A stretch of DNA of 47,712 nt from Clostridia bacterium (lineage in GTDB: Bacteria; Bacillota; Clostridia; UBA1212; DUPL01): the NCBI GenBank assembly GCA_050951325.1, contig JBMNIW010000010.1, forward strand, positions 1-47,712, written 5' to 3'. Below are positions 1-47,712 of the stretch, piece after piece. Made by a program: the position numbers and the translations under genes. Every line of letters starts with the position of its first letter. Position 1 is the stretch's first letter. The notes beneath the pieces are model-generated. The model had not been told where the DNA came from. It did not search any database and saw only the letters and a list, made by a program, of their open reading frames with translations.

Positions 1-1
1 G

Positions 2-1198
2 GTATACAAGGCGCATTCTGAGTATTCACATCTGTGGTTCAACTGGGATGGAAAGCCCATGATAATTGGCAAATCCAATGAAGCCAGCCAGGAAGTCAAG
101 AACTTCTTTAGAATAAAGGAAAGCCAATGGCCAAATGAAGGGAAAAAACCCGATGGCTTTCCATGGATGGAATTTTCAAGGCTCCTTCAACCCAGCGCCA
201 TCTATGGCCTTAACGGAAGAAAGGAAGTAATGAACGTATCCATTGCACAGCACAATGTAACAGTTAGAATGAGTGCTGCTGCCTGGTATGGAGGAAAAGA
301 CAGGACAAGAAGTTTTCACAACGGAAAACTGGACACATCGGAAAATGCTGTCCTGTGTGGTTACAACTTTGCAGAGCAATGGGAGTTTGCCATTCAAAAC
401 GACCCCGAGATAGTATTTGTAACAGGCTGGAACGAATGGGTGGCACAAAGACAAAAGCCTGTCGGCAATGAAATTGCTGTATTTATAGATTGTGCCAGCA
501 TGGAAGCCAGCAGGGATGCAGAACCCATGAAAGGCGGCTATGGCGACAATTACTACATGCAGCTGATAGAATATGTTAAAAGATACAAAGGTACGGAACC
601 AAATATTGAAACGGATTCCAACAGGACAATAAAGATAAACAAGGACTTCAGTCAATGGAATGATGTTAAAGCATATTACAAAGACTACACAAACGACATT
701 GTGAACAGAAACCACCCGGGCTTTGGAACCACTGTGTACAGAAACACCACAGGCAGAAATGACATCTATGAGATGAAAGTCTGCAGCGACAAGGACAACA
801 TATATTTTCTTGTTACCTGTGCAAACGACATAACACAGCCGTCCGGCAGCAACTGGATGAATCTATACATAAGGACACAGAACAAATCCAACAATACATG
901 GAATGGATACGATTTTGTTCTAAATAGAACAGCTCCTTCAAAAGACAAGGCCATTTTGGAAAAGTGCTCCCAGAAAGGAGAGTTTTCATGGACCAAAGTG
1001 GCAGAGGTCTCATATTCCATGTATAAAAAATACATGATGGTTGCAATACCCAAATCCGCTTTGGGAATTTCCACAGACAAATTTGCCATACAGTTCAAAT
1101 GGACTGACAACTGCACACCAGGAGATATTTTCTCCTTTTATACAGATGGGGATGCAGCACCCATAGGAAGATTGAACTACGTATACCAGACAGGATGA
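2..1198 (+). CDS. GH99/GH71-like glycoside hydrolase, 5'-partial
   Basis: The frame is open from position 2 (VYKAHSEYSHLWFNWDGKP-M), so the gene starts before the window. Motifs FVTGWNEW, SRDAEP, YGDNYYMQL and the C-terminal DGDAAPIGRLNY are shared with 7000..9453 and 24455..26371. Confidence 0.7.
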   Translation, partial: VYKAHSEYSHLWFNWDGKPMIIGKSNEASQEVKNFFRIKESQWPNEGKKPDGFPWMEFSRLLQPSAIYGLNGRKEVMNVSIAQHNVTVRMSAAAWYGGKDRTRSFHNGKLDTSENAVLCGYNFAEQWEFAIQNDPEIVFVTGWNEWVAQRQKPVGNEIAVFIDCASMEASRDAEPMKGGYGDNYYMQLIEYVKRYKGTEPNIETDSNRTIKINKDFSQWNDVKAYYKDYTNDIVNRNHPGFGTTVYRNTTGRNDIYEMKVCSDKDNIYFLVTCANDITQPSGSNWMNLYIRTQNKSNNTWNGYDFVLNRTAPSKDKAILEKCSQKGEFSWTKVAEVSYSMYKKYMMVAIPKSALGISTDKFAIQFKWTDNCTPGDIFSFYTDGDAAPIGRLNYVYQTG

Positions 1199-1203
1199 AA
1201 AGA

Positions 1204-1248
1204 AAAGACTGCACCGAAGGATAAAACCTTTAGTGCAGTCTTTGTTTT
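1204..1248 (+). terminator. Intrinsic terminator, probably bidirectional
   Basis: AAAGACTGCAC...GTGCAGTCTTT inverted repeat followed by a T-rich tail, just after the stop codon at 1198. Confidence 0.75.
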
Positions 1249-1324
1249 ACTGTTTATGACAATGATGACGAACTGTTCACCTTAAAGACGGGACTGGGAT
1301 TCTGGCATTAGAAAGCTAGAATAG

Positions 1325-1366
1325 AAACTCCTCATCACGATTTTAGAAATTAGCGATGAGGAGTTT
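1325..1366 (-). terminator. Terminator of the NifB/NifX-Mrp operon
   Basis: AAACTCCTCATC...GATGAGGAGTTT inverted repeat immediately downstream of the stop at 1383. Confidence 0.65.
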
Positions 1367-1382
1367 TCAACAAAGAAGCACC

Positions 1383-1742
1383 TTAGTCCTCACATTCATC
1401 ATGATGCTGATGCTCATGACAAACGGAACCAGTAGATTTAAGGGAGCCCTGCAAGTACGCTTCTACTGCTGCTTTAGCATCACCTTTTGCTCCTACAACA
1501 ACTTCAACGTTCCTTTCATTAAAAATCTCAACCGCGCCTCCGCCCATACCACCGCTGATGATGACATTTACACCACGATCAGCAAGAAAGTTAGGTAAGA
1601 ATCCAGGCCTATGCCCGGGGTTAGCAACGGTTTCGCTTTTGATGATTTGATTATTTTCAGTATCAAAAATCATGAAACCTTCGCAATGTCCAAAGTGCTC
1701 AGTCACCATTCCATTTTCGCTTGCTACTGCAATTTTCAGCAT
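1383..1742 (-). CDS. NifB/NifX-family (FeMo-cofactor-binding domain) protein
   Basis: MLKIAVAS...EHFGHC...GVNVIISGGMGGGA motifs and a His/Cys-rich tail. Confidence 0.9.
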   Translation of the reverse strand: MLKIAVASENGMVTEHFGHCEGFMIFDTENNQIIKSETVANPGHRPGFLPNFLADRGVNVIISGGMGGGAVEIFNERNVEVVVGAKGDAKAAVEAYLQGSLKSTGSVCHEHQHHDECED

Positions 1743-1743
1743 T

Positions 1744-2583
1744 TTAGTTTTCCTCCATTTTTTCTAAGATTTTTGCAACCGGCTCAAACCAATTGCCATC
1801 GAAAAGCTCTATCATACCCTTGTCACATGCAGCCGAAATTTTTGGGTCGATAGGTAACTTAGCAAGAACCTTTAAATTATGTTTTTCGGCAATTTCTTCA
1901 ATATGACTTTCGCCAAATATCTGATAGTCCTTTCCATTATCAGGGCATTTAAAGTAGGACATGTTTTCCACCAGACCGATAATAGGGATATTCATCATCT
2001 CAGCCATTTTAACAGCCTTTGATACGATCATGGATACAAGCTCCTGTGGTGAGGTCACAACAATAATCCCATCAACAGCAATAGACTGAAATACCGTAAG
2101 GGGAACATCGCCGGTGCCCGGTGGCATATCAATAAACATAAAATCTACATCGCTCCAAATAACATCTGTCCAAAACTGCTTTACTGTGCCGGCAATAATT
2201 GGCCCTCTCCAGACAACCGGATCAGTGTCGTTTTCTAAAAGCAAATTGACAGACATAATATCAATCCCAGTCTTTGTTTTAACAGGGAATAGACCGAATT
2301 CACTGCCTGAGGCTTTCTCCCTGATACCAAATGCCTTAGGGATAGAAGGCCCGGTGACATCCGCATCAAGGATCGCAGTATGATAGTTCATCCTGTTCAT
2401 GGTAACTGCAAGCATAGAGGTAACAAGTGATTTGCCGACACCACCTTTGCCGCTGACAACACCAATAACCTTTTTTACACTGCTCATCTCATGCAGCTTC
2501 TCGGAGAAATCCGTTTTTTGTTCTTTTCGTTCTGCGCAGTCCTCCGAACAACTGCTACAGCTTTGATTGCAATTTTCGCTCAT
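1744..2583 (-). CDS. mrp: Mrp/NBP35/ApbC-family Fe-S carrier ATPase
   Basis: N-terminal Cys cluster, GKGGVGKS Walker A, WRGP, DMPPGTGD and GLVENMS motifs. Confidence 0.92.
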   Translation of the reverse strand: MSENCNQSCSSCSEDCAERKEQKTDFSEKLHEMSSVKKVIGVVSGKGGVGKSLVTSMLAVTMNRMNYHTAILDADVTGPSIPKAFGIREKASGSEFGLFPVKTKTGIDIMSVNLLLENDTDPVVWRGPIIAGTVKQFWTDVIWSDVDFMFIDMPPGTGDVPLTVFQSIAVDGIIVVTSPQELVSMIVSKAVKMAEMMNIPIIGLVENMSYFKCPDNGKDYQIFGESHIEEIAEKHNLKVLAKLPIDPKISAACDKGMIELFDGNWFEPVAKILEKMEEN

Positions 2584-2600
2584 AATCTTGCTCCTTTTAT

Positions 2601-3422
2601 TTAAAATACAATTTCACTGCCTGCTGACAGGTAATCGATGCTATCACCCATAATAGCTTTCAGCCTTTTATAAGGCTCGATACCTGTGCAATGGCAGGTG
2701 TAAAACTTTGCTTGTGTACCCATCAGGTATTTACCAATTCTATCTATCATTTCAGAGTCCTCGTTTCCGCCTGAGCGGCTGGAAAGATGAAATCCACCTA
2801 TCACATAGCCCGGCATTCGGCCTTTTAGCGTGTGAAAATGCTCAAGTATATTTATGATACCATTATGAGCGCAGCCTGTTACTAATAGGGTTTTCCCGTC
2901 TTCCTCTACCACGAGGTTTTGTTCATGTGCAAAGATATCAGCTATCGTTTGCCCCTTATATTCCTTGAGCAAACCACTGTTTGATTTTGGGCGTGGCTCT
3001 TTTTGGACGATATTAGAGAATACTTGGATTCCACTGTTAATAAAGAAACGGTCTGACGTGAGGATAATTTGTTTGTTTTTCTTCAGATCTTCATCAAGAC
3101 CTATAAAATCCAATTTCTCATTTTTACGGATAGCATAGTGTTTCCCAAAAGCGAATCGGTGTAGAAACACCTCGGCTTTTGTGTTCTCTTTGAAAAATGT
3201 TTTTAGCCCTCCGCCATGGTCATAGTGCCCATGAGAAATTACGACGTAGTCAACATCAGCAATAGTCACATCAAGCTTTTTTGCATTTTGAAGAAACAAA
3301 CCGCTTGCGCCCACATCAAACATTATTTTGTGTTTTTTTGTTTCTACATACAAGCTAAGGCCATGCTCGCTGCCAAAGTCTTTAGATTTCGAGGTGTTTT
3401 CAACCAAAGTTTTAATAAGCAT
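2601..3422 (-). CDS. MBL-fold metallo-hydrolase
   Basis: EHGLS, SHGHYDHGGG, TGCAH, GGFHL and CHCTG motifs. Start moved to the ATG at 3422, which has an AAGGTGG RBS. Confidence 0.88.
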   Translation of the reverse strand: MLIKTLVENTSKSKDFGSEHGLSLYVETKKHKIMFDVGASGLFLQNAKKLDVTIADVDYVVISHGHYDHGGGLKTFFKENTKAEVFLHRFAFGKHYAIRKNEKLDFIGLDEDLKKNKQIILTSDRFFINSGIQVFSNIVQKEPRPKSNSGLLKEYKGQTIADIFAHEQNLVVEEDGKTLLVTGCAHNGIINILEHFHTLKGRMPGYVIGGFHLSSRSGGNEDSEMIDRIGKYLMGTQAKFYTCHCTGIEPYKRLKAIMGDSIDYLSAGSEIVF

Positions 3423-3426
3423 GACT

Positions 3427-4302
3427 TTAGCCACCACCTTTTTCAAAGAGTAAATTCATTGTTTTGTAATAAACCTCTTTAACCGCCGTCCCCGATTTGC
3501 AATCTATATCTACAACGGTTTGACCATTATTAATCGCTTTGACCACGTTAGAGTCAAAGGGTATCCTGCCAATAAAGGGCAGCGCTTGTTTTTTACAAAA
3601 CTCTTCAATCTTCTCTGTATTCTTAATGTTAGTATCGTATTTGTTGATACATACCGCTGTCTTTGTTCCAAATTTTGCTGCTGTATTTATAATGCGCTTC
3701 ATGTCGATGATACCTGATATGGAAGGTTCTGCGACTATCAAAACCATATCCACACCACTAAGTGATGCGATGACAGGACAGCCTATTCCAGGAGATCCAT
3801 CAATAATGGCAAGTTCCGCATCAGCTGCTGCCGCCTTCATTTGCTTTTTCACCTCAGTTACAAGCATTCCGGAGGTACCACTGCCCATTTTTAATTGCGC
3901 TGTTGAAAATACTTTTTCTCCATCAGAATACAGCATTAATTCCCCGGCCACTGCCGGTTTCATAGTTATCGCTTCCACAGGACAAACATACTCACAAACG
4001 CCGCAGCCTTCACATGCGAAAGGATCCACTTTGTATTTTTCATCTATTGAAATAGCATCAAATCGGCAGTTTTGCCTACACTGATCGCATTTAATGCAAT
4101 GTTTCGGATCTATCTCTGCTTTTGGTAGCCCATAATAATCTGTTTTTGCAGGTTTAACACTCCATCCGGTAATGAGGTGCAGGTTAGGCGCATCTACATC
4201 ACAATCCGCATAAGCTTTGGCATCAGCAAGCTTTATAAACGCACTTGCTATTGTCGTTTTTCCGGTTCCACCTTTACCGCTAAGGATTAGTAGTTGTTTC
4301 AC
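3427..4302 (-). CDS. MinD-like P-loop ATPase with inserted 2x[4Fe-4S] ferredoxin domain
   Basis: SGKGGTGKT, DCDVDAPNL, two CxxCxxCxxxC motifs and DGSPGIGC. Confidence 0.9.
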   Translation of the reverse strand: MKQLLILSGKGGTGKTTIASAFIKLADAKAYADCDVDAPNLHLITGWSVKPAKTDYYGLPKAEIDPKHCIKCDQCRQNCRFDAISIDEKYKVDPFACEGCGVCEYVCPVEAITMKPAVAGELMLYSDGEKVFSTAQLKMGSGTSGMLVTEVKKQMKAAAADAELAIIDGSPGIGCPVIASLSGVDMVLIVAEPSISGIIDMKRIINTAAKFGTKTAVCINKYDTNIKNTEKIEEFCKKQALPFIGRIPFDSNVVKAINNGQTVVDIDCKSGTAVKEVYYKTMNLLFEKGGG

Positions 4303-5140
4303 TACACTGCACCTCCTTTGTCACTGTGTCAAGCAGAGAAGAAAACAATTCCCGGTATTCCTCATTTTTATTAACGGCAATTTCCGCATTTGAGTTCAAG
4401 GTTCCAAGTTCCTTGTCAAATGGAATCCTGCCTAAAATCTTAATATTTTTTTCCACACAAAACTTCTCAGCAGGATTTTCTCCTTCCAAACATTTGTTAA
4501 GAATCACCCCAAATGGCCTGTTAAATAACTTGACCAGTTCGTATACCATGTTGAGGTTATGAACACCAAACAATGTCGGTTCAGCCACCAGTATGCAATA
4601 GTCCGCATCTCTGATGCTCTCCATCACAATACAAGAGCTTCCTGGTGGACAGTCGATAAATGTCTGCTTATTTACTTCCGAACTTTCCTCAAGTAGCTTT
4701 TTTATGATAGGAATACCCGTAGCTTCACCGGTGTTCAATACTCCTGTCAATACCGCCACTTCGCCAGAAACACCTTTTTTAATTTTGCCAATAACCTTTG
4801 CTTTCTCTGTTAGTGCTCTTTCGGGACAAACCAAGATACAGCCACCGCAGGAGTGGCACACATCGTCAAAGACAATCAGTTTGTTTCTAATATAGGCAAG
4901 GGTGTTAAAGTTGCAAAATTCAACGCACTTTCGACATCCATTGCATAACTCATGATCAACTTTTGGAATCTTTACTGATATTTCTTCCACCTGAACCCCA
5001 TCAGGCTTAAAAAACAAATGTCCATTCGGCTCTTCTACATCACAGTCTATATATGTGGATGCTTTCGCTATCGCTGCTAAATTCACCGATACCATTGTTT
5101 TTCCTGTGCCGCCCTTGCCGCTTAGCACAGCTATGCTCAT
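4280..5140 (-). CDS. MinD-like P-loop ATPase with inserted 2x[4Fe-4S] ferredoxin domain (paralog)
   Basis: MSIAVLSGKGGTGKT (start at 5140), DCDVEEPN, two ferredoxin motifs and DCPPG. Confidence 0.9.
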   Translation of the reverse strand: MSIAVLSGKGGTGKTMVSVNLAAIAKASTYIDCDVEEPNGHLFFKPDGVQVEEISVKIPKVDHELCNGCRKCVEFCNFNTLAYIRNKLIVFDDVCHSCGGCILVCPERALTEKAKVIGKIKKGVSGEVAVLTGVLNTGEATGIPIIKKLLEESSEVNKQTFIDCPPGSSCIVMESIRDADYCILVAEPTLFGVHNLNMVYELVKLFNRPFGVILNKCLEGENPAEKFCVEKNIKILGRIPFDKELGTLNSNAEIAVNKNEEYRELFSSLLDTVTKEVQCSETTTNP

Positions 5141-5141
5141 A

Positions 5142-5510
5142 TTAATTGCCCCCGTGCCCGTGAAATCCGGCATGAAATTCATCCAACAAAGACAATTTCC
5201 CTTTAATAAAAGCATCAATATTATCTTTGGCTGAACCAGTTGTCGTTTTACAAATTTTGATTTCAGCGGGTTTTAGCACGTCAGCAGCATTTGCACCTAA
5301 GCGGGGAGTGAGTAAAACATCTGCTTTGTTATCAACTATTATTTGTGCAGCCTTAATCCCGGCGCCGCCTGTGCTTGCAGCCGCACTGTTGTCAATAAAT
5401 ATACTCTTCTTCATTTCTACATCATAAATAAGAAAATAGGGAGTACGTCCAAAGGATACACATACATTCGACTCCAAAAATTTCTCATCTACTGGAATTG
5501 CTATTTTCAT
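5142..5510 (-). CDS. NifB/NifX-family protein
   Basis: MKIAIPV...FGRTPYFLIYD...GGAGIKAAQ...GANA motifs. Confidence 0.88.
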   Translation of the reverse strand: MKIAIPVDEKFLESNVCVSFGRTPYFLIYDVEMKKSIFIDNSAAASTGGAGIKAAQIIVDNKADVLLTPRLGANAADVLKPAEIKICKTTTGSAKDNIDAFIKGKLSLLDEFHAGFHGHGGN

Positions 5511-5810
5511 AAGAATCCTCCGTTCTATTTTTGTTTAAATAATTCTCAATTGCGCTGCGTAGCGCACTCTCACCTAAATTTGAGCAGTGAACCTTGTTTT
5601 CAAAAAGTCCATCTAAAGCCTGGATAAGATCTTCTTCCGTAATACTCTGCTTCCTCTAAGGATTTACCCTTTGCTAATACCGACGTCATACTGGATGTTG
5701 CAATTGAAGTACAGCACACCGTAGCTTCCTTCAGCATCTGCATCGGGCATACTATGGGCATATTGCGGACACATAAAATGCTCGATTACTTTTTCTGAAT
5801 ATATGATCAA
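5485..5810 (-). pseudogene. iscU: IscU/NifU-like Fe-S scaffold pseudogene (absent from the ORF track)
   Basis: Manual translation gives three pieces in different frames: IYSEKVIEHFMCPQYAHSMPDADAEGSYG / CCTSIATSSMTSVLAKGKSLEEA / ITEEDLIQALDGLFENKVHCSNLGESALRSAIENY. The first-Cys segment (xCGD) is missing. Confidence 0.8.
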
Positions 5811-5825
5811 CCACCTCTATCCTCA

Positions 5826-6071
5826 TCAACAGCAAAGCGCCTTTCCATTTACTAAAGATTCAGCCAGCTTTTTTCTGGCCTCGATATAAATGCCTTGAAC
5901 GGTGCTGCGCGCACTCTTCTTGAGTGAAGCCTTCCAAATCGATAAGCCTTATGGTTTCATATTCGTCAACAGTCATGTTTATATGGTTTTCTGCGTCGGC
6001 AGGTGAATCAAGAGGCCCAAATCTATTACTGTCAGGCAAAAAACTTGTCTCCACTTCATCGGTCTCGCCAT
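5826..6071 (-). pseudogene. DUF134-family HTH protein pseudogene
   Basis: Frameshifted pieces [12 protein letters not shown] / LPDSNRFGP...[23 protein letters not shown] / [24 protein letters not shown]. The HTH is disrupted and the C-terminus truncated. Confidence 0.82.
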
Positions 6072-6091
6072 AATTCATCACCTACATTCTA

Positions 6092-6129
6092 ATCAGAAAT
6101 AACCAGAGCGTCCTCCAGTTATTTCTGAT
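6092..6129. other. Inverted repeat between the DUF5320 and DUF134 genes
   Basis: ATCAGAAATAAC...GTTATTTCTGAT forms a 12-bp perfect stem. It could be an mRNA stability or attenuation hairpin. Confidence 0.5.
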
Positions 6130-6134
6130 GCTCA

Positions 6135-6413
6135 TTATAGGTTCTACAACTGCTTATCAATAACTTCGGGTCGATCCTGCAAAATGGTTTTCTATTCATT
6201 CAGCAGCTCCTTTTGTGTTTTTGAGGAGGTCTGGTTAAATGCAAATCCTCTACCAAAGCCACGACCGAAACCACGTCTGCAAGCAAGTCCTAGACCTAAT
6301 CCCATTCCGAGACCAGCTCCGTACTTACCTGCATTAGCACCTGTGCAAAGCCCTAATCCTTTTCCAGTCATTGATCCCGCACCCATTGGGCCGGTTCCGT
6401 CTCTTCTCGGCAT
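6135..6413 (-). pseudogene. DUF5320-family Gly/Arg-rich protein with premature stops
   Basis: MPRRDGTGPMGAGSMTGKGLGLC...GFGRGFGRG. The frame continues LLNE*KTILQDRPEVIDKQL*NL*, with two in-frame TAGs in the coiled-coil tail. Confidence 0.75.
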
Positions 6414-6437
6414 GTTTTTCACCTCCTTTTAGTTTCC

Positions 6438-6485
6438 GGCATATGCCATCTATTCTTATTATATTCCTTTTATGGCATATGTCAA
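6438..6485 (-). promoter_or_regulatory. Consensus sigma-A promoter with two palindromic operators
   Basis: TTGACA (6485-6480), 16-nt spacer, TATAAT (6463-6458). Palindromes GGCATATGTC (6474-6483) and GGCATATGCC (6438-6447). Confidence 0.75.
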
Positions 6486-6999
6486 TAACCTTTTTCTTTT
6501 TTACACAAAAAAACAGCCGAGATTTCTCGACTTTTACCCTGCACACCCCTTTTTGAGTTTGCACTCCCCTAAGCACAATGTAATTAAATTGTATCAATCT
6601 CTGCAAAATTATTTAAATATAAATACATTTAACTTGACGTAGATAGGACTTCAAGAGATGGTTTAACTATCAAGACTACTCCACTTATATAGATATTTTC
6701 ACTGTTCATATTTTCTGGTTTTGAGTTATGTTCCTCGTCTAGCATAACAGCTGAATATCAACACCAATTATCTGCCAGTCATTACGGATATGACGTTGTT
6801 TTCCAGTGGTAGAGTGGTAATTATCCCTTTTGAACGACACTTCGATGAAAACAAGCAAGATAAAAGCTTAAAACGCGAATATGCCAAACCGCCCGAGCTC
6901 GTGTAGAACGGAAACGACCACGTTCTGGTGGTGGAATGACCACAATGCTTATCGGATATGCATAGCCGAACATTAACGACTATACCGAATTTTCAGGAA

Positions 7000-9453
7000 T
7001 TAATAATCCCTATCTGACCGCTCCAAAGCACCTCCCCTTTTCTTCCTCTTCCTCAATCCGACAGCAAAGGCCAAACCAGCAGTTGCAAGCACCAAAACAA
7101 CAACTAATACAAGCTTCCATGTGCCAAAGCTATTTGATTTGTATTTTACAGTCGAATACCTGTACTTGAATCGTCCACCAGGAGCAACATTTCCATTCAC
7201 ATAGAAGTCCATTATGTCTCCTTCTTCCTTCATGTTGTCGGACCACTTGAAGTTGATTGTAAATTGATCACCTTCAATCCCCAGCATGGACTTTGGAATT
7301 TTTAGCTGCAGTCGGTTGTGTTTAATGGAGTACTCCACCTCTCCAACCTTCTCCCAGTTCCAGCCACCCAAAGACCTTTCAACCACAGCCTTCTGCCCCG
7401 GAGCAATCCTGTTGACAACATACTCAAAAGTCTCCCAGTCAGGCAATTCCTTGCCTTCGACATCTATAAACAGCCGCATGAAATTGCTGCCAAATTGCAT
7501 CTTTTCCCTGGTTTCCACCATGAAGTATATGTATTCATCATCTCTTGCCACTTTTGCACCAATGATATCATTAACACTGCCTTCCTGCTGGTAGTGCATG
7601 TCTCCGTAACCTCTGTAATCCCTTCCAATATTGTTGCCAGGATACGATGCAAAATATGGGGTCACTTTTTCCCACTGGTCCTCTTCGGAGTGTATGTCTA
7701 TTGTTTGGGGTTCGGACACCCTTGGCGGCGCGGATACCCCTTTGAACTTGCGAATATATGATACCATCTGGTAGTAATAGTGGTCCTTCAACTCTCCTTT
7801 TGATGGCTCTATGTCCCTGCTGTTGTTGTCGTCAAAGGTGTCTGCAAAGGCATTCCTTACTCCCCAGATTTCCTCATTTAATCCTGCGCGCCACTCATTC
7901 CATCCGGTTATGAAGATAAATTCAGGGTCCACTTTCAAAGCGTATTCCCATTGTTCTTCAAAGTTCTTTCCGTACAAATGAGCATTCTCCCTCTTGTCAT
8001 GCCCTTTTAGCAGTGTGGAATAGGATCTGCCAAAAAGTTTCTCAGGTTCGCTAAAACTCATGGGTGTAAGCCCTTGTTCATTGCTCCAGTTCTGGGCAAC
8101 GGAAACGCACACCTGCTCCGGTGTTCCATCCTCGTTGTAAGCTACCTGCTGTGGAATTACTGATATCCACTGCCAGGTAATATATCCCTCTGGCGGATGA
8201 ATATATACCTGTACATTTCCTTTTTCGTCAAATACCTGTGCATGGTCTTCCCTGTATGAAGGGTTTGCTGGCCGGAAAGTGAAGAAATCAAGAATCTCCT
8301 TGTCCACAGGGTCATATTCCATCAAAGCATCAGGACAACCCATAATCAAGGGCTTTCCTTTCCAGTAAAACCATAAATCCTTGTATCTTCCCTTTGAATA
8401 AATCAAATCATAAAGCTGTCTCAATTGATTTGCAGTATCTTCGTATGGACCAAACATCGGCAGCATGAAGGAAACTTGTGGTGTTTTGACTCCATCCGCC
8501 CTTGCTTCAGAAAAGACCTGAAGCAGAGCAAGAAGTCCTTCCTTGAATATATCGGTGCCATTGGTGTTGTCCATTATGATAACGTCAACACCTGCATCAG
8601 CCAGCATCTCTGCCTGCTTTCTAAGGACCCATCTATCCCTTGTATCGTAATAGCCCCAGATGGGCTCGCTCCAGAAGTAGGAATACTTGTTGCCCCAATC
8701 AATATTTGAATAGTTTTTCTCATTTGGGTTCTGCTTAAGTATCCGGGATATGTCTGCAAAGCTGTGGGCAGAAAATCTTGAATGCCATGTATGGAAGAAC
8801 AGCCCGACATACTTTCCTTCTCTTTTCTTTCCTGCATCCTCCCATAAAGGAAGACTTCTGCCAAGACCGTCGGTACATGCCCATGTGTCAGGCTTGGCCA
8901 TAAACTCATTATTAAAATCAGACACATTTTTCAAATCTTCACCATTCCCTGTATTAAATACAACTCTTGCATAAAAATCGATATCCAAAGCGGATGCATT
9001 TTCATAGAATATTGCCTTATCCACATTGTCAATACTTGCCCTTAGCTTGATATTCCCTTGTTCCGGTGTAATAACAATGAGGTACTCTCCCGCTTTTAAG
9101 CTGTCTACATTAAGTACAAGCCATGTATCTCTTCCAAACTTCTCATATGTTTTTGTAAATTCCGGCTGTCTTCGTATTGTTTTTCCATAAGTTGAATCGC
9201 ATGGGACCAAACTCAATGTAAGTCTGCTGCGGTTGACCGGGGCATTTTCAATATACAAATGGAACTCATTGATTACTTCATCTGTATGAAACTTTACAGC
9301 ATATGTAGAGCCAATTTCCAGATCAAAAATGTCTGTCTCTCCATCGGAGTCATACAAATCCACCACCTTGCCATCCGCATGGAAAACCATCCGGCAAAAA
9401 ATCAATGAAAACAAGACAGACACAAAAAGAAACAAGCTTATGTACTTCCTCAT
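7000..9453 (-). CDS. Secreted, C-terminally membrane-anchored GH99/GH71-like glycoside hydrolase
   Basis: Signal peptide, extra N-terminal beta-rich region, TDGLGR, YVGLFF.W, EPIWGYY, DAGVD, FITGWNEW and SRDIEP motifs, then a TM helix and RKRKKR tail. Confidence 0.72.
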   Translation of the reverse strand: MRKYISLFLFVSVLFSLIFCRMVFHADGKVVDLYDSDGETDIFDLEIGSTYAVKFHTDEVINEFHLYIENAPVNRSRLTLSLVPCDSTYGKTIRRQPEFTKTYEKFGRDTWLVLNVDSLKAGEYLIVITPEQGNIKLRASIDNVDKAIFYENASALDIDFYARVVFNTGNGEDLKNVSDFNNEFMAKPDTWACTDGLGRSLPLWEDAGKKREGKYVGLFFHTWHSRFSAHSFADISRILKQNPNEKNYSNIDWGNKYSYFWSEPIWGYYDTRDRWVLRKQAEMLADAGVDVIIMDNTNGTDIFKEGLLALLQVFSEARADGVKTPQVSFMLPMFGPYEDTANQLRQLYDLIYSKGRYKDLWFYWKGKPLIMGCPDALMEYDPVDKEILDFFTFRPANPSYREDHAQVFDEKGNVQVYIHPPEGYITWQWISVIPQQVAYNEDGTPEQVCVSVAQNWSNEQGLTPMSFSEPEKLFGRSYSTLLKGHDKRENAHLYGKNFEEQWEYALKVDPEFIFITGWNEWRAGLNEEIWGVRNAFADTFDDNNSRDIEPSKGELKDHYYYQMVSYIRKFKGVSAPPRVSEPQTIDIHSEEDQWEKVTPYFASYPGNNIGRDYRGYGDMHYQQEGSVNDIIGAKVARDDEYIYFMVETREKMQFGSNFMRLFIDVEGKELPDWETFEYVVNRIAPGQKAVVERSLGGWNWEKVGEVEYSIKHNRLQLKIPKSMLGIEGDQFTINFKWSDNMKEEGDIMDFYVNGNVAPGGRFKYRYSTVKYKSNSFGTWKLVLVVVLVLATAGLAFAVGLRKRKKRGGALERSDRDY

Positions 9454-9465
9454 ACTCTTACCTCT

Positions 9466-10683
9466 CTATATCTTTCGATTATATAGTTCCGTATACACTT
9501 TAAGATAATCCCTTGCCATTCTCTCCTTGCTGTTTCTATACCTTGCTTCTTCTTTGACTTCCTTGGGTATACTGTCCTTTTTGTCAATATACTCAAGAAC
9601 CGCTTCATGAAGCTTGTCAACGCTGTATGCCTCCACTGCCATCCCCATTCCTTCGGGGATGGTTTCCTTTACTCCACCGGTATCAAACCCCACCACTGGA
9701 GTTCCGCAGGATACAGCTTCTATACATACGGTGGGATACGTCTCCCTTACACTTGTTATGACAAACAAGTCTGCCATGGAATAGTAAGCTGCAAGCTCTT
9801 TCTGATCATATATTCCACCAACAGCTATTACATTGTCAGGAAGGTGTGCATCTTGCACATTTCTTCCCACAAGCAAAATCTTAATATTATCTCCATCAAG
9901 CTTTCTGGCAAGCTCAACAAAGTATTTGCTGCCTTTTACAGGGTCATCAAAGTTTGCAGTTACATGAAGAAGTATCTTCTCATCCTTTAGTTTGTGCTTT
10001 TCTTTCAAATGCTCAAAAGGAACCGGTTTGAATATATTCTCAGTGTCTATGCCGTTTTTGATAACGCAAAATTCAAAATCCTTTGTTATTGGAGACTTTT
10101 GGGCACGACTTAAAATCCATTCCGAAGAAGCAACGATAATCAGATTGTTAAAGCCTTCAAAAGCACTCTTCATTCTTCTCCAGGCATACGCTGTAAAGTC
10201 GAAGAAATATGACTTTGTTGCATCCCACAAATACGGACACTTGCCGCAACCTGTCATATATCTCTCACAGTCAAAAGCATGAGGACAAGAACCTGTATGC
10301 ATGAATTCTGCATGCAGAGTCAGCACCGTCTTTATATTATTCTCCTTAAGAAAACACATAAGCCTCTTGATATTTACAAAATGCCCGTTTATGCAGTGAA
10401 GATGTACAATATCCGGTTTCTCCCGCTTAATTATTCCAATTATCCTGTTTGTAGAAAAAAAGCTTCCTGCATAAGGAATCCCTATTACCCGAGACTTTAA
10501 AGCATTGTATACAACCGCCATTTGGGTTGAGGTTTTATACACATTCCGCTCTTTTACCTTTTTTTCTCTTCCGTAAAGAACAATGGATTCATAACCCTTG
10601 TCAATTAGAGATTTATGAATGTCATATACAATTTTACCAGTACTGCCAACAGCATAAACCACATTCACATGCAGTATCTTCAT
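9466..10683 (-). CDS. GT4 glycosyltransferase (WcaC-like)
   Basis: MKILHVN..GSTG, PDIVHLH, TLH...TGSC, CGKCP, ADLFV, ETYPTVCIEAVSCGTPVV motifs. Confidence 0.88.
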   Translation of the reverse strand: MKILHVNVVYAVGSTGKIVYDIHKSLIDKGYESIVLYGREKKVKERNVYKTSTQMAVVYNALKSRVIGIPYAGSFFSTNRIIGIIKREKPDIVHLHCINGHFVNIKRLMCFLKENNIKTVLTLHAEFMHTGSCPHAFDCERYMTGCGKCPYLWDATKSYFFDFTAYAWRRMKSAFEGFNNLIIVASSEWILSRAQKSPITKDFEFCVIKNGIDTENIFKPVPFEHLKEKHKLKDEKILLHVTANFDDPVKGSKYFVELARKLDGDNIKILLVGRNVQDAHLPDNVIAVGGIYDQKELAAYYSMADLFVITSVRETYPTVCIEAVSCGTPVVGFDTGGVKETIPEGMGMAVEAYSVDKLHEAVLEYIDKKDSIPKEVKEEARYRNSKERMARDYLKVYTELYNRKI

Positions 10684-10746
10684 AACATTCCTCTTTCATC
10701 TTTTCTACACCATATTATATCCCACGCTCAAAAAAATTTAAAGGTA

Positions 10747-10778
10747 GAAAAAAGGCAGCCTGTATAAAGACCGCCTTT
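10747..10778 (-). terminator. Intrinsic terminator after GH38
   Basis: Minus strand reads AAGGCGGTCT-loop-AGGCTGCCTT then TTTTT, a stem with G-U pairs. Confidence 0.6.
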
Positions 10779-10785
10779 TAAACAT

Positions 10786-13260
10786 TTAAAATTCACTTAT
10801 TCCACTTTTGTCAATCCCATAAGTTGCAAACTCACGAGCTTTTACAATCACGCAAGATTCCACATCCATAGCAGGTAGCTTAATCTTTACTATCTGGTCA
10901 ACACCCGATGGATTAAACAGTCTGAGAATATATTTCTTTCCGTCATCTGCCAGTCTGAAACACGAAACTTCAACCACAGGATTTGAATCAATTAAAAGCG
11001 CAGGTTTTATGGCTGCAGTGCCTGATGCTGGCGGAAAGTATGACAAGGCCATAGGTTCTTCATTGAATACCTGAGCCTTTCTTCCAACATTATTTTCAAT
11101 GTACTCCTTGCTGCCTGCATCAATGCGCAAAACAAAGGTTCTTTCACCCTGGTCTATATAGTCGGAATGACGCTCCTGAGGCATGGTCTCCCTTCCTGGA
11201 AGAGGATGGGCAGTGTAGCTAGCAGACCTTACCAAGGATATTTTTAGTACCCCATCCTGAACACTGGAACCATATATCCCCTTGTTGATAACTGCAAGTG
11301 CCTTGTCTTCTTTTGCATCCTCAAGCATCAAAAACTTCTGGGAGACATTTTCCCTTCCTGTGCAAGGCAGTTTTTCAAGACCGAAAGCAACCTGTCCTAT
11401 GCAGTCAAACTCTTCAAAATTGCCAGGCACGTTAAGTTTAAGCATCTTCTGCTTCTCATTCCAGAATACATCAACCTTTATATCAATACTTGTACTGTGT
11501 TTTGGCAAATAATATTTAACAACAGCTTTTGAATCATTGTAGCCAAATACAGCTTCAACAACAGTTCGCACATCACCATCTTCAATGATTCTAACAGCTG
11601 GTATTTCTTCCTTAAGCATGCTGAATCTTGCAGCCTCGCTGTCTGAAAGCAGCAAGAAATTGCCCAAGGAATCTGTAAAGCTGGAAACAGTCATGCCCCA
11701 AGGATCGTAATTGTCATCCATGACTTCCAGTGAAAAAGCTCCTTTTTTAAGATAATCCACACCATCAACCCGGTAGCTGTCGACAAGTCCGGTTTTGCGG
11801 TTTATGGTTACATGCAATCTGTCTGTTGAGAAAATGTAATGAGTTGTGGAAGTCAGAATTGTGGGAACTGGCTTTTCGCTTACACGCTTGAATCTGCAGT
11901 CAAACCTGGTAACCTGCATGGGTTTCAACTCTGCATGGAATACAACCTTCTTCCTCCAGTCAATAGGGATTGTACTGTATTCCTTTTCCTGCTGTGTCGG
12001 AAGCTTCTTGTCGCCTTCATACACTGTAGGCAAATCAAAGGTATGGGTCCAATTCTGATCCCACATCATGAACTCACACTCAAAATCTCCTTCAACAGGA
12101 AAAGGGTGAGGGTTGTATACAAGAATAGGTATTGCATCCTCTTTGGCAGCTTCCTGGTCCTTGCATAGATTGAAAAACGCTCTGGCCTTCAATTTTGATA
12201 CAATCTCAAGACCATGATATATCTTCTGCAAACAAGTTTCCTCAACAGGCTTCGTACAGGTTCCAGGCAGATAGTCGTGGAACTGGGCAAGCAAGAGTTC
12301 CTCCATTGCTTTTTCAAGTTCTTCATGAGGATATTCCATAAGACCATTTGCATGGGCATGCGCACACATGCGTTCAGTCATGAAGTACATATTTTCAAGT
12401 TCCCTGTACTTTTGCTTTACCAGCACCTGGCTGGTATAACAGCCTACCGAGTGGTAGTTTAAATCCTTTTCATGGACATAAAGCTGTTTACCACTCTTCC
12501 TTACATCTTCAAAATACTTTTCTGGAGTGGAGTGCAGTACAGTGACACCCTTTTCCTTCTGCTCTTTAATAAATTCAGCAATCCTCTCTATATCTATTCT
12601 TGAAGGACCGCCACCATGGTTGCCAACACCCCACATGGCAAGTACTACTTCATCATCCTTATATTTTTCCATCTCATTGACAATGCTGCCAACTGCATTG
12701 CCCAAGGCACTGCCGTAAAAAGATGGCCTGTGGCATATGACGGAGGAGCCGTCATAACCAACCCATATGTACGTATCAGACTCAAGCGGGCAGGTTTCTT
12801 GCGCAGGTCTTGTATGTAGATAGCTGTCATATCCAAATTTGGTTAATATCTGAACAAGTCCTCTCGTATGTCCAAAGGAGTCCAGATTGACAGCCGTGGT
12901 TGGCTTGACTCCAAATTTTTCTTCAAAGTATTTTCTGCCTGCTTCAATCTGTCTTATAAAAGCCTCTCCGGATGGCATGTTGCAGTCTGGCTGGACATAC
13001 CAGCCGCCCATAATGTGCCACCTGCCCTCTTTTACAAGCCTTTGTATTCTTTCAAACAATTCAGGCTCGTATTCCTCCACCCATTTATACAGGAGAGCTT
13101 CATTGTGGTTGAAAATATATCCGTCAAATTTCTCACTCAGTTCTGCGGCAACTCGAAAAGTGGACAGGGCACAACCAGCGCCTTCTTCCCAATCCCATTG
13201 CCACATAGGGTCAATATGTGCATTTGATATTAAATGTACAACTTTTTTCACTACTCCCAC
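10786..13260 (-). CDS. GH38 alpha-mannosidase, cytoplasmic
   Basis: NAHIDPMWQW, GGWYVQPDCNMPSGE, DSFGH, GVGNHGGGP and QFHD motifs; no signal peptide. The start may be the GTG at 13251. Confidence 0.92.
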   Translation of the reverse strand: MGVVKKVVHLISNAHIDPMWQWDWEEGAGCALSTFRVAAELSEKFDGYIFNHNEALLYKWVEEYEPELFERIQRLVKEGRWHIMGGWYVQPDCNMPSGEAFIRQIEAGRKYFEEKFGVKPTTAVNLDSFGHTRGLVQILTKFGYDSYLHTRPAQETCPLESDTYIWVGYDGSSVICHRPSFYGSALGNAVGSIVNEMEKYKDDEVVLAMWGVGNHGGGPSRIDIERIAEFIKEQKEKGVTVLHSTPEKYFEDVRKSGKQLYVHEKDLNYHSVGCYTSQVLVKQKYRELENMYFMTERMCAHAHANGLMEYPHEELEKAMEELLLAQFHDYLPGTCTKPVEETCLQKIYHGLEIVSKLKARAFFNLCKDQEAAKEDAIPILVYNPHPFPVEGDFECEFMMWDQNWTHTFDLPTVYEGDKKLPTQQEKEYSTIPIDWRKKVVFHAELKPMQVTRFDCRFKRVSEKPVPTILTSTTHYIFSTDRLHVTINRKTGLVDSYRVDGVDYLKKGAFSLEVMDDNYDPWGMTVSSFTDSLGNFLLLSDSEAARFSMLKEEIPAVRIIEDGDVRTVVEAVFGYNDSKAVVKYYLPKHSTSIDIKVDVFWNEKQKMLKLNVPGNFEEFDCIGQVAFGLEKLPCTGRENVSQKFLMLEDAKEDKALAVINKGIYGSSVQDGVLKISLVRSASYTAHPLPGRETMPQERHSDYIDQGERTFVLRIDAGSKEYIENNVGRKAQVFNEEPMALSYFPPASGTAAIKPALLIDSNPVVEVSCFRLADDGKKYILRLFNPSGVDQIVKIKLPAMDVESCVIVKAREFATYGIDKSGISEF

Positions 13261-13458
13261 CTCTTGTTGTTAATATTGAAAATATAGCATAGGATTATAT
13301 GTTAGTCCATAGTATACAGATAAAATTAATATCAAACAAAGCTGCAATCTCAAATTTCTCATCAAATTCAAATCAAGGAACCTATTATTCATTTACTTTT
13401 TCCAACCTAAACTACTTGTTTTTTTTACATATTTTCCATATAATATGACGAAAAATAC

Positions 13459-13493
13459 CATTTGGAACATTTAGAGGACATTTTGGAACATGG
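13459..13493 (+). promoter_or_regulatory. Direct-repeat regulator site candidate
   Basis: TTTGGAACAT at 13461 and 13482 (21-bp period), with a partial GGACATTT copy between them, in the divergent intergenic region. Confidence 0.45.
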
Positions 13494-13589
13494 ACGGTTT
13501 TTTCTCAGTGTTTTATGCTATACTTATAACAAGTGTATACACGGTATAAAGCAACTTTAAAGTTGTAAAAAAAGTATAGGAGGTTTAAC

Positions 13590-14163
13590 ATGAAAAAAAG
13601 TAAAGTTTTTTTGTGTAATGATCCTTTTAGTTTTGTTACTAGGTGGCATATCTGTAAATGCTGCCTCAGCGCTCCTTGACTTACAGTTGTTGTACAGTAG
13701 AGTTTATAATTATCCTCCACAACATCGTTATCTGGAGGGGTACGCAACTTTTAACTTAACACAAAGCGATATGCGTAAGGATAAGAATACATACGAACAA
13801 ACAAAAAGAGTAGCACATAAGCTTTTTGCTCACGATGAGGCATATTACAATATGATAAAAATAGAAGATAGAGCAAGCCTCAAACTGAACTATCAAGCTT
13901 ATGTTTTAGCCCCATACCACCCAGTTAACAATCCAAATGGAGGGAACTATGGTGGAGATCCTTGTTACGTATTGGTTCAGGCTGGGGATTTCTATCAAGG
14001 TCTCAATTCGATGTCATCCGTAGCCTATGTGGACACAATTATGATGGCACCCATTGGTGATACTTGGGTAAAAGAAGAAATACTTGCATGGGTATATGGT
14101 GGTGTGCAAGCGTTTGTTGATACCAAGTATATAACTGACTCACAGCCATCATATAAGTATTAA
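13590..14163 (+). CDS. Secreted Tyr-rich protein of unknown function, with a frameshift in the signal peptide
   Basis: AGGAGG RBS then ATG at 13590. Removing one base from A7 (13593-13599) or T7 (13606-13612) joins it to ORF 13618..14163 and gives a Sec signal, MKKSKVFCVMILLVLLLGGISVNA. Confidence 0.7.
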
Positions 14164-14198
14164 CACAATCCCGACCATTTTGGTCGAGATTGTGTTAA
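14160..14198 (+). other. Strong hairpin between the secreted-protein gene and the permeases
   Basis: TTAACACAATCCCGACC...GGTCGAGATTGTGTTAA is a near-perfect 17-bp stem with no long T tract. Confidence 0.65.
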
Positions 14199-14231
14199 TG
14201 AAGCTTATTTCTTTTGAGAGGAAGAAGAGAA

Positions 14232-15539
14232 ATGTTTAAATATATCTCAAAAATTACCATTAACAAAAAAAGTATACTGAAGCATATATTACATATATTA
14301 ATCAATATAATTATTGTTTATGTGATAATCTCAAATTTACTAAGTATATATGCTGGCCATATTAGAACTATTTGGCCTGTAAAATATGCTGATTACGATG
14401 CTGTATTGAGCGGTACCACATATAACGATTTAATATTAGAGATAGACACAAATAATATTGACGAGTTTGTTGGATTTTCAATGCCGATGTGGTATGCAAG
14501 ATTTATAAAAGGAAATAAAAGTTATTCTAAACCAGAAGAGGAAGGAATACCTTCCATTTTAGGTGCATCATCAAATAAAAATTCTTTGATTACAGCATAT
14601 GAGATGTTACTTAAGGGTTGTATTATAGATAAAGATGAGTCTTTATTCTCCTTGGAAAACGGAATTTTTATATCTGATAAAATTGCAGTTGAGATTGGAG
14701 CAAAAGTTGGAGATAAAATAAAACTCCAGCTTCCGATTAATCCGGGAAAAGTATCAGATCAAGAGAAAATCAATGGGTTTGATAATGATTTAATCTATGA
14801 TTTTGTTGTAGCAGCAATATATAGAGCCCCTTTTGTTTCCCTTTCGTTTATTGATATTGAAATGTATCATAAAATCGGAAAGGACTATCTTATAGGTGGT
14901 GGAGATGATAAATACTTCATGTATATGAATCATGTCTACATAAAATTTATCAATACGGACGCAGGCTTAAAAGAACTTGAAAGTTTTCGTTCAACACCTA
15001 TTTCTATGTATTTAGAACATGGAGATAATTGGAGAGATAAAATTAAGGAAAATGAATTTTTATATAAAATATATTTAGAATCAGCAGGTAAGGGATTTGA
15101 GAAACATAGTACCCTCTTAAAATATGCAGAAAAATACAGTACCATTGATACAAGAGTAGTTGTTTTTTATGCGTTGGCTGCATCAATTGCAATCAGTCTG
15201 CTTTTTATCAGCAAAAACACTAAGGCTATAAATACTGGCATGAAAAGTTTTGGTGTACTGTCAGCTTCCGGAATGCCAAGCAAAACATTTTTTATCTACT
15301 TTGTATTAACTACTTTTATAGAACAGACTGTCTTGTTAGTATTAGTCCATCTTGGAAAAACATTATTTTTTATCTATAGAAATGACACATGGTTTTATTA
15401 CATGACTAATTCATTTGTACGGATACGTATTTATTTTCCCATAATAATTGGAATAGTACTATCATCTTTATTCACTGGTATTTATGCAAAAAGCATTATA
15501 AGCAAACGTAAAATATTGTCAGCATTATCATCGGAATAA
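14232..15539 (+). CDS. FtsX/MacB-like ABC permease A
   Basis: N-terminal TM, large extracellular loop with IFISDKIA..GAKVGDKI and VVAAIY, then FGVLSASGM and three C-terminal TMs. Confidence 0.7.
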   Translation: MFKYISKITINKKSILKHILHILINIIIVYVIISNLLSIYAGHIRTIWPVKYADYDAVLSGTTYNDLILEIDTNNIDEFVGFSMPMWYARFIKGNKSYSKPEEEGIPSILGASSNKNSLITAYEMLLKGCIIDKDESLFSLENGIFISDKIAVEIGAKVGDKIKLQLPINPGKVSDQEKINGFDNDLIYDFVVAAIYRAPFVSLSFIDIEMYHKIGKDYLIGGGDDKYFMYMNHVYIKFINTDAGLKELESFRSTPISMYLEHGDNWRDKIKENEFLYKIYLESAGKGFEKHSTLLKYAEKYSTIDTRVVVFYALAASIAISLLFISKNTKAINTGMKSFGVLSASGMPSKTFFIYFVLTTFIEQTVLLVLVHLGKTLFFIYRNDTWFYYMTNSFVRIRIYFPIIIGIVLSSLFTGIYAKSIISKRKILSALSSE

Positions 15540-15544
15540 GGAGT

Positions 15545-16714
15545 ATGATTATGTTAATTATAAGATATGTCTTAGCTCTATGGAAAAGAAAAACACTTGG
15601 TCAGTTAATATCATTATTATATATAACCCCAACATTCATCATAATTATATGCACAGTACTACAGATGTTGATGCCTGTTGCATCCAGCATTATTTTTGAA
15701 ACCAATAGCAATTATACATACATGTATAGTGGGGATTTTTTTACTGTTACTGATAACGGTATTGATATAAGTAATGATGCCGTCTATTTTTTGAATTCAG
15801 ACGATGCTGCCACATATTTATATAAACCATTTGTAATATCTTCCAAGTATGACAATACATTTATAGTCGATGGGCATCCATTTTCCGAAATTAACAAACT
15901 GGATAATCTATATATTGCCATGAAGGAAAAGGAGTTGTCATTTGGATTATTCACACGCAAAAATTTGATAACTAGGTATAATACGTCGAATAACGTTCTT
16001 TCAACCTATCCAGAAATATATATTTCCTATAATTCAGCCAGAATTCTTGAAGTCGCTCCGGGAGATAAGATTATAGTTAAAGTTAATAAAGGTTACATTG
16101 AATGCCAAGTCAGTGGAATTCTAAGACCAAATTACGAAGACCTGTCTTACTCACGCAACTGGCTCGACTATACCGAGGTAACGTCATTTCCAGCACTCCT
16201 TATTGTTGACGAGAATACATTTTATGACATAGCTAATGGCCATCATGACATTTCAGTACGTGTTTTTACAAATAAAGAATTTATACCTAACAGTTTTGAT
16301 ATGTATTTAAAAGCAAGCAAAATTAACTCTTATAAAGAGCTTTTAATGTCGAGCAGTCTTATAACACGATTGGCTTCACAAGTGCTTATGATTGCTGCTG
16401 TATTAATAATTGTAATACAACTAGAGTATGGATTTACACAAAAAAAGAATGCAAAAGATATTGAGGTATTAGCAAAGCTCGGAATGAACAAAAAGCAAAT
16501 ATCATTAACATTGACCACACATGTATGTATTGTTTGCTTTATCTGTTTAATTCTGGCATCATTGATATGTCGCTTTATATATTTTGATATTTTAATTGAC
16601 ATGTATTGTGAAACTTTAGTATTCTTAATAACATATCTACTACTTGCAGTGATATGTATATTAATTTTGGTAATCCGATATATTTTTGCAAAGAAATATT
16701 ATTCATCATTTTGA
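15545..16714 (+). CDS. FtsX/MacB-like ABC permease B
   Basis: Same topology as A. IYISYNSARILEVAPGDKI, VSGIL and IEVLAKLGM motifs. Confidence 0.7.
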   Translation: MIMLIIRYVLALWKRKTLGQLISLLYITPTFIIIICTVLQMLMPVASSIIFETNSNYTYMYSGDFFTVTDNGIDISNDAVYFLNSDDAATYLYKPFVISSKYDNTFIVDGHPFSEINKLDNLYIAMKEKELSFGLFTRKNLITRYNTSNNVLSTYPEIYISYNSARILEVAPGDKIIVKVNKGYIECQVSGILRPNYEDLSYSRNWLDYTEVTSFPALLIVDENTFYDIANGHHDISVRVFTNKEFIPNSFDMYLKASKINSYKELLMSSSLITRLASQVLMIAAVLIIVIQLEYGFTQKKNAKDIEVLAKLGMNKKQISLTLTTHVCIVCFICLILASLICRFIYFDILIDMYCETLVFLITYLLLAVICILILVIRYIFAKKYYSSF

Positions 16715-16728
16715 AGAGGAGGTTGCAT

Positions 16729-17400
16729 ATGAGTTTCATTGAGTTCAAAGAAGTTGATCTAACATTTCAGACAAAAGTACAGAGAATACCAATATTCAAG
16801 GGATTGAATCTGGAGATTGAAAAAGGAGAATTCATCACCATTGCTGGACCATCCGGCAAAGGAAAATCAACACTTTTAAACCTTGTTTCAGGTTTCGTCA
16901 AACCTACAGGCGGAGAAATCTGGGTTGACGGCAAAAACCTAAGCAAAATGAATGACACACAGGTATGTGATTACAGAAACAAACGTATAGGTTACATATT
17001 CCAAACCTTTAATCTCATTCAGCAGTTTAATGTAAGGGACAATGTGGCAGTTCCTCTGCTTCTATCAGGTATGAAGAAGAAGCAGGCTTATGAAAAAGTG
17101 GAAGAACTTTTAGACAAGGTCGGCATGACAAACAGAATTCTTGAATATCCAAGAACCTTGTCGGGTGGCGAGCAGCAGAGGGTTGCCTTTGCAAGAGCCA
17201 TTGCAAACAATCCTGACATAATCCTTGCTGACGAACCCACTGGAAACCTGGACACAAAGAACGGTGAGCTTATTGTTAATCTTCTCATGGAAGCAAATAA
17301 GGAAAATGGTACAACTGTACTTTGTGTGTCCCATGATGAGAGAATTATTGAAAAAGGACAAAGAACGATACTAATTGAAGAAATAACCTGCGTAGAGTAG
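16729..17400 (+). CDS. ABC transporter ATP-binding protein (LolD/MacB-type)
   Basis: GPSGKGKST, LSGGEQQRVAFARA, ILADEPTGNLD and SHD motifs. Start at the ATG at 16729 after AGGAGG. Confidence 0.95.
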   Translation: MSFIEFKEVDLTFQTKVQRIPIFKGLNLEIEKGEFITIAGPSGKGKSTLLNLVSGFVKPTGGEIWVDGKNLSKMNDTQVCDYRNKRIGYIFQTFNLIQQFNVRDNVAVPLLLSGMKKKQAYEKVEELLDKVGMTNRILEYPRTLSGGEQQRVAFARAIANNPDIILADEPTGNLDTKNGELIVNLLMEANKENGTTVLCVSHDERIIEKGQRTILIEEITCVE

Positions 17401-17424
17401 GTAGAAATACAAGGAGACAATTTT

Positions 17425-18651
17425 ATGACAAGAATGATATTATTGGGCAGAGTTTTCTTCTCAAGGAAATCAGCCTTGCTTTCCATGCTCAACAATCTGT
17501 TGAAACTGATAATTTTTTTCTTCATAATCTTATTCTCTATAATACCGATTGTAAGATATCAATATACAATAGATAAGCTGCTATACAGCAACTATGATGC
17601 ATTGGTACAAGGATGCTCCGAACATATGTACAGCAGATTTGATAAAGATGCTAATGTAACTGGACTTGTTGCAATAACCACTACTATGAGTAGTACACTT
17701 GTTCATGGAAGCAACAGGACAACAACTAGATTGGCTGCTGTCTATGACGATAATCTTGATGCATTAACAGAGTATGTGCTTACTGATGAGCTGTTTGTAA
17801 AAAAAGATGACAGTCTAATGAATAAAAGCAATGCGTTACTCCTTAGTTATTGGACAAGCAAAAACATAAAGGCTGACATAGGAGATGTTGTTAGAATAGA
17901 GGACCTGGACCTTGAATATGTTTTGGCCGGCATTTATTCGGATTCCTATTCAAATGCTTCCGCTATTGTTTTGGGTTCATCACACGAGGGTAAGGCAGCC
18001 AAGTTTTTTGACAATCTTCTGAAAGGAAGATTATACGGCACTGTCTACTTAAAGTTCGAAGACATAAAAGCCGGGCTGGATGACATAGACGATAATTATT
18101 ATAGGGATTTTCCTCTTTACAGAAAATACGGCGAAAACTATCTGGTAGAAGCTGCTGACGATGAACTTCTACAGGCAAAGAGCAGCGCACAAATTAGAAC
18201 AGAACAACTTAGGAGAACAGAGCTTTCTTTCAAGTATTCAGATAGCCCCTTCGACAAGAGCTATGCATACTATATCATCCCCATAGGAATGATGATGGTA
18301 TGCCTGCTGACAGTCCAGGAAAACAACAAGCGAATACAGCTGGGGTTGAAGCCCGTTGCCATACTGAGCATTAGCGGTATATCCAAAATGCATATATTTT
18401 TATACTTCCTGTTTGACTCATTTATTAAAACGAGTATTCTACAGCTGTTGACCATTTACATAACCTTGTTAATATTCAGAGCACAAGAGATATACACACC
18501 TTCTGATTTGATGCTTGGCTATACACTTCTGTATATTTTTAGCATATTAATTGCGTCAGTAATATCTGCCCATATCAGCATAAAGAAGCTCGGAGAGGAA
18601 CATATAATGGCGGCATTAAACGATGAAGACATACAGGAGGATTTGCTATGA
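17425..18651 (+). CDS. FtsX/MacB-like ABC permease A' (paralog of A)
   Basis: YSNYDALVQG, KADIGDVV, VLAGIY, VYLKF..KAGL and AILSISGIS align with permease A. Confidence 0.7.
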   Translation: MTRMILLGRVFFSRKSALLSMLNNLLKLIIFFFIILFSIIPIVRYQYTIDKLLYSNYDALVQGCSEHMYSRFDKDANVTGLVAITTTMSSTLVHGSNRTTTRLAAVYDDNLDALTEYVLTDELFVKKDDSLMNKSNALLLSYWTSKNIKADIGDVVRIEDLDLEYVLAGIYSDSYSNASAIVLGSSHEGKAAKFFDNLLKGRLYGTVYLKFEDIKAGLDDIDDNYYRDFPLYRKYGENYLVEAADDELLQAKSSAQIRTEQLRRTELSFKYSDSPFDKSYAYYIIPIGMMMVCLLTVQENNKRIQLGLKPVAILSISGISKMHIFLYFLFDSFIKTSILQLLTIYITLLIFRAQEIYTPSDLMLGYTLLYIFSILIASVISAHISIKKLGEEHIMAALNDEDIQEDLL

Positions 18652-19781
18652 CTTTCTTTTATACGAAATATATATGGGCGGTTTGGAAAAGGGCGAAAAA
18701 TGTAAACATACTGACGGTGGTATACATGATACCGTTTCTGACTTTTATTATGTCACTATTGTCGACCAACATATTTCCCGTTATCGCCCAATATGCTTTT
18801 ATTAACAACAGCAATTACAATTATATGTACAAACTTGACTATATGACAGACCAAAAGATACTTGAGGATCTGAATCAGGAATCTTTGTTCATAGGAAACC
18901 ATAACTCGATATATGTGTATAAGGAAGATATTATAACCGCCGGTATGCAGAGCTTAATACACCTTGGTACACCCGACAGCAGCTTGACCCATACCAAGTT
19001 TACAATAGATAACTTCTTATCCTTTAATGGAGAATTAAAGGATAACAGTATCTATTTGTCCTATGATTGTACCAAAGCATTAAATTTGCATTTGGGAGAT
19101 ACCTGTACCATTGAATTTAATAAATATGATCATACTACAAAAACATCATATAAAAGAAAAGTCGAGTTTAAAGTCGCTGGAATATTGAAACCAAACTATG
19201 AGGATTCCCAACCCTCCAGATCACCAAACAATAACTTAAGCCTTGCAATTCTGGATGAAGAATCACTAAATTGGTTAAAGGATAAATCATGTCATTTCGA
19301 CGACAGGTACTATTACATTTACTATGCAAATGAATTTGTTGATTTGTCCAAGTATCAAGAGGACAATATTAATTTTTCATACAGTACAAAGGAGGATCTG
19401 TTAAGAAAAACCAAAGAATACTATCTGTCTCCTAGTGTACTTGTATCAAAAGGGGCAACAATAATTGTTTCATTCGCTACCCTGTTTGCAATACTGTTGT
19501 TTGAACTGAGATACTTGAGAAAAAAGCACTCAAGAAACATTCGAATAATATGCATGCTTGGCCTGTCCAGAAAAGGAGTAAAAGAGTTGTACATGGGTCT
19601 TGCACTTGCAAACTTTCTGATTGCCAGCATAATATCATTTGTTTTGCTTAAATTCATAATACTTGACCTGATTATAAAGCTATATTACACCTTTTTGCAA
19701 CTTTCGTTGCTATTCCTTGCAATCCTTGTCTTTTCAGTATTGTTTTCATATCTGCAGTCAAGGAAAATAAGAGTTGTTTAA
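18648..19781 (+). CDS. FtsX/MacB-like ABC permease B' (paralog of B)
   Basis: VWKR, NSNYNYMY, IYLSY, VAGILKPNYED and MLGLS align with permease B. Confidence 0.7.
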   Translation: MTFFYTKYIWAVWKRAKNVNILTVVYMIPFLTFIMSLLSTNIFPVIAQYAFINNSNYNYMYKLDYMTDQKILEDLNQESLFIGNHNSIYVYKEDIITAGMQSLIHLGTPDSSLTHTKFTIDNFLSFNGELKDNSIYLSYDCTKALNLHLGDTCTIEFNKYDHTTKTSYKRKVEFKVAGILKPNYEDSQPSRSPNNNLSLAILDEESLNWLKDKSCHFDDRYYYIYYANEFVDLSKYQEDNINFSYSTKEDLLRKTKEYYLSPSVLVSKGATIIVSFATLFAILLFELRYLRKKHSRNIRIICMLGLSRKGVKELYMGLALANFLIASIISFVLLKFIILDLIIKLYYTFLQLSLLFLAILVFSVLFSYLQSRKIRVV

Positions 19782-19782
19782 A

Positions 19783-19808
19783 AGCAGCAACCTTATAAGG
19801 TTGCTGCT
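19783..19808. terminator. Bidirectional terminator
   Basis: Perfect AGCAGCAACCT-TATA-AGGTTGCTGCT stem between convergent genes. Confidence 0.8.
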
Positions 19809-19813
19809 CTACA

Positions 19814-21097
19814 TTACTTCTTCTTAATTCTTATAACCACAATTACTGCAATAACAGCTACAACTATCACCCCGGCTATGATTAATGGTTTTGGAATATT
19901 ATCCTTTTCATCTTTTTTATCCGGCTCAGCAGTTGGTGTACTGGTTGTTGATGGAGTTTCCTCAGGATTCTCGGTGGGTTCACTGGTAGGCTCTTCAGTT
20001 GGGCTTAAATCAACAACCTCTTCGAAAGCCTTCTCGATATCATCATTCTTTGTAAGGATTGCATTGCCCCATACAGCAAAGTCACCTATTGTACCATCGC
20101 CTGCATCAGACAGATACAACCTAAGAATCTTTCCACCTTCAATATCTGCAGTTAGAAGGGAGGCCTCTTCCTGACTCCTCTTTACTTCACTCCTTGCAAC
20201 CTCCACACCATCCACGCTGACAATAAACTCAACTGAACCGTTGGACGCGTCATGGAATAGAAGATCGGGCACACCTGCATAGCATGCAAATGTCTTGAAT
20301 CCCAATCCCTCAATATTTATCTCTATGAAGGATTCCCCTTCCTTGGATGAAGCAACATGCATTAACCCTTTTTTATACTCCTTTGAGTTTATAACATACC
20401 CTTTTGCTTCATCCGTACCATCAACAAAAACAATGGTACCATTTGAATACATGTTGCCTAATAAGAGGTCACTTAGGTAAACAGTACTTTTATCAGCCAT
20501 TTCACTCTTCTGCTTTGGAGCCTCTTTTCCTTCCCCCGGTATAAAGACCACATCTCTTAAGAAGGAAGGATAAGATATCCTGTTTGTACCAACAGGCATT
20601 GCTCCCTCATCACCTTGATACACACCACTGTCAGGATGTGTTATGAAAATATCGCTCTCATGATCCTGGTAATATCCTTTTATGTACTGATAGCTAAGAG
20701 AGCCTGTTGTGTTGCGGATTGCAACCGTATAGTCATTGTAGGCTTTTACCTGGAGAGGTTCTTCCAGCTCATACTCTCTCCAACCTGCTTGTCCCTTCTC
20801 CAGATCCCAGAAGTAAGGCCCTGCAACAAGTTCTTCAGCTGCTGTATCCCATATTTCAACAGTATAACTTCCAGATTCCTCGGCACCTACATACATGCGA
20901 ACTTTGGTAATCGTGCCCGGAACCTTTACTGCAAACCTTGTACCCAGAGTAAGCGGAATTGCATCCTCCCCGGTTTCAACTACAAAGCCGCTTAAATCCT
21001 CTTTGTGTATTGTGTAGGTATCTGCACCAAGTACAAGATTTGTACAGGTTATTAGTATGAACAAAGGTACAAGTAATATCAAAAAAGCTTTTTTCAT
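19814..21097 (-). CDS. Surface protein: DUF4082-like and NPCBM/NEW2 domains, P/T/E linker, C-terminal TM anchor
   Basis: Start MKKAFLILL at 21097. LTLGTRF...GTITKVRMY...DVVF is DUF4082-like. VYLSDL...KGL.H...GSVEFIVSVDG...DFAVWGNA is NPCBM-like. Ends in a TM and KKK. Confidence 0.75.
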   Translation of the reverse strand: MKKAFLILLVPLFILITCTNLVLGADTYTIHKEDLSGFVVETGEDAIPLTLGTRFAVKVPGTITKVRMYVGAEESGSYTVEIWDTAAEELVAGPYFWDLEKGQAGWREYELEEPLQVKAYNDYTVAIRNTTGSLSYQYIKGYYQDHESDIFITHPDSGVYQGDEGAMPVGTNRISYPSFLRDVVFIPGEGKEAPKQKSEMADKSTVYLSDLLLGNMYSNGTIVFVDGTDEAKGYVINSKEYKKGLMHVASSKEGESFIEINIEGLGFKTFACYAGVPDLLFHDASNGSVEFIVSVDGVEVARSEVKRSQEEASLLTADIEGGKILRLYLSDAGDGTIGDFAVWGNAILTKNDDIEKAFEEVVDLSPTEEPTSEPTENPEETPSTTSTPTAEPDKKDEKDNIPKPLIIAGVIVVAVIAVIVVIRIKKK

Positions 21098-21101
21098 AGT
21101 C

Positions 21102-21824
21102 CTAGCCTTCAACTTTCCTTCCTCTTGACACAACAACCACAGCAGCAGAAGCAAGAGCGACAAATACACCCAAAAGAATAAAGGACCAAGACCCATCGCC
21201 TGTGCTTGGGTTTGTCTCTGGTTCTGTTGTTGGTTCTGGCTCGTCAACTTCTGGCACAAACACAACATCACGCAAAAACGCAGGATACGTTACTTGATTT
21301 CTTCCTTCAGGGAACAGGTTAAGGTCGCTTGAATATGCACCGTAACTGTTCTCAAGATTGAAAACAGAATCAGATGAATCAATGCTTTCAAAGTACCCCA
21401 GAACCATCTGATAAACAAGAGAAGAACTATTGTTTCTAACCGAAACCATATAATCTTTATCTGCTTCAATTTCTACAGGAGAAGGAAGTTCAAATATCCT
21501 CCAACCCGTTGTGCCTGACTCAATCTCCCAATCAAATGGACCTGCAATATGCTCCTTTGTCTCCACATCCCATAGTTCTACCACATACACACCCGATTCT
21601 GCCTCCCCTGTGTACATGCGCACTGCAGTTATTTTACCTGGGACTCTGACTGCAAAAGTAGTTCCGAGAGTAAGAGGAATACCATCAGAACCTTCTACAA
21701 TATCAAAGCCTTCTAAATCACCAAATATTGTCTCTCCTTCAATCTCTGCAAAAGAAGGAATCATTACCATACACAGAACAAGAATCAATATAATTGCTGT
21801 TAAAAACTTTCTAACCATTTTCAT
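21102..21824 (-). CDS. Surface protein with DUF4082-like domain and NPxTG-type sorting signal
   Basis: Signal peptide, LTLGTTF...GKITAVRMY...DVVF, PT linker, then NPSTGD, a TM and a basic tail. The start could be 21833, 21824 or 21818. Confidence 0.72.
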   Translation of the reverse strand: MKMVRKFLTAIILILVLCMVMIPSFAEIEGETIFGDLEGFDIVEGSDGIPLTLGTTFAVRVPGKITAVRMYTGEAESGVYVVELWDVETKEHIAGPFDWEIESGTTGWRIFELPSPVEIEADKDYMVSVRNNSSSLVYQMVLGYFESIDSSDSVFNLENSYGAYSSDLNLFPEGRNQVTYPAFLRDVVFVPEVDEPEPTTEPETNPSTGDGSWSFILLGVFVALASAAVVVVSRGRKVEG

Positions 21825-21930
21825 TTCCTCCACCTTTCATATCTTGCTATCTCCATTTTATTAGAACCACCAGTTCTTTTTTAGGTGACAATATGTCATA
21901 AAGAAAGAAATCCTGTAATATTTTGCTCTG

Positions 21931-23643
21931 TCATCTATTCTCAAGAACCCAGTCAATGCATTCCATGTATACTGCGGCCGCATTAGAACCATAGCCACCA
22001 TTGTCTTTCAGCGACCTGAGAAGATCGTCTCTTGCCTTGACAAGCTCCTCATCATCTGCTTTAATTTTGTCCAAGTAAGCCTTGTTGACATCATCCCTCG
22101 GAGGCAGAACACTTCCAAGGTATTTGAACACATTGAAATTCTTTGGCGTATTGATTCCAAGAATAAGCCTTGTCATCATCTTTCCATAATCATTGTCATA
22201 ATCGCACACGGTGTGATTCCAGAGCCTGTCAGCATACAGAGTTATGGAAGATGGCAAAGTATACCTAAAGTGGGGATGCTCTTCCCATGCACAAAACTCT
22301 CCACCCATAATCTGGGAGGCATACTTTTTATCAAACTCAGGAGATGAAAGAGGCGTCCATAACCTGATTGTTTCCTCCTTGGCATAGTACTCAAAGTCGA
22401 CATATGTTTCCGGGTAATATGAATTTATAACTGTAAAACCTTCTTCCAGGAAACGCTCCAAAGAGCATCCTTCTACGGGACCTCTTCCAGGTATTGCAAT
22501 TCTCCAGAAGTGAATAATAATGTCTCTTGGCAGATCAACAGGAACCGAAATATCTATCTGGTCGTTGAACATAATCATCTGCTTGCCATGACTCTTAACC
22601 GAAGCATATATCCTCTCTATCATGTAATAGAAGATATCCCTTTCAGAGTCAAGATCCTCCTTTTGCCGCAATGAGGCGCATCTCGAGCAGCCCATCCATG
22701 CAGGTTGCCATGATGTATCGTCGCCAAAGTCCAGCTCGTCAGCACCAATATGAATATATTTTCCTGGGAACAATTCCGCAGTTTCCTTGATGATGTTGTC
22801 AAGAACCGTATATGTCATCTCATTACCAGCACACAAAACCCATATGTTCGGTATGTCACCATTGCACCTCAATCCAGGCATGGCTTCCAGGATTGCCTGG
22901 GCATGAGCAGGCATCTCAATGCCCGGTACTATCTCAATACCCAACTTCTTGGCAAATGCAACAAGGTCCCTAATCTCATCCTTTGTGTACTGCCTGTTAT
23001 CCTTTCCAAAGCCTTTTATCATGGGATAACTGTCGTACCTTATGGAAGAGCCCATGTAATCAAAGAAGTGAAAATTCATGTAGTTCATCTTTGCAAGAGC
23101 CATTCGAACAAGATCTTCCTTTATTTCGTCAATATCTTTCCAGGCTCTTCCCGAGCTCTCAAGAAGGCCTGATCTGTACATGCTGTCAGGATAATCCTTG
23201 ATTGTACATACAGGCACTTTGTATGAGTCCTTGTCTTTTTCAGCCAAAAGCGCAATGGTGGAAGATGCATTTCTTGCACCCAAATAATCTTTGTATACAA
23301 TCTGTATGCCCTTTTCACCGACATGAAGTTCATAGTATTCTTCCTTGTCAGAAACACTGGCATCATACTTGAAATATATGTCCGCATTGCTTGTATCAAC
23401 TCTTGTCAATTCCAGTTCCGGCAGAAAAATCTCAAGCGAACTTATGCCTACATCCGCCATGTTCTTGTCAAGATAGTACGTAACCTTCTTGCCAAGAGTA
23501 AAGTATTTGTCAGACATATATTGCTCTTTGACTCTTGGCAATATGGTAGAATCAATCTTCTTCATATTAGTTTTCTCCTCCTTTTTGGTACAACCACCAA
23601 TAATCATAACAGCTACAATCAAAAGAATTGCTATACGTTTCAT
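21931..23643 (-). CDS. GH20 beta-N-acetylhexosaminidase-family lipoprotein
   Basis: Lipobox IIGGC, IKDYP..YR, KMN..HF, EMPAHA and the catalytic HIGADE motif. Confidence 0.85.
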   Translation of the reverse strand: MKRIAILLIVAVMIIGGCTKKEEKTNMKKIDSTILPRVKEQYMSDKYFTLGKKVTYYLDKNMADVGISSLEIFLPELELTRVDTSNADIYFKYDASVSDKEEYYELHVGEKGIQIVYKDYLGARNASSTIALLAEKDKDSYKVPVCTIKDYPDSMYRSGLLESSGRAWKDIDEIKEDLVRMALAKMNYMNFHFFDYMGSSIRYDSYPMIKGFGKDNRQYTKDEIRDLVAFAKKLGIEIVPGIEMPAHAQAILEAMPGLRCNGDIPNIWVLCAGNEMTYTVLDNIIKETAELFPGKYIHIGADELDFGDDTSWQPAWMGCSRCASLRQKEDLDSERDIFYYMIERIYASVKSHGKQMIMFNDQIDISVPVDLPRDIIIHFWRIAIPGRGPVEGCSLERFLEEGFTVINSYYPETYVDFEYYAKEETIRLWTPLSSPEFDKKYASQIMGGEFCAWEEHPHFRYTLPSSITLYADRLWNHTVCDYDNDYGKMMTRLILGINTPKNFNVFKYLGSVLPPRDDVNKAYLDKIKADDEELVKARDDLLRSLKDNGGYGSNAAAVYMECIDWVLENR

Positions 23644-23650
23644 GTAAACC

Positions 23651-24445
23651 TCACTGTTTCCTTTTTCTGTCCTTTACTGTCACAATTACAACAAGAACAA
23701 CTAGAACGATTGCAACAACACACAACCCAACGACCACCTTGCTGATACCTTTTTCCTCTTTAGGTTCATCTGTTTCAGAAGGAGTTGGCGTACTGGTTGC
23801 TTCTACAGTTTTTGTAGCCTCTGTGGTAGCTTCAGGTGTGTTGGTGGAAAAGGGTGTCTCCTCCGGCACATCAGGACAATATATCTCAATATTTGTTACT
23901 TCATAATGACAGTCAGAGGATTCAAAGCCCAGATTGAACTCATAGCCTTCTTCAAAAGCATCAAGTTCCTCAGGAAGATCTTCCTCCAAACACACATTGT
24001 CATTTAGCTTAAGTATAAAATGCTGTCCTTCCCTGATCACCTCAAAATCGATTTCCATCCCTTCGTTAATAGCCCCGAAATATCCAATTAAATCATTCAA
24101 GTTGTTGTTTTTAAACTCGACCCTTACATCCCATTCCTTGGTCAAAACAAGTTTTGATGTTTCCATGGATGAATTGGCCCCAATTATTATTCTTACACCA
24201 TTCCAAGGTTGAGAACCCATCTCTACAATCCTTATCCGGCCTTTGAATGTATAGTTTTTTGTAAGGCCAGGAACAGAGATGTATGTAGAATCCGTTTCAA
24301 CCCTACCGTTTGTAAGGACTCCGTCTTCAAAATAACCGGAACCCAAGAGATTTTCATCCCTCTCAACAAACAGATTCCTCTCATTTGCCATTACCACAAT
24401 ACTCAAACAGATAATTAATAATACGAGCAAAAACATTCTTTTCAT
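23651..24445 (-). CDS. Secreted beta-sandwich (DUF1080/LamG-like) protein with linker and C-terminal TM anchor
   Basis: Signal peptide, a beta-rich domain of about 170 aa, T/E/P linker, TM and KDRKRK tail. The domain call is tentative. Confidence 0.55.
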   Translation of the reverse strand: MKRMFLLVLLIICLSIVVMANERNLFVERDENLLGSGYFEDGVLTNGRVETDSTYISVPGLTKNYTFKGRIRIVEMGSQPWNGVRIIIGANSSMETSKLVLTKEWDVRVEFKNNNLNDLIGYFGAINEGMEIDFEVIREGQHFILKLNDNVCLEEDLPEELDAFEEGYEFNLGFESSDCHYEVTNIEIYCPDVPEETPFSTNTPEATTEATKTVEATSTPTPSETDEPKEEKGISKVVVGLCVVAIVLVVLVVIVTVKDRKRKQ

Positions 24446-24454
24446 AAAAGCACC

Positions 24455-26371
24455 TCATTTCTTCCTGCTTCTATTGAATAAAAATCCCAAAGAAAAGGCA
24501 GCTACCAAAACAGCAATGCCACCCAATGCAATTTCAAGCACATTTAACGTTTTTAAAGTTTTCTGTGTTTCATCCATATTCAAATATGTAAAATTAAGAC
24601 GACCTATTGGTGCTGACGAGCCTGATACATAATAGTCCATAATATCGTCAGGTTTTTCAATGCTGTCAGCCACTTTGAACTCAATTTCAATCTTATCCTT
24701 GCTGACTCCTATCAAGGCAAGAGGTATCTCCATTTGCATGATATTATCCTTGACAGAGTATTTTACCTTGCCTACTTCTTCAAACTCAAAAGAATCATCT
24801 TTTGCCACCTTCTCAAGGATTGTCAGTTTGTCAGACTCCGTCTTTCTGTTGACAATGTAATGATATCCTTCCCAGGACTTTTCCTTTGAACCTCTAACAG
24901 ATAATAAAAGATAAATGTTTTCTTCCTTGTCATGGTCAACAATTGGTCCTTCGGTTCTTATGTAGAAATAGAGGTTTGAGTCATCGTTTGTAACTTTTAT
25001 TTCCTTTAAAAAGTTATCAGCCTTGTCCTGGGTGTAGTGAAGACTTGGGCTTGCTCCTTTGTAGTCTCTTGGTGAGTTTTCAATTGCAGCATTTAAATAA
25101 ATGTTGCTTGTATTGGTTATTGCATCCCACGCGGAAGCCTCTCCATAAACATCCATCTTCATGGTTTGTGGTTTTGGATAATTCTCATCCAATGGTGTTC
25201 CCTTGTACTTCCTTATGTTTCTAACAAGCTGCATATAGTAGTTGTCGCCGTATCCCTGGCTTGTGTAGTCATTCGTATCGGAGGAATAACCTTTTGCCTT
25301 TGTCATTTCAATATCCCTTGACCACTCCGTATTGAAAGTGTCAATCCATCCATAAATATTGCTCTTTTGGGCAATCCATTCGTTCCATCCAGTAACAAAC
25401 ACCATCTCAGGATCAACCTCAAGGGCATAAGACCACTGTTCCTCAAAGTTCCTGCCTTCCAAAATGTGCTTTACAACACCGCTTTCAGGAGTTTCCTTTG
25501 AGTATCCCCTTCCATAGTAACCCTCTTCATGTCCATATCCCTTGGTTATGCCGAAACTGCAAGGCCCGGAAAACTGGCAGACTGAAACATTAACAAGGTT
25601 TGTATACAGATGCTGAGGTTTTGCAAGATCCATATATGGGAAGCCATTTTCCTTGGTGGGCTCCAAAGGCCATTGGGCTTCCCTGATATGGAAGAAGTTT
25701 CTGATATCATCCGGGATGTCCTTTATCTTGTCCGCATTTGCTATAATCAAAGGCTTGTCATATGGACCGTAAAACCAAAGTTCTTTGTATAGGTCCCTTT
25801 TATACAAATACTGATACACATGTTTTACCGCTTCATCACTTCTGGTATTTGTAAAGAAAACAATTTGAGGAACCTTGTATCCTTCAAGCCTGTATTTATC
25901 AAGAATTTCAAGCACCCTGAACCATACCTTGTCGTAATATATTCCATTGGTTATATCAAACACAAGGAAATCAATCTGGGCATATATGAACAACTCTATA
26001 TGCTTTCTTATAACCCAAGGGTCTTCCGAGTTGTAGTAGCCAAACAGCGGCTCGTTGAAAAAATAAACATCGTCATTTGGAAACTTGCCACTGTTAATGT
26101 CCACAAGTTCGTTAATAGAGTGAGTTCTTAGAATACTAGTGATGTCGTAAACTTCCTTTTGATTCTGCTGTCCAAGCCATAAGAAGTAGAATAGCCCAAC
26201 ATACCTGTCTTCACGAAAACCTTTAACATCATGCAAAGTCCGACCCAGGGCATCCGTGCATGAAACCTTGATTATCTTGTCCATATCACTTGCTATGCTT
26301 CTTCCTCCCATACTTAATAATATGCATGCAGAAAGCACTGCAGTAAGGAATAAAGTTAAAATTCTTTTCAT
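24455..26371 (-). CDS. Secreted, membrane-anchored GH99/GH71-like glycoside hydrolase
   Basis: Start MKRILTLF at 26371. TDALGR, YVGLFYFLW, EPLFGYY, FVTGWNEW and SRDIE motifs, then a C-terminal TM. Confidence 0.72.
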   Translation of the reverse strand: MKRILTLFLTAVLSACILLSMGGRSIASDMDKIIKVSCTDALGRTLHDVKGFREDRYVGLFYFLWLGQQNQKEVYDITSILRTHSINELVDINSGKFPNDDVYFFNEPLFGYYNSEDPWVIRKHIELFIYAQIDFLVFDITNGIYYDKVWFRVLEILDKYRLEGYKVPQIVFFTNTRSDEAVKHVYQYLYKRDLYKELWFYGPYDKPLIIANADKIKDIPDDIRNFFHIREAQWPLEPTKENGFPYMDLAKPQHLYTNLVNVSVCQFSGPCSFGITKGYGHEEGYYGRGYSKETPESGVVKHILEGRNFEEQWSYALEVDPEMVFVTGWNEWIAQKSNIYGWIDTFNTEWSRDIEMTKAKGYSSDTNDYTSQGYGDNYYMQLVRNIRKYKGTPLDENYPKPQTMKMDVYGEASAWDAITNTSNIYLNAAIENSPRDYKGASPSLHYTQDKADNFLKEIKVTNDDSNLYFYIRTEGPIVDHDKEENIYLLLSVRGSKEKSWEGYHYIVNRKTESDKLTILEKVAKDDSFEFEEVGKVKYSVKDNIMQMEIPLALIGVSKDKIEIEFKVADSIEKPDDIMDYYVSGSSAPIGRLNFTYLNMDETQKTLKTLNVLEIALGGIAVLVAAFSLGFLFNRSRKK

Positions 26372-26486
26372 TCTATCAACCTCTTTTCCACTTGCCAAAC
26401 CCATTATATCTTCCACTTCGGGCATATAACAGGCAATATTATGTCAAATGCCTTGTTTTTCTGTAATAATTTATCATTCAATTAAG

Positions 26487-26515
26487 TTGTGTAGTCCTGC
26501 CACTAATGATATAAT
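26487..26515 (+). promoter_or_regulatory. Sigma-A promoter for the AraC pair
   Basis: TTGTGT, 17-nt spacer, TATAAT with an extended TG. Confidence 0.55.
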
Positions 26516-26526
26516 AAAAACACAAA

Positions 26527-27630
26527 ATGCAGGAAGTGAAATATATGATACTGAACAAAGAGCTGGAAAAACATTATCTTCCCTATACGGAAAGTGAAAA
26601 GCTGTTCAAGACCTTTTACGAACTTGCAAAGGGCAACAAACCCACTGACTCATTTTTGGATTCCATAGATAATATTGACATAAGATCCTTTATGCAGAAT
26701 GTGGTTGATACAGGCAATTACCACTTCAGCAAAAAGTGCGATCTGTTTTTCATATATAAGGAAGACATAACTGTTTCAAAACACATAAGATATTACCCAT
26801 ATTTCATGCACAAACATTATTTCTATGAGATAATCTACCAGCTTACAGGTACAAGCCGTCATATAATCAACAATATGGATATAAGTATGGAGGAAGGCAA
26901 CCTTTTAATCATACCTCCAAGTTCCTTTCATGCAGCAGGAGTGCTGGACGACAGCATAATCGTAAATATTATAGTAAAACCAAATTCTCTTGACGTGCTT
27001 CTTTCCGATTTGCTCCCAGAAAACAACATATTCGAAACCTTTTTCAGTCAGACAGGGATATTTCACTCCGATATAAATTACATATACATCCCTTCAACGG
27101 AAGATAAAAAGCTTCAGGAACTTGTCGAAGAGATTGTCTTGGAAGATATCAATAAAAAGGATTTGTCGACTTCACAAAAGAAAATACTAGTAATGCATGT
27201 ACTTTGCCATCTGCTAAGACATTATGTGGATACCATGAAAGTTTCCAAAAACTCCAATCGTTATCCTACAGAAGTAAAAAGCATATGCCAGTACCTGCAT
27301 GTAAATTACAGGAATGCATCTCTTACTGATGTGGCAAAGGAATTCGGATACTCACCTACATACCTGAGCAAACTGATACATTCCTCTACAGGCAAGACTT
27401 TTAGTGAAATTGTATGTGGCGAAAAACTTATGGCCGCATGCAAACTGCTGGCAACCACATCCATGAAAATATCCGATATTGCGGAACATGTAGGTTACTC
27501 CAGCCCTGAATACTTCAACAAGGTGTTTAAGATGAACATGGGGGTTTCACCCTCCCAATACAGAAAGGAATACGACACATATCCTGCTAAACTGTACAAA
27601 CATCATTACCATATTCACAACGAGGTGTGA
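26527..27630 (+). CDS. AraC-family regulator (cupin sensor domain)
   Basis: HKHYFYEIIYQ cupin motif and C-terminal IAEHVGYSSPEYFNKVFK..G.SPSQYR. The start may be 26545. Confidence 0.93.
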   Translation: MQEVKYMILNKELEKHYLPYTESEKLFKTFYELAKGNKPTDSFLDSIDNIDIRSFMQNVVDTGNYHFSKKCDLFFIYKEDITVSKHIRYYPYFMHKHYFYEIIYQLTGTSRHIINNMDISMEEGNLLIIPPSSFHAAGVLDDSIIVNIIVKPNSLDVLLSDLLPENNIFETFFSQTGIFHSDINYIYIPSTEDKKLQELVEEIVLEDINKKDLSTSQKKILVMHVLCHLLRHYVDTMKVSKNSNRYPTEVKSICQYLHVNYRNASLTDVAKEFGYSPTYLSKLIHSSTGKTFSEIVCGEKLMAACKLLATTSMKISDIAEHVGYSSPEYFNKVFKMNMGVSPSQYRKEYDTYPAKLYKHHYHIHNEV

Positions 27631-28733
27631 CAATGATAAGAAACGATGCCTTAAGAAAGTATATAGAACCTTTTTCAAACATAGAGAAGATTTACAAGAA
27701 TTTGTACATTCTTGGCATGCAGAACAAGCCAATTGATGAATATCTGAACTCCCTTGCGGAAAAAGGGTATCCAATTAAGGAATTATACATACGCAATGTG
27801 GACCCAAACCGCAACTACGACCAGATAGACTGTCTTTTCTACCCTTATGAAAACGACATTGCAATGGCGCGCCACATAAGGTATCATCCACCTTTTCTGC
27901 ACAGCCATCAGTTTTATGAGCTGATTTATCAGATTGAAGGCACAAGCAGGCATACAATAAACAATATGGCGGTGAATCTTAAGGAAGGCGACATATTCAT
28001 AATTCCTCCGGGTCCCATACATTCCGTAGAGGTCTTTGATGACAGCATAATTATTAATCTTCTTTTGAAGGTAAATGCCCTTGATGATGTTATAACTACT
28101 CTTTTGCCTCAGAAGAGCATAATTTCACGCTTTTTTACATTATCCTGTGAATACAAATATACCTACAACTATCTGCTTTTCCATACGGATGATGACGAGC
28201 AGGTTCAAAACATGCTTGAAAACATATTCCTGGAATGCATTGAATTTCACGAAGAGGATGACTATAGTCTTTCTTTAAGAAAAACAATGCTTATTGCAGT
28301 TTTTAACTATTTATTGAGAAACCATTCAAGCAATATGGTAGTTGAAAAAAGCGAAATGTCCATGGGCTTTGTATTCTACCAGATATATGACTACCTTCAG
28401 AAGAACTATCAAACAGCCAACCTTAAGGACGCTGCAAAACACTTCAACTACTCACCAGAGTATTTCAGTAAAATTATACATAAGAATATTGGAAAAACCT
28501 TCAACGATATTCTGATAGACATGAGACTTTCCGCTGCATGCAGATTGCTCATAACCACAGACATGCCCATTAGAGACATAGCATTCGAAGTGGGGTACAA
28601 AAACCCAGAACACTTCACAAGTGTGTTTAAAAAGCACATAGGTACTACACCATCAAGCTATAGAAACAGAAAATGCTTCGACTCAAATATTATTGTATTC
28701 AACGACAGCTATTGCTATAGAAAGCCGGATTGA
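27627..28733 (+). CDS. AraC-family regulator (tandem paralog)
   Basis: HSHQFYELIYQ and IAFEVGYKNPEHFTSVFKKHIGTTPSSYR. Confidence 0.93.
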   Translation: MTMIRNDALRKYIEPFSNIEKIYKNLYILGMQNKPIDEYLNSLAEKGYPIKELYIRNVDPNRNYDQIDCLFYPYENDIAMARHIRYHPPFLHSHQFYELIYQIEGTSRHTINNMAVNLKEGDIFIIPPGPIHSVEVFDDSIIINLLLKVNALDDVITTLLPQKSIISRFFTLSCEYKYTYNYLLFHTDDDEQVQNMLENIFLECIEFHEEDDYSLSLRKTMLIAVFNYLLRNHSSNMVVEKSEMSMGFVFYQIYDYLQKNYQTANLKDAAKHFNYSPEYFSKIIHKNIGKTFNDILIDMRLSAACRLLITTDMPIRDIAFEVGYKNPEHFTSVFKKHIGTTPSSYRNRKCFDSNIIVFNDSYCYRKPD

Positions 28734-28762
28734 AATGATGATTGCATGATTTTTAGAAAAGC

Positions 28763-28781
28763 AGGGGGAAGTAATCCCCCT
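28763..28781. terminator. Terminator between convergent genes
   Basis: AGGGGGA-AGTAA-TCCCCCT hairpin. Confidence 0.6.
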
Positions 28782-28785
28782 TTGG

Positions 28786-31053
28786 TTATATCTTCACGTA
28801 TGCAAAGAATCTGTCGTGTATTTTCTTGACCTCATACTCTTTACCTGAAATATTTATGTTGCCATTGTCAAAGGGTCCCATTCTCAAATACTCAACAGGA
28901 ATGTCCTTGTCAAATACAGCCGTATAGTTCTTTGTGCCATCGGTGCCCTTGATAATGATCTTCGACTCGTCATCGGAATGAATGTTCCTGCCATAAGCAA
29001 AAGAGAACTTTTTGACAGTACCATCTTTTAAAGTAACAGGAAAATCCTTTGCTTCAAAGCCATCCCAGGTGTCTGGCAGTCTTGGGACAAGCCTGATTCC
29101 CTTGTTCTTGTCAATATCATCAATACCCACAACAAGCCTTGCACACTTTACGATTTCTGCCTGCTGCACCGCATTGCCAAGGTCGCAGTTTCTAAACCAG
29201 AACTGTTTAGAGCCATGCATGATAACGCCTTCAGGCACTATGTACTTGTTGTCAGTATGGTGATAGCACATCATCGTAGCAGCTTCCATACACTCGGTTA
29301 GCTCGTCAAACAAGTCAAGGGCAAGTGTTGAAAGGGTCAGATATCCCTGACCATAACCCATCTGTCTTCCTGATTCAGGAGCATAGAACACTTCCTTCTG
29401 CGCCATAAAGGTCCTGGTCATGATATCAAAAAGTTCAGAATCGTCATTAAACACATCGTAACCATTCAAGTCGCTCTGCAAAAACAGTTCCCCAAGCCTC
29501 TTGTACTCATATGTCCAGCAGTCATCCGTAGTATCTGTATACACTTTGCCATACCTAGGATGCTCCATAAGAAAATACTTCCTTGCACCCTCTTTTAGTA
29601 TCTTCGCCAATTTCCTCAAGCGCTTTGCATACTCAAAGTCTTCAATCTCATCAAAAAGGCGTGCATATCCTTCAATGGCAAGTATGGATATGATGTTTGA
29701 GAAAAGGTCGTATCCGCCATAAATCTGAGTTGAGGCTTCAGACTCTGAATAAAGGATGCCATTAAAGTTGGACTGTTCCGGATTTTCATACTGCCAGATA
29801 TAATAGTCGGCGGCATCCTTCAGCTCTTTCTTGTGCTCAACCAGCCATTTTCTATCAACCGCACCTTTGTTGTACAAGTTGTATATGAACAACATTATGG
29901 ATGCATGACCATCATTCTCTTTTCCTTCGTTGTGCAGGTCATTCTCATCCTTGGCCACCAGGTTGGCTATTCTCTTCCAATGGGGAATCTTGAATCTTAT
30001 GGAAGGATAGTAAAGAAGCTCATGCAATCTGTCTGCCGCCCTTCTTGCCCTGTCAAAATAGCCAAGATTTGTGATCTCTATGAGGGTTCTGCCTATGTCA
30101 CGGGTCCAGACATGGTCGAAATATGAGTTTTCAATGGTGTATGTGCCAAATCCAATATAGCAGCCATAGTTTGCAGTATTCCTTGAGGACGTGTGGGGCA
30201 TGCCGTCATCGGTTACCTTGTTGTATGCCATGTCCATTATGTTTTTCCTGTATACGTTGGTATATATGTCAGCAAGGCCGTTTCCTTTAAACACAATATC
30301 AGGTGCATCAAAGTTCTCAACATTTACAATCTCATCCCTCTCTGGCAATTCGTCTCTGAACTGATAAATTCTCCTTCTAAGTCTGTCAACCGGTTTATAG
30401 TAGTCTTTTCTAAGGAAAAATTCCTGAGAAACATAATCCCAGTCAGAACTTATTTCATAGCCTGACAAAAGTGCAGTAACACCGGATACAACAAAATCTG
30501 ATCTTTTAGCTTCTTCCTTACCGAAATCAATCTTTATAATCCTCTTCTCCGGACGCACCTTGTACGCAAACACCCATTTTGTTGCCTTTTCGCATGCTTC
30601 ATCCGTATTCTCCATAAGCCTCAATGATTCTTCAAGGATCTTTCTTGCTTCCGGATCACTTCTAAAAGGCTCATCGTAAGGAGCTGAAAAATGCATGATA
30701 TTCTCATGAGGCTTTGGTTTGAAAAACAGATTGTAGTTCCAGCAGTTGACGCCGAATATTACGGAAATCAGCTCCTCGGTTCTGTCATCATACAAAACCC
30801 TTATCCGACCTACCCTGTCTCCAAAGAAAAGCCTTGTGGAATAGTCATAATATACTTCCTGCTGTCCCCACCATTCACTGCACTGCCACGAATCAGTGGA
30901 CATGCCAAGGAAAAACAACATCTCGCATCTGGCATCAAAACCAATACTCGAAGGCAGTTTTGCAACAACACCATTTTCCCTCTTCACCGAAAAAGGAATA
31001 CCTCTTACCTCAAGCTTCTCGTTAAGACTCTCATTTTCATAAACATGAAACAT
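28786..31053 (-). CDS. Unclassified (alpha/alpha)6-barrel glycoside hydrolase-like protein, cytoplasmic
   Basis: VWTRDIG and ENDGH motifs plus a helical pattern typical of six-hairpin glycosidases. Start at 31053 after GGAGG. Family not assignable. Confidence 0.55.
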   Translation of the reverse strand: MFHVYENESLNEKLEVRGIPFSVKRENGVVAKLPSSIGFDARCEMLFFLGMSTDSWQCSEWWGQQEVYYDYSTRLFFGDRVGRIRVLYDDRTEELISVIFGVNCWNYNLFFKPKPHENIMHFSAPYDEPFRSDPEARKILEESLRLMENTDEACEKATKWVFAYKVRPEKRIIKIDFGKEEAKRSDFVVSGVTALLSGYEISSDWDYVSQEFFLRKDYYKPVDRLRRRIYQFRDELPERDEIVNVENFDAPDIVFKGNGLADIYTNVYRKNIMDMAYNKVTDDGMPHTSSRNTANYGCYIGFGTYTIENSYFDHVWTRDIGRTLIEITNLGYFDRARRAADRLHELLYYPSIRFKIPHWKRIANLVAKDENDLHNEGKENDGHASIMLFIYNLYNKGAVDRKWLVEHKKELKDAADYYIWQYENPEQSNFNGILYSESEASTQIYGGYDLFSNIISILAIEGYARLFDEIEDFEYAKRLRKLAKILKEGARKYFLMEHPRYGKVYTDTTDDCWTYEYKRLGELFLQSDLNGYDVFNDDSELFDIMTRTFMAQKEVFYAPESGRQMGYGQGYLTLSTLALDLFDELTECMEAATMMCYHHTDNKYIVPEGVIMHGSKQFWFRNCDLGNAVQQAEIVKCARLVVGIDDIDKNKGIRLVPRLPDTWDGFEAKDFPVTLKDGTVKKFSFAYGRNIHSDDESKIIIKGTDGTKNYTAVFDKDIPVEYLRMGPFDNGNINISGKEYEVKKIHDRFFAYVKI

Positions 31054-31070
31054 TGAATCAACCTCCATTT

Positions 31071-32570
31071 TTATTCATTATTGATTTTTACCTCTATTAC
31101 TTCACTTTCACCAAAACCGTTTCCAAGCTGCAGATACAATATATTACCCTCAAAGTCAAAGTCCGATATGTCTATCCAACTATTAATATTCAAGTAAGCC
31201 CACTCGGATTGTGACATATCGCTATTGGTTGAGATTCTGTATTTAGTAGGATAATCATCAAGAGGAACTTTTACCATATTCCCAACTACCTCAGCATCTT
31301 TGAGTTGAACTACAGTCTTCTCCCAATTATTCAAGTCATACAGATTCTCCCTTATATTATCAAAAATCAGGAAGCCAAAATCCTCATTGGGTTCAATATG
31401 AGTACTCTCATACAAACTCACACCTTCCTGAGGCTCATCCAACCACGCAATGGCATAATTGAATCTATTCACCAGCAATGCTTTTGGCTTTAACTCTTTT
31501 ACTTTCCATATTGTCCTTTCAAAGGTAGTTTTTCCGTCTATAACCTTGTTTAATGGGTCCCATTCAGTACCACTTTTATGTACAGATGCCCATGCAATCA
31601 TCTGTTCCGGCTTTTTATCTGGTCCTTTGGCATAATATGCCCTGTACAAGCCCTTGTCTGCATTGGCTTCGTCCATTTCATTCTCAACAAACAACCAGGT
31701 GCCGTAAGGAATTGCTACCTTGTCACCTTCAACAGTTCCAATGCTGCCCAGGTATCCGTTGCTCCATCTGATGTTAAACCTTTTGTCGGTAAACAAAGGT
31801 CCCTCTTCTGAAAACTTGCTCAATACACTATGGTCAGCAAATATTTGTATAAAAGGTTTTTGGGCATTCTGCGTACCATCATTAAAAGTGTACCAAACCT
31901 CCTTGTATTTTGAATAAAGTGCATATACATCATCCAGCACATCTCTTAGCTTGTCATAGTCTTCACCAAACAACCTTAGAACCAAATACACCTTTGGCGC
32001 ATCAAAATCATCACATTTTTGAGCCGTATCAAGCAGGACCTCGGTGTTGTCATACACACCTTTTGTGTATTTGAGCCAGCCTGCATCCTGGGCTGTCCTG
32101 TAGCTTGTGTAGTTGGTCCAGTCTGCTGCAATTACATTGCAGCCAAGAGCACTAATCCAATATAGATGCTGCCTTGCTGTCTCGGGTTTTCTCTGGTCGT
32201 AAAGACCAAGCAATGGAGTTGTGGTTCTAAAGCAGCCATTTAATTTTGGCATATCGGGGTGCTGTGGATTCAAGAACCACCAGCCTCTTTCGGGTCTGTC
32301 ATTTGACAAGGGACTGATATCAATGTCATACCACATAATCATATCCATTTTTCTTGTCTCCTCCGTTCTATGACTCAAAACATAATCATTTTCCGTATCA
32401 TCCGTAGTTTGTAAATAAACAATGCCTGCTGCGGTAATAATAAATACCACTATACATACAGGAGCCAATATTTTAAAAACCTTTCCCAGCTCCTTTCTTT
32501 TAGCCAATAAAACTACAATCATTGCCAATAAACTAAAAGCAAATATGTACAAGGCTATACTCAAACCCAT
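31071..32570 (-). CDS. N-terminally membrane-anchored GH99-like protein
   Basis: Two N-terminal TMs. MWY, PLLGLYDQ...ARQHLYW...G.NVIAADW and STHIEP motifs. Confidence 0.6.
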   Translation of the reverse strand: MGLSIALYIFAFSLLAMIVVLLAKRKELGKVFKILAPVCIVVFIITAAGIVYLQTTDDTENDYVLSHRTEETRKMDMIMWYDIDISPLSNDRPERGWWFLNPQHPDMPKLNGCFRTTTPLLGLYDQRKPETARQHLYWISALGCNVIAADWTNYTSYRTAQDAGWLKYTKGVYDNTEVLLDTAQKCDDFDAPKVYLVLRLFGEDYDKLRDVLDDVYALYSKYKEVWYTFNDGTQNAQKPFIQIFADHSVLSKFSEEGPLFTDKRFNIRWSNGYLGSIGTVEGDKVAIPYGTWLFVENEMDEANADKGLYRAYYAKGPDKKPEQMIAWASVHKSGTEWDPLNKVIDGKTTFERTIWKVKELKPKALLVNRFNYAIAWLDEPQEGVSLYESTHIEPNEDFGFLIFDNIRENLYDLNNWEKTVVQLKDAEVVGNMVKVPLDDYPTKYRISTNSDMSQSEWAYLNINSWIDISDFDFEGNILYLQLGNGFGESEVIEVKINNE

Positions 32571-32674
32571 TTCAAACCTCCATCACATCATATGAGTTGC
32601 TACAATTATCCCACTAAACATAAATAAGCAAAATGCACAATCCATACATTAATATACACAAAATGAATTTATGA

Positions 32675-32876
32675 TATTATTTAAATACATATGAAATACT
32701 TCAAAAGATTGAAGTTGAGGAAACTACAACACCCGATCCAACTAATACCCCTGAACAGACAGATACTCCTATCCCAAGCAAGGATACTGATTCAGATTCT
32801 GCTGATAATAATAGTATTTATTACGTGTAGTTATTTCAAATTATCATATCTGTCAATTTTTATTTTACTTTTTTAA
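32675..32876 (+). pseudogene. Orphan C-terminal remnant (P/T linker plus degraded TM) of a surface protein
   Basis: The frame from 32702 reads QKIEVEETTTPDPTNTPEQTDTPIPSKDTDSDSADNNSIYYV*. It has no start codon and is followed by hydrophobic, frameshifted sequence. Confidence 0.5.
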
Positions 32877-32914
32877 AATTCTATTTAAATATACTTTAAA
32901 AATTCAAAACAGTA

Positions 32915-32943
32915 TTGACAATTGGGAATGGAAATAATAGAAT
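32915..32943 (+). promoter_or_regulatory. Sigma-A promoter
   Basis: TTGACA, 17-nt spacer, TAGAAT, upstream of an AGGAGG RBS and the ATG at 32974. Confidence 0.75.
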
Positions 32944-32973
32944 ACAAAGGAAATATAAAGAGGAGGTCTTCTT

Positions 32974-33378
32974 ATGTATTGTACTAATTGCGGGCAAGAA
33001 ATGCAGGAAAACCAAGCGGTTTGTTTAGGATGCGGAGTTCAGAAGAGAACTTCTAGAAATTACTGTGAAAACTGTGGTGCGCAGACCAATCCCAATGCTG
33101 TTGTTTGCACAAATTGTGGAGTTTCACTTCAGGGAGGAGCTGTAAATAACGCCGCACCAGGTGCTTACCTGAACGGACAGGACAAAACACTAATGGCAAT
33201 TATTTGTTTCTTCCTGGGTGGATTAGGTATACATAACTTCATGATGGGCGAAACAAAGAAAGGAATATTCAAGATTGCAATGTCTTTCGTATGCGGTATC
33301 AGTGCTATCTTTGCATTAATTGATTTTATTAAGATTCTCACCAACTCATACGTTGTTGACCCAGACAAACTAATCTAG
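32974..33378 (+). CDS. TM2-domain membrane protein with double zinc ribbon
   Basis: Four CxxCG motifs and FFLGGLGIHNFMMG..KKG (TM2). Confidence 0.9.
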   Translation: MYCTNCGQEMQENQAVCLGCGVQKRTSRNYCENCGAQTNPNAVVCTNCGVSLQGGAVNNAAPGAYLNGQDKTLMAIICFFLGGLGIHNFMMGETKKGIFKIAMSFVCGISAIFALIDFIKILTNSYVVDPDKLI

Positions 33379-33478
33379 TCTAGCCTTGAAAGATATGAGT
33401 GAAGATGACTTAAACCATTACATTCTAATGAATGCAATGGTTTTATTTTTTTGTGCTATAATTCCCTTGGGTGATAAT

Positions 33479-34657
33479 ATGATAAAGATAGACAAAACCT
33501 TCTTTAATACGAAGACAGATAGAAAGAAAACAAATTCGGTAAAGCATGATATGAAACCCAAAGGAAAGGTTCCGGACAACCTTATCCCTATGTGGGTTGC
33601 GGATATGGACTTCAAAGTTCCTCCTCAAGTGGAAGAGGAGCTAGTCAAGACATCAAGGCATGGAATATTTGGTTACTCATATACCGATGAGGAGTATGAC
33701 TCATTGGTTGTATCCTGGTATAAAACACGATTTGGCTGGGATATAGAACCGGATTGGATCCTTAAAACTCCAGGTGTGATGTTTGCCATCGGAAGTGTAA
33801 TACGTGCGCTGACAGACAAAAACGACAGTGTAATGATTCTCGAACCCGTATACTACCCCTTTGCAAAAATCACTATAGGAAACGACAGAAACCTCGTCAT
33901 TTCCAACCTGAAACTAGATAATAACCGGTATGTTATAGATTTTGAAGACTTTGAACACAAGGTTGTAAAACATAAGGCAAAGCTACTTCTTCTTTGTTCA
34001 CCCCACAATCCGGTTGGTCGTGTATGGACAAAAGAGGAGCTACTTGAGATTGCCAGAATATGTTTAAAATATGGAGTAATCATAGTTTCGGATGAGATAC
34101 ACTCCGACTTTGTGTACAAAGGATACCGCCACATTCCAATAGCTTCACTGTCGGAAGAAATTTTAAACAGTACAATAACCTGTACCTCGCCTTCGAAGAC
34201 TTTCAATATTGCAGGCCTGCAGGTTTCCAACATAGTTATTGAAAACCAGGATCTTAGAAGAAAGGTATGGAAGGCATGCCTTCAAACAGGCTATTCTTCT
34301 TTAAACACCATGGCCATATGTGCCACAAAGGCCGCATACAAGTACGGCCATTTATGGCTGGATGCACTGATGGACTATCTTGAGGATAACGTCAACCTTG
34401 TACAAAATGTACTGTGTAGTAAAAGCGGAATTACACTAATCAGACCTGAGGCTACTTATCTCATGTGGCTTGATTGCAGAAACATGAACCTTGACCAGGA
34501 TAATCTCGATTCCTTTTTTATTAGCAAGCTTGGGTTGTGGCTCAGCAGCGGAAGCATCTTTGGAGAAAGTGGAAATGGTTTTATGCGCATGAATATTGCA
34601 ACCCAAAGGAGCGTTCTTCATGAGGCCTTGCACAGAATAGACATGGAAATTCAGTAA
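33479..34657 (+). CDS. patB: MalY/PatB-family PLP enzyme (cystathionine beta-lyase)
   Basis: PMWVADMDF, CSPHNPVGRVW, SDEIHSD, SPSKTFN and FMRMN motifs. Confidence 0.9.
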   Translation: MIKIDKTFFNTKTDRKKTNSVKHDMKPKGKVPDNLIPMWVADMDFKVPPQVEEELVKTSRHGIFGYSYTDEEYDSLVVSWYKTRFGWDIEPDWILKTPGVMFAIGSVIRALTDKNDSVMILEPVYYPFAKITIGNDRNLVISNLKLDNNRYVIDFEDFEHKVVKHKAKLLLLCSPHNPVGRVWTKEELLEIARICLKYGVIIVSDEIHSDFVYKGYRHIPIASLSEEILNSTITCTSPSKTFNIAGLQVSNIVIENQDLRRKVWKACLQTGYSSLNTMAICATKAAYKYGHLWLDALMDYLEDNVNLVQNVLCSKSGITLIRPEATYLMWLDCRNMNLDQDNLDSFFISKLGLWLSSGSIFGESGNGFMRMNIATQRSVLHEALHRIDMEIQ

Positions 34658-34725
34658 ATAGCTTTACTGACATTTAACAAAATAGATAAATTAATGCACA
34701 AAACCGACCTTCATCTCATCTTTTA

Positions 34726-34754
34726 TTGTATTCAATTCCGTTTGTATGTAGAAT
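34726..34754 (+). promoter_or_regulatory. Sigma-A promoter for AraC
   Basis: TTGTAT, 17-nt spacer, TAGAAT. Confidence 0.55.
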
Positions 34755-34790
34755 ATATTCAGTTGATTGGCTCTTTTGGAGGTGAATATT

Positions 34791-35597
34791 ATGCTTAAAA
34801 TTAACTACGTAGGCAGACTATTTGAGAACACTTTTAAGGTTGAAAAACACACCCACTCTACCTGGGAAGTTGTTTACTACACCTCTGGAAAGGGTTATGT
34901 TGAAATTGGAGGAGAAAAAATTCCTTTTGCAGAAAACGACATTTTTGTTATTCCTCCCAACATACCCCATACGGACTATGCCAAGGACGGTTTTCGAAAC
35001 TATCATTACAATCTCTCTGAATTTGAGTATAACCGCACCGGTTATATTAAATTTAGAGATGATGAAAACAAAAACTTTTTGAGAATGATAACACAGCTGC
35101 ACTATGAGTTCCATTTAAGAAGGAATAATTGGACAAACATAGTTAACAGCATATGTGACGTTTTAACTCAATATATGATATCTTTTACCGAGAGCTTCAA
35201 CAAGAACGAATATGTTGAAAAGGTTATCAATGATATAATTTATAACTTTTCAGACCCGGATTTTGATATTAATGAAGCCTTGGACAAGACTCATCTAAAC
35301 AAGGATTATTTCAGGCGTTTGTTTGTAAAGCATACTGGAAAGACACCACTCCAGTTCCTCACCTTAAAACGCATAACCTTTGCAAAACAGCTTTTGTCTA
35401 CTCAAAAGCAAACAGACATGCAAATATGCGAAATTGCATGGAGATGCGGTTTTTCCAACTGCTACTATTTTTCCAGGGTATTCAAGAAGGAAACAGGAAT
35501 GAGCCCAAAGGCTTGGGCAGACAGCTATGCTAACGAAAAAAATATTGATACAGAGCACAATGAGCCCATTCCAACCAGGTATTTTACGCCACAATAG
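34791..35597 (+). CDS. AraC-family regulator
   Basis: HTHSTWE...IPPNIPH cupin and IAWRCGFSNCYYFSRVFKKETGMSP. Start at the ATG at 34791 after GGAGG. Confidence 0.92.
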   Translation: MLKINYVGRLFENTFKVEKHTHSTWEVVYYTSGKGYVEIGGEKIPFAENDIFVIPPNIPHTDYAKDGFRNYHYNLSEFEYNRTGYIKFRDDENKNFLRMITQLHYEFHLRRNNWTNIVNSICDVLTQYMISFTESFNKNEYVEKVINDIIYNFSDPDFDINEALDKTHLNKDYFRRLFVKHTGKTPLQFLTLKRITFAKQLLSTQKQTDMQICEIAWRCGFSNCYYFSRVFKKETGMSPKAWADSYANEKNIDTEHNEPIPTRYFTPQ

Positions 35598-35600
35598 TGT

Positions 35601-38600
35601 TTAAAACAGATTTATTGCATATATGCCGGCACCGATATCAGCATTATTGGCTATAAATCTAATCTCCTTCAGGTCGCTTGCCTTGCCTGTGTCTATTTCA
35701 ATCATATTAAACACAGTATTACATACCTCTACAGCCTTGTATTTACACCAGTAATCTCTTTCCGGATAGATATGAGGTCTGGTATTTGGATAGTCTCCAT
35801 CTTCGGTAGTATAAGGCATGCCTGGTACGGCACCCCTTTTTGTGCCATTTACGTAGGTGGCAAATCCTGCTATTACGTTATTGCCGAATCCCATGTCTAT
35901 CTCTCCAGGAAACGCCAGCTCTTTTACATACATAGGTCTGATAAAAGAATCCTTCTTTTCAATCTCCAGCTCTACCGTAAAGGGTACTCCAAACACATTA
36001 TGGTTGTCTATGAAAGCACTGAAAAGAACATACACCTTTCTTGCCTTCATGCCTTTAAGAGGTATTCTCACAATTCTGTGTTTGTCAAAACTAAGAGGAA
36101 TGAATCCTCCAGAAAGCTTGAAGGGTACACCTTCAATAACTTCCACCTTATCCACTGTTTCAAACAAATCTTTCATAAAGTTGTCTGGTCCCTGCATCAT
36201 ATGACCGTGGGATTGGAACAAGCCAATTTCCCTCCAGTATTGCATGGGTTTAATCATTTCCATGTCAAGTTCAACATTCCTTATGTCTGCCTTGACATCA
36301 GCAAATACTTCAATATCCGCAACTTTGTCTCCCACAATTATTCTTGCATTGTTCATGCCAGGTGCCATATCACCTTTGACGCTTTTCACATCAAACACAA
36401 GTTGTTTCACACTTCTTGCCGCCACATGACACTCTGTGTCAAAGGCCTTGCAGAACAGGACAAGCTTTGCATTTCCAGACAGAGCCTTGTTCATGTTGTT
36501 GTATAAATCTACATAAACCCTGCCCTCTTCATATGTTGCACTAAATATTACATCCTTCATAAGTACAAGTTTGACAGGAAGATCAAATACAATATCGTCC
36601 TTTTTAACTTTAAGGACAAATACTCTTCTCGCAAAATTCATGAGGCCAAAATATCCAAATTTCTCGTAGTTATCCAACAAAGTGTCTTTTACAGTGAGTT
36701 TCAGACCTTTCCTGCCAAACTGTACATTGCTGAAAATTCCACACCTGTCATCAATGCCCAGTATCTCCAATCCTGAAACACTAATATCAAAGATATCTCC
36801 CACAGCAATATTTTTGGGGCTGTTTATGCTGTAGTCTATTTTTCTATACTCTATTTCAACCAGAAACTCCCTCTCATTCCCCATTTCGAAGGAAGCTTCG
36901 AAGAATCCACAACGCCTTCTTGTTGACACTTCCGCTTCCCTGCCATTAACAATGGCCTTAATGTTTTCATATGGAGGCAGCAGTATCCTGAATACCTTGC
37001 TTGTGTCATTTTCAATTTTGGCATTGACAACAAATTTGCCATCCTTTCTTTCGTAAACCAAATGGATGTTTGGAAGCTTGAGTTCTGCCTTGTCCCAACT
37101 CTCTGGCATGCACGGAGATATGAATGTCTTGTTTTCTATTAAATTCATGTTGATTCCGAATACGGACTCAATTATCTCCTGAGCCCACACTGCTGCCGAA
37201 GGTGAAAAGTAGGCAAATCTTTTTTCATTGGCAGTCTCAGGCCATGATCCTCTTTGGAAATCTCCGCATACTCTTTTTGCAATAAACTCCAGCGGCTTTA
37301 TAGCGCTGTCAGCCATACCCAGCTTGCTGTATGCTTTAGTAGCAAAAGGCTGCATGTTTGAACCGCACTGCATTCCCCAGGTGGGCACCCAGTGGTATGC
37401 ATGGTCGCCAAAGTGGTTGGTCTGATAAACCTCTCCTTCAGGACCTGTAAGCCTGTATTCCAAATGATCAATGGAGGAAACCATATCAAAGTCATCAAGC
37501 TGGTCGTGCATGATTGGATAGATGATGCCGTGATAGGTGGTTTCAAGATACTTTTTACCTACAACATCCTCATACCAGGCGTATCTTCCCAAATCATCAA
37601 GCCATATAGTTTTCTTCATCTTCTCAATAACATATTCAGATAATCTCCGATACTTGTCAGCTTCCTCTGTTTTACCCAACAGCCCTTTTACAACCGCCAT
37701 CGTCTTCAGCATCTCGGCACCGCAACTGCCAGGAGCAGCTCCCTTTCCAGGAGTTGATTCAAAGTCCTCCTGATTTCCAATCTGTGTACCCCAACCTATA
37801 ATGCCGCTGTAGGTTGGATCATACTCATCAAAGGTCTGTTTAATCACCCTGTCCATATAGGGTTCGACCTCGCATGCAAAATCCATATCCAGAGTCATTT
37901 TCAGGTAGTGTTCCACTTCCCTGAAGAAAAACTGGTTGTTGCCGCCCCAGTCCCTTCTGCCTTTTCCTGTGGTGCACATATCGGGAATGGCTCCATTTTC
38001 AAACATGTTCTTCATCTGGGCTCTAAGAACAATTTTGGTTCTTTCAGGCCTTCCGTACCATTCCTCCGCTGCTGTATGCTCCATGTGCCACATGGTTGGC
38101 CAGTGATGGATGCTTTCGATCCATCCATATGGATAAAGATATGAGTATTCCACATTCAAAAGGGCATGCGCAAAGGCTTCATCCAGTTCAGGATTTGGTG
38201 TCTTTATGTATATGTTGTTTAAGAGATCTGCATAGTAATCCTGCACCTTCTTGAATTCTTCGTCAGGATCCAGTCTTGACAGCTCAAGGGCCCTATCCTT
38301 GTCTTTTGAGAAGGAAACAATGACTTTCAGCTCATTGGAAGCACCCTTCCCAACAATGTAGCTGCCTTCGCCCTTTAACTTTCTTTCATACTCCATATTA
38401 CCTCTCACACAGGTAATTTCATCCCTCTCCTGCCTGGTTATTACCACCACACCATCTTCGATTACCGCATTGCCCTTTTCGCAGTCAATCTCAGGCCCCA
38501 TCATGTCCTTGTTGGGTGAAAAATGCATAAACGATATGTTGCCATTGCCAAACTTTAGCCATACCTTTTTGTCACCATGGCACTTGACCTTAATAACGCA

Positions 38601-38954
38601 GGCACCTTCAGCTTTTTCCGTGTCCCTGCCGACAAGAAGAGGATAAATGCCTGTTTCAACCCTTACGCCGTCTTTTGTATGGCATGTTCCAAACAATCCT
38701 CCAGGCACGTTGTCGCAGGTGGTTGAATCATCACATTCATCATAAGTCAGCCATACAGGATTGTCTTCACCAATACCCACAACAAACTTTGCCAGTATCA
38801 AATGGTTGGCACCCCTGTGCTCATTGCTGTCAAAGGTCATGTAAGCCATATTGGGATATGCCTGCCTCATAAATACAACGCTTCTTTGAAAGGCACTCGC
38901 CCTTTCATCAAGCAAATCCAATGAAGGTGTTACATTGTCTGAAATTCTAGCCAC
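35601..38954 (-). CDS. Large unclassified six-hairpin glycosidase-like protein (1117 aa)
   Basis: IKTPNPELD.AF, a W/H/E-rich helical core and ISPCMPESW resemble GH63/GH65/GH94/GH116-type folds. No signal peptide; family not assignable. Confidence 0.55.
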   Translation of the reverse strand: MARISDNVTPSLDLLDERASAFQRSVVFMRQAYPNMAYMTFDSNEHRGANHLILAKFVVGIGEDNPVWLTYDECDDSTTCDNVPGGLFGTCHTKDGVRVETGIYPLLVGRDTEKAEGACVIKVKCHGDKKVWLKFGNGNISFMHFSPNKDMMGPEIDCEKGNAVIEDGVVVITRQERDEITCVRGNMEYERKLKGEGSYIVGKGASNELKVIVSFSKDKDRALELSRLDPDEEFKKVQDYYADLLNNIYIKTPNPELDEAFAHALLNVEYSYLYPYGWIESIHHWPTMWHMEHTAAEEWYGRPERTKIVLRAQMKNMFENGAIPDMCTTGKGRRDWGGNNQFFFREVEHYLKMTLDMDFACEVEPYMDRVIKQTFDEYDPTYSGIIGWGTQIGNQEDFESTPGKGAAPGSCGAEMLKTMAVVKGLLGKTEEADKYRRLSEYVIEKMKKTIWLDDLGRYAWYEDVVGKKYLETTYHGIIYPIMHDQLDDFDMVSSIDHLEYRLTGPEGEVYQTNHFGDHAYHWVPTWGMQCGSNMQPFATKAYSKLGMADSAIKPLEFIAKRVCGDFQRGSWPETANEKRFAYFSPSAAVWAQEIIESVFGINMNLIENKTFISPCMPESWDKAELKLPNIHLVYERKDGKFVVNAKIENDTSKVFRILLPPYENIKAIVNGREAEVSTRRRCGFFEASFEMGNEREFLVEIEYRKIDYSINSPKNIAVGDIFDISVSGLEILGIDDRCGIFSNVQFGRKGLKLTVKDTLLDNYEKFGYFGLMNFARRVFVLKVKKDDIVFDLPVKLVLMKDVIFSATYEEGRVYVDLYNNMNKALSGNAKLVLFCKAFDTECHVAARSVKQLVFDVKSVKGDMAPGMNNARIIVGDKVADIEVFADVKADIRNVELDMEMIKPMQYWREIGLFQSHGHMMQGPDNFMKDLFETVDKVEVIEGVPFKLSGGFIPLSFDKHRIVRIPLKGMKARKVYVLFSAFIDNHNVFGVPFTVELEIEKKDSFIRPMYVKELAFPGEIDMGFGNNVIAGFATYVNGTKRGAVPGMPYTTEDGDYPNTRPHIYPERDYWCKYKAVEVCNTVFNMIEIDTGKASDLKEIRFIANNADIGAGIYAINLF

Positions 38955-38976
38955 TGTTAATCTCCTTTACAAATAT

Positions 38977-40164
38977 TTATTTCTTTTCCATATATGGATA
39001 GTGTTTAAGCATTACCAATGGTTCAAACTTGCTCTCGTTCTTAATCCTTACACCCTTTGAAGCAGCATCGTATGATACAAAGAATTCGTCCTCGCTCAGC
39101 TGGCCGAATCTAAGCATTGAAGGTGTGCTGCACTTGTGGTGACCAAAGTACCCGTATCCCTGAACAAGTATTGCTCCATAGGCCGTCTCGTCTTTAACAA
39201 CTGCCTCGCATCCAGGCTTGATGGTAAGTTCTTTTGCTTCTATGTACTCGTTTCCGTAAACTATCAGTTTCTCAGTATAGTCATCATTGTCTTCAAGCAC
39301 TACTGGAGCACGGAAATATTTCTCCTTGTAATATGGGTCCACATTCTTCTCCCAGTCCATAAGCGACAATACATAGTCCACATCTCCCATCTTGTCTTCC
39401 GGACAGTTTTCATAAAGGAATGAAGAATCGTAAATCTCTCCGTCAGTTATGTTCTCGTATACGCTGTTGACATCGGAATTCCACTGAGGTTCATATGTAA
39501 GATACGAGCCGGGTGCATGCAGAACTCCTGGAGGTGTATACCAGCCGGTTCCCAGCTCTATTCTGTATGCTCTTGAAAGCTCGGTTATCCTGATATCCTC
39601 CTTCTCATAGTTAAAAAGCCTTTCCCTTATCTCTTCCTTTGTAACGGAAGGATTAAAGCCAAAGTATGTATGCGGGAATTTCCCTGGATAGTTGTTGTAC
39701 TGAGGAGGATAGTAGTAGGCTTCGGGCTTTCCAAGCTTTCCTACCCTTGCAGCAGATTCAAAGTCGAGGTGCAAATGGTGGAAGAGCGGTCCTTCATAGT
39801 CAAAGAACTTTGAATACATGGGCCATGTACCAAACTTGTTATATAGCTCTTTTCCCAGAATATTTTCTTTCAACACATCTACAAAATCCTTGAACAATAT
39901 CTTGTTTTCAACATTGTCATCAATATTTACATAGCTCATTCCCTCATCCTGCGCTGCCAGTTCTCCATTCATTGCAGCTATAACGGAACTGAACCATCTT
40001 TCCTTTATCGAGCCTCTTTTTGTTCCCAGAGCGTAATAGTCGTGTGGATGCAGTCTTAGTCTTTTCCCTGCATTTCCAAATCTTCTCGGGACAAATACGG
40101 GTACCATGTTGAGTATACCCTTATTCTCTTCGAAATATTTTATAATTGTATTCTCTTTCATCAT
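38977..40164 (-). CDS. ManA/PMI-like cupin sugar isomerase, copy 1
   Basis: KFFD..GPLFHHLH, GKPEAYY, PPGVLHA and YEPQWNSD mirror type I PMI metal-binding motifs. Confidence 0.65.
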   Translation of the reverse strand: MMKENTIIKYFEENKGILNMVPVFVPRRFGNAGKRLRLHPHDYYALGTKRGSIKERWFSSVIAAMNGELAAQDEGMSYVNIDDNVENKILFKDFVDVLKENILGKELYNKFGTWPMYSKFFDYEGPLFHHLHLDFESAARVGKLGKPEAYYYPPQYNNYPGKFPHTYFGFNPSVTKEEIRERLFNYEKEDIRITELSRAYRIELGTGWYTPPGVLHAPGSYLTYEPQWNSDVNSVYENITDGEIYDSSFLYENCPEDKMGDVDYVLSLMDWEKNVDPYYKEKYFRAPVVLEDNDDYTEKLIVYGNEYIEAKELTIKPGCEAVVKDETAYGAILVQGYGYFGHHKCSTPSMLRFGQLSEDEFFVSYDAASKGVRIKNESKFEPLVMLKHYPYMEKK

Positions 40165-40176
40165 ATCACTCTCCTC
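38982..40176 (+). repeat. 1.2-kb direct repeat, copy 1
   Basis: Near-identical to 44014..45208 (offset 5032); five substitutions seen by eye. Confidence 0.95.
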
Positions 40177-40220
40177 GCCTTATTCTAACAATCATAATTT
40201 ATTTTAAAATATACGGTACC

Positions 40221-40239
40221 GACGTTTATTTGCACAAAA
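40221..40239 (-). promoter_or_regulatory. Operator GAC-N4-ATTTGCACAA upstream of cupin copy 1
   Basis: GACGTTTATTTGCACAAAA, 34 bp from the TAGAAT -10 box (40187-40182). Confidence 0.65.
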
Positions 40240-40393
40240 CAACAAGGATGCCTATTAAAGCATCCTCGTTGCCAACAGTTCGGTTTATTATGCCTGATTT
40301 GCGGTCAGGTATTAATACATAAACCAAGGTTTTATGCCCCCATATTATAGCATATGTAAAGCAACAATTTATTACAATTTCATACATGAAACA

Positions 40394-40438
40394 GACATAT
40401 ATTTGCACTTTAAGGGAGTTTTGTACAAATGTAAGTCG
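40394..40438. promoter_or_regulatory. Back-to-back operator pair
   Basis: GACATATATTTGCAC at 40394 and the inverted TTTTGTACAAATGTAAGTCG at 40419. The latter lies 35 bp from TATAAT at 40472. Confidence 0.6.
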
Positions 40439-40510
40439 GTATTATTCATTCATAGCAACTCTCCCTTCAATTATAATATAAATACAAAAGCACGACTGGT
40501 TGTGATGGTT

Positions 40511-40978
40511 ATGAAAAAATTAATACTTCTTATACCCATATGTTTTTGTTTATGCACAGAAATACATTCTGAGTCTAATAATGCAACCTGGGCAATCCTC
40601 CCTTTCGAAGGTGAGGTATCCTGCGATTATCTCTATGTGATAGGCGGCTATCACTCCATTGATAGCGGCGCACCTTTTCCATGGGGTGCCGTAAACATCG
40701 AGGACATCAGGTTCATAGGAGACAAAATGGGCGACCTCGTTATAGAATACGTGGACGGTGGCAAGGACGAAATTCCCCTTGTCTATGGATACACCATGTG
40801 GTACAAGGCTCACTGGACAAATTACAGAGAACCTTTTGTATCAAACAAAGAACTTTTAAACCTCTTAAAGTCAACGCTTCACTTGAGCGAAGCCGGGGCA
40901 GTTTGTGTCGTAATCATAATTGCTGCCGTCATTGCAACAGTACTTATGATAAACAAGAATAAAAATAAAAAGAGTTAA
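40511..40978 (+). pseudogene. Internally deleted secreted paralog of 28786..31053 (N-domain fused to TM anchor)
   Basis: Signal peptide, then a segment that aligns with the N-terminus of 28786..31053, then an abrupt TM and KNKNKK tail. The frame is intact. Confidence 0.6.
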
Positions 40979-40990
40979 TATGCGTAAGGA

Positions 40991-41012
40991 AAGCCGCAAC
41001 TAAGTGCGGCTT
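40991..41012. terminator. Bidirectional terminator
   Basis: AAGCCGCA-ACTAAG-TGCGGCTT between convergent genes. Confidence 0.75.
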
Positions 41013-41014
41013 CT

Positions 41015-41704
41015 TTAATTTTGACCATAATATGCGTCTTTTCCATGCTTTCTTAAATAATGCTTGTCAAGAAGAACTTGTTTTATGGGCTCCTTGTTTC
41101 CCAGGCTCATTGTGTGGTATGCCATCATTGCTAGTTCTTCAAGCACAACCGCATTATGAACAGCATTTTCACCATCCGTACCCCAAACGAAAGGGCCGTG
41201 GTTCTTAACAAGTACACCAGGCATGTACATTGGATTGAGGCCCTCGAAAGTCTCCACAATCACCAACCCGGTATTCTTTTCGTATTCCGTCTCTATTTCC
41301 TCTTTCCTCATTTCCCTTGTACAAGGAACTGTGCCATAAAAATAGTCAGCATGAGTGGTTCCCATGGCAGGAATCCCTACTCCTGCCTGGGCAAATATGG
41401 TTGCCCACTTGGAATGGTTATGGCACACACCCCCCACTCCCTCAAAACTCTTGTATATTTCAATATGGGTTGGAAGGTCCGATGATGGTTTCAAATCCCC
41501 CGAAACCTTGTTGCCCTCCATGTCCACTACTACAATATCGTCTTCCTTCATTGTCTCATAAGGAACGCCTGACGGCTTTATGGCTACATAGCCCTCCTTC
41601 CTGTCAATTATGGATACATTACCCCATGTAAAGATTATGAGGTTGTGTTTGGGAAGAAGCATGTTTGCGTAAAAAGCCTTTTCCTTAAGTTCTTTCAGTG
41701 TCAA
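41015..41704 (-). CDS. araD: L-ribulose-5-phosphate 4-epimerase
   Basis: FTWGNVS, IKPSGV, PSSD.PTH, GTTHADYF, HGPF.WG and HYLRKHG..AYYGQ motifs. Confidence 0.95.
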   Translation of the reverse strand: MTLKELKEKAFYANMLLPKHNLIIFTWGNVSIIDRKEGYVAIKPSGVPYETMKEDDIVVVDMEGNKVSGDLKPSSDLPTHIEIYKSFEGVGGVCHNHSKWATIFAQAGVGIPAMGTTHADYFYGTVPCTREMRKEEIETEYEKNTGLVIVETFEGLNPMYMPGVLVKNHGPFVWGTDGENAVHNAVVLEELAMMAYHTMSLGNKEPIKQVLLDKHYLRKHGKDAYYGQN

Positions 41705-43168
41705 TTAAACTCCCACCTTTCCGAGCGCATTCAATACCTTGACATATCTGGCATATTTCTCATCATAAACTGCTATGTACTCGCTTCTTGGCTCAAAACT
41801 TCTCTTTATGGACACCATCTTGTCAGCAGCATCCTGGTAGTCCTTGTATACACCAACTTGCACTCCCGCAGCCATGCAGGCCCCAAGAGCACCAAGTTCT
41901 TTTGCGTCTACAACTTCACAAGGGATACCAAGACAATCAGCAAACATCTGCATCCATACATCGGAATTTGTGCTTCCACCGGATATCCTTATTGTTTTGG
42001 GTTTTTCCCTATACCTAAGAAGGTTATCCACATGCATTCTGTGAGAGTACACCACACCCTCATACACTGCGCGCAAGACATCTTCCTTTGAATGTCCGAG
42101 ATTCAATCCAACAAAGGAGGCATTGTTCACATTCCTTGCATTTGTGCCATACAGGAAGGGATAGAACAATATGTCGTTGAAGGCAGCTTCTTCAACCAGC
42201 TTGTCGCATTCCTTGTACAACATGTTGGTTTGGAAGTTATTGATATACCAATCAAGGTTGCCTGCAGATGTCGGACTTGACTCTTCTATGAGGTAGTAGC
42301 CAGGAACTGCGAACAAAGAGTTCTTGGTGGATACATTGCCAGGAACATGCTCTTTTGACACGTATTCGTTAATGCTCCATGTACCGGTTATTACGGCAAT
42401 CATTTCCGGGTCGATCACATTCATTCCTACCGCACACGCATCTATGTCAAACATTCCACCGCATACAGGCGTACCTTCAGCAAGGCCGGTCAGTGACGCC
42501 GCCTCCTTGGTAACATAGCCGCAAAGTTCATAGGAATAGCACAACTTTGGCATGCAGTCATACATCTCTTCTATTCCAAAAAGGGTAAAGAGTTCTTTAG
42601 AAAACTCTACTTTCCTCAAGTCCATAAGGGAGGTTCCTGAATAGTCGGTAACTTCCGCCATAGGCTCGCTTGTCAGCATGAAGCGGATATAGTCTTTTGC
42701 TTCAAATACCCACTGGATATTGTCATATGCATCTCTTTCGTATTTTTTCAACCATGCAAGAAGGGCTGCAGGCTGGCATTCAATCACCGTCTGCAATGAA
42801 ATCTCAGAAGCTTTTTCGCTAACTCCGTTTTCCTCCCACTCCCTTACAATATTTAAAGCTCTTCTGTCCGTGGATGCAATAGCCTTGTATGCAGGCTTTC
42901 CATCCTTGCCCCAAGGATAGAGTCCTTTACCATGCCCCGAACAGCCTATGCTCTTTATATCATAAGGGTCAATATTTGCCTTTTGTATCGTTTCGCGGAT
43001 ACATTTTGCAGTTATATCCCACATCAAAGTCATATCTCTGTCATTGTATACATTCTTCGATACATTGACAGGGGTATTCAAGCTGTGTGAGCTTATTTCC
43101 TTCCCTTTATAATCAAATATAACGGCTTTTGTCATTGTGCCGCCGATGTCAACACCTAACAAATACAT
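41705..43168 (-). CDS. lyx: FGGY kinase, L-xylulokinase/3-keto-L-gulonate kinase type
   Basis: GVDIGGT, GHGKGLY, KDYIRF.LT, GGMFDID, GTWSINE and SPTSAGNL motifs, plus operon context. Confidence 0.8.
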   Translation of the reverse strand: MYLLGVDIGGTMTKAVIFDYKGKEISSHSLNTPVNVSKNVYNDRDMTLMWDITAKCIRETIQKANIDPYDIKSIGCSGHGKGLYPWGKDGKPAYKAIASTDRRALNIVREWEENGVSEKASEISLQTVIECQPAALLAWLKKYERDAYDNIQWVFEAKDYIRFMLTSEPMAEVTDYSGTSLMDLRKVEFSKELFTLFGIEEMYDCMPKLCYSYELCGYVTKEAASLTGLAEGTPVCGGMFDIDACAVGMNVIDPEMIAVITGTWSINEYVSKEHVPGNVSTKNSLFAVPGYYLIEESSPTSAGNLDWYINNFQTNMLYKECDKLVEEAAFNDILFYPFLYGTNARNVNNASFVGLNLGHSKEDVLRAVYEGVVYSHRMHVDNLLRYREKPKTIRISGGSTNSDVWMQMFADCLGIPCEVVDAKELGALGACMAAGVQVGVYKDYQDAADKMVSIKRSFEPRSEYIAVYDEKYARYVKVLNALGKVGV

Positions 43169-43172
43169 ATAC

Positions 43173-44000
43173 TTACCCCTCCTGCAATAAAGGCTTTAAG
43201 AATGAATAGGCATACTTCATTTCGCTTAAGTAATCCCTCTTTTCATCATGCCAAAACTCGGCAGTGTACATGTACACACCTTGTTTTTTTAGCTCTCTTA
43301 TGGCGCTTTCAAAATCCACATGACCCTCACCAAACCTCATGTTTCTGAAAACCTTTGGCTTTGTTTCCTTCAAATGAGCTGCAACAATGTGACCTTTGCC
43401 AGACCTGATATCCTCAACAACATCTTGCGCACCATTTGTAACATTGCCAATATCCGGATAAACCTGAAGATACGGACTGTCCACCAGCGTTACATATTCC
43501 ATGGACTTTTCTATTGTATTCATGAAGTCATTTTCCATTGTTTCAAAAGCCAGAATTACTCCATATTTCGAAGCATACTCAACAGACTTTATTACATTCT
43601 CAGTAAAATACTGTTTTGAATCAGGACTTGATGTTTCATTGTAGTACACATCATAACCTGCAAGCTGAATAATCCTTATACCGATCTTATCAGAAAACTC
43701 TATTGCCTTTTTCATGATTTCCATGGATTTGTCCCTGATTTCCTTAAAGTGACTTCCCAAGGGAAATCTCCTATGACCACTTAGACACATGGTCCTTATG
43801 GTGACGCCTGTTTTTCTCTGAAGCTCAATCAGATGATTAACAAAATCATCTCCCTCATAAAGCCTTTCAAGCTTCTTGTCAGTTTCATCAATGCTAATCT
43901 CTACCCTGTCAAAGCCTGCCAGCCTTGCACTGGTCAGCTTTTCTTCCCAGGATAGAGATTCAGGCATTGCTTTCTCATATACCCCCAAGGAAAACCTCAT
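43173..44000 (-). CDS. ulaE: L-ribulose-5-phosphate 3-epimerase (UlaE/SgbU family)
   Basis: GVYEKA, EISIDETD, MCLSGHRRFPLGS, IQLAGYDVYY, YPDIGN and HLKET motifs. Confidence 0.92.
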   Translation of the reverse strand: MRFSLGVYEKAMPESLSWEEKLTSARLAGFDRVEISIDETDKKLERLYEGDDFVNHLIELQRKTGVTIRTMCLSGHRRFPLGSHFKEIRDKSMEIMKKAIEFSDKIGIRIIQLAGYDVYYNETSSPDSKQYFTENVIKSVEYASKYGVILAFETMENDFMNTIEKSMEYVTLVDSPYLQVYPDIGNVTNGAQDVVEDIRSGKGHIVAAHLKETKPKVFRNMRFGEGHVDFESAIRELKKQGVYMYTAEFWHDEKRDYLSEMKYAYSFLKPLLQEG

Positions 44001-45196
44001 TTTGTATCCCCGCTCTTTTCCATATATGGATAGTGTTTAAGCATTACCAATGGTTCAAACTTGCTCTCGTTCTTAATCCTTACACCCTTTGAAGCAGCAT
44101 CGTATGATACAAAGAATTCGTCCTCGCTCAGCTGGCCGAATCTAAGCATTGAAGGTGTGCTGCACTTGTGGTGACCAAAGTATCCGTATCCCTGAACAAG
44201 TATTGCTCCATAGGCCGTCTCGTCTTTAACAACTGCCTCGCATCCAGGCTTGATGGTAAGTTCTTTTGCTTCTATGTACTCGTTTCCGTAAACTATCAGT
44301 TTCTCAGTATAGTCATCATTGTCTTCAAGCACTATTGGAGCACGGAAATATTTCTCCTTGTAATATGGGTCCACATTCTTCTCCCAGTCCATAAGCGACA
44401 ATACATAGTCCACATCTCCCATCTTGTCTTCCGGACAGTTTTCATAAAGGAATGAAGAATCGTAAATCTCTCCGTCAGTTATGTTCTCGTATACGCTGTT
44501 GACATCGGAATTCCACTGAGGTTCATATGTAAGATACGAGCCGGGTGCATGCAGAACTCCTGGAGGTGTATACCAGCCGGTTCCCAGCTCTATTCTGTAT
44601 GCTCTTGAAAGCTCGGTTATCCTGATATCCTCCTTCTCATAGTTAAAAAGCCTTTCCCTTATCTCTTCCTTTGTAACGGAAGGATTAAAGCCAAAGTATG
44701 TATGCGGGAATTTCCCTGGATAGTTGTTGTACTGAGGAGGATAGTAGTAGGCTTCGGGCTTTCCAAGCTTTCCTACCCTTGCAGCAGATTCAAAGTCGAG
44801 GTGCAAATGGTGGAAGAGCGGTCCTTCATAGTCAAAGAACTTTGAATACATGGGCCATGTACCAAACTTGTTATATAGCTCTTTTCCCAGAATATTTTCT
44901 TTCAACACATCTACAAAATCCTTGAACAATATCTTGTTTTCAACATTGTCATCAATATTTACATAGCTCATTCCCTCATCCGGCGCTGCCAGTTCTCCAT
45001 TCATTGCAGCTATAACGGAACTGAACCATCTTTCCTTTATCGAGCCTCTTTTTGTTCCCAGAGCGTAATAGTCGTGTGGATGCAGTCTTAGTCTTTTCCC
45101 TGCATTTCCAAATCTTCTTGGGACAAATACGGGCACCATGTTGAGTATACCCTTATTCTCTTCGAAATATTTTATAATTGTATTCTCTTTCATCAT
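43997..45196 (-). CDS. ManA/PMI-like cupin sugar isomerase, copy 2
   Basis: Differs from copy 1 by two residues and the C-terminal tail. Its stop overlaps the ulaE start (ATGA). Confidence 0.65.
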   Translation of the reverse strand: MMKENTIIKYFEENKGILNMVPVFVPRRFGNAGKRLRLHPHDYYALGTKRGSIKERWFSSVIAAMNGELAAPDEGMSYVNIDDNVENKILFKDFVDVLKENILGKELYNKFGTWPMYSKFFDYEGPLFHHLHLDFESAARVGKLGKPEAYYYPPQYNNYPGKFPHTYFGFNPSVTKEEIRERLFNYEKEDIRITELSRAYRIELGTGWYTPPGVLHAPGSYLTYEPQWNSDVNSVYENITDGEIYDSSFLYENCPEDKMGDVDYVLSLMDWEKNVDPYYKEKYFRAPIVLEDNDDYTEKLIVYGNEYIEAKELTIKPGCEAVVKDETAYGAILVQGYGYFGHHKCSTPSMLRFGQLSEDEFFVSYDAASKGVRIKNESKFEPLVMLKHYPYMEKSGDTK

Positions 45197-45208
45197 ATCA
45201 CTCTCCTC
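44014..45208 (+). repeat. 1.2-kb direct repeat, copy 2
   Basis: Near-identical to 38982..40176. Confidence 0.95.
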
Positions 45209-45253
45209 AAATTATTCTAACAATCATGTTTTAGTATAAAAATAGACTGGACA

Positions 45254-45272
45254 GACGTTTATTTGCACAAAA
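45254..45272 (-). promoter_or_regulatory. Operator upstream of cupin copy 2
   Basis: GACGTTTATTTGCACAAAA, 35 bp from TAGAAT (45219-45214). Confidence 0.65.
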
Positions 45273-45436
45273 CAAAAGGAAATTAATAATCATGTTTTAA
45301 TACCCCTTTTCAACAAGTCGTGGGCATACTCACCCTCCATTGACTCTCTGCTAGACTCCTGACTGCAGTTGGGTACAAACCTGGACTTTCATCCTCATTC
45401 AAAAATCTCCACTCAGGCATTCATTTATTGCCTCCA

Positions 45437-46321
45437 CTAGTACGCTTTTACAGCAATACTGTCTATGAATGTATAGGCAAAATGACTGAATACCTTGAAG
45501 TGGTTTCCCAAATCCATATCCAGAAAGTTTTCCGCTTTGCATAATTCTTCGCCATTTGCGTCAAATACCTTTATTTCACTCTCATTAATATCAATTTTCA
45601 ATATCAACACATTCTCTTCTTCTGCCGTGTTCATGTAGTAGTACAAACTGTCACCGGTATCCACAATGACTAGCTTTCTCATTTCTCCAAATCCTTCTGG
45701 AATATCAACCGTTACAGCGCCGTCCGGCCAATATTCTTTGGTTCTTGCACCACTTGGAAATACTGTAATTTGATTGTTTTCTGTAAAAGCCACCCATATT
45801 CCGTCATCGGTATTGGCTATAGAACTTACGTAGTCGCTTACCCTGGCCCCAATAATTGTCGCTATCCAAGGCGATGTTACATCTTCAGGAAACCTGGATT
45901 CAAACTCGATATGGAACTCCCACTGGTGTGTATCGAATGTATTGCAGTCAATATCAGGCGTCAGGCTATTCCAGCCATCCCAAGTCCTTCCGCCGTCTTC
46001 AGAGTTTAGAATAAGCTTGCCATCCTTAAAACTATATATATTGGTTGTTACCAACAATGTCCCGTCCAAATCTTCTTCTATGAAGTCGTTTTCGTATGCA
46101 ACTTCCGACTTCTCAGAAGGCTTGCCCCTTTCCCCTTCAGGCAAAGGTTCTTTAGTAGGTTTGGGAGTCGGCTCCTCCGTTGGTTCCACAGTCGGGCCTG
46201 CAGTAGCAGTTTCCGTAGGTTGTGGTGTTGGGTCATCCTTGTTCTCAATTTTCTGATCGCAGGATGACAGGATAAATATACAAAGTACAATCAAAATATA
46301 TATGGCTACTCTCTTTTTCAT
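45437..46321 (-). CDS. Lipoprotein with P/T/E linker and beta-rich domain, function unknown
   Basis: Lipobox ILSSC, then PTPQPTETATAGPTVEPTEEPTPKPT, then an acidic beta-rich domain. Confidence 0.75.
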   Translation of the reverse strand: MKKRVAIYILIVLCIFILSSCDQKIENKDDPTPQPTETATAGPTVEPTEEPTPKPTKEPLPEGERGKPSEKSEVAYENDFIEEDLDGTLLVTTNIYSFKDGKLILNSEDGGRTWDGWNSLTPDIDCNTFDTHQWEFHIEFESRFPEDVTSPWIATIIGARVSDYVSSIANTDDGIWVAFTENNQITVFPSGARTKEYWPDGAVTVDIPEGFGEMRKLVIVDTGDSLYYYMNTAEEENVLILKIDINESEIKVFDANGEELCKAENFLDMDLGNHFKVFSHFAYTFIDSIAVKAY

Positions 46322-46405
46322 TATAGTGCCTCCCTTTTTTTCCGATAATAATTACCAGCTACAAATATTATAATACTGTGGAAACGTATCTGAATATATA
46401 AAATA

Positions 46406-46489
46406 GACTTATATTTGCACAATTTTAAAATTTTTAACTATTTGTAATTAAATTAAATGCATTAATTGTTTTTGTGTAAAAATATGTCG
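46406..46489. promoter_or_regulatory. Back-to-back operator pair in divergent promoter region
   Basis: GACTTATATTTGCACAA at 46406 is 34 bp from the minus-strand TATAAT at 46372. The inverted TTTTGTGTAAAAATATGTCG at 46470 is 34 bp from TAAACT at 46522. Confidence 0.6.
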
Positions 46490-46576
46490 GTTTTCTATAT
46501 TTGTTTCAACCCAATATTTAATAAACTTATTTAAGGAACAACCGTTCACTATCAATTATATTTTAGAGGTGAAATA

Positions 46577-47659
46577 ATGACAGAACGAGAAAGGTTTATC
46601 AACTGTGTTACAGGGAAGGAAATCGACAGAACACCCTTGGTCTTCTATTTCGGCCCCTGGGGAGAAACAGTTGAAAGATGGAAGCAGGAAGGCATAGACA
46701 ATCCCAACGCCTTTCAAAATAACTTTGATTTGGACAAGCCACCAATAATGGTTAACGGATTTGTGCACATGTATTATTACCCTCCCTTTAAGACTGAGAT
46801 TTTAGAGAGAAAGGGCAACTTAATTATATACAGAGACATCTTTGGTCAAATTGCTCAAAATTACGAAGGAGTCTCAAACATACCTAAAATATTAAAATCC
46901 CCCGTGAACAATTTTGAGGAATGGGAAGCCTTCAAGAAAGAAAGACTTAATCCGGAAGATGCAGCAAGATGGCCTTCAAATTGGCCTGAAATAGCAGAGA
47001 TGCTGAATAATCAGGACAGACCTGTTCAGATAGGGTCTTATCCTTGCGGAATATTTGGCACCTTGAGAGATTTGATGGGAGTGGAAGGTAGTCTTCTGGC
47101 ATTCTATGATGAACCTGAACTTGTCAAGGACATTATGGATTACCTGACAGACTATTGGATTTACCTGTTCGAAAGAGTATGCAAGGATGTAAAGGTTGAC
47201 ATATTGCATATCTGGGAAGATATGTCGGGCAAGCAAGGCTCGTTGATTTCGCCTGCACATATCAGAGAATTCATGTTGCCAAATTACAGAAAATTCAAGG
47301 ACCTGTGCGACAAGTACGACATTCCTGTTTTTATGGTGGATACCGATGGCAACTGCGAGGAACTTATACCTATCTTTGCAGAGGCAGGCGTTAATCTTAT
47401 GCTTCCTTTTGAAGTTGCCGCAGGATGTGATGTTGTTGCATTGAGAGAGAAATACCCCTACATGGCCATGATGGGCGGTATTGACAAGAGAGAGATAGCC
47501 AAGGGAAAGGAAGCCATTGATAGAGAGCTAGAAAGAATATCACCCCTTCTCAACAAACCAGGCTACTTCCCTGCCCTTGACCACCTCATTCCTCCTGAGG
47601 TGAGTTATGAGGATTACAAATATTTTGTAAACAGGCTAATAGAAATGATAAAGTGTTAA
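46577..47659 (+). CDS. Uroporphyrinogen decarboxylase / MtaA-CmuA-like superfamily protein
   Basis: MTERERF...IDR.P, LMGVE, EDM.GK.G.LISP, VDTDGN, GGIDK and DHLIPP motifs. Probably not a true HemE. Confidence 0.8.
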   Translation: MTERERFINCVTGKEIDRTPLVFYFGPWGETVERWKQEGIDNPNAFQNNFDLDKPPIMVNGFVHMYYYPPFKTEILERKGNLIIYRDIFGQIAQNYEGVSNIPKILKSPVNNFEEWEAFKKERLNPEDAARWPSNWPEIAEMLNNQDRPVQIGSYPCGIFGTLRDLMGVEGSLLAFYDEPELVKDIMDYLTDYWIYLFERVCKDVKVDILHIWEDMSGKQGSLISPAHIREFMLPNYRKFKDLCDKYDIPVFMVDTDGNCEELIPIFAEAGVNLMLPFEVAAGCDVVALREKYPYMAMMGGIDKREIAKGKEAIDRELERISPLLNKPGYFPALDHLIPPEVSYEDYKYFVNRLIEMIKC

Positions 47660-47712
47660 AAATAAAAAATAATTTTTATTTGAAAGGATATAAAAAGGGC
47701 CGCTGCGTTTAT

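Follow-up and report, generated by a model that had tools for sequence, protein, structure and literature searches.

A digester bacterium of the class Clostridia carries a rare operon encoding an exported protein (S), a strong hairpin, permeases A and B, an ATPase (D), a second pair of permeases (A' and B') and a terminator. The operon lies within a 47,712-nt stretch of DNA, here called the window. We tentatively read it, with a probability of roughly 0.4, as S together with a divergent ABC machine that would act on S or on its effect, with self-protection slightly favoured.

Features of the S-ABC cassette, in window coordinates.
Feature	Position	Strand	Description
Repeat pair	13461..13491	+	two copies of TTTGGAACAT at 13461 and 13482, 21 nt start to start
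Gene S	13590..14163	+	signal peptide plus ~161-aa mature protein; frame broken
Hairpin	14154..14216	+	overlaps the S stop codon; U-rich tract after
Permease A	14232..15539	+	435 aa from ATG 14232; 441 aa from TTG 14214
Permease B	15545..16714	+	389 aa
ATPase D	16729..17400	+	223 aa; listed ORF begins at 16654
Permease A'	17425..18651	+	408 aa; paralogue of A
Permease B'	18648..19781	+	377 aa; paralogue of B
Palindromic hairpin/terminator	19783..19808	.	common to the convergent downstream gene; operon end

The cassette proposed in an earlier note on this DNA is real, and every gene lies where it had been placed. A single ATPase is accompanied by two differing permease pairs. The five ABC genes form long open reading frames (~5.5 kb in total) that are tightly spaced and have ribosome binding sites, including a GAGGAGG site before the D start. 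The end of A' and the start of B' overlap by 4 nt, and the palindrome at 19783-19808 matches itself on the minus strand. We infer that the cassette is co-transcribed as one operon. It had been described as AT-rich; GC is indeed low overall but uneven among the parts, at 27% upstream, 38% in S, 30% in A, 31% in B, 40% in D, 38% in A' and 34% in B', compared to 43% in the flanks and 39-40% in the genome.

To judge from its sequence, S is an orphan, a predicted Sec-exported, Tyr-rich protein of ~18 kDa from a previously undescribed family. The translation contains the signal peptide, the 19 tyrosines and the single cysteine of the mature part that had been claimed for it. Mature S (~161 aa) has a mass of 18.6 kDa and a pI of 5.8, and the VNAASA end of its signal peptide lacks a Cys; there is no lipobox. 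S matched nothing in Pfam, NCBIfam, PHROGs or PADLOC, and no known family or solved structure. Its model (pLDDT 41) is unusable and, at this low confidence, has nothing but beta strands following the signal-peptide helix. A profile of S retrieved three matches from 1.84 billion proteins. Once the search was widened, the family comprised 10 clusters. The pI of family members spans 4.7 to 9.4, so they are not all cationic.

The S gene is interrupted close to its start. Downstream of an AGGAGG site, the ATG at 13590 leads into a run of seven A (13593-13599) that leaves the S frame at +1, so the earlier remark that the frame needs repair was correct. The open S frame spans 13594-14163, with the ATG at 13618 as its sole in-frame start. 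Signal peptides are intact in the homologues P0002 (which begins MKK...), P0005 and P0006-P0011. The one-base frameshift is common to all six assemblies examined, the independent metagenome contig L023 has the identical A7 run, and no indel in S was reported in one DNA run and three RNA runs. RNA contigs span the frameshifted gene.

This frameshift raises the question of whether the cassette is the degenerating remnant of DNA acquired horizontally and is functionless today in this species. The source genome also holds a third permease pair, with a broken A (A''), on contig C8, and contig C12 has an ATPase copy that is truncated and interrupted by an internal stop; the GC contents of A and B are well below that of the genome. 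The predicted accumulation of extra pairs thus holds in this genome. However, the five ABC reading frames are open, the cassette is 99.4-99.9% identical in L023, 14 DNA runs hold it at 96-100% of sampled words, and RNA contigs cover S and D. We consider it very unlikely that the cassette is such a remnant.

The TTTGGAACAT direct repeat precedes the S start by ~100 nt and is possibly a regulator site. Across the 3.08-Mb genome there are four other loose pairs of this kind and no more. RNA contigs from three runs start at 13479, between the two copies. Behind S, the hairpin has 19-bp arms (14159-14177 and 14181-14199; span 14159-14199) and folds at -31 kcal/mol (dG -31.1, z -6.25), which none of 200 shuffles equalled. 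It is likely a leaky intrinsic terminator that divides S from the ABC genes. As a weak hint, RNA contigs of runs X15 and X16 stop at 14174 and 14171 without a loose end, whereas the DNA contig continues. The 68 nt from the S stop to the A start are taken up by the hairpin, and there is no space for a separate promoter between hairpin and A.

In all four permeases a single TM helix is followed by a large outer domain and then by three further TM helices; in A, an N-terminal helix precedes an outer domain of ~265 aa and three C-terminal helices. Permease A has no Pfam match. The best Foldseek matches of its AF2 model (pLDDT 69) are LolE/LolC, MacB, 5xu1, YtrEF, HrtBA and BceAB (E 5e-12 to 1e-5), with TM-scores of ~0.3. 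B and B' score 18.8 and 21.2 bits against Pfam FtsX, under the cut-off of 25.5, and a profile of the B family finds the MacB and LolE chains weakly (E ~0.1). D, the sole nucleotide-binding subunit in the cassette, matches Pfam ABC_tran at 5e-37, and its best NCBIfam scores are to LolD (232 bits), FtsE (218), DarD (203) and the Lcn972-type ABC protein (202), all under the respective cut-offs. We assign A and B to the type VII permeases of the MacB/FtsX/LolCE fold, as very divergent members, and D to the LolD/FtsE/MacB-type ATPases. Topology, the A model, the Foldseek matches and the family scores thus support the class that had been claimed, type VII permeases with a MacB/LolD-type ATPase.

The proposed paralogy was also confirmed, with 24% identity between A and A' (E 3e-16) and 25% between B and B' (E 3e-26), and the quoted motif pairs occur in the translations. 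The comparison of A with B was not significant, despite the same topology; the two probably form a heterodimer, and A'/B' presumably use D as well. The extracellular loops had been described as highly diverged. Identity is instead uniform across regions, at 22-26% for A/A' in the N-terminus with TM1, the outer domain and TM2-4 alike and 24-30% for B/B', so the extracellular parts are not specially diverged, although the outer domains contain more indels than the membrane parts.

The ABC module is rare and patchy. It is present in eight of the 45 genomes of the order and one further genome of 398 in a class sample, and was absent from all 400 other genomes in a phylum sample. The four-permease layout was seen only at the window locus. 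A and B are adjacent in the readable loci of the window (twice), C8, G023, G009, G013 and G050, and the order at G031 is A-D-B. Between loci, D is 49-78% identical, whereas A and B are only ~20-33% identical between lineages.

An exported protein is encoded on the same strand directly upstream of A in five of six readable loci. These proteins are S, an S-like protein (G013), an 81-aa protein followed by a hairpin (G050), a lipoprotein (G009) and a GDSL lipoprotein (G023), the two lipoprotein genes sitting 28 nt and 210 nt from A. The proteins encoded upstream at G009, G023, G050 and C8 show no similarity to S or to one another.

The S-like protein is found in another family of the same order (G013), where the gene for a 187-aa exported protein precedes A-B-D by 20 nt. 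When the mature parts of this protein and of S are aligned, z is 5.4, a score reached by one of 1000 shuffles. The match in a profile-profile comparison (93% probability, E 3e-7) spans the first 63 columns and so covers the signal peptide and ~35 mature residues only. When all 45 genomes of the order were searched in six frames, the G013-type profile found only G013 itself and the S of the window (E 1.3e-7). This weak but reciprocal match suggests a second small subfamily related to S. A-B-D directly follows an S-family gene in both loci with readable surroundings, and because the S-like gene of G013 lies directly upstream of A-B-D, S appears to be functionally tied to the ABC module.

The apparent link between S and the module, the extra pairs and the type VII class are therefore supported. 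A toxin role for S, immunity through the ABC module, A+B as the cognate pair of S and the proposed co-variation of S alleles with the first permease pair found no support. No co-variation is visible, since in the two cases compared S and the S-like gene of G013 belong with different A/B lineages, that of G013 being a third one. The permeases often occur without S: it is absent from the A/B loci of G023, G009, G040 and G005, and elsewhere in these four genomes nothing was found at E <= 1 beyond a signal-peptide-only match.

These S-less loci and the mutually unrelated upstream genes are compatible with a stand-alone envelope defence or detoxification system of the BceAB, YknYZ, HrtAB or MacB kind, directed at an external compound, for example an antimicrobial peptide, with S as a mere neighbour. 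This is the role of most characterised Gram-positive MacB-family systems (PMC5985334). In RNA contigs the D region is deeper than A, B, A' and B', and S is on its own contig, which hints, weakly at best, at separate transcription. The cassette shares with the MacB family the type VII fold and a separate ATPase, and YknZ, HrtBA, BceAB and 5xu1 are among the fold matches of A. Sequence similarity to the cassette permeases is near the detection limit, however, and the permeases of YknXYZ, BceAB, HrtAB and Spr0693-0695 are homodimers or a 10-TM fusion, unlike the 4-TM permeases here (BceB has 10 helices). Several Gram-positive members require a MacA/YknX adaptor or a BceRS sensor; the cassette has neither, and no sensor kinase or BceRS-type regulator lies within it. 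The S-family genes are very rare, and both with known surroundings sit directly before an equally rare module, with no room for a promoter in front of A. We regard stand-alone defence as rather unlikely.

A further possibility is that the machine handles a client in the manner of Lol or FtsEX, gripping an exported, membrane-held protein encoded upstream and then releasing, positioning or activating it. The client would be held by its N-terminus or a lipid anchor and would differ from locus to locus, and A'B' would serve another client, with its gene elsewhere. LolCDE likewise combines one ATPase gene with two unlike 4-TM permeases that have large outer domains, A has its best structural matches in LolE/LolC, and D scores best against LolD. 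The exported proteins upstream of A include the two lipoproteins, the part of S conserved between subfamilies is the membrane-near part, and S and its nearest relatives have an acidic to neutral pI, unlike most bacteriocins. LolCDE releases lipoproteins in diderms, whereas the host, a member of the Clostridia, presumably has one membrane only. The window has no evident LolA or LolB partner, S is no lipoprotein, the cassette has two permease pairs per ATPase, and the scores are far from the lolCE (11.3 bits against a cut-off of 362) and LolD (232 against 308) equivalogs. Among the papers listed by a literature search, we saw no monoderm system of this kind. The upstream proteins have no detectable common feature, and A, B and D are intact despite the S frameshift, where decay would be expected if S were the sole client.

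FtsEX offers the other precedent. As described in the literature, it is a type VII ABC system that moves nothing across the membrane and drives an exported partner (PcsB, CwlO, RipC or EnvC). D scores 218 bits against FtsE, short of the cut-off of 264.85. FtsX is a homodimer and a conserved housekeeping protein, in contrast to this sporadically distributed module, and S has no hydrolase domain; its low-confidence model suggests beta strands and no coiled coil, unlike the FtsEX partners. We regard client handling overall, too, as rather unlikely, although Lol/FtsEX-like releasing or partnering of an exported protein fits about as well as the plausible toxin/immunity role.

The gene order also resembles lactococcin 972 loci, in which genes for a membrane protein and an ABC ATPase come after one for an exported protein. 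The lactococcin 972 model gave no match to S, which at ~160 aa is longer than mature Lcn972 (~66 aa). No model of a bacteriocin-associated membrane protein matched A or B at E <= 1, and the 202 bits of D against the Lcn972-type model are below the cut-off of 254.85 and below its own LolD and FtsE scores.

Rather than pumping a substrate through the membrane, type VII ABC machines use ATP to move their outer domains and act on something at the outer face. In the reading we prefer, S would be Sec-exported under its own upstream region with the leaky terminator behind it, and A/B with D, presumably shared by A'/B', would form a machine whose target, on the outer face of the membrane, is S itself or its effect. 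For this we count the two S-plus-ABC loci, the 68-nt gap and the exported upstream proteins, and, for turnover, the divergence of A/B relative to D, the broken third pair, the truncated ATPase and the patchy distribution. The weak S/G013 similarity, the four S-less loci, the lack of tracking between S and permease lineage, the outer domains that are no more diverged than the TM segments, the mutually unrelated upstream proteins and the pI range of the S family count against it, and the lipoproteins upstream in G009 and G023, one a GDSL esterase, do not look like toxins.

Within the preferred reading, self-protection against an S-type antibacterial protein is slightly favoured, by analogy to the MacB-type YknXYZ, which guards the producer against its own exported SDP toxin (PMC5985334). 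The spare pairs would then be alternative specificities. The frameshift, present in S in each of the assemblies examined, means that the module may be partly defunct in this species. With S knocked out at its third or fourth codon and the five ABC genes intact, the source bacterium would, if self-protection holds, be an immune non-producer.

The plus strand between 13.4 and 19.8 kb carries six closely packed genes, with a minus-strand sugar-utilisation gene on either side (a GH38 mannosidase and a DUF4082/NPCBM protein). They encode a Tyr-rich exported protein (S), two permease pairs (A/B and A'/B') and the sole ATPase of the cassette (D). From S to B' in order, the intergenic gaps measure 68, 5, 14, 24 and -4 nt.

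Genes of the cassette and the element that closes it
Feature	Position	Strand	Remark
S	13594-14163	+	open frame
A	14232-15539	+	alternative TTG start 14214
B	15545-16714	+	
D (ATPase)	16729-17400	+	
A'	17425-18651	+	
B'	18648-19781	+	
Palindromic terminator	19783-19808		operon end

The cassette had been described in the earlier note as AT-rich. Its GC content is indeed low overall, with 27% in the upstream spacer, 38% in S, 30% in A, 31% in B, 38% in A' and 34% in B', compared with 43% in the flanks and 39-40% in the genome. The bias is uneven, however, as D stands at 40%. Searches around the cassette for mobile-element genes and flanking direct repeats found none. An insertion relative to related loci was considered and set aside: the GH38 neighbour is kept in four of these loci and the flank is not, so an empty site cannot be defined. 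An Rfam scan of 12800-20300 returned two snoRNA rows only, at chance level. Downstream, on the minus strand at 19814-21833, two DUF4082 proteins are encoded side by side, and one of them also has an NPCBM domain and a TM anchor at its C-terminus. They lie within a block of glycoside hydrolases (GH38, GH20, GH99-like) and AraC regulators that looks like a glycan-degradation locus. The two DUF4082 ORFs as listed overlap at 21102-21271, so the first one probably starts downstream of its listed position.

The permeases and the ATPase had been proposed to form a type VII ABC system, and topology, fold and ATPase class all agree with this. By hydropathy, TM1 of all four permeases falls at about residues 21-43 and the other three TM helices within the last ~120 residues, and each protein has an outer domain of 230-270 residues between TM1 and TM2. 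The secondary structure of an AF2 model of A, the one permease of the four that was modelled (5-row alignment, pLDDT 69), agrees with this topology. A Foldseek search with the model gave 57 matches at E ≤ 0.001, and among those listed all are type VII permeases, whose fold sets a Porter-type outer domain on stalk helices, or the outer domains of such permeases. LolE/LolC rank first (5e-12), followed by MacB, the pneumococcal 5xu1, YtrEF, HrtBA and BceAB, and the matches include isolated outer domains of LolC/E, YknZ and MacB. A is thus a predicted type VII permease at the level of the fold, with whole-chain TM-scores of ~0.3. In Pfam, B (18.8 bits) and B' (21.2) stay under the FtsX (PF02687) cut-off of 25.5, which among their relatives is reached solely by the B protein of G050, a genome of another order (26.0). 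Neither FtsX nor MacB_PCD (PF12704) matches A or A'. In NCBIfam, the top-ranking matches for D are LolD, FtsE, DarD, the Lcn972-type ABC, DevA, YbbA and MacB (E 4e-69 to 2e-52), which point to an ABC ATPase of the MacB/LolD/FtsE group. Every score is under its cut-off: 232.4 bits for LolD (TIGR02211, cut-off 307.75), 218.1 for FtsE (TIGR02673, 264.85), 203 for DarD and 202.1 for the Lcn972-type ATPase (TIGR03608, 254.85). PHROGs and PADLOC returned nothing for A and B, and generic ATPase matches only for D. The A-B-D module, here in a genome of the class Clostridia, therefore has the LolCDE-like build of one ATPase with two unlike permeases.

The two pairs are paralogous, A and A' sharing 24% identity (E 3e-16) and B and B' 25% (E 3e-26), whereas the similarity of A to B is not significant. 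The paired motifs quoted in the earlier note are present in the translations. The note also called the extracellular loops highly diverged, but they do not stand out, because the pairs are evenly diverged along their full length: identity is 22-30% alike in the N-terminus with TM1, the outer domain and TM2-4.

Type VII ABC systems of Gram-positive bacteria serve in peptide resistance, haem export and the driving of cell-wall hydrolases. To our knowledge, those characterised are homodimers or have fused permeases. In LolCDE, two different permeases form a heterodimer with a LolD dimer. At the gene level A and B would fit such a putative heterodimer, being unlike in sequence and adjacent in every readable locus, with D between them in genome G031, but the LolC/E model TIGR02212 is matched by B' only, at 11.3 against a cut-off of 362.45. 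Moreover, the substrate of LolCDE is a lipoprotein, whereas the signal peptide of S ends in VNAASA and its cleavage site lacks a Cys. FtsEX has a single FtsX permease, in contrast to the two unlike ones of each module. BceAB combines a 10-TM permease with a BceRS-type partner, whereas the permeases here have four TM helices, and no kinase or response regulator was found in the cassette or the 28 flanking ORFs scanned. As for the lactococcin 972 locus, NCBIfam gives no match of that kind at E ≤ 1 for S or any of the four permeases. Type VII ABC systems act by mechanotransmission on something at the outer membrane face: LolCDE extracts lipoproteins, FtsEX drives exported hydrolases and YknXYZ guards its producer against its own SDP toxin (PMC5985334). 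Searches of the open-access literature found no description of a system of the present build. What is new is the architecture, together with the S family; the type VII ABC class is already known.

S itself is a near-orphan that defines a new small protein family. It has no match in Pfam, NCBIfam, PHROGs or PADLOC, or among plasmids, phages and viral contigs. A profile search of 1,835,955,588 representative proteins gave three hits: S, the distant relative P0005, and a frameshifted product of a near-identical locus that reads through into A. A word-indexed search added P0002, with 53% identity to S, and a metagenome scan found one locus of the same species. The AF2 model of S is unusable (pLDDT 41), with beta strands alone after the signal-peptide helix; the best ESM Atlas score, 0.81, is at chance level, and so are the rows that the S profile retrieved from PDB sequences. 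The earlier counts of 19 Tyr and of one Cys in the mature part are correct.

The S copy in the window is frameshifted. A perfect AGGAGG precedes an ATG at 13590, an A7 run follows at 13593-13599, and the long frame encoding the signal peptide and mature protein lies at +1 relative to this ATG. The sole in-frame start, ATG 13618, has no ribosome site and would leave the signal peptide without its charged N-region, while the homologues have intact MKK/MSK signal peptides. An independent metagenome contig, 99.4-99.9% identical to the window, has the identical A7 run; contigs from one DNA run and three RNA runs align to the window with no indels, and the frameshift occurs in all six assemblies examined. 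A minority in-frame population, meaning phase variation, is possible, as rare variants drop out of contigs. Translation from ATG 13590, the start with the good ribosome site, would yield a 29-aa out-of-frame peptide with four Cys (13590-13679), for whose production or function we see no grounds. Decay of the entire cassette is a highly unlikely explanation, because its 5.5 kb of open frames are kept at >99% identity across samples.

Upstream of S, TTTGGAACAT occurs twice, at 13461 and 13482, with a spacing of 21 nt. A LytTR-type site was considered for this repeat and is one possible reading; the motif shows no recurrent use elsewhere in the genome, and the 28 flanking ORFs scanned include no LytTR regulator. 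Their regulators are three of AraC type, several kb off. A hairpin at 14159-14199 spans the S stop codon (-31 kcal/mol, z -6.25) and is followed by a U-rich tail. Only ~30 nt separate it from the start of A, so A-B-D-A'-B' must be transcribed by read-through out of S or from a promoter that lies inside the S gene. In metatranscriptomes from three biogas-fermenter studies, S lies on a separate contig running from 13479 to 14171/14174. Contig depth is 46-68 for S, about 18-22 for D and 0-8 for A and B; expression cannot be ranked from contigs, and the deeper S contigs are only a hint of an expression difference from A and B. Two RNA contigs stop within the hairpin with no loose end and one DNA contig continues past it, a weak hint of termination. 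The S contigs of all three RNA runs open with the same 30 letters, which mismatch the window before 13479 and equal C12:232478-232507 on another contig of the same genome, a leader upstream of a glycosyltransferase-like gene. Their length is that of the graph overlap (k-1), so they look like a structural variant with a copy of the leader directly before 13479, and an RNA-level or assembly chimera at this position is also possible. In the DNA run and the independent metagenome contig, the arrangement at 13479 is as in the window.

Relatives of the module are rare and patchy. The host genome is the single member of its family in the genome collection, and the organism is found in metagenomes of anaerobic digesters, bioreactors and sludge, where 14 DNA runs contain 96-100% of the sampled words. 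Within the order, a single-protein search finds a B homologue in 5 of 45 genomes, the host among them; 7 have a D orthologue at E ≤ 1e-60, and 8 have some part of the module once the truncated D copy of G005 is added. An even sample of the class has D in at least 5 of 398 scored genomes, G050 alone being from outside the order, and a sample of the phylum has it in at least 1 of 401, the host itself; these counts are lower bounds because seven candidates were scored per genome. Among the 39 genomes of G050's own order, D occurs in G050 only. A homologous-protein search with B found B itself only, and a genome-contig search with a four-row B alignment gave three loci, each already found.

Gene order varies among these loci. 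It is A-B-D in G023, A (broken)-B-D in G009, A-D-B in G031 and S-like-A-B-D in G013, and G050 has an 81-aa exported protein and a hairpin before A-B-D. G040 has B-D at the start of a contig and another D at the end of one; G005 has B and a truncated D, and G001 has D at a contig start. No second permease pair was found in the six other loci readable past the module end, and the four-permease layout is thus confined to the window, one of seven such loci. D is 49-78% identical between loci, and A and B fall to ~20-33% between lineages. There are at least four pair lineages: the window's A/B with G023, G009 and G040; A'/B', loosely, with G005 and a pair on contig C8 of the host; G013 with G031; and G050. 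Orthology of A'/B' to the G013 pair was rejected, as A' scores only marginally better with the A of G013 (97 bits) than with that of G023 (87), and the nearest relatives of B' are the copies on C8 and in G005.

The C8 pair (C8:204415-206671), a third A/B pair in the genome, follows a regulator of AraC type. A frameshift breaks the A of this pair after ~92 residues, the B is intact (370 aa), and no ATPase is nearby. Convergent to it, downstream, are a Tyr-rich 189-aa lipoprotein and a sigma/anti-sigma-like pair. An orphan D copy at C12:529630-530208 is 92% identical in protein and 79% in DNA. Its first 31 residues are missing and a stop codon interrupts the frame. Many of its differences are silent, a pattern that suggests long maintenance before the copy broke.

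A link between S and the module is suggested by G013, where the protein upstream of A has 187 aa, a signal peptide and 18 Tyr. Its mature part scores z 5.4 against mature S, reached by 1 of 1000 shuffles, and z 4.1 against P0002 (2 of 1000), with nothing against P0005. This protein belongs to a second subfamily of six clusters (P0006-P0011), and a profile-profile comparison matches the two subfamilies with 93% probability (E 3e-7) over the first 63 columns only, that is, the signal peptide and about 35 mature residues. In a six-frame search of the 45 genomes of the order, the G013-type profile found G013 and the window's S only, the latter at E 1.3e-7 over profile positions 2-100. The two subfamilies are probably related. 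If so, both S-family genes with known surroundings (2 of 2) lie directly before the module, in two families and with two pair lineages, and it is chiefly this position before so rare a module that supports a functional link.

The idea that the permeases are tied to an upstream S does not extend to every locus. No S was found anywhere in the genomes of G023, G009, G040 and G005, all with the module. These loci would be explained if the ABC genes formed a stand-alone resistance system, which we nevertheless regard as doubtful. In five of six loci readable there, A is preceded by a same-strand gene for an exported protein, with signal peptides judged by eye from translations and loci that are few and partly related. 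In G009 it is a 259-aa lipoprotein 28 nt away and in G023 a GDSL lipoprotein 210 nt away, both with lipoboxes. The upstream proteins of G009, G023 and G050 have no similarity to S or to one another; the G050 protein and the G009 lipoprotein were tried as S homologues and rejected (z -0.5 to 1.1, hhalign probability 0.8%). The G050 gene (C1 11083-11328, minus strand; 81 aa) has a TTG start with a strong ribosome site and a 14-bp hairpin across its stop, followed by A-B-D, which is the S-hairpin-A layout of the window in a protein without detectable sequence similarity to S.

We tentatively read S and the ABC genes as one module in which the ABC system acts on S or on its effect, at a probability of about 40%. 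Within this reading we lean slightly towards self-protection, in which the ABC genes would guard the cell against an S-type antibacterial protein. The lean comes from the separate, strongly terminated structural gene before the ABC genes, the patchy distribution, the fast-diverging permeases beside a conserved ATPase, the spare and decaying pairs in the same genome, and the broken S beside intact ABC genes, which would fit an immune non-producer. Handling of a client in the manner of Lol or FtsEX, with the ABC system working on the exported protein encoded upstream, is unlikely in our judgement, and would account equally well for the lipoproteins encoded next to A and for the conservation of the N-terminal segment of S. 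Its fullest form is distinctly unlikely: a Lol-like machine of single-membrane bacteria, whose heterodimeric motor would pull a Sec-exported client off the outer face by its N-terminal segment. The clients would be encoded just upstream, S-family proteins in some loci and lipoproteins in others, and alternative pairs would plug into one ATPase for different clients.

The module departs from the characterised Gram-positive machines in its two different, LolCDE-like permeases, in lying out of reach of curated family models, and in its tie to a new exported-protein family so far seen only beside it. The system is small and self-contained, and intact homologues exist of the S copy that is broken in the window. 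If S proteins are antibacterial, the module would combine a new protein toxin and a new form of immunity, in which spare pairs share one motor. If S proteins are clients, the module would be a protein-release machine new for single-membrane bacteria.
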